Source: an uncultured Actinomycetes bacterium (GTDB taxonomy: Bacteria; Actinomycetota; Actinomycetes; Streptosporangiales; Streptosporangiaceae). Taken from it: 64,000 bases of DNA. Position numbers and translations under genes: made by a program. The stretch spans positions 134,011 to 198,010 of the forward strand of contig CAWCJS010000005.1 in NCBI GenBank assembly GCA_963795795.1, written 5' to 3'. Under the pieces are notes generated by a model. The model was not told the origin of the DNA. It searched no databases and was given only the letters and a program-made list of their open reading frames with translations. Positions 1-64,000 of the stretch are shown here, piece after piece; within the stretch, counting starts at the first letter, position 1, and each line of letters starts with the position of its first letter.

Positions 1-267
1 GTGTCTGCGCCGGACTTCGATCCCGGGTACGCGGTTGAGTTCTGGGACATCACCAACCGGCAGGACTGGGCGGCGTGCGAGTCGGTGCAGCGGGGCCTCA
101 CCTCGCCGCACGCGCGGCCCGGGCCGCTGTCCCCCACCGAGGACGCGGTGTACTACTTCGTTACGACTGTGGCTAGGGGCTACCTAGGAGAGTCGCCGTG
201 GACCCCGTCCGGTGCGGAGTTCGCGCACGCAGCGAGTGCGCGGATGGCTCGGCGCGCCGCCCTGTAG
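1..267 (+). CDS. 3' end of a gene cut by the window edge; product unknown (weak resemblance to the C-terminal end of Rieske-type oxygenase alpha subunits)
   Basis: Frame is open from position 1 to TAG at 265-267. Segment FWDITNRQDWAACESVQRGL resembles the ED..CE.VQ.GL stretch I recall from ring-hydroxylating oxygenase alpha subunits. No start codon in the window. Confidence 0.3.
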   Translation: MSAPDFDPGYAVEFWDITNRQDWAACESVQRGLTSPHARPGPLSPTEDAVYYFVTTVARGYLGESPWTPSGAEFAHAASARMARRAAL

Positions 268-302
268 GTGGCCCTGGTCTGGCAGGCGGGTAGCGTAACG
301 GC

Positions 303-812
303 GTGACCATCTTCGACATCCCGGTGAAGACCCTGGCCGGGCAGGACTCCTCGCTCGGCGCCCTCGGCCTGGACGGCAAGGCGCTGCTCGTGGTGAACGT
401 GGCCTCCAAGTGCGGGCTCACGCCCCAGTACACGGCCCTGGAAAAGCTGCAGGCGGAGTACGCCGGGCGAGGGTTTTCCGTGGTCGGGTTCCCGTGTAAT
501 CAGTTCGGCGGGCAGGAGCCTGGCAGTGCCGACGAGATCGCCACGTTCTGTTCGGCTACGTACGGGGTCACCTTTCCGATGACCGAGAAGATCGAGGTGA
601 ACGGGCCTGGCCGACACGCCATCTACGATTCGCTGACTTCCACGCCCGACGCCGACGGCGAGGCCGGGGACATCCAGTGGAACTTCGAGAAGTTCGTGGT
701 GCGGCCTGACGGGACGGTCGCGGCGAGGTTCCGCCCGATGACTACCCCCGACTCACCCGAGGTCCTGGCCGTCATCGAGGCCAACTTGCCTTCGGGTCAC
801 TTCTTGGGCTAG
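303..812 (+). CDS. glutathione peroxidase family (BtuE/Gpx-like)
   Basis: 169 aa with a GTG start. Motifs LVVNVASKCGLTPQY and GFPCNQFGGQEPG are the classic Gpx active-site and signature regions. Confidence 0.9.
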   Translation: MTIFDIPVKTLAGQDSSLGALGLDGKALLVVNVASKCGLTPQYTALEKLQAEYAGRGFSVVGFPCNQFGGQEPGSADEIATFCSATYGVTFPMTEKIEVNGPGRHAIYDSLTSTPDADGEAGDIQWNFEKFVVRPDGTVAARFRPMTTPDSPEVLAVIEANLPSGHFLG

Positions 813-901
813 GCCCGTCGGCTCCTGGGTTTGGGGCCGGGAGTCTGAAGATCAGGGAGGAGGACCGCGCCGCCCTAGCCGCCCACTGAGCGGCCAGGCT
901 G

Positions 902-920
902 GCGGGACGCGGCGTCCCGC
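902..920. terminator. GC-rich hairpin between convergent genes (possible bidirectional terminator)
   Basis: GCGGGACGC-G-GCGTCCCGC is a perfect inverted repeat between the gpx stop (812) and the stop of the minus-strand gene (930). There is no clean U-tract. Confidence 0.35.
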
Positions 921-929
921 TAAAAGGCC

Positions 930-1322
930 TTACCTGCGCCCCGTGTTGCGGTACCTGTTCGCCGCGGCTGCGCCAAGAGCGACGAGGGCGACGATAACCC
1001 AGATGATGAGCATCGGGGCGACCACGTGCTTACTGCCGTGCTCGGCGAGTATGGCCACCAGTCCGGTGATCCCGGCGCCGATCGCAGTACCTGTCAACAG
1101 CGCATGGTGCCCGACTGGCGGGGCCGCCTGCGCCAGTGGGCGGGCACTTTGCGGGCTGGTACCAAGCTTGGCTTCGACCCGCTTGTCAATCTCTGCACCG
1201 ATCCGGTCGATCAAGCTCTCGGCGACGGCATCGTCGTAGGCGCTGCCCAATTCGCGATGCGCCGCTGCGGCAGCGGCAATGTCAGTGCGGGTTGCCTGGT
1301 CCATGCGCTTACGATACATCTT
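930..1322 (-). CDS. hypothetical membrane protein (helical N-terminal part, two C-terminal TM segments)
   Basis: The ORF runs 930..1421. I prefer the ATG at 1322 (MYRKRMDQ...) because GAAGG lies 6 nt upstream. The C-terminus has hydrophobic stretches ALLTGTAIGAGITGLVAIL and MLIIWVIVALVALGAAAA. Confidence 0.5.
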   Translation of the reverse strand, partial: KMYRKRMDQATRTDIAAAAAAHRELGSAYDDAVAESLIDRIGAEIDKRVEAKLGTSPQSARPLAQAAPPVGHHALLTGTAIGAGITGLVAILAEHGSKHVVAPMLIIWVIVALVALGAAAANRYRNTGRR

Positions 1323-1456
1323 GACCTTCGGCCTGGGTCCACGATCGAGCATCTGTCGCGGAGATGCCGTGCAGGTGGGCGTGATAAGCGACTGGACGAC
1401 TTTCCGCACGCGGACCGACATGGTGCCGCGATGCGCTCATGACCCCTCAGGCGGAC

Positions 1457-2260
1457 TCAGGGCAGGATGAAGCGGTCTACCGCGTTGGCGAAGCCTTCGT
1501 CTTCGTTGGTCGTGGTGACGCGGCGGGCGGCTTCCTGGACCTCGTGGCTCGCGTTGCCCATGGCGATGCTGAGGCCGGAGTGGGCGAACATGAGGACGTC
1601 GTTGGGCTGGTCGCCGATCGTGGCGATCTGCTCGGAGGGGATCTGGTAGGTCCGGGATAGGTATTGGGCCACGCCGCCCTTGTTGGCGTTGGGATTGGTG
1701 ACGTCGCAGTAATACGGCTGGGACCTGGCGGCGGACACGTGGTGGCCCAGGTGCTCGCGCACCGCGTCCACGCCCTTCTGGACCGCGTCGTAGTCATCGC
1801 TCACCCCGACGATCTTGGCCACTCCGTCCGAGACCGAGGCGAAGTTGTCGATCACCGTCGGGTCGAACTTGACCGTCCAGGCTTCGCGGGAGACGTGCGG
1901 CGCCTTCGGGTCGCGGATATACCAGTCCGCGCCCCGGTAGACCCACACGTCCAGCTGGCAAGAGCCGAGCAGGTCGATCACCGTCGGCGTCACGTCGTCG
2001 GGTAGGACCTGTTGCTCGATCACCGACATGTCGGGATGGACGAACACACCGCCGTTGAAGCCCGCGATCGGCGTGGTGAGCTGGAGCGGCTCGATGAGCA
2101 TGGACATGCCGCGGGGCGGGCGGCCGCTGGTGATGGCGAAGAGGATCCCGGCCTGCCTCAGCTTGTCGACCGCGGCGATGGCCCGATCGGTGAGGACTTT
2201 GTCCTGGGTGACGAGCGTGCCGTCGACGTCGGCGAGGAAGAGTCGGATGGGCGGGGCCAT
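1457..2260 (-). CDS. HAD-IIB (Cof-type) phosphatase
   Basis: FLADVDGTLV (motif I), ITSGRP (motif II), and GDQPNDVLMF plus IAMGNA (motifs III/IV). Confidence 0.85.
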   Translation of the reverse strand: MAPPIRLFLADVDGTLVTQDKVLTDRAIAAVDKLRQAGILFAITSGRPPRGMSMLIEPLQLTTPIAGFNGGVFVHPDMSVIEQQVLPDDVTPTVIDLLGSCQLDVWVYRGADWYIRDPKAPHVSREAWTVKFDPTVIDNFASVSDGVAKIVGVSDDYDAVQKGVDAVREHLGHHVSAARSQPYYCDVTNPNANKGGVAQYLSRTYQIPSEQIATIGDQPNDVLMFAHSGLSIAMGNASHEVQEAARRVTTTNEDEGFANAVDRFILP

Positions 2261-2311
2261 GGTGCCTCCAGGTTGGTCCGGCAGTTCGGTCCGGTGAGGT
2301 CAGGAGCTAGA

Positions 2312-3004
2312 TCACGAGTGCTTGAGGTCGATCCGGTCGACAGTCTCACCACGGCCCACGAACACCGTCGCGACCATTTCCGACGGGAACAGGCCGTGCT
2401 CGACGACCCCGGGCACCGCCGACAGCCGGACGGCCAGGACCTGCGGATCACCGACCGGCCCGCGGTAGTCCGCGATGACGCCGCCGTCGGGACTGAGCGG
2501 GACGTCACGCAGCGAGGCAGGTTCGACCCGGCGCAAGGTGGCGTGCAGTCCGAACGAGAGGAGTTCGAGGGGGATCGGGCTGTGCAGGGCCTGGACCGGC
2601 TTGGTCGAGTCGGCGATGACGACGAACCGGTCCGCCGCCCCGGCGATGATCTTCTCCCGGGTGTGCGCGCCGCCGCCGCCCTTCACCAGCCAGCCGTCTG
2701 GGGCGATCTGGTCCGCGCCGTCGATGGCGATGTCGAAGCGGTCGATGCTCGCAACGTCCTCGATCCGCAGGCCCAGGTCGCGCGCGGCTTGCTCGGTACG
2801 CGGCGACGTGGCGGCACAGATGATGTTGAGCGATCGGCGGGCCAGGGCGGGGAGCAGGTACGCCACCGTCGAGCCGGTGCCGAGCCCGACGGTCATGCCG
2901 TCCTCGACCAGTTCTGCTGCCGCCTCCGCGGCGACCTGCTTCTCCCGCTCGACGCCGCCCTGACCGGCCGGCTGGCCTGGCGTCGCGTGGTCAGGTCGCG
3001 GCAC
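2312..3004 (-). CDS. rpiA: ribose-5-phosphate isomerase A
   Basis: GLGTGSTV, IDGADQI and KGGGGAHTREK motifs. The start overlaps the pgl stop by 14 nt. Confidence 0.85.
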   Translation of the reverse strand: MPRPDHATPGQPAGQGGVEREKQVAAEAAAELVEDGMTVGLGTGSTVAYLLPALARRSLNIICAATSPRTEQAARDLGLRIEDVASIDRFDIAIDGADQIAPDGWLVKGGGGAHTREKIIAGAADRFVVIADSTKPVQALHSPIPLELLSFGLHATLRRVEPASLRDVPLSPDGGVIADYRGPVGDPQVLAVRLSAVPGVVEHGLFPSEMVATVFVGRGETVDRIDLKHS

Positions 3005-3647
3005 GGTCGGCCATCACCAGGGAGGCGGCGGCCTCGACGCGGCCAGCGGGGATCGTCGTGTCTCCGGCCAGGAGCCTGGCCAGCGGCTCCTTCTTGTCAT
3101 CGCCGGTGACCAGCCAGAGGATCTGCCGGGCCCGCGCCAGCGCCGGGTAGGTCAGCGTCATCCGCTCCCGCCCCTGGTACGGCTGGGTCAGAGCCACCAG
3201 GCGATCGGTGACCGACAGGACCGGATCGCCCGGGACCAGCGAGGCGGTGTGCCCGTCGGGACCGAGGCCCAGGTGGACAAGATCGAAGTGCTCGGGCAGC
3301 ACGGCCGCGTAGTTGGCGGCCCCGGCCGCCAGATCACTGTCGTTGACCGGCATGGGCCGCACCTGCGCCGGGGCCTCGCCCAGCGCTTTGGTGAGGTGGG
3401 TGAGGTTCCGGTCGGGGTCATCGGGCGGAGCCACGCGCTCGTCCACCTGGTAGATGACGATGGCTTCCCACGGGACCGTCTCCGCGGCTAGTTCGGCGAA
3501 CATGGCCCAGGGGGTGCGGCCGCCGCTGACCGCGAAGTGGAAGCTGCCGCTGGCCGCCACCGCGGCGCGGGCGCGCTCGGCCACGAAGACCGCGCCAGCC
3601 CGGGCCACGGCGTCGGGATCGGCCAGAGTTTGGAGTTCGTGGTGCAT
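2991..3647 (-). CDS. pgl: 6-phosphogluconolactonase
   Basis: FAVSGGRTP, VDERVAPPDDPDRN and LGLGPDGHTASL motifs. I prefer the ATG at 3647 (MHHELQ) over the longer ORF that reaches 3719. Confidence 0.85.
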   Translation of the reverse strand: MHHELQTLADPDAVARAGAVFVAERARAAVAASGSFHFAVSGGRTPWAMFAELAAETVPWEAIVIYQVDERVAPPDDPDRNLTHLTKALGEAPAQVRPMPVNDSDLAAGAANYAAVLPEHFDLVHLGLGPDGHTASLVPGDPVLSVTDRLVALTQPYQGRERMTLTYPALARARQILWLVTGDDKKEPLARLLAGDTTIPAGRVEAAASLVMADRAAT

Positions 3648-3804
3648 GTCGCTCCCTAATCCTGGTTCAGGGGATGGGTTCGGATCCCCAGACTGTCTAC
3701 CTGCGCTCACGCCTTCCACACATCGCCTTTGGTCTCCGCACTTCTGAATCTAAGACCAGGCGGGTTCCCGTCCGTGCGGCCGGGGTGGCTGATACGAATG
3801 GGGC

Positions 3805-4513
3805 ATGGCTGCTCGGGTGCTGCTTGTTCATAGCCCGCTGGTGGGGTGCGCCAGCTGGGATCTGGTGGCGGCTGACCTGGCCGGGTGGGGCTACGAGGTG
3901 GGCGTCCCGGATCTGACCGGCACGGTCACGGGAGGGCCGCCCGTATTGCTCGCGCCAGGCCGAGGTCATAGCGCGCAGCGCAGCCGGGCGGCCCGCGATC
4001 CTCGTCGGACATAGCGGGGCCGGGCCGCTGCTGGCGGCGGCGGGTGCCCTCATCGGTCAGGTGCGCGGCTACGTCTTCGTCGACGCGGGACTGCCGATCC
4101 CGGGGCAGGCGTGGATGGAAACCGTTCCGCCCGAGCTGGCGGTCCAGGTGCGGGAGATGGCCGATGACCGGGGCGGGCTGCCGCCCTGGCCGCAGTGGTG
4201 GGGCGAAGAGGCCATGGCCGAACTCATTCCGGACCCGGAGGCGCGGCGGCGCTTCGCGGCTGGCTGCCCCCGGCTGCCGCTCGCCATGTTCGAGGAAGTC
4301 CAGCCACTGGCGCCGGGGTGGCCCGATGCTCCCGGGGCTTACCTGCTGCTGAGCGAGGCCTACGAGGACGAAGCGGCCAGGGCGCGGGAACGTGGCTGGC
4401 CGGTGGCCGAGCAGATGACCCACCACCTGGCGCTCCTGACCGAGCCCGGGCGAATCGCCGGATCGTTGCGCGAGCTGATCGGGCTGGTCATGCCGGAAGC
4501 GCGGCCCGGGTAG
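3805..4513 (+). pseudogene. alpha/beta-fold hydrolase, reading frame broken near 3940
   Basis: The N-terminal part VLLVHSPLVGCASWDLVAADL is in frame 1. The nucleophile elbow region ILVGHSGAGPLL and the rest are in frame 2, which is readable from about 3941. A single-base shift sits in gggccgccc. Confidence 0.7.
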
Positions 4514-4531
4514 GCGTGGCGCCGCGGCTGC

Positions 4532-5722
4532 CTATTCAGGAACCGACGCCAGCGGAGGGGAAAGCGGGGTCTCGGTGCCGTCGGCGCCGTGCAGGCGGGC
4601 GGTCCATTTCTCCTCGATGTGGCCGAAGCGCCAGATCGCCATGGCCGCCGCCCAGACGACGATGAACATGCCGACGATCACGAAGCCCGCGGTGTTGATG
4701 TTGAAGTTGTGCATGAAGCCCCAGAAGCCGCTGGTCTGGCTGACCCCGTGGACTTCCAGCGGGACCAGGCTGAGGGTCTCGATCCCGCCGATGAAGAAGC
4801 AGATGGCCACGGACAGGCCGGTGATGGCCAGGTTGTAGTACACCTTGCGGACGGGGTTGAAGAACGCCCAGCCGTAGGCCAGGTTCATGAAGATGCCGTC
4901 GGTGGTGTCCATCAGGCACATCCCGGCGGTGAACAGGACCGGCAGGGCGAGGATGGCCTGCCAGGGGATGTGCTCGGAGGCCAGCAGCGCGGTGGTCGTC
5001 AGCAGCGCGACCTCGGTGGCGGTGTCGAAGCCCAGCCCGAATACCACCCCGACCGGGTACAGCTGCCATTCCTTGTTGATGACCCGCATCCAGCGGCCGA
5101 AGAACCGGTAGAAGAACCCCCGGTTGTCCAGTTGCCGCTCCAGCTCCGCCTCGTCGTATTCCCCGCGCCGCATGGCCCGGAAGACCTTGATGATCCCGGC
5201 CAGGATCACGACGTTGAGCAGCCCGATCAGGAACAGGAAGGCCGCGGACACGATCGTGCCGAAGGTGCCCCCGAACGCCGTCAGCGTGGACCCGCTGTGG
5301 GTGAACGCCGGCAGCACCGTCTTCTCGGCGATGACGATCCCGATTCCGATCACCACCACGATGGTGGAGTGGCCGAGGGAGAAGAAGTAGCCGAACGAGA
5401 ACGGCCGCGGCTGGCCGGTGCCCTGGCGCTGCGCCATGACCTTGCGGGTGGTGTTGTCGATCGCGGCGATGTGATCGGCGTCGAACGCGTGCCGCAGGCC
5501 CAGGGTGTACGCGGTGACGCTCAGGCCGACGCCGAACAGCTTGTAGTGGGCCGGCAGCACGTAGGCGATGAACACGAAGAACCCGAGCGCGTGGAGCGCG
5601 ATGATCGAGCCGTACATGCCGAGGACGCGCAGCCGCTCGGTCCGGGTCATCGTGTGGAACGACTGGCGGAAGATCTTGCGCACCGTCATGCCGCCCGGCG
5701 GCGCCGCGCTCGGGGCGGTCAT
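4532..5722 (-). CDS. NiCoT (HoxN/HupN/NixA) family nickel/cobalt transporter
   Basis: Signature RHAFDADHIAAIDNTTRK (H-X4-DH) and FSLGHSTIVV, with multiple TM segments. The start is uncertain: 5722 is preferred, 5689 and 5785 are possible. Confidence 0.85.
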   Translation of the reverse strand: MTAPSAAPPGGMTVRKIFRQSFHTMTRTERLRVLGMYGSIIALHALGFFVFIAYVLPAHYKLFGVGLSVTAYTLGLRHAFDADHIAAIDNTTRKVMAQRQGTGQPRPFSFGYFFSLGHSTIVVVIGIGIVIAEKTVLPAFTHSGSTLTAFGGTFGTIVSAAFLFLIGLLNVVILAGIIKVFRAMRRGEYDEAELERQLDNRGFFYRFFGRWMRVINKEWQLYPVGVVFGLGFDTATEVALLTTTALLASEHIPWQAILALPVLFTAGMCLMDTTDGIFMNLAYGWAFFNPVRKVYYNLAITGLSVAICFFIGGIETLSLVPLEVHGVSQTSGFWGFMHNFNINTAGFVIVGMFIVVWAAAMAIWRFGHIEEKWTARLHGADGTETPLSPPLASVPE

Positions 5723-5779
5723 GGCCTCAACCCCCTCTGCCGCGCGGCCGGTCCGCGCCTGAGGGAACGTTAACGCTAG

Positions 5780-5796
5780 TTGCACATAAGTCGCAA
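5780..5796. promoter_or_regulatory. Nur-box-like inverted repeat upstream of the nickel transporter
   Basis: TTGCAC-ATAAG-TCGCAA, compared with the Streptomyces Nur box as I recall it (tTGCaa-N5-ttGCAA). It lies in an AT-richer spacer about 58 nt upstream of the preferred NiCoT start. Confidence 0.4.
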
Positions 5797-5831
5797 GTAC
5801 TGGTTTGTTGCAGATACGTGGCCCAGCTGGG

Positions 5832-6998
5832 CTAGACGAGGGTGGCGGGGTCGCGTTTGGCCAGCTGGCGGGCGATGATCATCCGCTGGATCTCGCTGGT
5901 GCCTTCCCAGATCCGCTCGACGCGCAGCTCGCGGTAGAAGCGTTCGGCCACGTTCTCGCGCATGTAGCCGCGCCCGCCGAAGACCTGGACGGCCCGGTCG
6001 GCGACGCGGCCCGCCATCTCCGAGCAGTAGAGCTTGGCCATCGAGCACTGCGCGTGCGACACCTTCAGGTCGGTGCCGCGGTCGATGCCGCGCGCGGTCT
6101 CGTAGGCCATCGACCGGGCGGCGAACAGCTCGGTCAGGCTGTCCGCGAGCATCCCGGCCACCAGCCCGTGCTCGATGATCGGCAGGCCGCCCGAGCGGCG
6201 GGTGCGGGCGAAGCCGGTCATCTCCTCGGTGAGCCGGTCGGCCGCGCCCAGGCAGCGCGCGGCGACCATCAGCCGCTCGAACCTGAACCACTCGTACGCG
6301 AACGCCATCCCGTCGCCTTCGGCCCCGACCAGGTTCGCCACGGGGACGCGCACGTCCTCGAACGCCACGATCGGGTGGTGGTGGCTGATCGTGTGCGCGT
6401 AGGCCGGGGTCCTGACCACGCGGACGCCCGGGGTCGGGAGGTCGACCAGGAACATCGCGTGCTCGCCGTCGTGCGGCCCGCCCGCCAGCCTGGCCTGGAA
6501 GAAGGCGAAGTCGGCGGTGTTGTACGAGGTGACGTGCCACTTGACGCCGTTGAGCACGTACTGGTCGCCGTCCCGGTGCGCGGTGGCCTCGATCGCGTCA
6601 ACGTCCGTTCCGGCGCCCTCCTCGGTGATCGCGTAGCACTCCTCGCGGTCGCCCGCGATGGCCGGGCGGACGTAGCGGTCGAGCTGGTCTTGGGTCGCGA
6701 CCTCCGGCAGCCACGACGGCGGGGTGGACGCCACCCAGCCGAGCGCGTTGGTCACCCGGCCCATCTGTTCCTGGACCAGCGCCTGCTGGAGCGTGGTGCA
6801 GCCGCCACCGCCCAGCTCGACGGGCATGTTGGTCGAGGCCAGGCCCAGCTCGCGCGCCCGTTTGGCGTGCCCGGCGGTCACGTCCGGGGGCAGTTCACCG
6901 CCGGCCAGTTCGGCCTGCTCCTCGAACGGGATCAACTCGTCCGCGAAGCCGCGGGCGCGGGCCTGAATCTGGCGGTCTGCATCCGAGAAGCCGTACAT
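5832..6998 (-). CDS. acyl-CoA dehydrogenase family protein
   Basis: 388 aa from the ATG at 6998, with GGAGG upstream. Typical ACAD C-terminal region QVFGGRGYMRENVAERFYRELRVERIWEGTSEIQR. Confidence 0.85.
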   Translation of the reverse strand: MYGFSDADRQIQARARGFADELIPFEEQAELAGGELPPDVTAGHAKRARELGLASTNMPVELGGGGCTTLQQALVQEQMGRVTNALGWVASTPPSWLPEVATQDQLDRYVRPAIAGDREECYAITEEGAGTDVDAIEATAHRDGDQYVLNGVKWHVTSYNTADFAFFQARLAGGPHDGEHAMFLVDLPTPGVRVVRTPAYAHTISHHHPIVAFEDVRVPVANLVGAEGDGMAFAYEWFRFERLMVAARCLGAADRLTEEMTGFARTRRSGGLPIIEHGLVAGMLADSLTELFAARSMAYETARGIDRGTDLKVSHAQCSMAKLYCSEMAGRVADRAVQVFGGRGYMRENVAERFYRELRVERIWEGTSEIQRMIIARQLAKRDPATLV

Positions 6999-7038
6999 CC
7001 CGTGGAACCTCCAGGCTCGTGACCGGGCGCATTGTATT

Positions 7039-7054
7039 GACTGAATGTTCAGTC
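7039..7054. promoter_or_regulatory. 16-bp palindrome in a divergent promoter region
   Basis: GACTGAA-TG-TTCAGTC has perfect 7-bp arms. It lies between the divergent acyl-CoA dehydrogenase and FAD-oxidoreductase genes. Confidence 0.35.
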
Positions 7055-7137
7055 TAGGCCAGACTCGGTCGTGTGCCAACGGGTGTGACGGGCGGGCGGG
7101 TGCGCCTACGCGAACCGGGGACGTCGTGGTGAGTGCG

Positions 7138-8331
7138 ATGGGCGGCCGGGTGCCGATGACAACCGCGGACGCCGTCGTGGTCGGCGGCGGGACGGTGGGC
7201 GCGTGGTGCGCGTACTTCCTCCGCCGGGCTGGCCTGGACCGGGTCGTCGTGCTGGAACGGGGGCTGCTCGGGCAGGGCGCGAGCAGCCGGGCGGCCGGCG
7301 TCGTCCGGATGCAGGGCGGTACCCCGGAGGCCGTGCGGCTTGGGCAGTGGTCGCGGCGGTTCTACCTGGGCCAGCGGGACGAAATCGGCACCGACTCGGG
7401 GTTCACCGAGCTGGGGTACCTGCTGCCCTGCTTCACCGAGGCGGAGGTCGCGGCGGCGCACGAGCGGATGGCCATGCAGTCCGGCCTCGGCGTCCCCGTG
7501 CGGTGGCTGGAGCCCGATGAAGTCGACGCGGCCAACCCGACGCTGGCGCCCGGGCAGACGCTCGGCGGCACGTTCTGCGCCGAGGACGGGTTCATCTCGC
7601 CGCCACGCAACGTCGCCGCGTACACCGTCGGCCTGATCCGCACCGGGGTCGAGATCGCCGAGCGCACGGAGTTCCTCGGCCTAAGTGGACCGGACGGCCT
7701 GACCGTGGATACAAGCCATGGTCCGATCGTCGCGGGCCTGGTGATCCTGACCGGCGGGCCGAAGCTCGCCGCAGTCGGCCGGCTGGTCGGCCTGTCCATC
7801 CCGGCCGGCGGGGTCAGGCACCAGGTCGCGGTGACCGAGCGGCACCCTGACCTGGACCCGGCTCGGGTCCCGATGGTGTTCGACTTGCCCGCGGGGCTCT
7901 ACTGGCGGCCCGAGGAGGGCGGCCTGCTGTTCGGGATGAGCAACCCGGACGAGCCGCCGGGTGAGAACCGCGAGGTCGACGAGGACTACCTGGCCCGTAT
8001 GCGCGCCCGGCTGGCGACGCTGGTCCCGGTCACCGCCGGGCTCGGGCTGCGCCGGGTCTGGGCCGCCACCATCGACTACACCTCCGACCACCTGCCGATC
8101 ATCGGCCCGGCGCCCGGCCGGGACGGGGTCACCGTGGCCAGCGCCGGCGGCGCGGGCATGATGTGGGGCCCCGCCGTGGCCCGGGCCGCGGCCGACGTCG
8201 CGCTGACCGGGACGTCCGAGGTGGTCGACGTCTCAGTGCTCGGACTTGACCGTTTCGACGAGGCCGGGCACAGCCGCCTGGCCACCGACCCCATCGCCCT
8301 CCCCTTCCCGGAAAGGATCACCACGTCATGA
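7138..8331 (+). CDS. FAD-dependent oxidoreductase (DAO / sarcosine oxidase beta-like family)
   Basis: Dinucleotide-binding motif [16 protein letters not shown] followed by [13 protein letters not shown]. The start is 7138 or 7156. The stop overlaps the next gene (ATGA). Confidence 0.8.
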
Positions 8332-8672
8332 CTACCGCCACCCCGTTCCTCGCCGCCGCGGTCGACGCCAAGCTCGAGGACTGGGGCCCGCTCGCGGAGG
8401 CGACCGGCGAGCCCATGCAGACGTCGGGGACGACCCTGTGGGCCGGGGAGGGAGCCCAGGAAGCCGGGGTCTGGGAGTGCACGCTCGGGCCCTCCCGGTG
8501 GACACTGGAGAGCAACGAGTTCGTGCACATCCTGTCCGGCCGGATGACCGTGACCCCCGACGGCGGCGAGCCCACCGACATCGGCCCCGGCGACACCGCC
8601 GTGTTCCCGCGCGGCTGGACCGGTACCTGGCAGATCCACGAGCCGATCAGGAAGCTGTACGTCCTGTTCTAG
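8328..8672 (+). CDS. small cupin protein (DUF861/EutQ-like cupin_3)
   Basis: 114 aa, ATGA-coupled to the upstream gene. Cupin core [34 protein letters not shown]. Confidence 0.75.
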
Positions 8673-8680
8673 GAGGCCCG

Positions 8681-9707
8681 GTGGCCCTGGCCGATTTCCC
8701 GCGGTACCCGCTGCTGTTCGGGCCGAGCCCGGTTCACCCGCTCGAGCGGCTGACCGCCTACCTGGGCGGCGCGGCGATCTGGGCCAAACGCGAGGACTGC
8801 AACTCCGGGCTCGCCTACGGCGGAAACAAGACCCGCAAGCTGGAGTATCTGGTCCCCGACGCGCTGGCGCAGGGCGCTGACACGCTGGTCTCCATCGGCG
8901 GGGTGCAGTCGAACCACACCCGGCAGGTCGCCGCGGTGGCCGCCAAGCTGGGCCTGAAGTGCCGGCTCGTCCAGGAGAGCTGGGTGGACTGGCCCGACTC
9001 GGTCAACGACCGGGTCGGCAACATCCTGCTCTCCCGGATCATGGGCGCCGACGTCCGCCTGGTCGACGAGGGCTTCGGCATCGGGGTCAAGTCCAGCTGG
9101 GAGCAGGCGCTCGAGGACGTCCGCGCCGCGGGCGGCACGCCGTACGCGATCCCGGCGGGCGCCTCCGACCACCGGCTGGGCGGCCTGGGCTTCGCGAACT
9201 GGGCGTACGAGGTCGCTGCGCAGGAAGAAGAACTCGGGGTCTTCTTCGACACCATCATCGTCTGCAGCGTCACGGGATCTACCCAGGCGGGGATGATCGC
9301 CGGGTTCGCCAGCCTCGGGGACATTACGGGTCAGGGCCGTCCGCGGCGAGTGATCGGCATCGACGCTTCGGCGCGAGCTCGAGGAGACCCGGGCCCAGGT
9401 CGAGAGGATCGCGCGGAACACCGCCGAGCTGATCGGGCTGGGCCGGGAGCTGCGGGACGACGAGATCACCGTGCTGCCCGGCTGGGCCGGGAATTACTAC
9501 GGGATCCCGGTCCAGTCGACGCTGGACGCGATCAGGCTGAGCGGGCGCCTGGAGGGGATGATCATCGACCCGGTATACGAGGGCAAGTCGATGGCCGGGC
9601 TCATCGACCTGGTCCGCACCGGCCGGATCGGCAGGGACTCCACGGTTCTGTACGCCCACCTCGGCGGGCAGCCCGCGCTCAACGCATACAGCGCCCTGTT
9701 CCGCTAA
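8681..9707 (+). pseudogene. acdS: 1-aminocyclopropane-1-carboxylate deaminase, frame broken near 9375
   Basis: GTG at 8681 follows AGGAGG. PLP lysine motif [10 protein letters not shown]. After IGIDASA the frame shifts by one base; the downstream frame reads [19 protein letters not shown]...DPVYEGKSM...[15 protein letters not shown]. The YEGKS and LYAHLGG residues are those that separate AcdS from D-cysteine desulfhydrase. Confidence 0.8.
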
Positions 9708-10079
9708 ATGGGTTTTTGAATTGCGCTGTGGCGGGGCCTTGACTTCAAAGGTGGGTCGCGAGCGGAGGATGAGGCGGGTGTGCGAGGTGGTGCGTCCAGC
9801 TGCGGAATTATCCTCCGCAAAATCCTGGACATTCCGTACCCCTGATCAGATAGGGGCCGATGAGGATGAGCGGCGCCGACTGGAGGATGACCAGGTCCGC
9901 TGATGCGGCGCGGGGTGATGACAAGGGCCGCCGATGCGGCGCGCGGGGGTGGTGACCGGGCATTCGGCTGAGCGGCGCCGGGGAAAGTGATGGCGCCCTC
10001 GCCTGGTGGGATCGCCGTAACTTTTCCGTCACGCTGCGGGCGTAGCGTCGTGGGAGTAGGCGTGCGGCGAGGGGGGTTG

Positions 10080-11297
10080 ATGAGCGGATTCGCCCTGGGG
10101 CGGCTGGCCTCGCCCGTGACGGCGAACGTGCTGGGGGGCTTCGCCGTGGTGGTGGTGGCCGCTGCCATCGCGCTCGAGGTCCTGGGGCACGAGGGGAACC
10201 TCGGGCAGAGCATCGGGAACCTCGTCATCTTCGTGACGCTCGGGACGGCCGGCCTCGTGGTGGCCCGAGCCCAGCCGCGCAACCCGGTGGGCTGGCTGCT
10301 GCTCACCGGCGCCCTGGCCTTGGCCCTGTCCTCGGCCGCCGGAGAGTACGAGGTCCTGATCTACCGGCAAGGCCACCGCACGCTGCCGTTCGGCCCGGTG
10401 GCGGTCCTGCTCAACCTCCTCTGGTCGCCAGGGATCGTGTCGCTCGGGCTCATCATGCTGCTGTTTCCCGACGGCCGGCTGACGCGCGGGTGGCGCCGGG
10501 TGATGTGGGCCTACCTCGCGGTCGGCGCCTGCTGGCCGGCCGGCATCTACGCGGTCGCGGTGAGCACCATCGCCGGGCACCGGATCCGGGTGGACAGCGG
10601 CGGCGGCCTGACCATCATCGACAGCCCCTCGGGCAGCGCCGCCTGGCTGGGTACGGCGCAGGAACTGATCGTGCCGCTCCTGGTGGTGTTCTGGGTGGTG
10701 ATCCTGGTCCACCAGGCGGCCCGCTACCGCAGCGCTTCCGGAGATGAGCGCGCCCAGCTCAAGTGGCTGGTCTGGGGCGCGATGGTGTTCACGCTCGGCG
10801 GTGCGGTCATCGTCCTGGCCGGCACGCTTGCCCCGAACCCCTCGACCGTCGTCCAGATCGCCGAGGACCTCGCCCTGGTGGCCCTGAACGCCTTCCCGCT
10901 CAGCGTCGGGGTCGCGATCTTGAAGTACCGGCTGTACGAGATCGACCGGATCATCTCCCGTACCCTGGCGTACGCGATCGTGACCGGGCTGCTGGTCGGC
11001 TGCTACATCGGGGTGGTGGCGCTGGCCACGGACGTGCTCGCGTTCGGGGGCACCGTCGGGGTGGCCGTCTCCACGCTCGCGGTGGCGGCGCTGTTCAACC
11101 CGGTGCGGCGCCGGGTGCAGCGGATCGTGGACCGCCGGTTCAACCGGGCCAGGTACGACGCCGACCAGACCGTCAGCGCGTTCGCGGCGCGGCTGCAGGA
11201 CGCGGTGGACCCAGCGGCCGTGCAGGACGATCTGCTGAGCGCGGTGCAGCGTTCGCTGGAGCCTGCGCACGCCTCGCTCTGGCTCAGCCGGGAGTAG
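10080..11297 (+). CDS. polytopic membrane protein resembling the sensor module of actinobacterial histidine kinases, with no kinase domain (paralog of 26795..27980)
   Basis: Multiple TM segments. Conserved block VGVAILKYRLYEIDRIISRTLAYAIVTG ... FNPVRRRVQRIVDRRFNRARYDADQTV. The start is 10080 (GAGGGGGG upstream) or 9987. Confidence 0.6.
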   Translation: MSGFALGRLASPVTANVLGGFAVVVVAAAIALEVLGHEGNLGQSIGNLVIFVTLGTAGLVVARAQPRNPVGWLLLTGALALALSSAAGEYEVLIYRQGHRTLPFGPVAVLLNLLWSPGIVSLGLIMLLFPDGRLTRGWRRVMWAYLAVGACWPAGIYAVAVSTIAGHRIRVDSGGGLTIIDSPSGSAAWLGTAQELIVPLLVVFWVVILVHQAARYRSASGDERAQLKWLVWGAMVFTLGGAVIVLAGTLAPNPSTVVQIAEDLALVALNAFPLSVGVAILKYRLYEIDRIISRTLAYAIVTGLLVGCYIGVVALATDVLAFGGTVGVAVSTLAVAALFNPVRRRVQRIVDRRFNRARYDADQTVSAFAARLQDAVDPAAVQDDLLSAVQRSLEPAHASLWLSRE

Positions 11298-11398
11298 GCC
11301 GCCGGGCACCAGGCGGCGCCATGGTAGGCGTTTGTCTATCGGCTGCCGTAGGCGTAGCTCCATTGACCGCCCTACCGGGGTGAGCAACGCTGAGAGCC

Positions 11399-12391
11399 AT
11401 GGTCTGGCGGATCCACTTCACGCCTGAGGATCTCCAGCGGGTCCAGGTCACTCCTACCCTCGGCCCGCTGGCCGAGACGGTCATGGCGATGTGCCTGCTC
11501 CGTTGCCCCATGCAGCCCAGCGGGCTGTACCGCAAGTGGCGCGGCCAGGTCATGAGCAAGGTCACCCCCCAGATGACGGCGCTGGCGAACCTGATTCCGG
11601 TCGGTTCCAAGGGAGTGGACCTGTGCACGCTCACCGGTCCGGAGCCCACCATCGAGCAGGGCCTCAAGGCGCTGATGGAAATGCCTCGCGACCACTACCT
11701 GGTCGAGGTCGAGTACGTCGCCATGAATCACAAGCTGCCCGCGGCCGCCTGGGCGGTCGCCGAGGCAGACGGGCGGGCCCGGTACGAGCTGGCGCAGGCG
11801 GCGCGGGCGGCGCACCGGGTGCTGGTCGCACCGTACTGGCGGCGGATCGAGGCGTGCCTGCACGCCGAGCAGGTCACCCGCAGCCGGGTGCTGGCCCTCG
11901 GCGGGCCCGAGCGGCTGCTGGCCTCGATCCAGGGTGAGATGATCCGCTGGCGGCCGCCGGTCCTCGAGGTGCACATGTGCGGCGATTTCGACCTAGACCT
12001 GGAAGGCCGCGGCCTCACGCTGGTGCCTTCGGTGTTCGTAGGCGCCGTTCCCAGCCTGCACCAGAACCCGAACGACGAAACGGCGGCGCCCGTCCTGGTC
12101 TTGCCCCTGGCCGACGAACGGGTCCGGCACGGCCATCTGTGGGATAGCCCGAAGGACCGGACGATGGCGCTGGCGGCACTGGTCGGGCGGAACCGGGCGG
12201 CGGTGCTGAGCGCCATCGCCGAGGGCGGCACGACCACCGAGGTGGCCAGCCGGGTGGGCATCTCGCTCGCGGCGGCCAGCCAGCACGCGTCCGTCCTGCG
12301 CAGCGCGGGCCTTATCATCACCCGCCGGCAGGGCAGTTCTGTCCTGCACGTGCTGACCCCGCTGGGCGCCGAGCTGCTGCAAGCCGGCTAG
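11399..12391 (+). CDS. ArsR-family (winged-helix) transcriptional regulator with a long N-terminal domain
   Basis: The C-terminal HTH region LVGRNRAAVLSAIAEGGTTTEVASRVGISLAAASQHASVLRSAGLIITRRQGSSVLHVLTPLG is typical of ArsR/SmtB-like wHTH proteins. Confidence 0.7.
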   Translation: MVWRIHFTPEDLQRVQVTPTLGPLAETVMAMCLLRCPMQPSGLYRKWRGQVMSKVTPQMTALANLIPVGSKGVDLCTLTGPEPTIEQGLKALMEMPRDHYLVEVEYVAMNHKLPAAAWAVAEADGRARYELAQAARAAHRVLVAPYWRRIEACLHAEQVTRSRVLALGGPERLLASIQGEMIRWRPPVLEVHMCGDFDLDLEGRGLTLVPSVFVGAVPSLHQNPNDETAAPVLVLPLADERVRHGHLWDSPKDRTMALAALVGRNRAAVLSAIAEGGTTTEVASRVGISLAAASQHASVLRSAGLIITRRQGSSVLHVLTPLGAELLQAG

Positions 12392-12420
12392 GCAAACCGC
12401 TTAGGGCAGGCGCCGGGTCG

Positions 12421-12476
12421 GCCTTTGCTGACTCCGCTGGCTTTGCTAACTCTGCTGGCTTTGCTAACTCTGCTGG
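12421..12476. repeat. 18-bp tandem repeat (about 3 copies), intergenic
   Basis: GCTGGCTTTGCTAACTCT occurs twice perfectly (12436-12453 and 12454-12471), with degenerate copies on each side. Confidence 0.8.
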
Positions 12477-12700
12477 GCGCCTATCTATCGCAAGCCACGT
12501 CGTCCTGGGTGAAGCAGGCTGGCCACCGTCGGCCGGACAATGGCCAGCCTGCCTCGGATCGGACCACCGGCGTGTGGTTCCGCGTTCAGCTTCACAGTGG
12601 GCGCCAACCTGCGGCAAAGCCTTTCGGCTGAGGCCGAAAGGGTGGGGGAAAGACTACCGACAGCTTCGGCTGTGGCCGAAAGGCCCTTTGGAACGGGTGA

Positions 12701-12730
12701 TTGACAGCCGACACAGAAATGCGTCAAGAT
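12701..12730 (+). promoter_or_regulatory. candidate sigma-70-type promoter of the deoR operon
   Basis: TTGACA (12701-12706), an 18-nt spacer, then CAAGAT (12725-12730). AGGAG lies 5 nt before the ATG at 12759. Confidence 0.3.
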
Positions 12731-12758
12731 CGGTAAACAACGGTCATACAGGAGCCGT

Positions 12759-13529
12759 ATGCTGCCGACTCAGCGCCGTCAGGCCATCCTCGCCGAGGTC
12801 CGCCAGGCGAAGGCGGTCTCCGCCGACGAACTGGCCAGGCAGTTCGGCGTCTCGCTGGAGACGATCAGGCGGGACCTGCGCGGGCTGCGGGACCAGGGCC
12901 TGCTCGAACGCGTCTACGGCGGCGCGCTGTCCGTGCGGTCCACCGAGGGGACCTTCGCCACCCGGAGCGCCCTGCACGCCGAGCGGAAGCGGGCCATCGC
13001 CCGGCTCGCCGCGACGCTGGTCGGACCCGACGACACCATCGTCATCGACATCGGCACGACCGCGCTCGAGGTGGCCAGGGCGCTGCCCGCCGGGTTCCGC
13101 GGCCGGGTCCTGACCAACTCGGTGCCCGCGGCGATGGAACTCGCCGGACACGAGGACGTCGAGCTGCTGCTGTCGGGCGGGCAGGTGCGGACCGGCGACG
13201 CGGCCTGCTTCGGCGCGCACGCCGAGGCGTTCTTCGGCGAGTTCTACGCCGACCTGGCGTTCCTCGGGTCCGGCGGGGTACACCCCCGGGCCGGGCTGAC
13301 CGACTACCACCCACACGAGGTCATCACCAGGCGGACGATCATCGAGCACGCGGCCGCCTCCTACGTCCTGGCCGATTCGAGCAAGCTCGGGACCATCGCC
13401 GTGCACCGGGTCTGCCCGCTGAGTCACGTCACCGCCGTCCTTACCGATCACCAAGCCAGCCCCGAGGTCGTCGAAGCCCTCGCCGGGGCTGGCTGCACCG
13501 TCTTGCTTGGGACCAACCCTGAGGAGTGA
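12759..13529 (+). CDS. DeoR-family transcriptional regulator
   Basis: N-terminal HTH RRQAILAEVRQAKAVSADELARQFGVSLETIRRDLRGL and a DeoR C-terminal sugar-phosphate sensor domain. Confidence 0.9.
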   Translation: MLPTQRRQAILAEVRQAKAVSADELARQFGVSLETIRRDLRGLRDQGLLERVYGGALSVRSTEGTFATRSALHAERKRAIARLAATLVGPDDTIVIDIGTTALEVARALPAGFRGRVLTNSVPAAMELAGHEDVELLLSGGQVRTGDAACFGAHAEAFFGEFYADLAFLGSGGVHPRAGLTDYHPHEVITRRTIIEHAAASYVLADSSKLGTIAVHRVCPLSHVTAVLTDHQASPEVVEALAGAGCTVLLGTNPEE

Positions 13530-14975
13530 TTTACGTGAGCACGGATACCGAAGACACGGTGCTGGAACAGTTCGGCTACCGCCAGCAGTTCACCCGCTCA
13601 CTGCGCCAATTCGAGTCGTTCGCCGTGGCGTTCTCGTTCATCTCCATCACCACCGGGATCTTCACCACCTACGCGTTCGCCCTGGCCGTAGGCGGGACCC
13701 GATCCATCTGGACCTGGCCTATCGTGATAGCCGGGCAGGCGCTCGTGGCCCTGGTCTACGGGGCGCTCTCGGTCCGGGTCCCGCTGTCCGGGTACTCCTA
13801 CCAGTGGGCGTCCCGGCTGGCCAACACCGGGGTCGGGTGGTGGTTCGGCTGGATGTCGTTCGCCTTCCTCACCATCGTGACCGTGTCGGTCGACTACGGC
13901 CTGGTCCAGGTGGCCTTCCAGCCGCTGATCGGCGAGGCGTACTCCCCCACCAGCGCGGCGCTGGAGACGCTCGTCGTGCTGGCCCTCCAGGCGGCCCTGA
14001 TCATCTACTCGACCAGGGCCACCACCCGGGTCAATAACACCGCAGTGGCCACGGAGATCATCGGGATCGCGGGCCTGACCGTCCTGCTGCTGATCGTGGC
14101 CGCGGTCAGGTCCATGGGGCACTGGTCCAACCTGGGCGCCACCGGCTCGGTCCCGCACCTCGGGTACTACGGGTACCTCGGGCCGTTCATGGTGGCCACG
14201 CTGCTCGGCGCGTACACGATCGTGGGCTTCGAGTCGGCGAGCAACCTGGCCGAGGAAACGCAGGAGCCGCACAAGGTCATCCCGCGGGCGATGCTCCGCG
14301 CGGTGCTGCTGTCCGGCGATCGTCGGGTTCTTGTTCCTGGTCGTCCTGGCCTACGCGACGAACAAGGCGGCGTACGCCAGTGCCGCGCCGGTCGCGTCGA
14401 TCGTGCACGACGTGCTCGGCGGGGTGGTGCAGAAGATCTTCCTCGTCTTCGTCTGCGTGTCGATCTTCGCCTGCGGCCTGGTCATCATGGTGACCAACGG
14501 CCGGCTGATCTTCTCGATGGCGCGGGACCGCCGGCTGCCCGGCCACCAGATCCTCAGCCGGGTGCCGCGGGCGAGCGCGGGGCCGCCCTGGGCCACCATC
14601 CTGGCCGCGGTGCTCGGCGGCGTCATCACGCTGGTGCTGATCAACCACTTCTCCGCGCTGGCCACGCTGTTCACCGCCTCCACGATCATGCCCGCGCTGC
14701 TGTACGCGGGCACGGTCCTGCTGTACGTGTTCACCCGACCCCGGCGTGACCAGGGCGAGCACCACCGCCCGTTCGGGAAATGGGAAATACCGATTATCGC
14801 GGGGGCCCTGATCTGGCTGGCCTACGAGCTGATCATCCTGATCGGGCCGGCCGTGTTCCGCGACGCGCAGTACTACGTGCTCGGCGCGCTCGGCTTGGGG
14901 CTGGTGGTCTACGTGGTGCAGCTGATTACCGAGCCGCGGGCGATGCGTACCGAGCCCGGGCAGAGCCCGGACTAG
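13526..14975 (+). pseudogene. APC-superfamily amino acid/polyamine permease, frame broken near 14315
   Basis: TM-rich with motif GFESASNLAEETQEPHKVIPRA. After RAVLLSG the frame shifts, and the next frame continues IVGFLFLVVLAYAT... to the stop at 14975. The start is 13526 (GTGA overlap with deoR) or 13535. Confidence 0.7.
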
Positions 14976-14977
14976 GC

Positions 14978-16411
14978 GTGAACGTCCTGGCTATCGACCA
15001 GGGCACCTCGGCCACCAAGGCGCTGCTGGTCGGGCCGGGCGGCGAGGTGCTCGGGCACGGCGAGGTGCCCGTCCGCACGCGGAGCGTGGGCGAAGGCGGG
15101 GTGGAGGCCGACCCGGAGGAGCTATTCGGGTCGGTGGTCGCGGCCGGCGAGGCGGCGCTGGCCGCGGCGGGCGCGCCTGCGCACGCGGTCGCGCTGGCCA
15201 ACCAGGGCGAGACCGTGCTCGCCTGGGACCCGGCCACGGGCAGGCCGCTGACCCCGGCGATCGTGTGGCAGGACCGCCGCGCGTCGGTGGTCTGCGACCG
15301 CCTCGCGGACCGGGCGGCCGAACTGTCGGCGATCACCGGCCTGCCGCTCGACCCGTACTTCGCCGCGCCGAAGATGACCTGGCTGCGCGAGAACCTGACC
15401 GCGGACGGCGTGGTCACCACGACCGACACGTGGCTGCTGCGCAGGCTGGGCGCGGGGTACGTGACCGACGCCGCGACCGCCTCGCGGACGATGCTGCTCG
15501 ACCTCGGGGCGGTGGAGTGGTCGGAGGCGGCGTGCGCGGCGTTCGGGATCGAGGCGGGGGCGCTGCCGCGGGTGGCGGACTGCGCGGGGGTCGTGGGTGA
15601 GACGTCGGCGTTCGGGCGGGCGATTCCGGTCGCCGGGATCGCGGTCGACCAGCAGGCGGCGCTGCTCGCCCAGCGCTGCCTGGCGGCGGGCGACGCGAAG
15701 TGCACCTACGGGACCGGGGCGTTCCTGCTGGTCACTTCGGGGTCCGTCGCGGCGCGGTCCGGCGCGGGGCTGTCCGCGTCGGTGGCCTGGCGGCTGGGCG
15801 GCGAGGCCACGTACTGCCTGGACGGGCAGGTGTACACGGCGGGGTCGGCGCTGAAGTGGCTGGCGGGTCTCGGTGTGATCGGTTCACCGGCCGACCTCGA
15901 CGCGGTGGGTTCGACCGTGCCCGACTCCGGCGGGGTGATCTTCGTGCCCGCGCTGGCCGGGCTCGGCGCGCCGTACTGGGCACCGGGCGCGCGAGGGCTG
16001 CTGTCCGGGCTGACGCTCGGGACCACGCGGGGGCACCTGGCCCGCGCGGTCGCCGAGGGCATCGCCGCGTCGGTGGCCGAACTGGTCGCGGCGGCGTCCG
16101 CCGACCTGGGGCGGCCGCTCACGTCGCTGCGCGTGGACGGCGGGCTGACCGGATCCCGGCTGCTCATGCAGGCGCAGGCCGACCTGCTGCAGCTGCCCGT
16201 GCTCCTGTCCAGGTCCGGGGCCGCGGACGCGACCGCGCTCGGCGTGGCGGCGCTGGCGCGGCTGGGCACCGGGGAGGCGGGTTCGGTGGGCGAGGCCCTC
16301 GGGCCAGCTGAGGTGGAAGAGGTGGTGGAACCGTCGATCACCGCCGACGAGGCGGCCGGTCGGCTGACGGCTTTCCGATCCGCGGTCGAGGCGATTCTGG
16401 CCGAACGATGA
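14978..16411 (+). CDS. FGGY-family carbohydrate kinase (glycerol-kinase-like)
   Basis: LAIDQGTSATKALL, NQGETVLAWD, IVWQDRR, PYFAAPKMTWL and GTGAFLL motifs. The GTG start lies 2 nt after the permease stop. Confidence 0.85.
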   Translation: MNVLAIDQGTSATKALLVGPGGEVLGHGEVPVRTRSVGEGGVEADPEELFGSVVAAGEAALAAAGAPAHAVALANQGETVLAWDPATGRPLTPAIVWQDRRASVVCDRLADRAAELSAITGLPLDPYFAAPKMTWLRENLTADGVVTTTDTWLLRRLGAGYVTDAATASRTMLLDLGAVEWSEAACAAFGIEAGALPRVADCAGVVGETSAFGRAIPVAGIAVDQQAALLAQRCLAAGDAKCTYGTGAFLLVTSGSVAARSGAGLSASVAWRLGGEATYCLDGQVYTAGSALKWLAGLGVIGSPADLDAVGSTVPDSGGVIFVPALAGLGAPYWAPGARGLLSGLTLGTTRGHLARAVAEGIAASVAELVAAASADLGRPLTSLRVDGGLTGSRLLMQAQADLLQLPVLLSRSGAADATALGVAALARLGTGEAGSVGEALGPAEVEEVVEPSITADEAAGRLTAFRSAVEAILAER

Positions 16412-17853
16412 CGGATCCGGGGTCCGCCGTCTCCGACGTGATCATCGTCGGCGCGGGGGTGGTCGGCGCCGCGATCGCGCGCACGCTGGCGCGCTACCGC
16501 CTGGACTGCGTGCTGGCCGATGCGGCGCTTGACGTGGGTACGGGCACGTCGAAGGCGAACACCGCGATCCTGCACACCGGGTTCGACGCCAAGCCGGGCA
16601 CGCTGGAGAGCCGGCTGCTGGCTCGCGGCAGCGCGCTGCTGCGCGAGTACGCCGCGGCCACCGGTATCCCGGTGGAGTACACCGGCGCGCTGCTGGTGGC
16701 CTGGACGGCGGAGCAGTTTGCGGCCTTGCCGGGGCTGGCGGAGAACGCGCGGCAGAACGGGTACCTGGCCATGCGGCAGGTCGGGGCCGGTGAGCTGTAC
16801 GCGCGGGAGCCCGCGCTGGGGCCGGGGGCGCTGGGGGCGCTGGAGATCCCCGACGAGGCGATCATCTGCCCGTGGACGACGCCGCTGGCGTTCGCGACCG
16901 AGGCGGTCGGAGCGGGCGTCCGGCTGGTGCTCGGGGCTGGCGTGACCGAGGTTTCTGCGTTCGACGGGTTTTATGAGCTCGCGACGACGCGCGGGGTTTT
17001 GCGCGGTCGGTGGGTAGTCAACGCGGCCGGGCTGGGCAGCGACGTGATCGACCGGATGTTCGGCGGGGACGGGTTCACGATCCGGCCGCGGCGGGGCGAG
17101 CTGATCGTGTTCGACAAGCTGGCCCGGCCGCTGCTGCGGTCGATCCTGCTGCCGGTGCCGACCGCGCGGAGCAAGGGGGTGCTCGTCGCGCCGACGGTGT
17201 ACGGGAACGTGCTGCTGGGGCCGACGGCCGAGGACGTCCCGGACCGTTCTGATACTGCGACGACGGCCGCCGGGCTTGAGTCGCTGATGGCGGCGGGGCG
17301 GCGCATCCTGCCCGGGCTGGCCGACGAGGAGGTCACCGCGACGTACGCCGGGCTGCGGGCCGCGACTGAGCACGCGGACTACCAGATCCGCGTCGACGGC
17401 GCGCGGCGGTACGCGTGCGTGGCCGGGATCCGGTCCACTGGGCTTTCGGCGTCGCTGGGCATCGCCGAGCACGTGGTCGGGTTGCTGGGCGAGGCGGGGT
17501 TGGCGCTGCTTCCCCGGTCGTCTGCTGTGCCCCTGCCGCGGATGCCGTATATCGGGGAGGAACATGGGTCGGGGCGGCGGCCGTACCAGGACGCGGAGCT
17601 CATCGCGGGCGACTCGGCCTACGGGGAGATGGTGTGCCACTGCGAGCGGGTCAGCCTGGGTGAGGTGAGAGACGCGCTGGCCAGCCCGGTCCCGCCCGCC
17701 GACCTCGGCGGGCTGCGCCGCAGGACCCGGGCCATGAACGGGCGCTGCCAGGGGTTCTTCTGCGCGGCCGCCGTGTCCCGGCTGTTCGATTCCCGGCCGC
17801 GGTCTGGCCTGGCGCCCGCTGCGGAGGCCGCCGAGGAGGTGCGGCGGCCGTGA
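16408..17853 (+). CDS. FAD-dependent dehydrogenase of the glycerol-3-phosphate dehydrogenase (GlpA-like) type with a C-terminal BFD-like [2Fe-2S] domain
   Basis: DVIIVGAGVVGAAIAR Rossmann motif. C-terminal CHCERVSLGEVRDAL ... CQGFFC cysteine pattern. ATGA overlap with the kinase gene. Confidence 0.75.
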   Translation: MTDPGSAVSDVIIVGAGVVGAAIARTLARYRLDCVLADAALDVGTGTSKANTAILHTGFDAKPGTLESRLLARGSALLREYAAATGIPVEYTGALLVAWTAEQFAALPGLAENARQNGYLAMRQVGAGELYAREPALGPGALGALEIPDEAIICPWTTPLAFATEAVGAGVRLVLGAGVTEVSAFDGFYELATTRGVLRGRWVVNAAGLGSDVIDRMFGGDGFTIRPRRGELIVFDKLARPLLRSILLPVPTARSKGVLVAPTVYGNVLLGPTAEDVPDRSDTATTAAGLESLMAAGRRILPGLADEEVTATYAGLRAATEHADYQIRVDGARRYACVAGIRSTGLSASLGIAEHVVGLLGEAGLALLPRSSAVPLPRMPYIGEEHGSGRRPYQDAELIAGDSAYGEMVCHCERVSLGEVRDALASPVPPADLGGLRRRTRAMNGRCQGFFCAAAVSRLFDSRPRSGLAPAAEAAEEVRRP

Positions 17854-19108
17854 CCGTGGACGTGCTAGTGGTCGGGGCCGGTCCGGCCGGGCTTTCCGCG
17901 GCGGCCGAACTGCGGCGGCTCGGGGTGAGGTCGGTACTGGTGGCCGACCGGGAGGCGGAGGCGGGCGGAATCCCGCGGCACAGCTGGCACACCGGGTACG
18001 GACTGCGTGACCTGCATCGGGTCATGACCGGTCCGGCGTACGCGCGGGCGCTGGCCGAGGCGGCGGTGGCGGCCGGGGCCGAGGTCCGCCTGGGGACGAC
18101 GGTGACTGTGCTGCGGGCCTGGCACCTCGAGCGGCTTCGGGGTGACGATGACCAGCGCCCGGGGCATCGAGACGGTGGGCGCGACGGGTCGTGCTGCTCG
18201 CCACCGGGTGCCGGGAGCGGCCGCGGACGGCGCGGCTGATCCCGGGTGACCGCCCGGCTGGGGTGATGACGACCGGCGAGCTGCAGCAGCGGGTTTACCT
18301 GGGGCACGAGCGGTTGCCCGGCCGGGCGCTGGTGGTGGGGGCGGAGCACGTGAGCTTCTCGGCGGCCGTGACGCTCGCGCACGCGGGCGCTCGCGTGGTG
18401 GCGCTGGTCACCGAGTACGAGCGGCAGCAGAGCTACGCGGCGTTCCGGGCCGGCGCGGCGCTGCGGTGGCGGGTCCCGGTCTGGACCTCGACCGCGGTGC
18501 GGCGGGTGGACGGGCGGGAGCGCCTCGCCGGGGTGGAGGTGGCGGACCTGCGCACCGGGGCGACGCGGTTCGTCCCGTGCGACACGCTGGTTTTTACCGC
18601 GGACTGGATTCCCGATCACGAGCTGGCGCGGCACGCCGGGCTGGACCTGGATCCCGGGACCCGCGGGCCGACGGTGGACACCCGGCTGCGGACTTCGGCC
18701 GCGGGCGTGTTCGCCGCGGGGAACCTGGTGCACGCGGCCGAGACGGCGGACATCGCCGCCCTGTCGGGGCGGCACGCCGCGCGGCAGATCGCCGGCATGC
18801 TCGCCGCGGGGACCGGCGATTTGCTGGAGGGGCGGCTCCCGGTGCGGGCCGAGCCGCCGCTGCGGTGGATCTCGCCGAACGCCATCGCTGTGGGAGAAGG
18901 CGGGCGCGCCGTCCCTCCCCCGCTCGGCCGGTTCGTGCTGCGCAGCCAGGAGTTCCGGAGGGTGGCCCGGCTGGAGGTCCGGCAGGACGGCCGGGTCCTC
19001 GGCCGGTCCGGGCCGGTGCGGCTGATCCCGGGGCGGCCGACACATCTCGGCGCGGGCTGGCTGACGCGGGTGGATCCCGATGGCGGTCCCGTTTACGTGG
19101 CACTGTAG
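17850..19108 (+). pseudogene. NAD(P)/FAD-dependent (pyridine nucleotide-disulfide type) oxidoreductase, two frame breaks (about 18118 and about 18180)
   Basis: VLVVGAGPAGLSAAAEL is in frame 3. GTSSGFGVTMTSARGIETVGA is in frame 1. RRVVLLATGCRERPRTARLIPGD and the rest are in frame 2. GTGA overlap with the upstream gene. Confidence 0.7.
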
Positions 19109-19409
19109 CTATTCGTCCCCTGGCACGGCACAGAGTGATCCACCAGAATGACTGGACAGGCGCCGATCTAGGGATGGGTGACGCCGGGACGCCGTGAGGA
19201 TCTCATGGGGGTGGGCTTGTGACGTATCACTTGGCTGTTCCGCTCTACCCGGGCAGCGATGAAAGCGTGATTTTCCAAGATACGCGGGTACTGGTGGGTG
19301 ATGGGTAGTCAGCTCAGACTCACGGGGGTGCAGACGGTGGCGGGAGCGCTGCCCATGCAGTATCCCTACGACGTGATGGTCACCTTCGCGTCCTGGAGCT
19401 ACACACAAC

Positions 19410-20048
19410 TCATCGGGGTCTCCTCGAACGGCGAGCGGGTCGTCTGGCAGCGCCAGAACTGAGGATCGCGGTGGCGGCCAGGCCGGAGGCGATCGTGGCG
19501 GCCGCGGAGAGCAGCAGGGTGTGCTGGGCGCCGAGCCACGTGGTGAGCGGGCCGCCGAGCGCGGTGCCGAGCGGGGCCGCGAGCACGGTCAGCGCGCCGC
19601 GGGCCGCCAGGACCTGGGAGAGTAGTTCCGGCGGACTCTCCCGCTGGAACAAGGTGGCGGACAGGGCGGGGTAGGGCGCGTACAGCAGGCCGCCGGCGGC
19701 GAAGCAGGCCAGGGCGGGGACCTCCAGGCGGAGCAGGCCCAGCGGGGCAAGCACGACACCCCAGCCGATCACCGCCACGATCAGGACCGGCCACAGCGGG
19801 AGCCGACGGGCGAGCCCGGCGATGAGGCTGCCGGCGGTGGCGCCGATCCCGAACACGAACCAGAACAGCCCGAGGAGTCCGGCGCCGCCGCGGAGCGGGC
19901 CGGTCACGTACAGCGGGAGAGCCACCTCGACGGGGCCGTACAGGAAGTAGTAGACCAGGGTCAGGACGAGCAGTCCGGCCAGCGGGCGGCTGCGGGCGAT
20001 CACGGCGAACCCGCGCGCCCGGTCTGGCTCGTCGGCTTCCGCGGCCAC
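19410..20048 (-). pseudogene. MFS transporter remnant (C-terminal six-TM half only)
   Basis: The ORF starts in what looks like the central cytoplasmic loop and continues with 6 TM segments. No N-terminal half exists upstream, because the next gene begins at 20298. Confidence 0.6.
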
Positions 20049-20117
20049 GTCCGTCCCTGCGTTCGCCCTCGCCTCGCCGGCCTGCGCGGCGGCCGGACCG
20101 GTCAGCCCGCGACTCCC

Positions 20118-20225
20118 CCCGGTCCCATGGACTCCGATCCTGGACTATCAGGCGCGAGCCGGGCGGCTGAGGCCCGGCGCAGCCGCACTCTTCCCGGTCC
20201 CATGGACTTCGATGCTGGACCATGG
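20118..20225. repeat. imperfect direct repeat pair upstream of the MFS remnant
   Basis: CCGGTCCCATGGACTCCGATCCTGGAC (about 20118-20144) and CCGGTCCCATGGACTTCGATGCTGGAC (about 20193-20219). The second is followed by CATGGGG, which could pair with CCCATG. Confidence 0.6.
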
Positions 20226-20297
20226 GGCGTGAGCGACCGCGAGTCGCTTCGCGTGGCGTGGCTCATCGGGTCCCCTGGCGGCCGGTCCTGGTTCGGG

Positions 20298-20753
20298 TCA
20301 GCCCCAGGCGCCTGCAACCTGCTTGGTGGTGGCGTTCAGGCGGTTGAACAGGTTGGTCACGCCGATCATCAGGACCAGAGCGGCCAGGCCGCGCTCGTCG
20401 AAGTGGGCGGCGGCCTCGTCCCAGATCTCGTCGGGGACCGGGTCGGGCCGGTCGGCCAGCCGGGTGGCGGCCTCGGCGAGCGCCAGCGCGGCGCGCTCGG
20501 CGTCCGTGAAGTAGGGCGCCTCGCGCCAGGCGGCCACCGCGAACAGGCGCTCGTCGGTCTCGCCGCCCTTCTTGGCGGTGCGCGCGCCGGCGTCGACGCA
20601 GGCGCTGCAGCCGTTGACCTGGCTGACGCGCAGGTGGACCAGTTCCAGCGTCGTCGGCGGCACGCCGCCCTGGCCGACGGCCTCGTTCAGGGCCTGGATG
20701 GGCTGCCAGACACCGGGCAGGATCATCGCGGGGTTCTTCATGCGTGCTTCCAT
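20298..20753 (-). CDS. carboxymuconolactone decarboxylase (AhpD-like) family protein
   Basis: Motif LVHLRVSQVNGCSACVD (CxxC) with GGAGG 5 nt upstream of the ATG. Divergent from an HxlR regulator gene, which is a typical pairing. Confidence 0.85.
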   Translation of the reverse strand: MEARMKNPAMILPGVWQPIQALNEAVGQGGVPPTTLELVHLRVSQVNGCSACVDAGARTAKKGGETDERLFAVAAWREAPYFTDAERAALALAEAATRLADRPDPVPDEIWDEAAAHFDERGLAALVLMIGVTNLFNRLNATTKQVAGAWG

Positions 20754-20778
20754 GTCTCCTCCTTCAGTGCGACTCGAT

Positions 20779-20795
20779 ACTCCTAACTTAGGAGT
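20779..20795. promoter_or_regulatory. 17-bp perfect palindrome, likely HxlR operator
   Basis: ACTCCTAA-C-TTAGGAGT lies in the divergent CMD/hxlR intergenic region. Further AACTCCT and ACTCCTAA half-sites follow at about 20798-20827. Confidence 0.6.
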
Positions 20796-20855
20796 TTAAC
20801 TCCTCATAGTCAAGCCATACTCCTAAATCAGGATCGCAGGTGCTACCATGGCGGC

Positions 20856-21527
20856 ATGGCCGGGAATCGGAGCTACGGCGAGCAGTGCGGGGTGGCCCGC
20901 AGCCTGGACGTGATCGGCGAACGCTGGGCATTGCTCGTCGTGCGCGAGCTACTGCTAGGCCCCAAGCGCTTCAACGACCTGCTCGCCGGGCTGCCCGGGG
21001 CGAGCCCGAACGTGATCAGCCAGCGGCTGCGGGAACTGGTCGAGGACGGGGTCATCGCCCAGCGCGAGCTGCCCCCGCCCGCTCGCGTGCGCGTCTACGA
21101 GCTGACCGACTGGGGCCGCGAACTCGAGCCGGTTTTGGTGCACCTGGGCCGCTGGGGCGGCCGAGCTCCGCTCCCCGAGGGCGCCCACGCCGGCCTGGAC
21201 TCGGTGCTGGTGGCCATCCAGGCGACCGCCGACCCGGCCCGCGTGACCGGCCGGTACCAGCTGCGCATCGGCGCCGACACCTTCGCGATCGACGGGACGT
21301 CCGGCTCGGTCCGCATCCGTCGCGGGACCGCCGACCAGCCCGACGCGACCGCCACGATAGATCCCAGCGTCTTCTTCGCCCTGGTCCTCGGCCAGCTTCC
21401 GGTCGGCGACGCGATCGCCGCAGGCGACCTGCGGCTGGACGGCAGCCCCGATGCCGCCGGGCGCCTGACCGACCTGCTGCTCGCGCTGGTCGCGGCCATG
21501 CCGCAAACCGTGAGCGCTGCAGGTTAA
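20856..21527 (+). CDS. HxlR-family transcriptional regulator with a C-terminal extension
   Basis: CGVARSLDVIGERWALLVVRELLLGPKRFNDLLAGLPGASPNVISQRLRELVEDGV is the canonical HxlR wHTH. Confidence 0.85.
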   Translation: MAGNRSYGEQCGVARSLDVIGERWALLVVRELLLGPKRFNDLLAGLPGASPNVISQRLRELVEDGVIAQRELPPPARVRVYELTDWGRELEPVLVHLGRWGGRAPLPEGAHAGLDSVLVAIQATADPARVTGRYQLRIGADTFAIDGTSGSVRIRRGTADQPDATATIDPSVFFALVLGQLPVGDAIAAGDLRLDGSPDAAGRLTDLLLALVAAMPQTVSAAG

Positions 21528-21552
21528 GGTTCCTTGGTGCTCCCCCGGCTCC

Positions 21553-22362
21553 TCAGGTCGTCTCGGGGGGAATGTACGTGGCGCTACGGTCGACCGCGAG
21601 GTAGACGTCCATGGCCACCGGGCGGCGCTGCTCTTCGGCCAGCTGGCCTAGCAGCCCGGCGGCCCGGGCCAGCAGCGCGAACCCGCGGAGCAGGCTCACC
21701 GGCAGGCCCAGGTCGGCCAGCGCCGCACCGCACGTCCCGGCCCCGTTGAGCGGGAGCGTCCGGCCGAGGACGTGCGGATGGACCCGGCCGATCGCCTCGA
21801 ACAGGCGCAGGTGCGGGCCGCGCAGTCCCTCTTCCTCCGCGATTCGCAGGAGCGCCGGGGTGCGCGGGTCGGTGACCTTGTGGACCGGGTGACCGAGCCC
21901 GGGGACGAAGCGGCCTTCGTTGCGCGCCCTGGTCACCGCGGCCAGCGCGAGCGCGTCCCAGCCGGCGTCGTCGGCGGGCAGCGGTGTCCCCGCTTCGGCC
22001 AGGGCGTCGGCGAGGAACCGGCCGGCGTCCTCGGTCACGCCGAGGAACCGCGAGCCGCCGCCGAGCAGCCCGGCGGCCAGCGCGCCCTGCACGGAATCGG
22101 GGGCGCTCAGGTAGGTCAGCCGGGCGGCGATGGCGGTGGGGGTGAATCCGTGGTCGGCCAGCGCCACCAGTACCGCCTCGAAGACGCGGACCTGCGACGG
22201 GGAAGGCCGGGCCTGGGTCACCAGCCAGAGGGCAAGCTCGCCGAAACCGACCTGGCCCATCAGGTCGGCCGCCAGGTCCTGGCCGAGCAGCGTGATCGTC
22301 GCGGCGTCTGAGGTGCCGAGCGAGGTGGGGTACGCCGGGGGCCGGGTCGGTTCCGCGGTCAT
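21553..22362 (-). CDS. citryl-CoA lyase / citrate synthase-like family protein
   Basis: FVPGLGHPVHKVTDPR and LPLNGAGTCGAAL motifs. The ATG at 22362 overlaps the upstream stop (ATGA). The ORF extension up to 22749 is judged non-coding. Confidence 0.75.
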   Translation of the reverse strand: MTAEPTRPPAYPTSLGTSDAATITLLGQDLAADLMGQVGFGELALWLVTQARPSPSQVRVFEAVLVALADHGFTPTAIAARLTYLSAPDSVQGALAAGLLGGGSRFLGVTEDAGRFLADALAEAGTPLPADDAGWDALALAAVTRARNEGRFVPGLGHPVHKVTDPRTPALLRIAEEEGLRGPHLRLFEAIGRVHPHVLGRTLPLNGAGTCGAALADLGLPVSLLRGFALLARAAGLLGQLAEEQRRPVAMDVYLAVDRSATYIPPETT

Positions 22363-23561
22363 GGCGCCGGGTCCGGATCGGGGCACGCCAGCCAGGCGCG
22401 GATCTGGTCGCCGTGCTCGTCGAGCTTGGGCGGCGGGAGCGGGTAGCTGGGCGGGGTGGCGGAGAAGGTCACCGGGTGGCGGATGCCAGGCCGGGCGGCG
22501 GCCCCCTCCCCCGCGATCACGATCGGGTCCAGGCCGATCTGGGTGGCGAAGGCAATGCCGGTGTCGACCGTGTTGATCGGGCCGCACGGGACGCCCGCGG
22601 CGATGAGGATTGCGAACCATTCGGCGGCCGGGCGCTCGGCTAGCAGGCCGATCATGAGCGCGCGCAGCTGCGCTCGGTTTGCGGTGCGGGCGGGGTTGGT
22701 GGCGAAGAGGGGGTCGTGACCGAGGTCCGGCGCGCCGAGGGCCTCGCACAGCTTGCGGAACTGGGCGTCGTTGCCGACCGCGATGACCAGGTCGCCGTCG
22801 CCGGTGGGGAACGGCTCGTAGGGGTACACGCTGGGGTGGGCGTTGCCCATCCGGAACGGGACCACCCCGCCGGCGGCGTACGCGCTGGTCTGATTCACCA
22901 TCCCGGACATCGCGCTGGCCATCAGGCTGGCCTCCACGAGCTGGCCCTGGCCGGTCGCGGCCCGGTGGTTGAGCGCGGCGAGGATGGCGATGGTGGTGTG
23001 CAGGCCCGCGATAACGTCGAACACCGAGATGCCCGAGCGGTACGCCGGACCGTCGGGCGCCCCGGTCATGCTCATCAGCCCGGACATGGCCTGCACCATG
23101 AGGTCGTAGCCGGGCAGGTCCCGGCCCGCGCCGCTGCCGAACCCGCTGATCGAGGCGTAGATGATCCGGGGGTTGGCGGCGCTGACCGACTCGTAGTCCA
23201 GGCCGAACCTGGCCAGCCCGCCCGGCTTGAAGTTCTCCACGAAGACGTCGGCCCGGCTCGCGAGCGTGCGGGCCAGTTTCTGGTCGCCTTCGGTGGTCAG
23301 GTCCAGCGCGACCGACCGCTTGTTCCGGTTGATCGCCAGGTAGTACGTGGACACGCCGTCCGGGGCGGCCGGGGGCGTCCAGCGGCGGGTGTCATCCCCC
23401 GCCGGGCTCTCGACCTTGATCACGTCGGCGCCCAGGTCGGCGAGGAGCATCGTGCAGTAGGGACCGGCCAGGACGCGGGAGAAATCGGCGACGAGCAGCC
23501 CCGCAAGAGGGCCAGGGCGAGGCTCTGGCGAGGTCGGGGCCGACGCGTCTTGACTGGTCAT
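22359..23561 (-). CDS. family III CoA-transferase (CaiB/BaiF)
   Basis: LAGLLVADFSRVLAGPYCTMLLADLGADVIKVE is the hallmark N-terminus. I prefer the ATG at 23561 (MTSQDAS). Confidence 0.85.
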   Translation of the reverse strand: MTSQDASAPTSPEPRPGPLAGLLVADFSRVLAGPYCTMLLADLGADVIKVESPAGDDTRRWTPPAAPDGVSTYYLAINRNKRSVALDLTTEGDQKLARTLASRADVFVENFKPGGLARFGLDYESVSAANPRIIYASISGFGSGAGRDLPGYDLMVQAMSGLMSMTGAPDGPAYRSGISVFDVIAGLHTTIAILAALNHRAATGQGQLVEASLMASAMSGMVNQTSAYAAGGVVPFRMGNAHPSVYPYEPFPTGDGDLVIAVGNDAQFRKLCEALGAPDLGHDPLFATNPARTANRAQLRALMIGLLAERPAAEWFAILIAAGVPCGPINTVDTGIAFATQIGLDPIVIAGEGAAARPGIRHPVTFSATPPSYPLPPPKLDEHGDQIRAWLACPDPDPAP

Positions 23562-23823
23562 GAAGCCCCTTCTGTCCGCCTGACGGTTCTCGGCCACGCG
23601 CCGCACGGCCCTGTCCGCACTGTAACGCGGTTTGCCTCTATCGTCCCCGCCGGGCGGATCTGGCGGGCTGTGCCAGCGGTGGCATCGGGTGGCTCGATGT
23701 TGATGCGCCCCACCATTGACACCGGCCTCAGGACTCGGCCAGGCTTCCGATCAGGCCGTGTTTAATGCGGTTAAACGTGCTCGGCCCTCACCCTGACAGA
23801 CATGCTCCATAGTGGAGGTTCTC

Positions 23824-25278
23824 ATGACGACGGCAGCGGACCTGGTAGCGGGACGGCCGCTGGTATTCCGCAACGCGACGGTGCTCACGATGGACGACGC
23901 GCACCAGGTCCTGACCGGGGCGGACGTGCTGGTTACCGGGGAGCGGATTGCCGCGGTCGGTCACGGCCTCTCGGTGCCGGACGGCACCGCGGAGATCGAC
24001 GCGACCGGCGGCATCCTCATGCCCGGCATGATCGACACGCACCGGCACATGTGGCAGACCGCCATGCGGGCGTACGGGGCCGACTGGACCCTCACGCAGT
24101 ACTTCGTCTGGTACTACCTGAACTGGGGCAAGAAGTTCCGCCCGCAGGACGTCTACGCCGGGAACCTGCTGTCGGCCATCGAGTCGATCGACGCCGGGGT
24201 GACGACCACGGTGGACTGGTCGCACGGGCTGCAGACGACCGAGCACGCCGAGGCCGCGACCGACGCGCTGGAGGAGGTGCCCGGCCGGTTCGTGCTCGCC
24301 TACGGGAACATCCAGCAGGGGTCGTGGGAGTGGAGCACCTCACCGGAGTTCCGCGACTTCTACGTGCGCCGGTTCGACGGCAAGGGCGACATGCTCGGGT
24401 TCGCGATCGCCTTCGACATCCCCGGTGACGACCCGGCGTTCCCGGAGAAGGCCACGTTCGAGGTGGCGCGCGAGATGGGCGTGCCGGTGACCACGCACGC
24501 CGGGGTGTACGGGATCACCCTGGATGCCGGCGTTCGGAGGATGTACGAGAACGGCTTCTGCACCCCGCAGACGGTCTACGTGCACTCCGCGTCCCTGTCC
24601 CCCGACTCGTACCACATCATCGCCGCCACCGGCGGTTCCGTGTCGGTCTCGACCGAGAGCGAGTGCAGCGCGGGCCAGGGGTACCCGCCCACCTGGAAGC
24701 TCCGCAAGTACGGCATTCCGGTCTCGCTGTCCCAGGACACCAGCGTCTGGTGGAGCGGCGACATCTTCTCGGCCATGCGGGCCACCCTGTCCGCCGACCG
24801 GGTCATGGACCACTTCGAGAACCACAACGAGGGCAGGGCCGTCACCAACCACCACCTGCGGGCCGAGCAGGTCGTCGACTGGGCCACCCGCGGCGGTTCC
24901 AAGGCCATCGGGCTGGACTCGGCCGTCGGCAGCGTGGAGGAGGGCAAGAAGGCCGACCTGGTGCTGATCAAGAACGACCACTCGCCGGTTTCGTTCCCGC
25001 TGTTGAACCCGTACGGGCACGTGGTCTACCAGTCCCAGCGCGGCGACGTGCACACCGTGGTGGTGAACGGGCGGGTCGTGAAGTACGACCACAAGCTGGT
25101 CGGCGTGGACCTGGACCGGGCCAGGCGGGCGATCGACGAGACCGTCGGGTACCTCAAGAGCGAGCTCGGCGAGCAGGCCTGGAACGAGGGCATGAACCCG
25201 GAGGTCCCCGAGCACGAGCAGTTGTCCAACCCGTACACGTATACGGGCGCGGCCGCCTGGAAGGAAGACGAGAGCTAG
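23824..25278 (+). CDS. metal-dependent amidohydrolase (cytosine/guanine/atrazine-deaminase-like superfamily)
   Basis: GGAGG lies 5 nt upstream of the ATG. PGMIDTHRHMWQT (HxH metal motif), later VHSAS and the QDTSVW region. Confidence 0.8.
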   Translation: MTTAADLVAGRPLVFRNATVLTMDDAHQVLTGADVLVTGERIAAVGHGLSVPDGTAEIDATGGILMPGMIDTHRHMWQTAMRAYGADWTLTQYFVWYYLNWGKKFRPQDVYAGNLLSAIESIDAGVTTTVDWSHGLQTTEHAEAATDALEEVPGRFVLAYGNIQQGSWEWSTSPEFRDFYVRRFDGKGDMLGFAIAFDIPGDDPAFPEKATFEVAREMGVPVTTHAGVYGITLDAGVRRMYENGFCTPQTVYVHSASLSPDSYHIIAATGGSVSVSTESECSAGQGYPPTWKLRKYGIPVSLSQDTSVWWSGDIFSAMRATLSADRVMDHFENHNEGRAVTNHHLRAEQVVDWATRGGSKAIGLDSAVGSVEEGKKADLVLIKNDHSPVSFPLLNPYGHVVYQSQRGDVHTVVVNGRVVKYDHKLVGVDLDRARRAIDETVGYLKSELGEQAWNEGMNPEVPEHEQLSNPYTYTGAAAWKEDES

Positions 25279-26261
25279 CCTGGCCTTTCCTCGAGTCTTT
25301 CCTCGAGCAGGCCGAGGTCGCGTAGGCTCTCGGCCGTTTCCACGATGGTCGCCTCCATGGGGCGCGGCTGCCAGCCGAAGAAGCGCTTCGCCTTGTCGTT
25401 GTGGATGACGAGGTTCGGCGGTTCGGCTCCGGGGGCTTCTTCGGTGGGCGTGCGCTCGCCGAGCGGACCGAGTCGGTCCCGCAGGACCTGGGCCATCTGG
25501 AGGAAGCTGATCGTGGGGCCGTCCGCGAGGACCAGGAAGCGCTGGCCCGCCGCCTCCGGCGCCGCCATGGCGAGGATGTGCACGTCGGCCACGTCGCGCA
25601 CGTCGGCGACGCCGAAGCGCTGGCGCCGGACGACGGGCATCGTCCCGTCGAGCATCATCTTGGTGAGCAGGAGCGAGGACCGTACCTCGGTCGTCAGGGT
25701 CGGCCCGAGGATGAACGTCGGGTTGATCACCACGAGTTCCATGTCACCGCCCTGGTCCTTCATGAAATCCCAGGCGGCGCGTTCCGCGATGGCCTTCGAG
25801 CGCGGGTAAGGGGGCAGACCGGGGGTATCGGGATCGGTCCAGTCGTCCTCGGTGTACTCCGCGCCCGGCTTGGGGGTGTAGCCGACCGCGGCGAAGGACG
25901 AGGTCAGCACGACCCGGCGAGCGCCGGCATCCCGGGCGGCGCGCAGCACGCGGACCGTGCCGTCGCGGGCCGGGATGAGGACCTCGTCGGGATCCGTCGG
26001 GTGGATCATCGGCGACGCGACGTGGTAGACGTCCGCGCACCCGTCGAGGGCGGCGGGCCACCCGTCGTCCGCGGTAAGCTCCGCGGTCACCACCTCGAGA
26101 CCGGCGTCGTCGGCATCGCCGCGACGGACCGCCGCGCGTACCGCGGGCTCACGGTCGAGCGACCGGACCGTGGTGCGCACGGGGGTCCCGGCCCGCAAGA
26201 GCGCGGCGATCAACTGCGTACCCAGATAGCCGGAACCACCGGTGACCAGGACCGGGCTCAT
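25275..26261 (-). CDS. NAD-dependent epimerase/dehydratase-type (extended SDR, aldehyde-reductase-like) protein
   Basis: MSPVLVTGGSGYLGTQL Rossmann motif, with GGAGGTGGCGCG directly upstream of the ATG at 26261, and Y..SK in PPYPRSKAIAE. It lies in the same frame as the upstream MerR ORF with no stop between them. Confidence 0.8.
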   Translation of the reverse strand: MSPVLVTGGSGYLGTQLIAALLRAGTPVRTTVRSLDREPAVRAAVRRGDADDAGLEVVTAELTADDGWPAALDGCADVYHVASPMIHPTDPDEVLIPARDGTVRVLRAARDAGARRVVLTSSFAAVGYTPKPGAEYTEDDWTDPDTPGLPPYPRSKAIAERAAWDFMKDQGGDMELVVINPTFILGPTLTTEVRSSLLLTKMMLDGTMPVVRRQRFGVADVRDVADVHILAMAAPEAAGQRFLVLADGPTISFLQMAQVLRDRLGPLGERTPTEEAPGAEPPNLVIHNDKAKRFFGWQPRPMEATIVETAESLRDLGLLEERLEERPG

Positions 26262-26696
26262 CGCGCCACCTCCATGACGCTCGACCACGACTCGGATCCG
26301 CTGCCACGCCTGCGCCTCCGCGTCGGTGTCGCCGCGGTCCCGGGCATCCCACAGAGCGGCCTTCTCCCGCAGGTAGTCCAGGTGCGTGTGCAGCGTCGCG
26401 ATCTCGGCTTCGACGCGTTCGGCGTGACGCAGGAGCAGGTCACGCTGCTCGGCCGCGGCGGCTCGGCCACGCGCGCGGTTGGCCTGGTAGGTGCGCATGT
26501 CTTCGATGCCCATGCCCATGGCACGCAGGCAGGCGAGGGCCTGGAGCGTGTCGAGATCCTCGTCGCGGTAGCGGCGGTGGCCGCTGCTGGCGTCGCGGTC
26601 GATCGGGCCGATGAGCCCGACCTCTTCGTAGTAGCGCAACGTCGGCTCGCTGAGCCCGCTGCGCCGCGACACATCCTGGATCGTGAGAACTGACAT
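26262..26696 (-). CDS. MerR-family regulator module (no stop codon of its own; reads through in-frame into the SDR)
   Basis: LTIQDVSRRSGLSEPTLRYYEEVGLIGPIDRDASSGHRRY is the MerR HTH, followed by a coiled-coil dimerisation helix. Confidence 0.75.
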
Positions 26697-26712
26697 AGCT
26701 GCAGCAAATCAA

Positions 26713-26730
26713 ACTTCAAGCGCTTGAAGT
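26713..26730. promoter_or_regulatory. 18-bp perfect palindrome, likely MerR operator
   Basis: ACTTCAAGCGCTTGAAGT lies 17 nt upstream of the MerR start, between merR and the divergent membrane-protein gene. Confidence 0.6.
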
Positions 26731-26794
26731 CAAGGCTCACGCCACGCGCTGAGCGGTAACGTTCCCGGAACGGTCGGGGTCTACCGTTGCTGGT

Positions 26795-27980
26795 GTGGGT
26801 GAGGTCAGTGGGCACCGGCTGGCCCGGACGGTGCTCGGCGCCGTTGCGGTGCTGTCCTTGGCGGCCGCGATTCCGCTGACCGTGCTATCCGGCCAGCTCG
26901 GCGACGGGCTGACCGCGTGGGCCATCGGCATCCCGAGCGCCGCCGTCGGGCTCCTGATTACCCGGCGTCAGCCTGGTAACCCGCTCGGCTGGCTGTTCCT
27001 GGTGTGCGCTGGCTGCCTGTTCGTCAGCAACGACGCCGTGGACTACTCGTACTTTGTCTACCGCCTGGGACACCATGTGCCCTTCGGTCCGCTGGCCCTG
27101 TGGCTAGCTGAGCTGTGGATCGTCGGCATCTTCCTGTTGCTGCTAGTGACGCTGCTCTTTCCTGACGGCTGGCCATCCTCTCCGTTCTGGTCCTGGGCCC
27201 TGCGGATCTTTTGCGCAGGGTTCGTGGTCACGCTCGCCGCGTATGCGGTGGAGACGAGCGCCGCGCTGGCCGCTCATCCGCTCCGTATCGATGCCTCCGG
27301 CGGGCTGGTGGCCATCGATAGCCCACGCGGCTGGTTCTCGGCCATCGAGGGGCTGTCCTTCCTGTTCGGCTTGGCGCTGGCGGCGGTTTTCATCGTGCGC
27401 CAGGTGCTGAGCTGGCGGCGGGCCAGCGGCGTGTACCGCCAGCAGCTGAAGTGGCTGGCGACCGGCGCGGCGGTCACCATCGCGTGCCGCGATCCCCTCG
27501 AGCCTGATCCCCACGTCGGGAACCACTACGACGGTGCTGCTGAACAACTTGTTCACGTGCGGTCTCGCGGCGCTGCCGGTTTCGATGGGCGTGGCGATCT
27601 TGAGGTACCGGCTGTATGAGATCGACCGGATCATCTCCCGGACGCTGGCCTACGCGATCGTCACTGGCCTGCTGATCGGGCTGTATGCGGGCCTCGTGCT
27701 GCTGGCCACCGAGGTGTTCCGGTTCCACAGCACGGTCGCGGTCGCCGCCGCTACGTTGGCCGCGGCGGCGCTCTTCAATCCCCTGCGGAGGCGCGTCCAG
27801 TTCACGGTGGACCGGCGGTTCAACCGGGCCCGGTATGACGCGGACCAGACCGTGGCCGCGTTTGCGGTCCGGCTGAAGGACGCGGTGGACCTGGACTCGG
27901 TCCGCGATGACCTGGGCAGGGTGGTGCAGGAGGCCCTGGAACCGGCCCACATGTCGGTGTGGGTGAGCCCGCGCACCTGA
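26795..27980 (+). pseudogene. paralog of 10080..11297 (sensor-like polytopic membrane protein), frame broken near 27485
   Basis: Frame 2 reads to ...QQLKWLATGAAVTIA. Frame 0 then continues AAIPSSLIPTSGTTTTVLLNNLF...VGVAILRYRLYEIDRIISRTLAYAIVTG...FNRARYDADQTV. Confidence 0.7.
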
Positions 27981-28009
27981 GGCGGGCCGCAATCCTAGGG
28001 CCGGGTGCT

Positions 28010-28053
28010 TGCGGGAGCGCACCAACGCTCGTTCGGGATAAAGGATCTTCTAG
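28010..28053 (+). repeat. copy A of a duplicated 45-nt element (TGCGGGAG-N12/13-CGTTCGGGATAAAGGRTCTT..TAG)
   Basis: TGCGGGAGCGCACCAACGCTCGTTCGGGATAAAGGATCTTCTAG. The second copy is at 44326-44371 in the same orientation. Confidence 0.7.
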
Positions 28054-29060
28054 TTCTGGCGCAGGCGGGACCAGGCGTCGGCGCCGACGGCCAGGAGCAG
28101 GATGCCGCCGAGGGCGATCTGCTCGTAGAGCGGGTTGAGGCCGAGCAGGTCGAAGCCGTTACCGATGAGGGCGATGAACAGGACGCCGATCACCGTCCGC
28201 CACATGGCGCCCTCGCCGCCGAGGATGCTCGTCCCGCCCACCACGATGCCCGCGAGCACGGTGAAGGTGAGCGTGGTCTCCCCGTTGGACGCCTGGGCGC
28301 TCAGCACGCGGGAGGCGTCGATCACCCCGCCGAGCGCCGCCGCGCCGCCGCTGAGCACGAAGGTGAGCGTCTTGATGCCTTGCACGCGGACGCCGGACAG
28401 GCGCGCCGCCTCGGCGTTGCTGCCGCTGGCGTAGATGTAACGCCCGGCCGTGGTCCGGCCCAGCACGACGGCGAGGGCCACGACGACGGCGAGCATCGTC
28501 CAGGTCGACGTGTTCACGGTCAGGAACGACGAGCGGGCTAGGTCGGCGAAGCCGGGGCGGGCGTAGTCGATGACGAGGTTCCCGCCGGTGACCAGGCTGG
28601 CCAGGCCGCTGACCACGAAGGACATGGCGAGCGTGGCGATGAGGGCATTTATCCGGAACGCCGTTACGATGACGCCGTTGACCAGCCCGACGCCCAGTCC
28701 CACGGCGATCCCGGCCACGATGGCGACCGTCGGCGAGGTGAACAGCGCGAGGTGCGCCGCGGTCACCCCGGCCAGCGCGTAGACGGCCCCGACGGACAGG
28801 TCGATCCCCCCGGCCACCACGACCAGCGTGCCCGCGGCGGCGATGATCAGCGTCGAGGACTGTTGGTCGAGGATGTCCAGCAGGTTGACCTTGGTGAAGA
28901 ACGGGCCGCTCCACACCGACAGCACGATGAACAAGACGATGAACGGGTAGAGGATCCCGGCCCGGCTCAGCCTGCTGAGGAGTTTTGCTGGCGGCAGCAG
29001 TTTTCGATTGCGGCTCGCGGGCGCGGGCGTAGGTGCCTGAGCGATATCTGGCTGGTCCAT
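28050..29060 (-). CDS. sugar ABC transporter permease (RbsC/AraH-like)
   Basis: 336 aa from the ATG at 29060 (MDQPDIAQ). Multiple TM segments and motif GRYIYASGSNAEAARLSGV. The upstream in-frame extension to 29741 overlaps the ATPase gene and is rejected. Confidence 0.85.
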   Translation of the reverse strand: MDQPDIAQAPTPAPASRNRKLLPPAKLLSRLSRAGILYPFIVLFIVLSVWSGPFFTKVNLLDILDQQSSTLIIAAAGTLVVVAGGIDLSVGAVYALAGVTAAHLALFTSPTVAIVAGIAVGLGVGLVNGVIVTAFRINALIATLAMSFVVSGLASLVTGGNLVIDYARPGFADLARSSFLTVNTSTWTMLAVVVALAVVLGRTTAGRYIYASGSNAEAARLSGVRVQGIKTLTFVLSGGAAALGGVIDASRVLSAQASNGETTLTFTVLAGIVVGGTSILGGEGAMWRTVIGVLFIALIGNGFDLLGLNPLYEQIALGGILLLAVGADAWSRLRQN

Positions 29061-30658
29061 CACGCACCTCTTCCGCTGGTTGCGCTGGTTCCGCTGGCTC
29101 CGCCGCCTAGTTCGGGCGCACCGAACGCGGCGGCGAGGATCGCCGCTTCGGTCATGGCGTCGCCGTTGAGTTCGGCTACGATCCGGCCGCCGCGCATCAC
29201 TAGCACGCGGTGCGCGAGCCCGAGGATCTCCTCGGTGTCCGAGGAGATGAACAGCACGCCGAGGCCCTCGGCGGCGAGTTCCGTCAGCAGGTCGTAGATG
29301 GCGCGCTTCGCGCCGACGTCCACGCCCCTGGTCGGCTCGTCGGCGACTAGGACCCGCGGCCCGGCCAGCAGCATCCGGGCGAACAGCGCCTTCTGCTGGT
29401 TGCCGCCCGACAGCGTGGCGACCGGAGCTTGCTGCGCGGGAACGCGCACGCCGACCTGTTGGAGGACGTTCGCTACGGCCTGACGCTCTTTGCCGCGGCG
29501 GACCAGGCCGAGTTCGCTGAGGCGGCCCAGGCTGGCCAGGCTGACGTTCTCCCCGATCGGGCGGCCGAGCAGCAGGCCCTGCTCCTTGCGCGACTCGGGG
29601 ATCATGGCCAGGCCCTTCCGCAGCGCTGCGCGTGGGGTGCTGCCGCGGCCCGTTCTTGGGGCGCCGCGGCCGCGGGAGGCGGCGGCGAGCTGGTGGCCGG
29701 CGGTCGTCACCGTACCTTTGGTGATCCGCTGGGCCTGGCACAGGGCGCGGGCGAGCTCGGTCCGGCCCGAGCCCACGAGGCCGGCGAGGCCGACGATCTC
29801 GCCTTCTCTTACCTCCAGCGATACGTCGTACACCCCTGGTGCGTCGACTTCGCGCGCCTCGAGGAGCACTTTTGCTTGCGGCGTTACCGGGCGGCGGGCC
29901 GGGAACGCGGTGCCCAAGGACCGGCCGAGCATGGCGCTCAGCATCGTCTCCACGGTCTCCTGCGCGGCGGGGGCGGTGCGCACGAGGCGGCCGTCGCGCA
30001 GGATCGTGACCTCGTCGGCGAGTTCGGCCACTTCGCGGAGGAAGTGCGAGACCAGGACGACGGTGGTCCCGCCGGACGCCAGCCGCCTGATGACCTGGTG
30101 CAGCCGCTCGACGTCGGGCCTGGACAGGGCGGCCGTCGGCTCGTCCATGACGATCAGTTCCGCGTTCCGGCTCAGCGCGCGCAGGATCTCTACCTTCTGC
30201 TGGTCCGCCGTCTTGAGGGCGCGGCCTCTTCTGTCGCCGGGGAGCTCGAATCCGGCCGTGGCGGCGAGCTCGGCGTACCTTCTACGTAGGGCACGGCGCG
30301 CTACGAAGCCCGCCCGTTGCGGCTCCGTGCCCAGGAAGACGTTCTCTGCGACCGACAACGCCGGCACGGTGGACAGCTCCTGGGCGATCAGGACGATCCC
30401 CCTGGTGATGGCCTCCCGCGGGGAGTGGAACGTGACCGGCTCGCCTTCGATCAGCAGCTGGCCGCGATCGGGGGTGAGGACGCCCGAGATGATCTTCCCG
30501 AGCGTCGACTTGCCCGCCCCGTTCTCACCGACCAGCGCGTGGATCGATCCCCGGGTGATCTTGAGGCTGACCTCATCCAGGGCACGCACGCCGCCGAAGG
30601 ACTTGCTGATGTCCATCAGTTCGACGTGCGTGCCCTCGCGATCCGGGGGTTGGGGCAC
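29060..30658 (-). CDS. sugar ABC transporter ATP-binding protein (duplicated ABC domains, RbsA-like)
   Basis: Walker A GENGAGKST, signature LSGGNQQK, Walker B VLVADEPTRGVD and IVMDEPTAAL. Confidence 0.9.
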   Translation of the reverse strand: MPQPPDREGTHVELMDISKSFGGVRALDEVSLKITRGSIHALVGENGAGKSTLGKIISGVLTPDRGQLLIEGEPVTFHSPREAITRGIVLIAQELSTVPALSVAENVFLGTEPQRAGFVARRALRRRYAELAATAGFELPGDRRGRALKTADQQKVEILRALSRNAELIVMDEPTAALSRPDVERLHQVIRRLASGGTTVVLVSHFLREVAELADEVTILRDGRLVRTAPAAQETVETMLSAMLGRSLGTAFPARRPVTPQAKVLLEAREVDAPGVYDVSLEVREGEIVGLAGLVGSGRTELARALCQAQRITKGTVTTAGHQLAAASRGRGAPRTGRGSTPRAALRKGLAMIPESRKEQGLLLGRPIGENVSLASLGRLSELGLVRRGKERQAVANVLQQVGVRVPAQQAPVATLSGGNQQKALFARMLLAGPRVLVADEPTRGVDVGAKRAIYDLLTELAAEGLGVLFISSDTEEILGLAHRVLVMRGGRIVAELNGDAMTEAAILAAAFGAPELGGGASGTSATSGRGA

Positions 30659-30661
30659 GGG

Positions 30662-31720
30662 TCAGCCCGGCCACTCGGCGACGAACTGAGACACGTTGGC
30701 CTTGGTCACGATGCCGTTGTCAGGGAGTTGGGCTACCGGGTCGACGCCGCCGCTGTCGTGGCCCTCGCGCAGGGCCAGGACCAGCGCCTGCACGGCGAGG
30801 CGTCCTTCGCTGGCCGGGGCCTGGGCGACGTCGCCGTACCAGGCGCCGGACGCCACGCCCGCCAGCGCGGCGGCGCTCGCGCCGTAGCCGACCAGGATGA
30901 TCTTGCCGGTCAGGTGCTTGGCCGCCACGGCCTGAACGCCGCCCTCGATGCCCTGGTCAGACCCGACGATCAGGTTCAGGTCGGGCTTGGCCGTCAGCAT
31001 GTCCTGCACCGCGGTCAGCCCGACGGTGGGGCTGAAGAAGCTCTGGCCCTGCGCGACGACCTTCACCCCCGGGTCCGCCGCGATCGCCTTGTTGAACGCG
31101 CCGGAGATCGCCACGTCCAGCGCGGACGCCTTGATGTCGTAGAGGTAGCCGACGTTGCACGGGTTGAGGTTCTTCGACTGGCAGGCCTGGACCACCATGT
31201 TGCCGAGCTTGGTCCCGATCTCGGTCGGCACGAACATCACGTTGGCCGCCAGGCCCGCGACCTGGGGGGCGTCGGTGTTGTAGTTCGGGCCCAGGACCTG
31301 GTCCATGTTCACGACCTTGATGCCCTTGGCGATCGCCTGCTGGACCAGGGAGATCAGCCCGGTGCCGAAGATCGGCTGCAGGACGATGCCGTCGTACTGA
31401 CCCGAGGTGATGACGTCCTGGAGCTGTGAGAACTGCGTCTGCGGGCTGTTGTTCGCGTCGAAGACCTTGAGCGTCGCGTTGTTGTCGCTCGCCACGGCCT
31501 CCGCCGCCGCGAGCATCGGCGCGTCGTAGCTGTTCTCTACGGCGAAGGAGAGGTAGGCGATGTTCAGGTGCTTGGTCGAGGACGCGTTCGCGGAGCTTGA
31601 TGAGCTTGCGGAGCTAGACGAGCTCGAGGAGCTAGAGCTGCAGGCCGCGAGCATGAGCCCCGCGGTCGCCATGGCTACGCCGCGGCGCCAGTGCCGCGAC
31701 AGGAATGGGATGGGTTGCAC
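30662..31720 (-). CDS. sugar ABC transporter substrate-binding lipoprotein (periplasmic-binding-protein type I)
   Basis: Signal peptide plus lipobox LMLAAC, followed by a poly-Ser linker (SSSSSSSSSASSSSS). RbsB-like body. Confidence 0.85.
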   Translation of the reverse strand: MQPIPFLSRHWRRGVAMATAGLMLAACSSSSSSSSSSASSSSSANASSTKHLNIAYLSFAVENSYDAPMLAAAEAVASDNNATLKVFDANNSPQTQFSQLQDVITSGQYDGIVLQPIFGTGLISLVQQAIAKGIKVVNMDQVLGPNYNTDAPQVAGLAANVMFVPTEIGTKLGNMVVQACQSKNLNPCNVGYLYDIKASALDVAISGAFNKAIAADPGVKVVAQGQSFFSPTVGLTAVQDMLTAKPDLNLIVGSDQGIEGGVQAVAAKHLTGKIILVGYGASAAALAGVASGAWYGDVAQAPASEGRLAVQALVLALREGHDSGGVDPVAQLPDNGIVTKANVSQFVAEWPG

Positions 31721-31822
31721 GGCCAGACTCCTTAGTCCTTTTGTCCTTTTGTCCTTTTGTCCTTAGGACTGATCCGTGACGGCCGGCCGCGGGACGCTCC
31801 AGCCGTCGGGTGGTGAGCAGTG

Positions 31823-32816
31823 TCAGGTGCGAAACCAGGGTCGGCCCGTGGCGCCCTTGGTCTGGGCTTCGAGGCGCTGCCATGGTCCGGTCCAGCGGTA
31901 GGAATAGCGGCCGGGCGGCTGCGGGGCCTGGGTTTCGATCCAGCGCACCCGCCCGCTGCCCGTGTTGTAGAAGCCGTGCGTCGAGCCGACGCCGGCGAAC
32001 AGGACATCGCCCGCGCCGAGCTTATAGGCGATGCCGTCGAGTTCTGCGTCAATCTCCCCCTCGAGGAAGAAGTACGCCTCCTCGAAGGGGTGGTCGTGAG
32101 CTTGCGCGGCCCCGCCCGGCTCATAGTCGACCATGAACATCACGAGCAGCTCGGCGCCCAGGCCGCGGTCGACCATCATCTTGACCGAGATCCCGCTGTA
32201 GGCGAGCAGGGCGGTGTCCATACCGGCCGGTTCCCGGTCCCTGACCCGGCTATCCACGCGCAGCGCCTCCTGCTGGGGCGGCGTGCCGGCGTAGTGACCG
32301 AGGTACCGGCTGACCGGGCTAGGCAAACTGACGGGCCGCGGTTCGATGGCCGCTGGTTCCTGTGGTTCCTGTGGTTCCTGTGGTTCCTTGGTTGGCGGGC
32401 AGGAAGAAGGTGTCGCCTGGGCGCTGGCCGGGCGGGCGGCGCTGTGGCGTGCTGTGTCCAAGCAGGCGGGCTTGCTCGCCGGCGGGGTTCGCCCAGCCGT
32501 GCGGCATCCCGATGGGCAGCAGCGCGTAATCGCCGGCGCGCAACTGATGGTGGTGGCCGTCGATGTTCAGTACCGGAGTGCCGGCCAGGACGTAGACGGC
32601 CGACTCGAAGGAGTGCAGGTGCAGGCCGGTCCAGCCGCCCGGCTCGAGCTTGCTGATCGACAGGTCGGTGTGCACCGCGCCGGTGTGGCTGCCCACCAGG
32701 GAAGAACTCGAGTAGCCTTCCGCGGACCCGGCGTAGCCCGCGGGCGGCTCCGAGAAGGCCCAGTCGACGCGCCCGACGTAGTGCATGCCGCGTCTCCTCG
32801 CCTGATCGACCTGCAC
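31823..32816 (-). pseudogene. bicupin protein of unknown function, frame broken near 32395 in the inter-domain linker
   Basis: The N-terminal cupin (GLHLHSFESAVYVLAG...LLPIGMPHGW) is in one frame. The linker (EPQ)n and the C-terminal cupin (QAHDHPFEEAYFFLEGE...GVGSTHGFYN) are in the +1 frame. Confidence 0.65.
32355..32390. repeat. 9-bp tandem repeat x4 (GGTTCCTGT), encoding the (EPQ)n linker of the bicupin
   Basis: Three perfect copies and one imperfect copy, read directly from the sequence. Confidence 0.9.
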
Positions 32817-32994
32817 ACTCAGCCGTACTGGACGATGAGCCCAGGCGAGGCTGGAGTTTTAGCCATATTAAATAAATAGGCCAAGATCACTACACACTTT
32901 GCGGGACACGGGTAAGTAACGTTTAACTTCGTTGACAGTGACCAGCGCCTGGGTGGTGTGCGTGGGCTCGGTGTGGGGCGGGTATGGGGCGGGT

Positions 32995-33588
32995 CTAGCG
33001 CGGGCGGTTGATGATGACCCAGATCGCCCGGGCGGGCACGTCTCCCGCGTTCCAGAACCGGTGCGGGATCGTGGAGTCGAACGTCAGGGAGTCGCCTACC
33101 TCGAGGACGTAGCGATCGAACCCGATCTGCGTGGAAAGAGCACCCTCGATGATGACCGCGTACTCCTGGCCGGTGTGCTGGATGGCGTGCTCGGCCTCGG
33201 GCACGCTCTCCCCCACGCCGTAGCACACCTCGAGGAACTCCACTTCTTTCCCGGCGGTGGCGGTGAGCCTCTCCCAGACGACGCCACGCTCCAGCGTGAT
33301 CCGCGGTCGGGCGTTCCGCCGGAGCACGGGTCGGCCGTCGTCGGTCTCCTCCACGGCCGGCGTGTCGTCCCCGGCACCGGCCGGGGCGTCCTGGGCCGGG
33401 TCGAACAGCCGGTCCATCGAGATCCGCAGCGCGGTGACCAGCGCCCAGAGCGTACTTACCGAGGGAACGGCCCGGCCCCGCTCCACCTGAGAGATCAGGC
33501 TGGGCGAGCAGTCCACCCGGCGGGCGAGCTCGCGGGCCGTCATGCCGAGTTCCATTCTGCGGTCGCGCAGCCTCGGGCCGATGAGCAT
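32995..33588 (-). CDS. XRE-family transcriptional regulator with a C-terminal cupin sensor domain
   Basis: IGPRLRDRRMELGMTARELARRVDCSPSLISQVERG HTH, and a C-terminal cupin HTGQEYAVIIEGAL...IPHRFWN. The start is uncertain (33588 preferred; 33654 and 33726 are possible). Confidence 0.8.
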   Translation of the reverse strand: MLIGPRLRDRRMELGMTARELARRVDCSPSLISQVERGRAVPSVSTLWALVTALRISMDRLFDPAQDAPAGAGDDTPAVEETDDGRPVLRRNARPRITLERGVVWERLTATAGKEVEFLEVCYGVGESVPEAEHAIQHTGQEYAVIIEGALSTQIGFDRYVLEVGDSLTFDSTIPHRFWNAGDVPARAIWVIINRPR

Positions 33589-33840
33589 GCCGCGATCGAG
33601 TGAGGGAGGTTCGGCGGTTCCTTCCGCGATCACTCGTGGGGCCACGCATGCCATCCTACCGGCGCGTAAACCAGCCGCCCTGGTCCGCGGCTGTCGCTCG
33701 CGTAAAAAAGTTAAACACTGCTTCACGTGGTGATCGGTTCTGACGTATCGATGGCTTTGGGTGTGACTTGGGGCATGGTTGCCCGCTCCTGAGTTGGCGC
33801 GGTCTAATCAGGTCAGATCGTCGGCTCGGGGAGGACAGCT

Positions 33841-35526
33841 GTGGGTGGCGATTCCGGCGGCCGCCGCCTGCACGCCTTCCGCTCGCTGGCGGGCAACCGG
33901 GTGCTGGTGCGCGTCCTCGGCGGGTACGCCCTGTTCATCCTCACCGAATACGCGGTCTGGCTCGCGATGATCATCTACGCCTACAGCCACGGCGGCGCCA
34001 CGACCGCCGGGCTGGTGGCGGTGGTGCAGTTGGTGCCCGCGGCGGTGCTGGCGCCGGTCGCGGCGGCCGTCGCAGACCGGCGGTCACCGGTGCTCCTGCT
34101 CGCCGGAGGGTACCTGGCGCTGGCGGTGGTGGTGGGCGGGATCACCGCCGCGGTCTTGCTCGACGCGCCGTTGGCGGCGTACGGGTGCGCCGCGGTCGCC
34201 TTTGTCGCTGTGACCACCACTCGCCCGGCGCAGTCGGCGGTCATCCCGTCGGTGGCCGTGACCGCCGACCAGCTCACCGCGGCGAACGTGGTCGTGAGCT
34301 GGCTCGAGGCGGCCGGCGTGGTCGTGGCCGGGCTGCTGACCGGGGTGCTGATCTCGCTGGCCGGCCTGGCGAGCGTATTCGCCGTGTGCGCGGGTCTGAC
34401 CGTGGGTGCCCTGCTCCTGGTCGCCGGGCTCCGGGTGCCGACGCTGGCGGCCGCCCCAGAGGAGGGCCGTCCCTCGGTGCTGGCCGGGCTGGCGGAGGGG
34501 CTGCGGCTGGCGGTCGGGCGGCCGCGGCTGCGGCTGATGCTGGCCCTGCTGACGGCGGAAGCCATCGTGTCGGGTGCGCTGGACCTGCTGATCGTCATCC
34601 TCGCGATTGGAGTGCTGCACCGCTCGGAGGCGTGGGCCGGGTACTTGAACGGCGCGTGGGGCGTGGGGGCGCTGCTGGCCGCCACCGCGAGCGCGGTGCT
34701 GATCGGCCGTCGGCTGGGGGTGCCGATCCTGGCGGCCGCCCTCATGCTCAGCGTCGTGGTCGCAGCCCTCTCGTTCGGTCTCGGCTTGGGGGGGACGGTC
34801 GCCCTCCTCGCCGTCGCTGGGGCGGCCAGCACCATGCTGAACGTCGCCCTGCGCTCGATGCTGCAGCGTTCGGTTCCGCCGCAGCTGATGGGCCGGATCT
34901 TCGGCGTCCTCGAGGGGCTCATGTTTGCCGGGTACGCCGTGGGAGCGTTGCTCGTCCCCTTGCTCGTGCACCTAGGTGGTAACCGGCTCGCACTGCTCGG
35001 GAGCGCGGTCGTCATGCCGCTGGCGGCCGCCGTCGGCGGGCGGGCCCTGTTCGCCCTGGACGCGGGGGTTCCGGTGCCGGTGGTGGAGATCGCGCTGCTG
35101 CGCTCGCTACCGTTGTTCGGCGAACTGCCTGCCCCCGCGATCGAAGGCCTCGCCGCGGCCCTGACCCTGGTTCGCCTGCCAGCCGGTGGGGTCCTGATCG
35201 AGCAGGGTGACCAGGGGGATGCGTATTACGCCGTCGCCTCCGGCGAGCTCGATGCCCTGCAGGACGGGCATTTCCTGCGACGCGTTGGACGCGGCGAGGG
35301 GGTAGGGGAAATCGCCCTGCTTCGCGCCATCCCGCGCACGGCCAGCGTGGTCGCCCACACGGATGCAGCCGTTTATGAGCTGAACCGGGACCTGTTCCTG
35401 ACTGCGGTGGTGGGCCACGCCGCTACCCAGCGACGGGCGGACCACATCGCCGATGCGCGTTTGGCCACTGGTGGCGCTCCTGATGGCGACGGGGCCGCGG
35501 GGACCGCCGCGGCGGAGCCGGGCTAG
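33841..35526 (+). CDS. MFS transporter fused to a C-terminal cyclic-nucleotide-binding (CAP-effector) domain
   Basis: About 400 aa with 12 TM-like segments, then LLRSLPLFGELPAPAIEGLA...GDQGDAYYAVASGEL...GEGVGEIALLRAIPRTASV, which is the cNMP-binding signature. Confidence 0.8.
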   Translation: MGGDSGGRRLHAFRSLAGNRVLVRVLGGYALFILTEYAVWLAMIIYAYSHGGATTAGLVAVVQLVPAAVLAPVAAAVADRRSPVLLLAGGYLALAVVVGGITAAVLLDAPLAAYGCAAVAFVAVTTTRPAQSAVIPSVAVTADQLTAANVVVSWLEAAGVVVAGLLTGVLISLAGLASVFAVCAGLTVGALLLVAGLRVPTLAAAPEEGRPSVLAGLAEGLRLAVGRPRLRLMLALLTAEAIVSGALDLLIVILAIGVLHRSEAWAGYLNGAWGVGALLAATASAVLIGRRLGVPILAAALMLSVVVAALSFGLGLGGTVALLAVAGAASTMLNVALRSMLQRSVPPQLMGRIFGVLEGLMFAGYAVGALLVPLLVHLGGNRLALLGSAVVMPLAAAVGGRALFALDAGVPVPVVEIALLRSLPLFGELPAPAIEGLAAALTLVRLPAGGVLIEQGDQGDAYYAVASGELDALQDGHFLRRVGRGEGVGEIALLRAIPRTASVVAHTDAAVYELNRDLFLTAVVGHAATQRRADHIADARLATGGAPDGDGAAGTAAAEPG

Positions 35527-35786
35527 GTCTACTTCAGCGGCGTTGCTGCTCGGTTCACTCCGGTCCGGCGGCGGGTCCAGCGGATCGTGAATCGCCGGTT
35601 TCACCCGGCCCGATAAGACGCTGACCTGATGATGGCCGTGTTCGTCGGCCACTTAAGGACGCCGTGGACCTAGACATGATTCACGGCGACCTCGCTGCCG
35701 TCGTGTCGAGGGCGCACTGGAGCCCGCTCACATCTCGTGATGGATGAGCGAAGGCGGATGAAATTCCGCCCGGTAGTGGGCCCCTC

Positions 35787-35820
35787 CCCCGCGGCGAGTT
35801 GGTTGCAGCTCGCCGCGGGG
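35787..35820. terminator. strong hairpin just downstream of the HNH gene stop
   Basis: CCCCGCGGCGAG - 10-nt loop - CTCGCCGCGGGG is a perfect 12-bp stem. It starts 12 nt from the stop at 35832. Confidence 0.5.
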
Positions 35821-35831
35821 TTAGGGATGTT

Positions 35832-37581
35832 TCAGGTTTCGGGGTCCTGCCCTGCGGTGGTGGCGGGCGGGCTGGGTCCGGGGGGCGGGCTGGGTCCGGG
35901 GGGCGGGCTGGGTCCGGGTGGCGGGCTGTGGCTGCGGATGATCTTCCGTGCCGGGCTGCTGTCGACCTCGCTGGTCCCGTCCGGGTGGACGGTGAGCTGC
36001 CAGCCCATCTCGTGCAACACCACGTGATGGTGCCACCAACAATAGTTCTTCAGGCCCGCCAGGCTGGTGTGCCCGCCGTCCTGGCGGTGCACCACATGAT
36101 GCGGCTCACACGCGGACGCGGGCTGGTCACACCCGCCCGGGAACTGGCACGTCTGGTCCCGCAGGGCCACCAGCCGCCGCAGGTGGACGGGGATGTCGTC
36201 GGTCTGCCCGACGTCCAGCGGCAGCGAGGGGCCGTTCAATCCCTTGCCGAGCAGGTTCCGGCGCAGGAAGGAGGCGACGCCGCCGGGGCCGGAGACGATC
36301 TGCAGGACGGTGGCCAGGATCTGGTGCTCCAGCATGGCCAGCACCTGCGCCGCCCGCCCGGCGTGGCCCGCCTGCTCGGCCTGGGCGCTGGGGTTGAGGT
36401 CGGATCCGGCCTCGGTGACTGCGCCGCCGCCAGCGCCGGTGCCCAGGTCGGCGTCCGCGCCGCCGCCGGTGTCGGTGTCGGTGCCGCGCGTCCGTGCAGC
36501 CGCCGGTGCCGGTTTGGTCCGCTGCCTGCCGGCGCAGGTGCTCGTACTGCACGCACAGCCCGATTAGCTGCTCCACCGCGCCCAGGTCCAGATCGCCGAT
36601 GACCACGGGGACCAGGATCGCGTCGCACGCCACCCGGCGGGCCGCATCGCCCTCCAGCCAGGCCCCGCCGTCCCCCGTGCTCACCGACGCCGCCGCCCGC
36701 TGGCCCGCCCACCGCGCCCGATACCCGGCGATCCACGCCTCCTGCAACTTGGAATCCACATCCAGCTCACACAGATCGGCGAACGACATGTGGACCAGCG
36801 CCTTGACCGGCTGCCCGGCCCGCTGCGGCAGCAGACCGGACGCCAGCAGCCGCTTCATCGCCTCGGCGAGCGCGTCGTGGTAGCGCTGCGGCCGGGTCCG
36901 CAGGTCCCCGCCGCCGGCCGGGGCCGACAGCGCGTCCAGCACCGCCTGCACCATCGCGGCGCACTCCGGCGTGAGGTCGCCGCGGACGACCCCGGCCCCG
37001 TCCAGGGTCGTATCCAGGAACAGCGCCCGGTCCAGCGCCGGATCCCTCCCGTCCGGATCCGGCGGCACGGTCCGGGACCGGATCTCCGCGCAGATCTGCG
37101 CCAGCGCCCGCAGGTCCGCCCCGGCCCGCGCGGCGGCGACGAGGATCTCCTCCGCCTGGGCCCGGAACTCCGCCGGGATCTGCCGGGTCCACTTGGCCAG
37201 CTGCAGCGCCTGCGACTTGGTGAGCGCCCCAGAGCGGAGCCCGGCCAGCAGCGGCTCATGATCGCGGGGCAGGGCCCGCATGGCCTTGTACTGGGCGGCC
37301 TGCGCCCGGGTCACCCGGCCCATGTGCACCAGCCAGGCTCCCAGGGTCTTCTGCCCGTCGCCCTGGTGCCCGTCCTGGGCGTCAAAGGCGGCCAGCATCC
37401 GGGCCCACGCCACCGCCCAGACCGCGTCGGCCTGCTCCATCCCCTGCAAGAGCCCGGCCAGCGCCGCGGCCGGCAGGCTCGCCGCGTCCAGGTCGGCTAG
37501 GTGGCCGGCCAGGGCCTGGAGCTGCTTTAGGGTGTCGGCCGCGCTCGGCGGGCCTGTCGTCGTGCACATGTGCTGTCTCAC
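35832..37581 (-). pseudogene. DUF222 / HNH endonuclease protein (REP13E12-like family), frame broken near 36487
   Basis: The N-terminal DUF222-type helical region is in one frame. After ...GTGGCTDA the frame shifts and continues GTDTDTGGGADADLG...VLAMLEHQ... to the HNH motif CQFPGGCDQPASACEPHHVVHRQDGGHTSLAGLKNYCWWHHH. Confidence 0.75.
35867..35931. repeat. 18-bp tandem repeat x3.5, encoding (PPPGPS)n at the HNH protein C-terminus
   Basis: GCGGGCTGGGTCCGGGGG repeated head-to-tail. Confidence 0.85.
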
Positions 37582-37777
37582 CTCCCCCGAGGCTCAGTTC
37601 AGACAGTCTGCGCGCCAACTCCGATCCCTGGAGGGATCTTCGTCTTTATTTTCTAATATGACTCTAACAGCTGCCCCTGACATTTTCGGGACGACACACC
37701 CAAACTATTCGATATATTTCCGACCTGCCCGGCCGAGCGCCGCAGATGCCCGCCGGGACACGACCCCGCGGACCGCG

Positions 37778-37825
37778 CATCCGGGTGTCCCCGGCTCAAG
37801 GGAACGGAGCGGGGACACCCGGATG
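37778..37825. terminator. 16-bp perfect-stem hairpin downstream of the lipoprotein gene
   Basis: CATCCGGGTGTCCCCG - 16-nt loop - CGGGGACACCCGGATG lies 60 nt past the stop at 37886-37888 (minus strand). Confidence 0.5.
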
Positions 37826-37885
37826 GTGGTGCTGCGGAGTGGTTCGCTGACTGTGGGGGGGGTTTGGGTTGGCTGGGGCTGTTGG

Positions 37886-38375
37886 TTAGGCGACGGTGAT
37901 GTTGGAGGCGCGGAGCGCGGTGTACCAGGCGGTGTAGTCCTGGGGGGTGGTGCCGTAGCGGGCGCCGGGCTGGAGCATGCTGGCGACGGTGATGAAGTCG
38001 TTCAGCATGCTCACGTAGGCGGCCCGGTGGACGGCGGGGAGCAGGGCCGGGTTCGCGAGGATGGTGCGGGCCTCGGTGCGGACGGTGCGGGCGGCGGCTT
38101 CGAAGACCAGGTGGTTGGCGACGGTGGTGGCCTGGTTCTCGATGACCAGGGCGGAGGCCAGGGCATCGACGTCCTGGTTGAAGGTGACCTGGGCCTGTCC
38201 GCCGGGGGAGGTGAGCCAGCGCAGCGACGGGTCGGCGGCCAGGGCGTGAGCCGGGACGGCCGCGGTGCGGGCGGCCGGGCGCGTGCGCGGCGGGGGCGGT
38301 GGTGTGGTGGGTGATGCCGCAGCCGGCGAGCAGGGCGACGGTGGCGAGGGCGCCGGCGAGGCTGGTGAGCTTCAT
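37886..38375 (-). pseudogene. small secreted lipoprotein of unknown function, frame broken near 38282
   Basis: MKLTSLAGALATVALLAGCG (signal plus lipobox) with GGAGGACGACACC upstream. After about 35 aa the listed frame becomes Arg/Pro/His junk. The adjacent frame reads a plausible protein, AVPAHALAADPSLRWLTSPGGQAQVTFNQDVDALASALVIENQ...ALRASNITVA, ending in a stop. Confidence 0.6.
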
Positions 38376-38600
38376 GGTGTCGTCCTCCGGTCTGGCCGCC
38401 GCTTTTGGCTGCTGAGATCAGCTTGTTTCGCGGGGGTAGCGGCGCGGTTTGCCGGAAAGTTGCAGGCCGGTTGCAGATGCAAACGATTGTCGCAACGAGC
38501 GCGTCACAGGTTAGGACAATAGGCAGAAAACAGTCATTACGGAATAGGCACACGGACACCGTGAGAGCACCGGGCGCAGCGCAAGACGCGGCTGGGCGTC

Positions 38601-38797
38601 GGATCAGTCAGGCGGTGGATCAGGGATGCGGCGAGGGACCTGGCCAGGGACGCGGCTGGAGGGGGCGGATCAGTCAGGCGATCGATTAGCGATGCGGCGA
38701 GAGATCTGGCCAGGAGACCGGACTGGGGATCGGATCAGTCAGGTGATTGATCAGGGATACGGCGAGGGAGCTGGCCAGGAGTTGGCGCGGCCAGCCG
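38601..38797. repeat. three tandem copies of a 65-66-bp unit, intergenic
   Basis: Units start at 38601, 38667 and 38732. Each begins GGATCAGTCAGG(C/T)G(G/A)T(G/C/T)GAT(C/T)AG(G/C)GAT(G/A)CGGCGAG(G/A)GA.CTGGCCAGG, followed by about 17 variable nt. Confidence 0.85.
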
Positions 38798-38894
38798 ATG
38801 GACGGCGCGGTCCTATCCGGACAGGGACTGGTTGACTGTGCCCGGCGCGGTCCGGATCACGTGTTTGGGGATGGGTCAGGTGGTTGGGACTGGG

Positions 38895-39089
38895 TCAGGC
38901 GTCATCAGGATCTGGGCGGCCGGGGCGCGGGGCCTGCTGCTTGCGGCGCTTGCGCATGATCGCGATGGCCAGCTTTACGTGCTTTACGGCGGAGCCGGGA
39001 AGGGCGTCGCGGTCGGACTCGGACAGGGCCACCACTCGTTCCAGGAGCGCTATGGCTTGCTCCTCGGCCGTGTCTTTGCGGTGCGTCAC
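38895..39089 (-). CDS. hypothetical small protein (64 aa), translationally coupled to the upstream DUF1707 gene
   Basis: The GTG start overlaps the upstream TGA (GTGA). It reads VTHRKDTAEEQAIALLERVVALSESDRDALPGSAVKHVKLAIAIMRKRRKQQ... with mostly G/C third positions. No recognised family. Confidence 0.35.
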   Translation of the reverse strand: MTHRKDTAEEQAIALLERVVALSESDRDALPGSAVKHVKLAIAIMRKRRKQQAPRPGRPDPDDA

Positions 39090-39634
39090 TCCTGGGCCAA
39101 CCGGAATGAGCCGCCGAGGCAGGTACCGCGCACTCGGAGCAGGGGCTCCTTGAGACTGCCTTCGCGGTCGGCCATGGCTTGCCGGTTGCCGACCACTAGG
39201 ACCTGGTTGTTCACTCGCCAGTGAGCAGGGACGGTGATGGTGATCCGCGCGGCGAGGCTCCACACCGTCAGGGTGACCTCGTCCTGGCTGGGCACGGCGG
39301 CCCGCAGGTCAAGGTCGAAGCTGCCGAAGGCGGCGGTCAGCGAGCAGAACCGACCGATGGCGAAGCGTCCGGCTCGCTGAGCGGATCCGCCTATCACCAC
39401 GCAGCGGTACGGGTCGACGGCCCGGTAGAGCGCGCCGCGCCGGACGGGGAGCGCAGGCAGGTCCGCGGTCACCGCGGCTACCTGGTCCTGCGTGCGCGCT
39501 GCGAACAGGGCGTCGAGCCTGGCGTTGTGGTCGGCCAGCGATAGCCGACCGGAGGCCACGGCGTCGGCTAGCGCGCTGGCTGCCTCATCCCGGTCGGAAT
39601 CGGAGGCCAGGATGCCTTCGGGCGACTGCGTCAT
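39086..39634 (-). CDS. DUF1707 (SHOCT-like) domain protein with a LiaF-like C-terminal domain
   Basis: ILASDSDRDEAASALADAVASGRLSLADHNARLDALFAART is the DUF1707 signature. The C-terminal beta-rich part (VTLTVWSLAARITITVPAHWRV) resembles the cell-wall-active-antibiotic response domain. Confidence 0.65.
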   Translation of the reverse strand: MTQSPEGILASDSDRDEAASALADAVASGRLSLADHNARLDALFAARTQDQVAAVTADLPALPVRRGALYRAVDPYRCVVIGGSAQRAGRFAIGRFCSLTAAFGSFDLDLRAAVPSQDEVTLTVWSLAARITITVPAHWRVNNQVLVVGNRQAMADREGSLKEPLLRVRGTCLGGSFRLAQE

Positions 39635-39662
39635 GGTGATCCTCTTCCTGCGGGAACGGCGG

Positions 39663-41309
39663 CTATCCCGCCAGGAGTTCGGCGATGCGGTCGGCCCAGT
39701 GTTCATCGTGCGGGACCTGGGCGATCAGGGCCGAGGTCAGCATCGTCGGGAGGGCAGCGGGCCGGGCCGGGGCGGCCAGGCCTTCGGCGTGGAGGGCCGC
39801 GACCTGGAACCCGGCGTCGTCGAGGGCCCGGTTGATCGCGGCCAGCGCGTTGGCGCCCTCGGCCCGGTACACGAAGGTCATCGGCTCGGGGTGGTTGAGC
39901 TCCTCGTAGACGACGCGGCCTGGGCAGGTGCCGAGCGCGAAGGCGAGCACGGTGGGATCCTGGCCGCTCGTGGTCAGGGCCGACAAGTCCTCGGTCGCGG
40001 GCGTCAGGCGCCCGCGCGTCATGTCGGGCCTTTGGGTCATGGGCCGCTGCTCGCGGGAGTTCATCCCAGCGCCGAGCGCGCGGAACGCCCAGTAGTCGCC
40101 GTAGGCGCCGTATCCGGAGGCGTACCCGAAGGGGCCGCCTGGACCACCGAAACCGCCTGGCCCCGCGAACCCGCCGGGTCCGGCAAAGCCCCCAGGTCCC
40201 GCGAAGCCCCCGGGCCCGGCGAACCCGCCAGGGCCGGCAAAGCCCCCTGGCCCAGCGAACTCGCCGGGACCGCCGAACCCGCCAGTTCCGGCGAAGCCTC
40301 CTGGTCCGGGGAAGCCGCCCGGACCGGCGAACTCACCTGGTCCCATTGGGGGGCCACCGGACATGATTCCGGCCGCCATCATCCCCGGCAGGCCTGGTCT
40401 GAACGAGCCACCGGGGCTCTCGTGCTGGCCGATGTGCGGCGTGGCGGCGTGATCCTGCCAAGGTGTTACGCCGACCGCGGGCCGGCGCACCGAGGCTAGC
40501 TGCTTGAATCCGAGCGCGAGGCCGGTCCGGCGGGCCAGTTCGGCGACCTGGCCCCGGCGGTCTGGTAGCACCGCGATCTGGACCAAGGTGCTGGTCAGGT
40601 CGGGGTGAATGCCGTCTAGCGTGCCGGCCGGGACGGCCACGCCGTCGCGTAGCAGCCCGGCCGCCTCGCGCAGGGCCATGGGGTCAAGCCCAGGCAGGAG
40701 GGAGGCCAGGAAGGCGGCCGTTCGGCCGCGAGCCTCGCGCAATCGGTCGGTCAGCAGGCCGGCCAGCTCGTCGGTCCGGCGGCCGAGCTGGGATAGGACC
40801 ACGGGATCCCGTCCCGTCACTCCTACCGTGATCACGTAATCGTGGACCTGGACGGCGTCGACGAAGGAAAAGCTGATCCGCTCGGTGGCCGTGGCGCCGA
40901 TGACTAGCAACGCGTCGTCGTAGACCCGGACCTCAGCGGCGTCGCTGCCGCTGCGGGCGGAGAAGACGGTCGCATCGCCCACGGCCGCGACGGCGGAGGC
41001 GGCGGCGTCACCGCGGCCGTCGCGGAGTTCGGCGAGCAACTGGGTGCGCATGACGCCGAGCCGACTGAGTTCGATGGCGTTGCCGTCGGCCAAGGTGACC
41101 CGCACGGTGAACGGCTGGGGCTCGGTGACGGAGGAGATCTGGCCGAACGGGACGCGCAGGACGGCACCCGACGTTGGTGCGAGCACCAGCGCCCCGCCTG
41201 CCACCTCGACGTCGGCGCTGCCGTCCTCGCGTGGATCGCCCGCCGGGGAGAGTATCCGGTACTGGGCCGCGCTCACGGTGGCGTCAGCTACCCGGCCGGC
41301 GTCCCGCAC
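39663..41309 (-). CDS. conserved-looking hypothetical protein with a duplicated N-terminal module and a central (GPGGFA)n low-complexity region
   Basis: 548 aa. Two similar ~90-aa segments end in ...ELSRLGVMRTQLLAELRD and ...VLSQLGRRTDELAGLLTDRLRE. A Gly/Pro/Phe repeat follows, then a C-terminal globular part. The start may lie slightly downstream of 41309. Confidence 0.6.
   Translation of the reverse strand: MRDAGRVADATVSAAQYRILSPAGDPREDGSADVEVAGGALVLAPTSGAVLRVPFGQISSVTEPQPFTVRVTLADGNAIELSRLGVMRTQLLAELRDGRGDAAASAVAAVGDATVFSARSGSDAAEVRVYDDALLVIGATATERISFSFVDAVQVHDYVITVGVTGRDPVVLSQLGRRTDELAGLLTDRLREARGRTAAFLASLLPGLDPMALREAAGLLRDGVAVPAGTLDGIHPDLTSTLVQIAVLPDRRGQVAELARRTGLALGFKQLASVRRPAVGVTPWQDHAATPHIGQHESPGGSFRPGLPGMMAAGIMSGGPPMGPGEFAGPGGFPGPGGFAGTGGFGGPGEFAGPGGFAGPGGFAGPGGFAGPGGFAGPGGFAGPGGFGGPGGPFGYASGYGAYGDYWAFRALGAGMNSREQRPMTQRPDMTRGRLTPATEDLSALTTSGQDPTVLAFALGTCPGRVVYEELNHPEPMTFVYRAEGANALAAINRALDDAGFQVAALHAEGLAAPARPAALPTMLTSALIAQVPHDEHWADRIAELLAG
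40128..40345. repeat. 18-bp coding tandem repeat (about 12 units), encoding GPGGFA/GPGEFA
   Basis: Read directly from the sequence: ...GGFAGPGGFAGPGGFAGPGGFAGPGGFAGPGGFGGPGG... Confidence 0.85.
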
Positions 41310-41935
41310 TCGCTGCAGAACTTCGCCCCGGTCAGGAGCGTCCCGCAGTTCCCGCAGAATTTCTGCGCCGACTGCGCCGCGGCTAGCGGGTTACCACAGC
41401 TCTGGCAGAACTTCCCGCCACCGCTCTCCTGCCCGCAGGAGGGGCACATGCCCGTCGCCTGGTCGCGGTAGTTGATGTCCCCGGTCCAGTCCTGGGCCTG
41501 GATCTTCGTGTTCAGCTGGCTGACCTGAGCCGCAGCCTGCATGCCAGCGATCTCCTGGTCGAGCTTGGGGGCGCACGTCGCGCACAGGCCCCGCTGCTCG
41601 TTCCAGCACACCTGCTCGCACACCCACTGGCCGCAGCGGTGGCACTGATGGAAGTACGGCTTCATCTCGTCGACGGCCTTGGCCAGCGCCTTGTCCCTCG
41701 TCGAGCCGCGGTTGCCGTCGCGCATCCACTCGGCGTCCCAGCCGAGTTGCGCTGCCTTCTCGCCGAGGTTGCCGCCGACCAGGTCGCCGCCCAGCCTGAG
41801 CATCCGCCCGCCGAACCCCGTGGCGGAGTGCTGGAACGAGGAACTGTAGCCGTTGCCGCAGCGACGGCAGAAGAACTCGAACTGGTATCCGTCGTTGGTG
41901 CTACGGTCCTGATAGTTGTCTGTGAAGAAGATCAT
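41288..41935 (-). CDS. multi-zinc-ribbon protein of unknown function
   Basis: Four CxxC-type pairs are spread through the protein (CRRCG; CHRCGQWVC..C; CATC; CPSCG..CQSCG; CGNCG..CSECG). The C-terminus is a double zinc ribbon. The start is 41935 (ATG) or 41944 (GTG). Confidence 0.65.
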   Translation of the reverse strand: MIFFTDNYQDRSTNDGYQFEFFCRRCGNGYSSSFQHSATGFGGRMLRLGGDLVGGNLGEKAAQLGWDAEWMRDGNRGSTRDKALAKAVDEMKPYFHQCHRCGQWVCEQVCWNEQRGLCATCAPKLDQEIAGMQAAAQVSQLNTKIQAQDWTGDINYRDQATGMCPSCGQESGGGKFCQSCGNPLAAAQSAQKFCGNCGTLLTGAKFCSECGTPAG

Positions 41936-41986
41936 CCCAGCCACGGAGGCTCCCCTTTCATCTGGCAGGAGGCACGTTAGCAAAAA

Positions 41987-42739
41987 TCAGCTGCGGTAGA
42001 TCTGGAACGGCGCGAAGCTCTGGCTGGTCGCCATCAGCTCGATGGTGTTGACGTTCACGTTCGGCGGCTGGCTTGTCGCCCACTCGATCGCGGCGGCGAT
42101 GTCGTCGGCAGTCAGGGGGTGGGCCCCCGTGTAGACGGCCGCCGCCCGCTCGGCGTCACCGCCGAACCGGACCTCGGAGAACTCGGTGCCGCCCGACAGC
42201 CCCGGTTCGATGCACGTGACCCTGATCCCGGTGCCGTGCAGGTCGGAGCGCAGGTTGAGGCTGAACTGGTGGACGAAGGCCTTCGTCGCGCCGTAGACGT
42301 TGCCGCCCGGGTAGGGATAGGTGCCCGCGATCGAGCCGAGGTTGACGATGTGCCCGGAGCGGCGCGCGACCATCCGGGGCAGCAGGGCACGGGTCATGAT
42401 GACCAGGCCGGTGCAGTTGGTGTCGATCATCTGCACCCACTGGTCCAGGTCGGCCTCCTGCGCCGGCTCCAGTCCGAGGGCCAGCCCGGCGTTGTTGACG
42501 AGGATGTCGATCTCGGCCCAGTCCGGCGGCAGCGAGGCCGTGACGGTTTCGACGCTGGCGCGGTCACGGACGTCGAGGGTCAGCGGCAGCAGGACGTCGG
42601 GGCCTAGTTCATCCGCCAGGGAGTGGAGCCGCTCGATCCGCCTCGCCGCAGCGATGACGCGGTCGCCGCGGGCGGCGAACCTGCGGGCGGTCGCGGCGCC
42701 GAAGCCAGAGCTCGCGCCGGTGATGAATACAGTCCGCAC
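41987..42739 (-). CDS. classical SDR oxidoreductase (YdfG-like NADP-dependent 3-hydroxy acid dehydrogenase type)
   Basis: VFITGASSGFGAA (TGxxxGxG), NNAG, and Y..YGATK at the catalytic site. GTG start at 42739. Confidence 0.85.
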   Translation of the reverse strand: MRTVFITGASSGFGAATARRFAARGDRVIAAARRIERLHSLADELGPDVLLPLTLDVRDRASVETVTASLPPDWAEIDILVNNAGLALGLEPAQEADLDQWVQMIDTNCTGLVIMTRALLPRMVARRSGHIVNLGSIAGTYPYPGGNVYGATKAFVHQFSLNLRSDLHGTGIRVTCIEPGLSGGTEFSEVRFGGDAERAAAVYTGAHPLTADDIAAAIEWATSQPPNVNVNTIELMATSQSFAPFQIYRS

Positions 42740-42888
42740 GGCATGACCTTAGCGGAGCGCCTGCTCGGGGGCGGCCGCACGGCATGACCTTAGCGAGAGC
42801 GCCTGCCCCGGGCGCGGGTCCGCACGGCATGACCTTCGCGGAGCGCCTGCCTGGGGGCGGCCGCACGGCATGACCTTAACGGCGGGAG
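42734..42888. repeat. 41-45-bp tandem repeat x about 3.7 that includes the RBS and start codon of the SDR gene
   Basis: Copies start at 42734, 42775, 42820 and 42861. Each begins CCGCACGGCATGACCTT(A/C)(G/A)CG, which on the minus strand reads AAGGTCATGCCGTGCGG. Confidence 0.85.
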
Positions 42889-42912
42889 TACCTGGCCGCG
42901 ACCAGGACCAGC

Positions 42913-42950
42913 TCTACTACATCTTGCGTAGCTACGTGCGACGTAGTAGA
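42913..42950. promoter_or_regulatory. nested inverted repeats upstream of padR (candidate operator)
   Basis: TCTACTAC (42913-20) pairs with GTAGTAGA (42943-50). They flank the perfect 10-bp palindrome CGTAGCTACG (42927-36). Confidence 0.45.
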
Positions 42951-42958
42951 CCATAACT

Positions 42959-43294
42959 ATGGCAGCTAGGCAGGCGCGGAGCGGGTTGCGGAGGGCGAAC
43001 GACCCGCCGCTGCTGATCCTGGTCAGCTTGGCGGAGGGGCCGAAGCACGGGCATGCGCTGGCCAAGGACATCGAGGACTTCGCTGGGGTGACGCTCGGCC
43101 CGGGCGCGCTGTATGGGGCGATTACCCGGCTGGACGAGCGCGGCCTCATCGAGCCGTTGCCTGGTGACGACCGGCGGCGGCCCTACCGGATCACCTCGGC
43201 GGGCTCGACCGCGCTGGCCGGCGCCCTGGCCGACATGCGGCGGATCGCCCACACCGGCCTGACCCGCCTTGGACTGGGCGGGAGCCCCGCGTGA
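42959..43294 (+). CDS. PadR-family transcriptional regulator
   Basis: LLILVSLAEGPKHGHALAKDIEDFAGVTLGPGALYGAITRLDERGLIE...RRRPYRITSAG is the canonical PadR wHTH. Confidence 0.9.
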   Translation: MAARQARSGLRRANDPPLLILVSLAEGPKHGHALAKDIEDFAGVTLGPGALYGAITRLDERGLIEPLPGDDRRRPYRITSAGSTALAGALADMRRIAHTGLTRLGLGGSPA

Positions 43295-44212
43295 CGCCCG
43301 CCGAGGAGTCCGGCGGCCGCCCGCACCCGCCCGATCCCCATTGGGCGGGAGCCCGCGGGACCCCGGGGAGGAGCCCGGCGGGCGACCTCGGGACCCGGCA
43401 CTGGCCAGCCTGCTCCGGTGGTACCCGCGGGCGTGGCGGCAGCGCTACGGCGAGGAGTTCCTGGCCATGGTCGAGGACGGGCTCGACGGCCAGCGCCCGA
43501 CTTGGCGCCTGACGGTGAGCGTGGCCTGGGCCGGCCTGCGCGAACGGGGTCGCGCGCTGTTTTCCGGCCGGACCCTCGCACGGAGTGCGCGCGGGATCGA
43601 CTCCGTGCTCAACCGGTGGTGGCCGAGCGTGGCGACCGCAAACATCCTGGCTCTCCTCCCGGCCACCGTCGGGGCGCCGGCGCCTGGCGCGCGCGCGTGG
43701 CAGGTGACGGCGGCGCTGGATGCGCTGGTCGCGGTCATGGCCTTGATCGGCATGGCCGTCCTGGCGGGCGGCCTGATCGCCTTCCCGGCGTTCCGGAGGT
43801 TCCTTCGGGCAGGCGGGTGGGCAGCGATCCGGTGGCGGGTCGCGGGGGCAGCGGGGGCCACGGTGGTCGCGGGCGGAGCGCTGACCGGGCTCCGCCGGTG
43901 GTCCCGCTCGCAGACGTTCGCTCAGCTGAACATCTCGTCGGCCTACTTCGTTGGGTCACGGTCACAACGATGGCGCTGATAGGCGCCCTGGGGCTTTGGA
44001 TGTCCGCGGCCAGGGCCACGGCCGGGCAACTGGACCTCTCTCCCAGGGAGCGAACCGCGGAAGCGGTGCTGGGCGTGCTGACCTCGAACTGGACATTCGT
44101 CATGGTTTCCGCCAACGGCCACTTGCTCGCCGCCCTTCAGCCCTCGGTTCCGTTGCTGGTCATCCCGGTCGCCGGTCTGGTCCTGGCGGCGTCCGAGGGC
44201 GCATGCAGATGA
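43269..44212 (+). pseudogene. PadR-associated membrane protein, frame broken near 43940; start uncertain
   Basis: The LLRWYPRAWRQRYGEEFLAMVED motif is typical of genes that follow padR. After ...QLNISSAY the frame shifts and continues LLRWVTVTTMALIGALGLWM... to 44212. A GTG at 43291 overlapping the padR stop is in yet another frame. Confidence 0.55.
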
Positions 44213-44325
44213 GGCGGGTCCTGGGCCAGGCTGGGCTGCCGCGCCGCGGGAGCCGCCCGCGCCGCGGGAGCGGCCCGGGACGCCACGTCTACCGCGGGGG
44301 ATGATAGACGGGCCGGCGGAGGTTA

Positions 44326-44371
44326 TGCGGGAGGGGAACTAATCGCCGTTCGGGATAAAGGGTCTTTGTAG
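44326..44371 (+). repeat. copy B of the duplicated 45-nt element, abutting the helicase start codon
   Basis: TGCGGGAGGGGAACTAATCGCCGTTCGGGATAAAGGGTCTTTGTAG. Compare with 28010-28053. Confidence 0.7.
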
Positions 44372-46914
44372 TGGTGCGGGCAGGGCACGATGGAACGGCC
44401 ATGTTGCTCATCGATCTCCTGCCTGAGACGCCCGATCCGGACGAGGTCTTCGACGCGTTCGCGGAGTGGGCCAAGCGGCGCGGGCTGGCGCTGTACCCGC
44501 ACCAGGAGGACGCGCTCATCGAGATCGTGTCCGGGGCGAATGTCATCTTGTCGACTCCCACGGGGTCGGGGAAGAGCCTGGTCGCCATGGGGGCCCATTT
44601 CACCGCGCTCGCGGACGGCCGGCGGACGTTCTATACGGCGCCGATCAAGGCCCTGGTGTCGGAGAAGTTCTTCGACTTGTGTGCGGCGTTCGGGCCGGAC
44701 GAGGTCGGGATGATGACCGGGGACGCCAGCGTCAACGCCGACGCGCCGATCATCTGCTGCACCGCCGAGATCCTGGCCAACCTCGCGTTGCGCGACGGCG
44801 CCGCGGCGGACGTGGGTCAGGTGGTGATGGATGAATTCCACTACTACGCCGACCCCGATCGCGGTTGGGCCTGGCAGGTCCCGCTGATCGAACTGCCGCG
44901 CGCGCAGTTCCTGCTGATGTCGGCGACGCTGGGTGACGTTTCGCGGTTCGAAGCGGACCTGACCCGGCGTACTGGGCGACCGACTGCGGTGATCGAGTCC
45001 GCCGAGCGCCCGGTGCCGCTGACCTTCTCCTTTGTCGTGCAGCCGCTGCACGAGACGCTGGAGGAACTGCTCTCGACGGATCAGGCGCCGGTGTACGTGG
45101 TGCACTTCACGCAGGTGGCGGCGCTGGAGCAGGCGCAGGCCCTGATGAGCATCAACGTCTGCAGCCGCGCGGAGAAGGATGCCATCGCGGAGCTGATCGG
45201 AAACTTCCGGTTCTCTGCTGGTTTCGGGAAGACCCTTTCTCGGCTGGTGCGGCACGGGATCGGGGTCCATCACGCGGGGATGCTGCCCCGGTACCGGCGG
45301 CTGGTGGAGACGCTCACCCAGGCCGGGCTGCTGAAGGTCATCTGCGGGACGGACACCCTCGGCGTCGGGATCAACGTGCCGATCCGGACGGTGCTGTTCA
45401 CCGCGCTGTCCAAGTACGACGGGAAGCGGACCCGGCTGCTGCAGGCCCGCGAGTTCCACCAGATCGCCGGGCGCGCGGGGCGGGCGGGGTACGACACGGT
45501 CGGGCGGGTCGTCGTGCAGGCGCCTGAGCACGTGGTGGAGAACGAAAAGGCCCTGGCCAAGGCGGGCGACGACCCTCGGTTGCGGCGGAAGGTAGTCAGG
45601 AAGAAGCCGCCGGAGGGGCTCGTCTCGTGGGGGCAGCCGACCTTCGAGCGGCTGGTGGCCGCCTCGCCCGAGCCGCTGACCTCGAGCTTCAAGGTCACGC
45701 ACGCCATGGTGCTGAACGTGATCGCCCGGCCGGGTGACGCCTTCGCGGCGATGCGCCATCTGCTGACCGACAACGACGAGGACCGGCCGGCCCAACGTCG
45801 GCACATTCACCAGGCGATCGCGATCTACCGGGCGCTGCTGGCGGGGGGTGTGGTGGAGGTGTTGCCTGCGCCCGATGATCTGGGACGCATGGTGCGGCTG
45901 ACGGTGGACCTGCAGTTCGACTTTGCTTTGAACCAGCCGCTTTCGCCGTTCGCGCTGGCCGCAATCTCGCTGCTGGACCGATCGGATCCTTCGTACCCGC
46001 TGGATGCGGTTTCGGTTATTGAGGCGACCCTGGATGATCCGCGGCAAGTGCTGTCCGCCCAGCAGTTCCGCGCCCGCGGCGAGGCGGTCGCGCAGATGAA
46101 GGCGGATGGGGTCGAGTATGAGAGGCGGCTCGAGCTGCTGGACTCGGTTACGTATCCCAAGCCGCTTTCGGAGCTGCTCGACGGGGCGTACGAGATATAC
46201 CGGCAGGGTCATCCTTGGGTCGCGGACTATGAGCTGTCGCCGAAGGGCGTGGCTCGGGATATGTATGAGCGGGCGCTGACCTTTACCGAGTACGTCGGGT
46301 TCTACGGGCTGGCGCGGTCTGAGGGGCTGGTGCTGCGGTATCTGGCGGACGCTTATAAGGCGCTGCGGCAGACGGTGCCGGACGAGGCTAAGACCGAGGA
46401 GCTCACGGATCTGATCGAGTGGCTGGGAGAGACCGTTCGGCAGGTGGACTCCAGCTTGCTTGACGAGTGGGAGCGGCTGCGGGACGGGTCGGGTGCTTCG
46501 GGCTTTTCTGGTGCGCGGCCTGACGATCGGCCGCCTTCGGTGACTGGGAACGCCCGGGCGTTCCGGGTACTGGTGCGGAACGCGTTGTTCCATCGGGTCA
46601 AGCTTGGTGCGCTCGGGCATTACGAGGAGCTGGGTCTGCTGGACGCGGAGAGTGGCTGGAACGCCTCCGCTTGGGCTGCCGCGCTCGAGGGGTACTTCGA
46701 GGTCCACGACGAGATCGGCACCGGGCCGGATGCTCGCGGGCCCGGGATGCTTCTCATTGACGAGCAATCGAGCCCAGGTCAGTGGGTCGTGCGGCAGATC
46801 CTTGATGACCCCGCCGGTGACCACGACTGGGGCATCAGTGCTGTGGTCGATTTGGGGGCCTCGGACGAGGCGGGAACGGTGGTGCTGCGCGTTACCGATG
46901 TTGGGCAGCTGTAA
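44371..46914 (+). CDS. Ski2-like DEAD/DEAH-box helicase with a long C-terminal domain (DUF3516-type architecture)
   Basis: LSTPTGSGKSLVA (motif I), MDEFHYY (motif II DEFH), MSATLG (III) and HHAGMLP...QIAGRAGRAG (VI). The start is 44371 (GTG) or 44401 (ATG). Confidence 0.85.
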   Translation: MVRAGHDGTAMLLIDLLPETPDPDEVFDAFAEWAKRRGLALYPHQEDALIEIVSGANVILSTPTGSGKSLVAMGAHFTALADGRRTFYTAPIKALVSEKFFDLCAAFGPDEVGMMTGDASVNADAPIICCTAEILANLALRDGAAADVGQVVMDEFHYYADPDRGWAWQVPLIELPRAQFLLMSATLGDVSRFEADLTRRTGRPTAVIESAERPVPLTFSFVVQPLHETLEELLSTDQAPVYVVHFTQVAALEQAQALMSINVCSRAEKDAIAELIGNFRFSAGFGKTLSRLVRHGIGVHHAGMLPRYRRLVETLTQAGLLKVICGTDTLGVGINVPIRTVLFTALSKYDGKRTRLLQAREFHQIAGRAGRAGYDTVGRVVVQAPEHVVENEKALAKAGDDPRLRRKVVRKKPPEGLVSWGQPTFERLVAASPEPLTSSFKVTHAMVLNVIARPGDAFAAMRHLLTDNDEDRPAQRRHIHQAIAIYRALLAGGVVEVLPAPDDLGRMVRLTVDLQFDFALNQPLSPFALAAISLLDRSDPSYPLDAVSVIEATLDDPRQVLSAQQFRARGEAVAQMKADGVEYERRLELLDSVTYPKPLSELLDGAYEIYRQGHPWVADYELSPKGVARDMYERALTFTEYVGFYGLARSEGLVLRYLADAYKALRQTVPDEAKTEELTDLIEWLGETVRQVDSSLLDEWERLRDGSGASGFSGARPDDRPPSVTGNARAFRVLVRNALFHRVKLGALGHYEELGLLDAESGWNASAWAAALEGYFEVHDEIGTGPDARGPGMLLIDEQSSPGQWVVRQILDDPAGDHDWGISAVVDLGASDEAGTVVLRVTDVGQL

Positions 46915-46926
46915 CGGGCGTTCGGA

Positions 46927-48399
46927 TCACATGGGTCGTTTGTGAGCCGCATCCAGGTTCTCTTTAGTAAGCAGGTCGCTGCCCAACTTCCACTTGGCAG
47001 CTATCCAGAACTCTTGGTCCCGGTCGGCTGGGCGATCAGCGTTCTCCCACAGGGCGTAGGCGGTCTTCGCGACGTCCTCATGGAGCCACTCGCTGTCGAC
47101 GTCCTCAAAGAGCCACGGACTGTCCGTCGGGTATCGGTATTTCAAAGCGAGTTCTTCTTGATGCTTGACCTCCGACGGCCCCTCAAGCATACGGAGATAG
47201 CGGTTCACGCACGGAAGAGTCCGGCCCATAAAATAGCGCAGCATAACGCGGCTGGACTGCGCCTCACCCTGATCTGTCTGTATCCAGAACGAGAGCTCGA
47301 CTTCAGTTGGGCATAGATTGACGTAGTCGAAGAGATGCAGTCCGAAACGGTAAGCGGAGTCTGGGTCCAGAAGTACTGGATCTGGCAGGCGGCAGGAGGC
47401 TCGCTCCGCCAGCTCGGTCCAGACGGGTGTCCACAAATCTCCCTCGCGCTGGTAGGACGTCTGCCCGGCGGCACGCTGCGCTTCGGCAAAACTGCGCCAT
47501 ACATCGGGCATGGGAAACTGATAGGTACGGTGCAGCGGAATCGGGGTGGCCAGGCCGGCACCGCCAAGGCCGTCGTGCGCTTGGAAGCTGGCCCTTAGTA
47601 CGTCGATCCCGATGCGCGTAATCAGCCTGGATGCGGCCGATCGGTTGATTACTGTCATGTCGAAAATAGGATCTTCATACGTCCCCAGGCCTCCGTGAAA
47701 TGACCAGGGTGCGGGCGCGGAGGACGGCGAGTCAGGGTCGGGCGAACGCCCTCCCGCCCAAGTCGGGCACTCATCGGCTATGGCGATATCCGCGAAATCG
47801 ATGATCTGGGATACCCGATTCAGACCGGTGTAGGGAGACTTCGATACGGCTTTCTCGATCATCTGGAGCTTCGGCCTAGAGCGTCCATCGTCAGGTCGGA
47901 TCTCCCAGTTCGGTCCCTTGATCTTCCGGACCACGGCCTCAGCGATCTCGCTCGGCTCCATAGTCCGAAGGTCCAGATATGCCGTCGTCCGCGGCAAACC
48001 TGGCGGCCATGAATCGTCGAGCACCACGGGCAGCACGTATTCCTCGGTAGTCTCCAAGGCATGCGCCAACGCAATGCGGCGCTCGAGGATAGTGTACGGC
48101 TTCCGGCAATAGTCCTCTGATATGAGTATTACGCAGTATCTCGCTCCGCCGCCATAGATGCTCCCTAGATAATCAGAGAGGTCCTTCCCCCAGGTCTCCC
48201 ATACGTGGAATTCGTCGAAGTAGACGCGCAATCCGTTCGCCCGTGCCGAATCTGCGATCCGGCGCGCCACTTCGCGGTCTTCGCCGGCGAACGACAAGGC
48301 CAGATCGTAACTGTAATCGCGAGGCAACGGCAGGAGAGCTGCGGAAGCAGTTTGAACGCTATAAGCCTCTGGCGAGTCCCGTTCGGAAGATGAGGTCAT
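46927..48399 (-). CDS. TIR-domain protein with an uncharacterised ~330-aa C-terminal region ending in a DUF2934-like tail
   Basis: Residues about 29-160 read YDLALSFAGEDREVARRIADSARANGLRVYFDEF...WGKDLSDYLGSIYGGGARYCVILISEDYCRKPYTILERRIALAHA...YVLPVVLDDSWPPGLP. This matches the bacterial TIR pattern and includes the conserved Glu (E106, codon 48082-48084). The tail AKTAYALWENADRPADRDQEFWIAAKWKL resembles DUF2934. GGAGG lies 8 nt upstream. GC is visibly lower than the flanks. Confidence 0.75.
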   Translation of the reverse strand: MTSSSERDSPEAYSVQTASAALLPLPRDYSYDLALSFAGEDREVARRIADSARANGLRVYFDEFHVWETWGKDLSDYLGSIYGGGARYCVILISEDYCRKPYTILERRIALAHALETTEEYVLPVVLDDSWPPGLPRTTAYLDLRTMEPSEIAEAVVRKIKGPNWEIRPDDGRSRPKLQMIEKAVSKSPYTGLNRVSQIIDFADIAIADECPTWAGGRSPDPDSPSSAPAPWSFHGGLGTYEDPIFDMTVINRSAASRLITRIGIDVLRASFQAHDGLGGAGLATPIPLHRTYQFPMPDVWRSFAEAQRAAGQTSYQREGDLWTPVWTELAERASCRLPDPVLLDPDSAYRFGLHLFDYVNLCPTEVELSFWIQTDQGEAQSSRVMLRYFMGRTLPCVNRYLRMLEGPSEVKHQEELALKYRYPTDSPWLFEDVDSEWLHEDVAKTAYALWENADRPADRDQEFWIAAKWKLGSDLLTKENLDAAHKRPM

Positions 48400-48647
48400 T
48401 CCAGCGCCTCCGGTTACAAACAGCTCGACGATGCGCTTGAGAGAATCGCCCCGGCCACTTCATGGTAGGGCATTAGGGCTGAGGTGGAGGTAGGGCGCCC
48501 ACAGCCCACGGCAGTGGCTCGCCGGGCCAGTCTCTGGTCCGGGCGATGTATCAGGGCAGGAGTCAGGCCCTCCGTCCCAGTAGGGATTCAATGCCTCACC
48601 CTGTCCTGATCTTGGCGGTCCGGGTGGCGCGAGGAGGAGGGGCATCA

Positions 48648-49460
48648 GTGAACGAGCGAAGCCGTGACAACAATGAGCTCATCGTCTCCTATCTGTTCCT
48701 GCGCCGGACCGTGGGGTGGATCGGAACCCTGCTGCCGATCGTCTTGCTGGTCGGCAACGCGCTGACGTCGACCGCGCCGCGGCCGGGTTCCATTAGCGGT
48801 TACTACTACACCGACATGCGCAACATCTTCGTCGGGGCGCTGTGCGCGCTCGGCGTCTTCCTCGTGGCGTATCGGGGCTATGACGACGTGGATGACGCAA
48901 TTACCACTGTCGCCGGGTTCGCCGTGGTCGGCGTCGCGTTTTGTCCGACCAAGCCGGCGGTCTGCACGGCGGGCGCTGGAGCGTGCCCCGCGTCGTCGGT
49001 CGCGCGTCTATCGACCAGCCAGCAGGTGGTGGGTGACATTCACGTGGCCTTGGCGGCCATCGCCTTGATCGCGCTTGGTCTGATGGCGCTGCGCTTCGCT
49101 AAGCGGGGAGAGACGCCGCCTGGCTTGAGTTCGATGGGTCAACTCCGGTACGGCCTGGGTTTCGGGGCGCCGGGTGAGGGCTGGACGCAGCGCTACGCCG
49201 GGGAAACTGCCATCTACCGGGCCAGCGGCATAACGGTCTTGGGCTGCGTGGTCTTGGCCGCGCTATCGAACCTGCTGCCGGTTTCGGTCAAGGCTCACTG
49301 GCCGTCGCTGTTCATCTTCGAGGCGGCTGCGGTCTTCGCGTTCGGGGTCTCCTGGTTCGTGAAGGGCCGGGCCATCGAGGCGATCCGGGACCGGATTCGG
49401 AAGGGCAGGCCCGGTACGCACGCTTCCCCCTCGATCCGGGAACTGCAAGGCCAGCCCTAA
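48648..49460 (+). CDS. hypothetical polytopic membrane protein
   Basis: The GTG at 48648 follows GGAGGAGG. About 6 TM segments (GWIGTLLPIVLLVG, IFVGALCALGVFLVAY, VAGFAVVGVAFCP, IHVALAAIALIALGLMAL, ITVLGCVVLAALSNLL, LFIFEAAAVFAFGVSWF). Divergent from the TIR gene. Confidence 0.6.
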   Translation: MNERSRDNNELIVSYLFLRRTVGWIGTLLPIVLLVGNALTSTAPRPGSISGYYYTDMRNIFVGALCALGVFLVAYRGYDDVDDAITTVAGFAVVGVAFCPTKPAVCTAGAGACPASSVARLSTSQQVVGDIHVALAAIALIALGLMALRFAKRGETPPGLSSMGQLRYGLGFGAPGEGWTQRYAGETAIYRASGITVLGCVVLAALSNLLPVSVKAHWPSLFIFEAAAVFAFGVSWFVKGRAIEAIRDRIRKGRPGTHASPSIRELQGQP

Positions 49461-49493
49461 CTGGAAAGTCGGGGCCGGTGCCCTAGCGAGGTA

Positions 49494-50502
49494 ATGTCGC
49501 GTGGTGTGAGCGCGGAGCTCGGGCCGTGGATCGACCTGCACAGTCACGCTGGCCGGTGCTACCTGGCCGGCCTGGCCGCCGGGCATCCGATGGTGACCGC
49601 GCTGGGCGCGGCGTCGGTTACCGACGCGTTGCGGGACGCGGCGGCCGCTGGCGTGACCGCGCTGATGCTGGCCACCGTGTCCGACTTCGCGGTGCTGCGA
49701 CCCGACCCGGTGACCGGGCTGCGCGCTTACCGGGACTTCGCTCCCGATGAGGCTTACACCGATCACCGTCGTCAACTGGACGGGATCCGCGGGGCGGTGG
49801 CTGCAGCTGGCGTGGAGGTAGCGACTTCGGCGGCCGGGGTGGACCGGGCCTTCCGCGACGGTCGCACCGCGGTGTTGCTTGGGTGCGAGGGCGGTGACTT
49901 CCTCGAGGGCGACCTGCGGCGGCTGGAGGAGGCCCGCGCGGACGGCGTTACGGTGCTCACCCTGGTGCACTATCGGGTCAACGAGATCGGCGACGTGCAG
50001 ACCTCACCGCCGGTGCACGGTGGTCTGAGCCGGTTCGGCCGGGATGTGGTCGCCGAGTGCAACCGGCTGGGCATCGTGGTCGACTGCGCACACGCCAGCT
50101 TCGATACCACGATGGCCGTGCTGGAGGTATCGGACCAGCCGGTGATCATTTCTCACGGCCAGCTTGGCCACCCGGGCTCCTCCCACCCGCGGCTGCTGAC
50201 CTCAGCGCACGTGACCGCGGTTGCCTCGGCCGGCGGGTTGATCGGCGCCTGGCCAGTCGGGTTGACCAGCCAGTCCCTGGCCGATTTCGGCGCCGAGGTC
50301 ATCCGGCTCAGCGAGGTGGCCGGGCCCGGCCACGTGGCCATCGGCACCGACCTGGACGGCAATTACCGGCCCGTCCTGACCAGCTACTTTCAGTTCGCTG
50401 ACCTGGGCGGACATGCTCCACGACCGTGGGCTCCCGGCCGCGCACATCCGGCAAATCCTCGGCGGTAACGCCGTGGAGCTGCTGAACCGCATCGGGCCGT
50501 AA
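49494..50502 (+). pseudogene. membrane dipeptidase (peptidase M19 family), frame broken near 50408
   Basis: IDLHSH, LTLVHYRVNEIGD, VVDCAHAS, IISHG and AIGTDLDG metal-ligand regions. After ...FADLGG the frame shifts and continues DMLHDRGLPAAHIRQILGGNAVELLNRIGP to the stop at 50500-50502. Confidence 0.7.
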
Positions 50503-50613
50503 GTGCCTGTCTCACCGCAGCCACCGGACGACGCCGGGCAACCAGGGCATGTGGGACTATAAGGTGCGTGGGAAAACATGCTTAGGACCTGTGGCTGCTA
50601 GTAAGGGCGGCGA

Positions 50614-51873
50614 ATGGAACGAAATACAGAGGGCCCGCTCGCGGAATATGTCGCGCTACGCCAAGAGGTCACGGCGAGACTCGGCTTCATGCATCAGCTA
50701 ATGGCGCTTCAGCTTACGATCACAGGGACCATCACCGCAGTCAGCTTCTCGGCATCCGGCAGGTCACACCTGCTCTTGGTGCTGCCGTGGACCTCTTACC
50801 TCCTGTGCGGCAGGTATATATCGCAGGAATATGGCATAGACCGGATCGGAGAGTATAACCGGCGGCACCTAGCCTACATCATTCCCGGGGCGCTCGGCTG
50901 GGAAAAATGGATGGTAGATCACCCGCGACGGTTCACTACTCTTGGCTGGCGTATCCCGCTGATAGTAGCATTCCCCGGAGTGGCGATCTTTGCTCTAGCG
51001 TTGAGCGCTAAGTCGGTGTTCGGAGTCCGTCAGTATTCTCTCATTGCCGTGGCGCTGATCATTGTGTGGTTTATCGGTCTGATCTTGACCATACTTTCTG
51101 TCGTCACGATTAACTGGATTCTGAACTATCGCAAGAAAGCGCACATCGTGACATTCGCACTGGACGGGTCCCTTAGCCTCTCTGCTATCGTCTTCGACGT
51201 TGACGGCCTGATGATCGACAGCGAGCGCGGCGAACGGACGGCTTGGCAGGCCGCGGCGGAGGAGTTCGGCTGCACCATCTCAGATGCGGAATTCGCCACG
51301 ATAATCGGCGTTTCTCACTCGGCGGCAAGAGACATACTCACCCAGGCGTGGTCTGGTAAGTCAAACAACGCATGTGATTTCGATAAGATCTTCGCCCGGA
51401 AACTGGAGCTGGCCAGCCGAGTTCCCATAGAGAAGAAACCCGGACTCGAATCATTGATGTGTTGGGCTGAGTCGCTGTCGATACCTATGGCGATAGCAAG
51501 TTCGACGCAACGCGAGCTGGTGGTCGACCGGCTCGCTAGGGCACGCGTTGATCCGGGCAGGTTTAAGGTAATTGTATGTGGTGATGATGTCTCCGAGGTT
51601 AAGCCGGCTCCTGATATCTACCTGCTCGCGGCCAGGAAACTGAGGCTTAAACCACGCGCTTGCCTGGTGCTTGAGGACTCGGATAATGGCGTCCGTGCCG
51701 CGAATGCTGCCGGGGCAATTCCCGTCTTGATCCCCGACATGGCATTGCGTGCGGGGTCGGCGCCCCCCGTTGATGTTGCGGCCATGGCGTACGCACAATT
51801 TGAATCTCTGCAGGAAGTCGAAGATCATCTGCGTAAGAAGATCTGGTCGTGGAACCGCCAGAAGTCCGAATGA
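50614..51873 (+). CDS. fusion of an N-terminal ~185-aa membrane module (4-5 TM) with a C-terminal HAD-IA phosphatase (beta-phosphoglucomutase-like)
   Basis: HAD motifs: IVFDVDGLMIDSE (I), ASSTQRE (II), K in SEVKPAPDIY and LEDSDNGVRAANAAG (III/IV). The N-terminal TM stretches include LMALQLTITGTITAVSF, LLLVLPWTSYLL, IPLIVAFPGVAIFALAL and LIAVALIIVWFIGLILTILSVV. GC is strikingly low (40-58% in hand-counted lines). Confidence 0.7.
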   Translation: MERNTEGPLAEYVALRQEVTARLGFMHQLMALQLTITGTITAVSFSASGRSHLLLVLPWTSYLLCGRYISQEYGIDRIGEYNRRHLAYIIPGALGWEKWMVDHPRRFTTLGWRIPLIVAFPGVAIFALALSAKSVFGVRQYSLIAVALIIVWFIGLILTILSVVTINWILNYRKKAHIVTFALDGSLSLSAIVFDVDGLMIDSERGERTAWQAAAEEFGCTISDAEFATIIGVSHSAARDILTQAWSGKSNNACDFDKIFARKLELASRVPIEKKPGLESLMCWAESLSIPMAIASSTQRELVVDRLARARVDPGRFKVIVCGDDVSEVKPAPDIYLLAARKLRLKPRACLVLEDSDNGVRAANAAGAIPVLIPDMALRAGSAPPVDVAAMAYAQFESLQEVEDHLRKKIWSWNRQKSE

Positions 51874-51971
51874 GATCGGGTCGGCCCTCGGGGTGCTTGC
51901 TGTGGGCCTATCAATCCGCGGCGGGTCATCGTATTGTTATGGCATTACTACGCGTCGACGAGGTGACTGGA

Positions 51972-52373
51972 ATGGATCCGATCACGCTTATCGTGACTGC
52001 CCTGGCCGCAGGCGCGGCGCTGGGGATTCAGGACACCGCCTCTGCGATGGTCAAGGATGCCTACGCCAGCCTCAAGGCCCTGGTGCGAAGGCGGCTGGGC
52101 GGTGATCCCGGCGCGGAAATGGTGCTCGCCCGGCATGAGCAGGCCCCGGAAACCTGGCAGGCGCCGCTGATGTCGGAACTGGCCCGGACCGGTGCGGAAG
52201 GGGACGGTGACCTAATCGCTGCGGCGAAGGCGCTACTGGACCTGGTCGGCGGCGCCGGGACGGTCGGGAAATACGCGGTTGACGTGCGGGGGGCGCAGGG
52301 CGTTCAGGTCGGGGATCACAACCGGCAGGACAACGTGTTCAACGCCCCGGCAGACGGCACCGGTACGCGGTGA
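51972..52373 (+). CDS. small Bell-like helical protein with an N-terminal hydrophobic helix and a C-terminal G/V/Q/N-rich amyloid-signalling-like motif
   Basis: 133 aa with GAGGTG upstream of the ATG. MDPITLIVTALAAGAALGIQDTASAMVKDAYASLKALVRRRL...LIAAAKALLDLV, then GKYAVDVRGAQGVQVGDHNRQDNVF (52266-52340). That motif is repeated at the N-terminus of the next gene. Confidence 0.7.
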   Translation: MDPITLIVTALAAGAALGIQDTASAMVKDAYASLKALVRRRLGGDPGAEMVLARHEQAPETWQAPLMSELARTGAEGDGDLIAAAKALLDLVGGAGTVGKYAVDVRGAQGVQVGDHNRQDNVFNAPADGTGTR

Positions 52374-52466
52374 ACTCTGGGCTACCACGCGGACTCGGGG
52401 CAGTTCCCGCTGCGCGTATCACGGTTGCCCTCGGCGTCCTCCTTATGGTTTAGGGAGGGTTCGCCG

Positions 52467-55400
52467 GTGAATTCTTCTCCCGAGAACGGTGCCGAGCCGG
52501 TTCAGGTGGAGACCGGGGCGGTTGGCGGGTATTCGGTCGATGCCCGGGGTGGCATGGGTGTGCAGGTCGGTGACCGCAACATCCAGATTAACTACGCGTA
52601 TAACGGGCTGACGCTGACCGATGGGGTGGCGCCGCCGCCGCTGGTGAGCGTGTCGGGGGCGGTGGATTCTCCGTATCGCGGCTTGGGCGCGTTTGAAGAG
52701 CAGGACGCGCCATTTTTCTACGGCCGGGAGGAGGCGGCCACCCACCTGCTTGAGCGGATGTCGGGGCTGCTGGATGGTCCGGGCTTGCTGGTGGTGTCGG
52801 GTGTGTCGGGTGCGGGTAAGTCGTCGCTGCTGCGGGCGGGCGTCCTGCCGCGGATCCGGGGGGCTGGGCTGGCGGGCTCGCCGGGAGCGGCCTCGTGGCC
52901 GTGCCTGGTGTTCACCCCGGGCCGGGCGCCGCTGGACGAGCTGGCGCTGCGGGTGGGGTTGCTGGCCGGGGCGGATGCGGCTGCGGTGCGGCGCGGACTG
53001 GACGCCGATCCCGGTGGATTCGCGCTCACCGCCCGTCAGGCCGCCCTCGCCTCGCCTCCGCTGCCCGGTGGGGAGCTGGGAGGCCCGGCCGCGCGGGCGG
53101 CCGGGTCGTCGGCGGGTCAGCGGCGATTGCTGCTCGTGGTCGACCAGTTCGAGCAGGTGTTCACGCAGTGCCCCGATGAAGGGCAGCGGCAGGCCTTCGT
53201 TACCGCCTTGTGTGCGGCCGCCGGGGCCGGTCCCGGGTCGGGCGGCCGCACACCGGCGGCGCTGGTGGTGCTAGGGGTGCGGGCCGATTTCGAGGCGCGC
53301 TGCGCGAATTACCCCGAGCTGGCCGGCGCGGTCCAGGACCGCTACCTGGTGACGGCGATGACCGAGCGGCAGCTGCGGATGGCCATCACCGAGCCGGCCA
53401 AGACGGCAGGCTCGCGCGTTGACGAGGACCTGGTCGAGGTCTTGCTCGCCGAGGTGCGGGCCCGCCAGCCTGGAGCCGCCGGGGCGGGCGTGCTGCCGTT
53501 GCTGTCGCACGCCCTGGACCAGGCCTGGCGGTCCAAGACCGGGGAGATCCTGACCGTGGCGGACTACGAGCGCACCGGCGGGATCGAGGGGGCCGTCGCC
53601 GATAGCGCCCAGCGCGCGTACGACCACCTCACCCCCGGCCAGCAGGCCGCGGCCCGGCAGGTGTTTACCCGGCTGACCGCCGCCAGCAGCGACGGGATGG
53701 ACACCGCTGACCGGGCCACCAGGGCGGAGCTGACCGAAGGCAGGAACCCGGCCGGGGCGGGCGACGTGGAAGCGGTACTGGAGGCCTTCGCCGGAGAACG
53801 CCTGCTGACCCTGGCCGCGGATAGCGTGGAGATCAGCCACGAGGTGCTGCTGACGGCCTGGCCGCTACTGCGCGACACCTGGCTCACCGAAACCCACGCG
53901 GACCGGATCGTCCGCACCCGGCTGCACAATGTCTCAGCCGAATGGGCCCGCCAGTCCCGTGACCCGTCCTATCTCTACGGCGGATCTCTGCTCCAGGCCG
54001 CCGCCGAAACCGCCGCCCGGACCGGCGCCGACCCCGCCCGCAACCCCCCGCTGAGCCAGACCGAACGGGACTTCCTGCACGCCAGCGACCGCGCCCGCCG
54101 CCGGAGGGCACGCACGCGGCACGCGGTGACCGCGGTCCTGCTGGCGCTCACGCTAACCGCGGTCATTACCGCCGGGATCGCCGTATCGAACGCCGCCAAC
54201 GCTCACCAGCAAGCCGCTAACGCGGCCCGGCAAGCCGCCAACGCGGCCCGGCAACACGCCATCGCCCTGTCTCGGCAGCTCGCGGCCGAAAGCCTCAATA
54301 TCGACGCCGATTATCCGGTGACCGCGCGACGGCTAGCCGTCGCGGCCTGGCGGGTCTCCCCCACCCAGCAGGCCGACTCGGCGATGGCGAGCCTGATGAC
54401 CGAGCAGCAGGAAGACGGCATCCTGCCCGGCGGTACCTCTTACGTGAACGCGTTGGTGTTCAGCCCGGTCGGAGACCTGCTGGCCAGCGCCGACGCCGAC
54501 GGCACGGTACGGCTGTGGGACACGGCGACCGGCCAGTCCGTCCGGACGATCAAGGCTGATACCGCCGGTCACGGCGCCGACGTGAACGGGGTGGCGTTCA
54601 GCCCCGACGGCAAGCTGCTGGCCAGCGCGGACGGCGACGGCACGGTACGGCTCTGGGATCCGGCCACCGGTCGGCTCGTCCGCACGATCCAGGCCGATAC
54701 CAGCGGCGTGAACGGGGTGGCGTTCAGCTCCGATGGGAGGCTGCTGGCCAGCGCCGACTACGGCGGCCTGGTGCGGTTGTGGGATCCGGCCACGGGCCGG
54801 CCCGTCCGATCGATCCGGGCGGATAGCTCCGGCGCCCAGAGCCCCATCGAAGCCAACGGGGTGGCATTCAGCCCCGGCGGGGGGATGCTGGCCAGCGCCG
54901 ACGACGACGGCACGGTACGGCTGTGGGATCCGGCCACTGGCCGGCTCGTCCGCACGATCCGGGTCGGTTCCGCCGACGTCTCCGACGGCGTCAACGTGGT
55001 GGCGTTCAGCCCGAACGGCCACCTGCTGGCCACCGGCGACCAACTCGGCAGCGCGCCGGGGTTGTGGGATCCGGCCACCGGGCGGGCCGCCGCATTGCGC
55101 CAGGGCAACGCCGACTCGACTGGCAATGTGGACGGGGTGGCGTTCAGCCCGGTCGGCGACCTGCTGGCCAGCGTCTACGATGACGGCACGGTGGCGTTGT
55201 GGGATACGGTCACCGGCCGGCCCGACCGCACGATCCAGCCCGCCGCCACCGGGCTGCCTCCTGAGAGCAACGGCCGAATACTTCCCATCGGAAATGAGGT
55301 CGCGTTCGGCCCCGGCGGCACGCTGCTCGCCACCGCTGACTCCGACGGCACGGTACGGCTGTGGGATCCGGCCACCGGCCAGCCCGTCCGCACGATCCCG

Positions 55401-56450
55401 GCCGACATCGGCTCACACGAGTTGGCGTTCAGCCCTGGCGGCACACTGCTAGCCAGCGCCGACAACGACGGCACGGTACGGCTGTGGGATCCGGCCACCG
55501 GCCAGCCCGTCCGCACGATCCAGGCGGACACCACCGGTCAGAACACCGGCGTGAATGACGTGGCGTTCAGCCCGGTCGGTGAGCTGCTGGCCAGCGCGGA
55601 CGCCGACGGCACGGTGCGGCTGTGGGATCCGGCCACCGGCCGACTCGTCCGCACCATCCAGGCCTACCTCCCCGCCGACCGTAGTGTCGGCGGAGGAGTG
55701 AGCGAGGTGGCGTTCGGCCCAGGTGGCACGCTGCTGGCCAGCGTCGACTCGGCCGGCTCGGTGCGACTGTGGGATCCGGCCACCGGCCGTCCCGTCCGGA
55801 CGATCGTGGCCTACACGCCCGGCAGCCCGAACTCCTTTGTGGACGGAGCGGCGTTCGGCCCCGGCGGCACGCTGCTGGCCAGTGATGACGGCCCCAACGG
55901 CACGGTGCGGCTGTGGGATCCGGCCACTGGCCGGCTCGCCCGCACAATCCAGGACGACAACTTCGGCGGCCAGAACCCCGGCTTCGCGAACGCGGTGGCG
56001 TTCAGCCCGGTTGGCGACCTGCTGGCCAGTGCCGACGCCGACGGCACGGTGCGGCTGTGGAATCCGGCCACCGGCCGGCTCGTCCGCACCATTCAGGCGG
56101 ACGACACAGGCCAGCAAGGCGTGGACGAACTGGCGTTCAGCCGCGACGGCACGCTACTGGCCAGCGCCGACTCCAATGGCACGGCGGGACTCTGGAACCC
56201 CGTCACCGGCCAGGACATCAGCATGATCCAAGCCGACACCACCGGCCAGAACATCGGCGTAGACGAGGTGGCCTTTAGCCCCGACAGCCAGCTGCTGGCC
56301 AGCCTCGATGGAGACGGCGTAGTGCGGTTGTGGGAAGTAGCGCAATTCACCGATCCTTATCGAGCGCTATGCGCCGACGTCGGTCCGCCAACACCGCAGG
56401 AGTGGAAGCAGTACGCCCCTGGTGAATCGCTGCCCAAGGTCTGCGCTTGA
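52467..56450 (+). CDS. NLR-like STAND protein: N-terminal amyloid-like motif, P-loop NTPase, single TM helix, 14 WD40 repeats
   Basis: The GTG at 52467 follows GGGAGGG. Motif GGYSVDARGGMGVQVGDRNIQINYA (52524-52598). SPYRGLGAFEEQDAPFFYGRE. Walker A GVSGAGKS (52800-52823) and Walker B-like LLLVVDQFEQ. TM helix AVTAVLLALTLTAVITAGIAV (about 54124-54195). 14 units of ..VAFSP.G.LLASAD.DGTVRLWDPATGR.VRTIQAD. Confidence 0.8.
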   Translation: MNSSPENGAEPVQVETGAVGGYSVDARGGMGVQVGDRNIQINYAYNGLTLTDGVAPPPLVSVSGAVDSPYRGLGAFEEQDAPFFYGREEAATHLLERMSGLLDGPGLLVVSGVSGAGKSSLLRAGVLPRIRGAGLAGSPGAASWPCLVFTPGRAPLDELALRVGLLAGADAAAVRRGLDADPGGFALTARQAALASPPLPGGELGGPAARAAGSSAGQRRLLLVVDQFEQVFTQCPDEGQRQAFVTALCAAAGAGPGSGGRTPAALVVLGVRADFEARCANYPELAGAVQDRYLVTAMTERQLRMAITEPAKTAGSRVDEDLVEVLLAEVRARQPGAAGAGVLPLLSHALDQAWRSKTGEILTVADYERTGGIEGAVADSAQRAYDHLTPGQQAAARQVFTRLTAASSDGMDTADRATRAELTEGRNPAGAGDVEAVLEAFAGERLLTLAADSVEISHEVLLTAWPLLRDTWLTETHADRIVRTRLHNVSAEWARQSRDPSYLYGGSLLQAAAETAARTGADPARNPPLSQTERDFLHASDRARRRRARTRHAVTAVLLALTLTAVITAGIAVSNAANAHQQAANAARQAANAARQHAIALSRQLAAESLNIDADYPVTARRLAVAAWRVSPTQQADSAMASLMTEQQEDGILPGGTSYVNALVFSPVGDLLASADADGTVRLWDTATGQSVRTIKADTAGHGADVNGVAFSPDGKLLASADGDGTVRLWDPATGRLVRTIQADTSGVNGVAFSSDGRLLASADYGGLVRLWDPATGRPVRSIRADSSGAQSPIEANGVAFSPGGGMLASADDDGTVRLWDPATGRLVRTIRVGSADVSDGVNVVAFSPNGHLLATGDQLGSAPGLWDPATGRAAALRQGNADSTGNVDGVAFSPVGDLLASVYDDGTVALWDTVTGRPDRTIQPAATGLPPESNGRILPIGNEVAFGPGGTLLATADSDGTVRLWDPATGQPVRTIPADIGSHELAFSPGGTLLASADNDGTVRLWDPATGQPVRTIQADTTGQNTGVNDVAFSPVGELLASADADGTVRLWDPATGRLVRTIQAYLPADRSVGGGVSEVAFGPGGTLLASVDSAGSVRLWDPATGRPVRTIVAYTPGSPNSFVDGAAFGPGGTLLASDDGPNGTVRLWDPATGRLARTIQDDNFGGQNPGFANAVAFSPVGDLLASADADGTVRLWNPATGRLVRTIQADDTGQQGVDELAFSRDGTLLASADSNGTAGLWNPVTGQDISMIQADTTGQNIGVDEVAFSPDSQLLASLDGDGVVRLWEVAQFTDPYRALCADVGPPTPQEWKQYAPGESLPKVCA
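54441..56340 (+). repeat. 14 tandem WD40-coding units with very high internal DNA conservation
   Basis: Near-identical 35-40-nt cores GACGGCACGGT(A/G)CGGCTGTGGGATCCGGCCACCGGCC recur about every 120-150 nt. Confidence 0.85.
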
Positions 56451-56461
56451 GGGCGGGCGCC

Positions 56462-57049
56462 TTACGGGATGCGCAGTCCTGCGATAAGAAGATCGACTAG
56501 GTGGCGGGGGTTGTAGCGGGGGTCGCTGCCTGCCCCCGCGCAGAGACTCCCGACGCCGCGGAGCAGTTCGTAGGGATCCAGGCCAGGGCGGATCTCGCCC
56601 GCTGCAGTGGCAGCCTCGAGGAGTTGTCCGCAGACGGGGACCAGGCGGTCGATGAAGTAGGCGTGCAGCGTCTGGAAGGCGGCGGCGTCGGAACGCAGCA
56701 CTTCCGCTAGACCGTGCTTGGTGACCAGGAAGTCGACGAACATGCCGATCCAGCGGGCCAGCGCATGGTGCGGCTGGTCACAGCCCGCCAGCAGGGCGGG
56801 GCCCGCCTCGGCGCAGGCCTCGACCTGGTGCCGGTAGACGGCGATGATCAGGTCGGCTCGCGTCGGGAAGTGCCGGTAGATCGTGCCGACGCCGACGCCA
56901 GCCTTGGCCGCGATGTCACGCACGGGGGCATTGACGCCGGACTCGACGAAGGCCGCTGCGGCCGCATCCAGCAGGGCGGCCTCGTTCCGGCGGGCATCGG
57001 CCCGCTTCCGCGGCGCCGTCACCTCCGGTGCGACCTGGCCGTCGGCCAC
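56462..57049 (-). CDS. TetR/AcrR-family transcriptional regulator
   Basis: RRNEAALLDAAAAAFVESGVNAPVRDIAAKAGVGVGTIYRHFPTRADL is the TetR HTH. I prefer the GTG at 57049 because the candidate operators lie just upstream of it. Confidence 0.85.
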   Translation of the reverse strand: MADGQVAPEVTAPRKRADARRNEAALLDAAAAAFVESGVNAPVRDIAAKAGVGVGTIYRHFPTRADLIIAVYRHQVEACAEAGPALLAGCDQPHHALARWIGMFVDFLVTKHGLAEVLRSDAAAFQTLHAYFIDRLVPVCGQLLEAATAAGEIRPGLDPYELLRGVGSLCAGAGSDPRYNPRHLVDLLIAGLRIP

Positions 57050-57079
57050 CGCGCAGCTACCTCCATCTCGGCTTGCTAA

Positions 57080-57123
57080 ACGGAACCGAGTTCCGTATCG
57101 TTTCTTATCGGAACACGGTTCCG
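57080..57123. promoter_or_regulatory. two palindromic candidate TetR operators in the divergent tetR/LLM intergenic region
   Basis: ACGGAAC-CGA-GTTCCGT (57080-57096) and CGGAAC-ACG-GTTCCG (57109-57123). Confidence 0.55.
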
Positions 57124-57203
57124 GTTTCATCAGGATGCCAGATGCGGCCCGCCGGCGCCAAGCCGCGGGCCCGCGGGCTCGCCTCACCCTTACGGAGAAC
57201 CCC

Positions 57204-58241
57204 ATGCCGAACGCGCCGCTGCCCAGCTTCGGAATCGCGACCGCCCCCATGCAGGTCTCCTACCAGGACATCCTGCGGGTCTGGCGCGAGGCGGACGCCA
57301 TACCGGAAATCGAGCACGCGTGGCTGTTCGATCACCTCATGCCGATCGGCGGTGACCCGGACGGGCCGATTTTCGAGGGCTGGACGCTGCTGTCGGCGCT
57401 TGCCGCCCAGACGGAGCGGCTACGCCTCGGCGTGCTTGTGACCAGCAACAGGTTCCGGCCGCCCGCGATGCTGGCCAAGATCGCCACGACCGTCGATATC
57501 GTCTCCGGCGGACGGCTCGACTTCGGTATCGGCGCGGGCTCACGCCCCAGCCACCCGATAGCCCGCCGCGAATACGAGGCACACGGGCTGCCCTACCATG
57601 ACTTCCGCCGCTCCGTGGAGGACCTCGCCGAGGCCTGCACGGTCATCCGGCGGCTGTGGACGGAGACCGAGCCTTTCGACTTTCATGGCGCCCACATCGA
57701 TCTCATCGGCGCGTTCGGCAACCCGAAGCCGGTCCAGCACCCGCACCCGCCGATGCTCATCGCCGGACGCTCGGCCGCGGTGCTTCGCGTAGTTGCCGAG
57801 CACGCGGACCTGTGGAATATCGCGGGTGGCGACATCGCCGACGCGAGCCAGCGCAGCGCGCTGCTGGATCGGTACTGCACCGAGATCGGGCGCGATCCCG
57901 ACGCGATTACCCGATCGATCCATCTGTCAGTGTCGTACGACCAGCCCGACATCACGCGGGACGCGATCGGCGAGGCGCTCGACGCCGGCTTCACGCACAT
58001 CACCCTCGGCTTGCCGGCGCGGCCCTATCCCGCCAACGTCGCGCGGTGGGTCGCGGAGGAGCTCATCGCTCAAGTCGATGTAGCAGCCCGCGATGAATGG
58101 AGAAGGTCGCTGCCGGGGGCGGCGGTGTCGAGTTGGCGGATGCCAGTCAACACGGTGGGTCCGGTCGTGCCGATGTCGTGCCACCAGGTGAACGCGACCA
58201 TCCGGTCACCATCTACCCAGGACGGCGCCCCCGGCCAGTAG
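57204..58241 (+). CDS. luciferase-like monooxygenase (LLM class, probably F420-dependent) oxidoreductase
   Basis: FGIATAP...WLFDHLMP...GWTLLSALAAQTERLRLGVLVTSNRFRPPAMLAKIATTVDIVSGGRLDFGIGAG is typical of the LLM family. The last ~55 codons look non-native (see rejected items), so the true 3' end is uncertain. Confidence 0.75.
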   Translation: MPNAPLPSFGIATAPMQVSYQDILRVWREADAIPEIEHAWLFDHLMPIGGDPDGPIFEGWTLLSALAAQTERLRLGVLVTSNRFRPPAMLAKIATTVDIVSGGRLDFGIGAGSRPSHPIARREYEAHGLPYHDFRRSVEDLAEACTVIRRLWTETEPFDFHGAHIDLIGAFGNPKPVQHPHPPMLIAGRSAAVLRVVAEHADLWNIAGGDIADASQRSALLDRYCTEIGRDPDAITRSIHLSVSYDQPDITRDAIGEALDAGFTHITLGLPARPYPANVARWVAEELIAQVDVAARDEWRRSLPGAAVSSWRMPVNTVGPVVPMSCHQVNATIRSPSTQDGAPGQ

Positions 58242-58328
58242 TACCACTCCGGGTTTGCGTCCACGCCCATGAAACGTTCCGCGGCATCGCCGCGTTGCTC
58301 GCGCTCACGGGTTTAGCCTGATTATCTG

Positions 58329-59423
58329 ATGTCTGTCCAGGGCGAAGAGCTGCGCATTCCCGTGGTGTGGAGCCCGGACTGCCTGTTGCACGAGCCTGGT
58401 GGCGAGGTCTGGCTTGGCCTGCGGGAGGTCGGCACCGAGGTGCCGGAGCGGGCGAGGGTGATCCTGCGGGCACTGCGGGACGCTGGTGCTCCCGTGCTGC
58501 CCGCACGCCGACACGAGATCGCGGACCTGCACTCGGTGCATCATCCCGACCTGGTGCGACACCTGGCCAGCATCTGGGCGGACTGGGAGGCGGGCGGGTA
58601 CGTGTCCGAGTACGGGCGCGATCGGGTCGTGCCGTACGTGTTCCCGACCGCGGCGATGCTGGCTGGGCTGCCTGTCAGGGTGCCCGCAGCCGTCCACGGC
58701 CGGGTGGGCCTGTACTGCTACGACACCATGACCCTCGTGGGGCCCGGCAGCTGGGAGGCCATTCGCGCTGCGGCTGACGCCGCGCTCACCGCCGCGGAGC
58801 TTATCGCGGCCGGTGGCCAGGTCAGTTACGCGCTCTGCCGGCCGCCCGGTCACCACGCTGGACCGGATGGCTACGGCGGCTCTTGCTACCTCAACAACGC
58901 GGCGCTGGCCGCTCAGGCGCTGCGGCAGGCCGGCGTCGGCCGGGTGGCGATCATCGACATCGACGCACACCACGGCAACGGGACTCAGGCCATCTTCTAC
59001 GGTCGGCCGGACGTGTATTACGGCAGCGTGCACGTTGACCCCGGGGCGGGGTGGTTCCCGCATTACATGGGTTTCGCGGACGAGCGCGGCTCCGGGCCAG
59101 GGGCCGGGGCCAACCGGAACGTGCCCGTCGCGCCTGGCACCGGTGACGATCGGTGGCTGGAGGGGGTCTCGCAGCTATGCGGGGAGGTCGGGCGACAGGG
59201 CGCGGAAGCGGTTGTGCTGTCACTTGGAGTCGACGCCGCCGCGGCCGACCCGGAGAGTCCGCTGCAGGTGACCGGCGCCGGTTACCGGGCCGCCGGTGAG
59301 CTCATCGGAAGGCTCGGTCCGGTCGTAGCGATTCAGGAAGGCGGGTACGACCTGCCTTCGCTCGGCGAGTACGTGCTCGCCACGCTGGCGGGGGTGCAAT
59401 CGGGGCGGGCAGCCGCCGGTTAA
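58329..59423 (+). CDS. histone deacetylase-family enzyme (acetylpolyamine/acetoin-utilisation amidohydrolase type)
   Basis: CRPPGHHA, YGGSCYLNNAA and IIDIDAHHGNGTQ motifs. Confidence 0.85.
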   Translation: MSVQGEELRIPVVWSPDCLLHEPGGEVWLGLREVGTEVPERARVILRALRDAGAPVLPARRHEIADLHSVHHPDLVRHLASIWADWEAGGYVSEYGRDRVVPYVFPTAAMLAGLPVRVPAAVHGRVGLYCYDTMTLVGPGSWEAIRAAADAALTAAELIAAGGQVSYALCRPPGHHAGPDGYGGSCYLNNAALAAQALRQAGVGRVAIIDIDAHHGNGTQAIFYGRPDVYYGSVHVDPGAGWFPHYMGFADERGSGPGAGANRNVPVAPGTGDDRWLEGVSQLCGEVGRQGAEAVVLSLGVDAAAADPESPLQVTGAGYRAAGELIGRLGPVVAIQEGGYDLPSLGEYVLATLAGVQSGRAAAG

Positions 59424-59504
59424 CTTCCCGGCAGCCAAGGACTATGTCACGGACAGGCGGGGCTGTCTCGTCTCGGGGTTGAGGGTCAATTCCGGGATCA
59501 GGAG

Positions 59505-59891
59505 GTGGTGGCCGTGCGGGTGTTCGTGGCGGGCGGGAGCGGGGCCGTGGGGCGACGGCTGGTGCCTCTGCTCGTGGCCCGGGGTCATCAGGTGACGGCT
59601 ACGGCGAGCGCGACGGTCCTGGCCCTGGAGCAGCAGGCGACCGGCGTGTTCAACATCGTCGACGACGAGCCGGCCCCGGCCAGCGAGTGGCTGCCTTACC
59701 TAGCCGCGTGCGTGGGGGCGAAGCGGCCGCTGCCCATCCCCAAGTGGGTGGCCCGGATACTGGCTGGGGACATGGCGGTGATCATGATGACGGAGGGACG
59801 CGGGTTTTCCAACGCCAAGGCTAAGCGGGAGCTTGGCTGGACACTGCGCTACCCCTCGTGGCGCCTGGGCTTCAAAGAAGAGCTGGCGTGA
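59505..59891 (+). pseudogene. NAD(P)-binding epimerase/dehydratase-like gene with an in-frame internal deletion
   Basis: The Rossmann start VFVAGGSGAVGRRLVPLLVARGHQVTAT is joined directly to a C-terminal end segment (GVFNIVDDEPAPASEWLPYLA...FSNAKAKRELGW). It is 128 aa, whereas about 300 aa is expected for this family. Confidence 0.6.
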
Positions 59892-60811
59892 GCCGGGCCG
59901 AGGAGTTCGAGGAGCTGCGGCCGCTGCTGTTCGCGATCGCCTACCGGATCCTCGGCAGCGTGAGCGAAGCCGAGGACGCGGTCCAGGAGACCTGGCTGCG
60001 CTACCAGGCCTCCCCCACACAACCCACGTCGGCCAAGGCCTTCCTCTCCACGACGGTCACCCGGATCTCCATCGATGTCCTGCGGTCGGCCCGCGTCCGG
60101 CGGGAGGAGTACGTCGGGCAATGGTTCCCTGAACCGCTGCTCACCGACCCGTACCAGGACCCGGAGCGGTCGGCGGAGCTGGCCGACTCGGTGTCGATGG
60201 CGGCGCTGTTGCTGCTCGAGCGGCTCAGCCCGCTCGAGCGGGCGGTGTTCGTGCTGCGGGAGGTATTCGGGTTCGGCTTTCCCGAGATTGCGTCGGCGGT
60301 GGGGCGGTCGGAGGAGGCGTGCCGCCAGCTCGCGGTGCGGGCGCGGCGTCACATGGACGCGGGGCGACCCCGATTCGAGGCCGACCGCCGGGGGCGGGAG
60401 GAACTGGCGGCGCGGTTCTTCGACGCGCTCGCCGAAGGCGACGTCGACGGGCTGCGAGAGCTGCTCGCCGCTGACGTTCAGCTGGTCGGAGACGGCGGCG
60501 GCAAGGCCCCGGCGTTGGCCAGGAGCATTATCGGCGCCGACAAGGTGGCCCAGGTGCTGGCCTCGTTCTTCCCCTGGCTCGTCCGGGTCGAGGTGACGTT
60601 GGAGCAACGCGAGGTGAACGGCCAGCCGGGAGCGATCGTCCGAGACCGGGACGGCAAGGTCCTCAACACCGTGGCGCTTGACGTCCTCGACGGGCAGATC
60701 CAGGCGATCCGTTCGGTGAGTAACCCCGACAAGCTCGGGCACGTGGGCGCGGTGGCGGATGCCTGGGCGGTCCATCGTGAGGTGAATCAGGCTCGGCGGT
60801 CCAAGGATTGA
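59888..60811 (+). CDS. ECF-type RNA polymerase sigma factor with a C-terminal SnoaL/NTF2-like extension (SigJ / ECF41-like)
   Basis: FEELRPLLFAIAYRILGSVSEAEDAVQETWLRY (region 2), LSPLERAVFVLREVFGFGFPEIASAVGRSEEACRQLAVRARR (region 4), then a ~130-aa extension. GTGA overlap with the upstream ORF. Confidence 0.85.
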   Translation: MSRAEEFEELRPLLFAIAYRILGSVSEAEDAVQETWLRYQASPTQPTSAKAFLSTTVTRISIDVLRSARVRREEYVGQWFPEPLLTDPYQDPERSAELADSVSMAALLLLERLSPLERAVFVLREVFGFGFPEIASAVGRSEEACRQLAVRARRHMDAGRPRFEADRRGREELAARFFDALAEGDVDGLRELLAADVQLVGDGGGKAPALARSIIGADKVAQVLASFFPWLVRVEVTLEQREVNGQPGAIVRDRDGKVLNTVALDVLDGQIQAIRSVSNPDKLGHVGAVADAWAVHREVNQARRSKD

Positions 60812-60829
60812 CCGGGCTTAGCATGACGT

Positions 60830-61363
60830 GTGCCGGAAATGCTGAGGCCGGATGACGTGATCGCCGCCGCGGCGGCGGCCCAGGCCGCGCTGCGACCAGT
60901 CGCCGATCGTGACTGGTCGGTCCGGGCTGGACCGCTTGAATGGGACGTCGAGCGGACGATCACGCACATGATCGGCGCTCCCGCGAAGTACACGCTGTAC
61001 CTGGCCAGCCGGTGCGAGCACTTCATCGGCCTGGCCTTGGAGCGCTGGCCGGACGCGACCAACGAGGAGGTCATCGACTCCATCGTGCCGGTGGCCACGG
61101 GGCTCGCGGCCGTGGCCGCGGTCACGCCGCCCGGTGTGCGGGCCTACCACGTGAGCGGCCCGTCGAGCGCAGCCGACTACGTGGGCCGCGCCTGCGTCGA
61201 ACTCCTGGTACATACCGACGACGCGCTCAGCGGTCTGGGCGTGGCCTTCGCGCCGCCCGCGGACCTGTGCCGACGGGTGCTCGCGCAGCAATTCCCGGAA
61301 ACCCCCGCACCGGGTGACGCCTGGCTCGGCCTGCTGGTGGCCAACGGCAGGCCGATCCGCTGA
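60830..61363 (+). CDS. DinB / mycothiol-dependent maleylpyruvate isomerase N-terminal-domain family protein
   Basis: WDVERTITHMIG...LLVHTDDAL is a His-containing helix pattern typical of DinB-fold (TIGR03083-like) proteins. Confidence 0.55.
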   Translation: MPEMLRPDDVIAAAAAAQAALRPVADRDWSVRAGPLEWDVERTITHMIGAPAKYTLYLASRCEHFIGLALERWPDATNEEVIDSIVPVATGLAAVAAVTPPGVRAYHVSGPSSAADYVGRACVELLVHTDDALSGLGVAFAPPADLCRRVLAQQFPETPAPGDAWLGLLVANGRPIR

Positions 61364-61365
61364 CC

Positions 61366-61767
61366 CTAGGGCTGTGGTGAGTTGGCGGGGGCCCAGGGTG
61401 GCAGTTGCTGCAATGACCAGGTGTTGCCGTCGGGGTCGCTGAAGGTGACGAATGAGCCCCACGGCTGCACGTCGACGTCGCTGGCCTGCACGCCGTTCGC
61501 GAGGAGTTGCTGCCGAGCGGCCTCGGCGTCGGCCACCACGCACTGGACGCCCTTCTGCGACCCGGGCGGCATCGTGGTGATCCCGGTGCCGAGCACGATG
61601 GAGCACGCCGACCCGGGCGGGGTGAGCTGCACGAACCGCAACGTATCGCTCACCTGATAATCGTGGTCGGCGTGGAAGCCCACCTGGTCCACGTAGAACG
61701 ACTTGGCGCGGTCCACGTCGGTCACGGGTATCGCCACTAGTTCGATCTTCCAGTCCATGCCCGGCAC
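61366..61767 (-). CDS. VOC (glyoxalase/bleomycin-resistance) family protein
   Basis: IELVAIPVTDVDRAKSFYVDQVGF...PWGSFVTFSDPDGNTWSLQQ. Confidence 0.85.
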   Translation of the reverse strand: MPGMDWKIELVAIPVTDVDRAKSFYVDQVGFHADHDYQVSDTLRFVQLTPPGSACSIVLGTGITTMPPGSQKGVQCVVADAEAARQQLLANGVQASDVDVQPWGSFVTFSDPDGNTWSLQQLPPWAPANSPQP

Positions 61768-61819
61768 GGTATACCAACGCGGGGAAGAGCTGGCGGGGCC
61801 TGCTACGGCAGTTCATCGT

Positions 61820-62347
61820 TCAGTAGTGAAAAGAGCGCCAGGTCGTGCGGGCCGGCGTCTCAATTCCGGCCCGGCGCATGGTGCCCTCCCGGTGGAAGCC
61901 AGCCTTCTCTGCCACCCGGATGGAGGCCAGGTTGGCGGTGTTCGCGGTCAGACAGACGCGCTGGATCCCGCCCGCGGTCAGCGCCCATTTGGCCACGACG
62001 ACTAGCGCCTCGGTCGCGTACCCCTGGCGGCGGGCGCTGCGGCGCACCCCGTAGCCGACCTCGGCCGAGCCGACCTGCCAGTCGGCGTTGAACAGGCCGA
62101 TCGAGCCGACGATCCGGCCGCTAGCCCGGTCCAGCATCATCAGGTGCACCGAGCGGTCACGGTGTCCCAGGTACATGCCGTTCTCGAACCACTGCGCCAG
62201 CTGCTCAGGGCTGGTCGGGGCACCGGGCGGGAGCGCTTCCCCCTCCCCCGCGGCGGCGACTTCACTGGCCAGACCGAGATCGTCCCGGTTGTACTCGCGT
62301 AGCTCCAGTCGATCGGAGTGGATGAGCGGTGACGGGAATGAGCCCAT
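61820..62347 (-). CDS. GNAT-family N-acetyltransferase (RimJ/RimL-like)
   Basis: LELREYNRDDL...EVGYGVRRSARRQGYATEALVVVAKWAL...ANLASIRVAEKAGFHREG. The ATG at 62347 lies 1 nt after the upstream stop. Confidence 0.85.
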   Translation of the reverse strand: MGSFPSPLIHSDRLELREYNRDDLGLASEVAAAGEGEALPPGAPTSPEQLAQWFENGMYLGHRDRSVHLMMLDRASGRIVGSIGLFNADWQVGSAEVGYGVRRSARRQGYATEALVVVAKWALTAGGIQRVCLTANTANLASIRVAEKAGFHREGTMRRAGIETPARTTWRSFHY

Positions 62348-62348
62348 G

Positions 62349-63851
62349 TCACCCCAGGCTAGCTGCCGGGTCGGGTGCGGTGAGCGGCTCCAGCAGCTCG
62401 ACGAGCTCCTGCTGGTCGAAGTGGCGGGCCCAGCTGAGCGGGGTTCCGTTGAACCGGTGGTCGCGGATGTCGGGATCGGCGCCCAGCCGGAGCAGGGTCC
62501 TGGCCAGCTCCAGGTTCCCGACACCGGCCGCGTGGTGCAGCGCCGTCTGCCACGGCTGATCGCTCGGCATGTCGGTGCGCCCCTTGGCGTTGACGTCGAA
62601 GCCCAGCTCGGCCAGGACCTCGACGGCGGCGGGCCGACCGCAGGCGGCGGCCCAGGTCAGCAGGGCCGGACGCGCTGCACGGACCTCGTCGGCGAGGCCG
62701 GGATGCTCGCCGCGCAGCCGGTCAACGGCGGCGCGGTCGGCGGCCAGCACGGCGGTGATGAACGCGTCCGCCGGATCGAGATCGAGCGGCGGGGCGCCGT
62801 GCGCGACCAGGTAGTCGACGAGGTCGGCGTGACCGGTGGTGGCGGCCATGGAGGTCGTCGTTTCGCCGCCGTCGAACGGGGACACCACGTCCGCGCCGTG
62901 GGTGACCAGCAGGTCGACCCGTTCGGTCATCCCGTGGGTGATCGCCCAGACGAGCTGGCCGCGGATCATCTCGGCCGGGGTGTCGAGGGCGTCGCCCAGA
63001 CGCCTGCGCCACGGGCCGCCGTCGCCGGTGCCGAGGCCGAACTCGAAGAGCAGCTCCAGGTGGTCGTTGCCGGGCTCGAACATCCGGTTGTACAGGGCCT
63101 GCCCGTCGTTCGGGTCGGCACCCGCCTCGAGGAGGAGACGGGCGAGGGCGAGGGAGTGCGGGTGGCGGGGTGCCCGGACCGGGCCGAGCTCCCCTTCGCC
63201 GAACACGCCGGTCAGCACCGTGAACGGGCTGGTGAGCCCGTGCCAGAGGTAGCCGGCGTTCGGATCGGCGCCGGCGTCTAGCAGGAGCCGGGCCGCGGTC
63301 AGCACCGAGTCCGCCTTGATCGCCGGGTCGTGGCGCGCGTAGGCCAGGTAGACCAGCGGCTCCCAGCGGAAGGGGCCGCCCTCCAGGCGGGCGGCGGCCG
63401 GGTCGGCGTCCAGGAACCGGCGCAGCGCCCCGGTATCGGCCGCCGCGGCCGCGACGTGCACGCTGTCGCCGGTGATCTCGGGGTGCTCGGCCAGCAGCCG
63501 ATGCGCTTGCGCCCGGCGCTCGGGCTGGTCGCCGTCGGCGTAAGACAGGCACGCTAGGCGGAGGAAGGTGTCGTCCAGGGCGCCGTCGTCATCGACGCGG
63601 TCGGGATAGCGGCTGTAGTGCTCGATGGTCTCGACGTGGCGCTTGAGGCGGGCCCAGCTCGCGAAGCCGTACCGGCGCGCCACCACCAGCTGCGCCGTGC
63701 GCAGCGGGACCTCCCCGGTTGCGTCCGGGGCGTGCTCGGTGACCTCCGCCAGAGCGCCGGGGTCACCGGCCAGGACCGCGCGACGTAGGTCCTTGGCTTG
63801 CTTGCGAAGCTGCTCGAAGTTCGGCTCGTCGGGCAGGGGGATGACTGGCAT
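62349..63851 (-). CDS. ankyrin-repeat protein
   Basis: Repeated LLLDAGADPN, LLLEAGADPN, LVTHGADV and LLRLGADPDIRD ankyrin cores, plus ALHHAAGVGNLELARTLL. Confidence 0.8.
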   Translation of the reverse strand: MPVIPLPDEPNFEQLRKQAKDLRRAVLAGDPGALAEVTEHAPDATGEVPLRTAQLVVARRYGFASWARLKRHVETIEHYSRYPDRVDDDGALDDTFLRLACLSYADGDQPERRAQAHRLLAEHPEITGDSVHVAAAAADTGALRRFLDADPAAARLEGGPFRWEPLVYLAYARHDPAIKADSVLTAARLLLDAGADPNAGYLWHGLTSPFTVLTGVFGEGELGPVRAPRHPHSLALARLLLEAGADPNDGQALYNRMFEPGNDHLELLFEFGLGTGDGGPWRRRLGDALDTPAEMIRGQLVWAITHGMTERVDLLVTHGADVVSPFDGGETTTSMAATTGHADLVDYLVAHGAPPLDLDPADAFITAVLAADRAAVDRLRGEHPGLADEVRAARPALLTWAAACGRPAAVEVLAELGFDVNAKGRTDMPSDQPWQTALHHAAGVGNLELARTLLRLGADPDIRDHRFNGTPLSWARHFDQQELVELLEPLTAPDPAASLG

Positions 63852-64000
63852 CGCGACTCCTTTCGCGTGCCTGCGGTCCGCGTCGCGAGGCCGAAAGGAG
63901 GTGGAGCACCAATCTCGGTCAGGGCCAGCTCAGGCGGGCTCTGCCCTTTCCGCGGACCGGAGGCCCCCTGCGGGCCTAACCCAGCTTAACCCAGCGACGT

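Follow-up and report, generated by a model that had tools for sequence, protein, structure and literature searches.

A stand-alone TIR gene of foreign composition encodes a β-sandwich domain that recurs behind interchangeable effector-type domains

One gene in the window (the whole 64,000-nt stretch of DNA that was analyzed, from an uncultured Actinomycetes bacterium) codes for a protein in which a TIR domain with a fully conserved catalytic set is followed by an unannotated β-sandwich, a module that is widespread beyond this family and repeatedly found at the extreme C-terminus of proteins with other effector-type domains. With a confidence that stands about midway between acceptance and rejection, we read this protein as a single-gene, horizontally acquired, cytoplasmic enzyme, predicted to be an AbTir-type NAD+ glycohydrolase or cyclase, in which a flexible linker connects the TIR domain to the β-sandwich and an optional DUF2934 tail, with the β-domain sensing a trigger or controlling assembly. 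We infer that it is an NADase with an immune role, that the β-domain serves sensing or assembly, and what any trigger may be. At rest, the TIR domains would be held apart or inactive; the C-terminal β-sandwich would then recognize a trigger, most plausibly a component of a phage or mobile element, or otherwise drive self-association; and the clustering of the TIR domains would create a composite two-TIR active site that consumes NAD+, leading to growth arrest of the abortive-infection type. A search of the literature on DUF2934, PDC-S66 and the combination of TIR with a β-sandwich returned no description of this architecture.

The gene, its composition and its parts

The reading frame singled out in an earlier note on this DNA, made from the letters alone, is present with an ATG start and 490 codons in the ORF list and its translation. 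Its parts are as follows:

46927..48399, minus strand: whole gene (TIR, linker, β-sandwich, helical DUF2934 tail), 490 codons and a stop, from the ORF list, translation and homologues
48407..48411, minus strand: Shine-Dalgarno-like GGAGG, 7 nt 5' of the ATG, read from the sequence
48316..48399, minus strand: N-terminal extension, aa 1–28, predicted to be disordered (pLDDT <50 at aa 1–26), in closer homologues only (missing in P0015–P0035 in the alignment)
47917..48315, minus strand: TIR domain, aa 29–161, from Pfam TIR_2, phmmer matches in the PDB, Foldseek and conservation
48082..48084, minus strand: codon GAG of E106, predicted to be the catalytic glutamate; it aligns with the Glu in the "WTNYE" of AbTir and is invariant in the family
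47812..47916, minus strand: linker, aa 162–196, low-confidence or disordered (pLDDT <50 at aa 174–196) and poorly conserved (variable columns)
47224..47811, minus strand: unannotated β-sandwich, aa ~197–392 (~195 aa), from a domain-only AF2 model, the lack of library matches and a profile search
46930..47223, minus strand: helical C-terminal tail, aa 393–490, with AF2 helices at 396–406, 408–422, 437–453 and 461–483
46996..47082, minus strand: DUF2934, aa 440–468 (Pfam PF11154, E=1.9e-6, 27.9 bits against a cut-off of 22)
47070..47123, no strand assigned: tandem 27-nt duplication, 81% identical, just before DUF2934, from a repeat search; it encodes PWLFEDVDS / EWLHEDVAK
46930..46944, minus strand: terminal H-K-R-P-M motif, aa 486–490, from the alignment and its conservation

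The lower GC that had been noticed for this gene holds against both flanks (0.59–0.61 versus 0.65–0.76), and the gene is compositionally foreign, since its GC3 is 0.686 versus 0.83–0.93 in the neighboring genes; it is also under purifying selection, as seen in a dN/dS of 0.17 against the orthologue in contig L007 of the same lineage. Horizontal acquisition is the best reading of its origin. A repeat search found no direct or inverted repeats of note around the gene, a clean empty insertion site is not definable because synteny decays fast among the metagenome relatives, and promoter and terminator scans gave nothing beyond the expectation from shuffled sequence. Carriage by a phage or plasmid was rejected, as there were no matches in INPHARED phages and PLSDB plasmids (tblastn) and in IMG/VR.

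The C-terminal tail is an optional part of the protein. Its suspected resemblance to DUF2934 is borne out by a score above the gathering threshold at aa 440–468, and DUF2934 is also precomputed for most homologues. In the alignment, the helical tail is missing or truncated in five homologues (P0018, P0023, P0029, P0033, P0034). The 27-nt duplication is specific to the closest relatives, the corresponding insertion being seen only in the window protein and P0001–P0003. An H-K-R-P-[LMF]-like end is kept in most members and is degenerate, R-[RP]-[SP]-L, in those without the tail.

A TIR fold with a conserved catalytic set

The placement of a TIR domain at residues ~29–160 is supported by profile and model alike. 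Pfam TIR_2 (PF13676) matches aa 35–147 with E=7.2e-16 (59.2 bits against a cut-off of 28), phmmer recovers 7uxr, 7uwg and 8g83 from the PDB, and the top PDB match of the AF2 model in Foldseek is AbTir (7uxu; E=4.7e-7, TMt 0.83, rmsd 2.2 Å), the pLDDT being ~73–88 across most of aa 30–161 with a low-confidence loop near aa 61–70; model and Foldseek together give the flavodoxin-like fold of TIR domains. The glutamate proposed for NAD+ cleavage likewise falls where it should: in the PDB alignments E106 corresponds to E208, the catalytic Glu of AbTir, whose E208A mutant is inactive, and Y102, T103, G71 and L74 correspond respectively to W204, T205, G174 and L177, the roles of all five AbTir residues being documented (doi 10.1101/2022.05.07.491051). 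S36, D41, D62, G71, L74, Y102, T103 and E106 are invariant in 36/36 TIR-bearing family members, and the sequence hallmarks of a catalytic TIR are in place, namely a Glu on helix αC (E106), an aromatic residue at the W204 position (Y102) and the glycine of the BB loop (G71). With the TIR NADases of the AbTir/TcpB type (7uxu, 7uwg, 8g83), the protein thus has in common the fold (25% identity), the SxxxED and (Y/F)DE motifs, the glycine of the BB loop and the catalytic Glu together with an aromatic residue four positions earlier, which points to an NAD+ glycohydrolase or cyclase of that type. There are also differences: the non-TIR part of AbTir is an N-terminal coiled coil, whereas here the TIR domain is N-terminal and is followed by the β-sandwich and the DUF2934 tail; and S176 and R178, on which the filament-dependent activity of AbTir relies, have D/N and S/N as their equivalents in this family, so that the mode of assembly may differ.

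None of the known defense systems compared here covers the whole protein. Its sole PADLOC match is to the candidate system PDC-S66 (E=1.4e-10), which has the same TIR subtype. That match is confined to the TIR domain and falls short of full length: profile positions 146–240 of 282 align with query aa 28–125, and hence the TIR of PDC-S66 is C-terminal, while the β-sandwich and tail go unmatched. Membership in Thoeris, which the earlier note had brought up, is not supported. As in ThsB, a TIR domain predicted to be catalytic is combined with a further part that may serve to sense infection, but the C-terminal domain is unlike that of ThsB, PADLOC gives no ThsB HMM match, and no ThsA effector (SIR2-SLOG or Macro/TM) is encoded adjacent to it, within ~10 kb in the window or in any of eight homologue contexts. 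The latter two absences, along with the want of any other recurrent partner in those contexts, also count against a signal-producing enzyme in the manner of ThsB, wherein the β-domain would sense infection, a cADPR isomer or related signal would be made and the effector would be encoded elsewhere. We consider this unlikely, though it draws on the observation that the position of AbTir W204, here Y102, is aromatic in all TIRs yielding cyclic ADPR products (doi 10.1101/2022.05.07.491051) and on strong matches of some β-domain relatives to ThsB-type TIR profiles (E=5e-52 for P0129).

With the TIR-APAZ proteins of SPARTA, the window protein shares superposable TIR domains (Foldseek E about 3e-5) and the order of an N-terminal TIR and a larger C-terminal regulatory region; however, most alignments comprise ~140–150 TIR residues at low rmsd, the few longer ones have an rmsd of 17–20 Å, and there is neither an APAZ domain in the protein nor a short pAgo gene nearby. 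The TIR effectors of CBASS and Pycsar (TIR-SAVED, TIR-STING, PycTIR) are not matched either, as neither Pfam nor PADLOC yields a SAVED, STING or cNMP-binding match and no CD-NTase or cyclase gene is a neighbor. The preferred reading, that of a single-gene enzyme with its own trigger-responsive part, shares its logic with DSR2 and other single-gene NADase defense proteins, in which an N-terminal NAD+-depleting enzyme precedes a C-terminal, putatively trigger-binding domain and no partner is present. This is a functional analogy only: the enzyme folds differ (SIR2 versus TIR), there is no sequence relationship, and the C-terminal domain of DSR2 is an α-solenoid (PMC11850899) as opposed to the β-sandwich of the window protein.

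A β-domain shared by many effector-type proteins

The ~330 residues outside the TIR domain had not been recognized from the letters, and this held good, as no profile library matches them except at DUF2934. For the β-sandwich itself, Pfam, NCBIfam, PHROGs and PADLOC gave no match, and the β-domain profile found nothing among PDB sequences, the weak matches there stemming from overhang columns of a wHTH. In Foldseek, against the PDB and BFVD, there were generic matches only (Ig/Fn3, ApaG, NPC2 and arrestin-like), all of them weak (TMq ≤0.37). An identity with a known domain was rejected for this middle region, with the four libraries and the PDB sequence profile empty and the fold matches generic. 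The model of the domain by itself is confident, with a pLDDT of 87.6 and a pTM of 0.85; it shows the β-sandwich with 12 strands, an inserted helix at aa 300–311 and a Gly-rich loop at aa 275–288.

A superfamily profile was built from aa 185–425 with the window protein as the seed and searched exhaustively at E≤1e-3. It recovers 294 cluster representatives at that threshold and 161 at E≤1e-10, with the motifs F..I..W, DPxFDxTxxN, LTxVG, LPDP and YR[FY]xL conserved in alignments A4 and A5. The β-domain is hence a real, independently folding module that is widespread beyond the TIR family. It forms the extreme C-terminus, with ≤10 residues after it, in 119/146 distant members; TIR_2 stands N-terminal to it in 34/128, and the other N-terminal partners are SEFIR, CHAT, PNP_UDP_1, Pkinase, EAD1/EAD7, wHTH and TM helices. 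It thus recurs as a module at the extreme C-terminus, the effector-type domains ahead of it being interchangeable, and is joined to at least seven different domains of effector or adaptor type, and the partners match PADLOC models of validated effector types (ThsB, Aga-TIR, SAVED_CHAT, the CBASS PN effector and the PD-T4-6 kinase). In the TM-β proteins, the TM helix is followed by basic residues, and by the positive-inside rule this would place the β-domain in the cytoplasm.

Its fusion to classic immune effector domains in ~300 other clusters suggests that the β-domain probably acts as a module for trigger sensing or regulation; as it has no informative structural relative, it is solely the logic of domain architecture that speaks for a sensor. 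From the EAD7-β and β-only proteins, one could equally conclude that the β-domain serves as an effector or adaptor itself. More tentatively, and as a possibility we hold to be somewhat improbable, the β-sandwich might be a new and widespread counterpart of SAVED, CARF, STING and the DSR2 C-terminal domain, a trigger-sensing or assembly-controlling module of immune effectors that switches TIR, SEFIR, CHAT, PNP, kinase and membrane-anchored effectors; the window protein would then be one representative, in which the DUF2934 and HKRP[LM] tail may be an extra autoregulatory element.

The same architectural grammar, with TIR, CHAT, PNP or TM segments N-terminal to one constant C-terminal domain, is found in the effectors of CBASS, Pycsar and type III CRISPR systems, and so might be taken to mark the β-sandwich as a receptor for a small molecule or second messenger, like SAVED, STING or cNMP-binding domains, with the protein being the effector arm of an unlinked synthase. 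Polar residues of the domain that are invariant in the family (D243, D247, N252, R337, D340, R351, S382) and the occurrence of NPC2/ML-type lipid-binding sandwiches among the weak fold matches would fit such a receptor role. Even so, we rate it as distinctly unlikely, given that no cyclase or synthase lies in the neighborhoods examined and that the fold matches are generic at the above TMq; moreover, the known nucleotide sensors have folds other than the β-sandwich found here.

A further comparison is with the EAD-linked conflict systems (Kaur, Burroughs, Iyer, Aravind, eLife 2021, PMC8195603), which share with distant β-domain relatives the EAD1/EAD7 domains and a set of effectors made up of TIR, caspase-like/CHAT, PNP and kinase domains; that paper, searched by term, mentions no such β-sandwich module. 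The window protein differs from them in having neither an EAD nor a linked operon with a STAND NTPase. A gene for an nSTAND1 + WD40 NTPase (52425..56450) lies 4 kb from the TIR gene, and the EAD1 or EAD7 of the distant relatives are adaptors of a type that connects effectors with STAND NTPases. A role of the TIR protein as accessory effector to this NTPase is very improbable: the protein lacks an EAD, the two genes are separated by three unrelated ones on the opposite strand, the other contexts of the family have no nSTAND1 gene, and the nSTAND gene is native by its GC3 of 0.86 whereas the TIR gene is foreign.

Neighborhood, distribution and significance

The TIR protein has 36 full-length homologues (39–93% identity), and a profile search of genome contigs (alignment A6) found the full-length architecture in 2/185,579 species representatives; the family is thus rare. 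Across eight distinct homologue contexts there is no shared neighbor, no partner gene is conserved, and the TIR gene stands alone. Genes of mobile elements occur in several of these contexts (group II intron RTs, a TrwC relaxase-primase, transposases), and an integrase adjoins the β-domain relative P0267.

This stand-alone status bears on the pairing proposed in the earlier note, wherein the TIR protein and the divergently encoded multi-TM protein were to make up a sensor-effector system. The membrane-protein ORF does exist (48546/48648..49460), and it lies next to the TIR gene, divergently oriented, both in the window and in L007 and L074, contigs of the same lineage. Soil metagenomes contain 227 relatives of the membrane gene, of which 80 loci were retrieved with proteins 53–96% identical; a TIR homologue is missing from 79/80, many of them with 2–6 kb of upstream sequence, and the one locus with an adjoining TIR gene is L074 (96% identical). 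Conversely, the membrane gene does not occur in the remoter loci of the TIR family (L001–L006, L008, L009). It travels instead with the gene of an M19 dipeptidase, which it precedes by 33 nt on the same strand in a pair that recurs in L076, L094 and L146, and it is native by its GC3 of 0.83, unlike the TIR gene. The lack of co-occurrence effectively rules the membrane protein out as a partner, and a two-gene system is scarcely credible. On the other side of the TIR gene, the helicase is convergent with it as had been described, its end at 46914 leaving a 12-nt spacer. This helicase is a DEAD + DUF3516 protein (E=3e-212); a Hachiman system (HamA + HamB) was considered and rejected, as HamB matches only in the generic C-terminal region of the helicase, a DUF3516 DEAD-box protein convergent with the TIR gene.

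The expected association with defense islands is weak and anecdotal: a PDC-S60-like neighbor in one context and a SIR2_2 neighbor in another speak for it, but most neighbors in the homologue loci are housekeeping genes, and an enrichment of defense islands is therefore not demonstrated. These housekeeping neighbors would also suit a non-immune role, be it as an NAD+-linked regulatory or stress protein or as an interbacterial or host-directed TIR toxin whose β-sandwich is a targeting or adhesion-like domain. The bacterial TIR proteins AbTir, TcpB and TirS were initially studied as virulence factors, and Ig/Fn3-like sandwiches often mediate binding. However, the protein has no signal peptide or secretion-associated domain, its N-terminus being short, polar and disordered; the hosts are free-living soil bacteria, mostly known from metagenomes; and the β-domain partners CHAT, PNP, EAD1/7 and SEFIR are typical of intracellular conflict systems. 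On balance, we regard a non-immune role as quite improbable.

Bacterial TIR effectors are well known, and the limiting question for single-gene immune proteins is how infection is sensed. This locus brings to light a compact, confidently folding β-sandwich without a model in the four libraries searched. If it is merely a structural or oligomerization module, the finding would amount to one more TIR fusion protein. If, on the other hand, it is a sensor or assembly switch, then this 490-aa single-gene protein, with the loss of NAD+ as a read-out, would offer a tractable entry to a new mechanism of trigger recognition, and the β-domain could be added to the tools for predicting defense systems.

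The TIR gene and its composition

The earlier note's description of a genuine reading frame, with a TIR domain, a DUF2934-like C-terminus, a convergent helicase gene and a GC content below that of the flanks, was confirmed in every element, as the following features and values attest.

46927..48399 (−): TIR gene, 490 codons, ATG start, GGAGG 7 nt 5' of the start; GC3 0.686
aa 35–147: TIR_2 (Pfam E=7.2e-16; score 59 bits, cut-off 28)
aa ~162–196: disordered linker (AF2)
aa ~197–392: β-rich domain (AF2), hereafter the β-domain
aa 393–490: helical tail with the DUF2934 hairpin (AF2)
aa 440–468: DUF2934 (Pfam E=1.9e-6; score 27.9 bits, cut-off 22)
44371..46914: DEAD-box helicase gene, convergent with the TIR gene, full DUF3516 (E=3e-212); GC3 0.856
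48546/48648..49460 (+): multi-pass membrane protein gene, divergent from the TIR gene; GC3 0.834
49494..50468 (+): M19 membrane dipeptidase gene; GC3 0.831
50614..51873 (+): HAD-family hydrolase gene; GC3 0.655
52425..56450 (+): nSTAND1 NTPase gene; GC3 0.858
36127..37581 (−): DUF222 protein gene

A spacer of 12 nt separates the end of the helicase gene from the TIR stop codon. The TIR gene has a GC content of 0.59–0.61 as against 0.65–0.76 in both flanks; the contrast with the neighbors is sharper in GC3, which reaches 0.932 in a short-chain dehydrogenase gene. Relative to the orthologue at the locus L007, dN/dS is 0.17 overall, with the TIR at 0.095, the β-domain at 0.21 and the tail at 0.20, and because it is low in each, all parts of the protein are evidently kept by selection.

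Several smaller features attend the gene. A tandem 27-nt duplication (47070..47123, 81% identity), which encodes PWLFEDVDS/EWLHEDVAK directly before DUF2934, is confined to the window protein and the relatives nearest to it. The motif H-K-R-P-[LMF] at or near the extreme C-terminus (aa 486–490; 46930..46944) is kept in most family members (P0001–P0036) and persists as a degenerate R-[RP]-[SP]-L end in members without the DUF2934 tail (P0018, P0023, P0033); this short linear motif may serve in regulation or docking. The 90% cluster of the window protein (P0276–P0285) includes two fragments, P0278 (129 aa) and P0280 (158 aa), both on one 24,220-bp contig (that of the window has 295,770 bp), which suggests a disrupted or frameshifted gene copy in one population. 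The HAD hydrolase gene lies on the region's lowest-GC patch (0.54–0.58) and appears to have been acquired too, in a separate event; its product is β-phosphoglucomutase-like at aa 190–370, with no domain match in the N-terminal 190 aa. DUF222 proteins of the type encoded at 36127..37581 are associated with HNH endonucleases in actinobacteria, and the presence of one here beside the DUF3516 helicase is a hint that the DNA is of actinobacterial origin.

The TIR domain and its catalytic residues

Among PDB sequences, phmmer matched the AbTir-type TIR domains 7uxr, 7uwg and 8g83 and aligned the query 'YTILE' with AbTir 'WTNYE'. The Glu of the latter is E208, the E208A mutant being fully inactive; W204, four residues before it, is required for ADPR cyclisation, its equivalent is aromatic in every TIR making cyclic products, and activity also depends on G174 of the BB loop (doi 10.1101/2022.05.07.491051). 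The AbTir-equivalent residues E106, Y102, T103, G71 and L74 are invariant across the 36 TIR-bearing members of the family, as are S36, D41 and D62. Among PDB structures the full-length AF2 model (mean pLDDT 74.9; ~73–88 over most of the TIR, with a low-confidence loop near aa 61–70) lies closest to AbTir 7uxu (E=4.7e-7, TMt 0.83, rmsd of 2.2 Å), followed by SPARTA TIR-APAZ, MyD88, SARM1 and plant TIRs. The domain is thus a TIR whose catalytic set is complete and strongly constrained and includes the catalytic Glu proposed earlier (E106, aligned with E208); the protein is a predicted NADase.

The same TIR subtype (40–49% identical over aa ~25–162) occurs in abundance in MAGs, those of Candidatus Poribacteria among them (loci L010–L071), in proteins of, for example, ~400 aa whose C-terminal regions lack a β-domain profile match; the TIR head thus shuffles among different tails too.

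A β-sandwich with varied partners

The suggestion that the ~330 aa after the TIR lie outside known families held good apart from DUF2934: the β-domain has no match in Pfam-A 2025, NCBIfam r20, PHROGs v4 or PADLOC-DB 2.0, and profile search finds nothing among PDB sequences. Modeled separately from a 65-sequence alignment, aa 192–395 fold confidently (pLDDT 87.6, pTM 0.85) into twelve strands, with a single helix inserted and a flexible loop rich in Gly. Foldseek against the PDB gave weak, generic Ig/Fn3-like sandwich matches (all TMq <=0.37), among them a C5a peptidase Fn3 domain (E=7e-4), C-terminal domains of GH3 enzymes, ApaG, NPC2/ML, the arrestin-like Spo0M and TXNIP-N, and transglutaminase barrels; against BFVD it gave only uncharacterised phage proteins with similar scores. 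The predicted fold class, an Ig/Fn3-like sandwich, is clear, with no specific relative among these matches.

Full-length homologues form ~36–40 clusters (39–93% identity), almost all from soil metagenomes; among 185,579 species, with one representative genome each, the architecture occurs in two, Solirubrobacter taibaiensis and a Burkholderiaceae MAG. DUF2934 is optional, as the tail is absent in P0018, P0023, P0029, P0033 and P0034. An exhaustive search of 1.84 billion cluster representatives with an HMM from aa 185–425 recovered 294 β-domain proteins (E<=1e-3), of which 161 have E<=1e-10. The domain forms the extreme C-terminus (<=10 residues after it) in 119 of the 146 distant members in which its position was mapped. 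The N-terminal partner varies between proteins.

Architectures of β-domain proteins
TIR_2 or TIR, then β: 34+ of 128 scanned
SEFIR/TIR, then β: P0208
CHAT, then β: P0144, P0149
CHAT, TIR, then β: P0172
PNP_UDP_1, then β: P0202
PNP, TIR, then β: P0178
Ser/Thr kinase, then β: P0165, P0209, P0239
EAD7, then β: P0148, P0151
TIR, EAD1 or EAD7, then β: P0162, P0161
OmpR-type wHTH, then β: P0222
One or two TM helices, then β: many proteins
β, then TPR arrays: P0155, P0166
TIR, β, then TPR arrays: P0129, P0253
β alone: P0134, P0135

These partners match PADLOC models for recognized kinds of effector, namely ThsB, Aga-TIR, SAVED_CHAT, CBASS PN-superfamily effector and PD-T4-6 kinases, and EAD1 and EAD7 are adaptor domains of prokaryotic conflict systems (PMC8195603). 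In the TM-anchored forms basic residues follow the TM helix, so that by the positive-inside rule the β-domain would be cytoplasmic. Five of these proteins (P0146, P0223, P0232, P0247, P0254) share a like N-terminal helix, '..(I/V)IAA(L/I)ITAxATI..', before the basic residues, which suggests a conserved type of membrane-anchor or effector helix coupled to the β-domain.

Genomic context and a proposed mechanism

The closest relatives, L007 and L074 (TIR 93% identical), have exactly the layout of the window, with helicase, membrane protein and M19 peptidase 98%, 96% and 93% identical. Outside this lineage the homologues have no neighbor in common: P0018 (Solirubrobacter) has a LuxR-type AAA_16 gene on one side and a transporter on the other; P0026 and L008 are flanked by KatG and a sugar ABC transporter; P0005 is surrounded by hypothetical genes, together with a PDC-S60-like DUF4062 protein and a group II intron RT; transposases lie near P0035; and P0014 has both a TrwC relaxase-primase and a group II intron RT in its vicinity. 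Distant β-domain proteins are likewise isolated genes, P0267 adjoining an integrase and an excisionase and P0172 having a SIR2_2 protein near. As the contexts differ beyond the closest lineage, the TIR gene may be seen as mobile single-gene cargo without an obligate partner. No family member was found in the phage, plasmid or IMG/VR collections searched. The association with defense islands is suggestive at best. A non-immune role of the protein is rather improbable.

The sensor–effector pair earlier proposed with the divergent membrane protein did not survive this comparison. That protein has no family match by profile search, and a metagenome scan shows it to be common in soil, with 227 relatives; among 80 loci retrieved for relatives 53–96% identical, many carrying 2–6 kb of upstream sequence, a TIR homologue occurs in L074 only. 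Its gene, which has a native GC3, precedes the M19 dipeptidase gene on the same strand by 33 nt, a pairing that recurs in L076, L094 and L146. The membrane protein was accordingly rejected as the partner, and a membrane-partner model is barely credible.

A further neighbor, 4 kb from the TIR gene, encodes a conflict-system-type STAND protein of 1341 aa, with an nSTAND1 NTPase (PF20703, E=1.8e-110, aa 83–514), roughly two WD40 β-propellers after it, an ~82-aa N-terminus without domain match, and no PADLOC match; that the TIR protein is linked to it seems very improbable.

A role like that of ThsB, in which the protein makes a signal for an unlinked effector, would be in keeping with the aromatic Y102, which permits cyclase chemistry, but no partner is seen in the contexts, and we consider it unlikely. 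We instead favor, at about even confidence for the whole, a TIR NADase that would have been acquired horizontally as a stand-alone gene, in which the β-sandwich would sense a trigger or control self-association, whereupon the TIR domains would assemble into a two-subunit active site and deplete NAD+. The role given to the β-domain is suggested mainly by architecture: a C-terminal module that stays constant while the effector heads before it are exchanged is a pattern known also from the sensor domain of DSR2 and from SAVED, CARF, STING and cNMP-binding domains. That it is specifically a small-molecule or second-messenger receptor is a reading to which we give little weight.

TIR fusions as a kind are already known, and JGI labels relatives 'TIR domain/DUF2934'. 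What is new is the middle region as a discrete β-sandwich, predicted to fold confidently and without a model in the four libraries searched, the delineation of a superfamily of ~300 clusters, and the catalog of its partners as conflict-type domains. Tentatively, and with rather more doubt than assurance, the β-sandwich might represent a new general module for sensing or switching in prokaryotic immune effectors.
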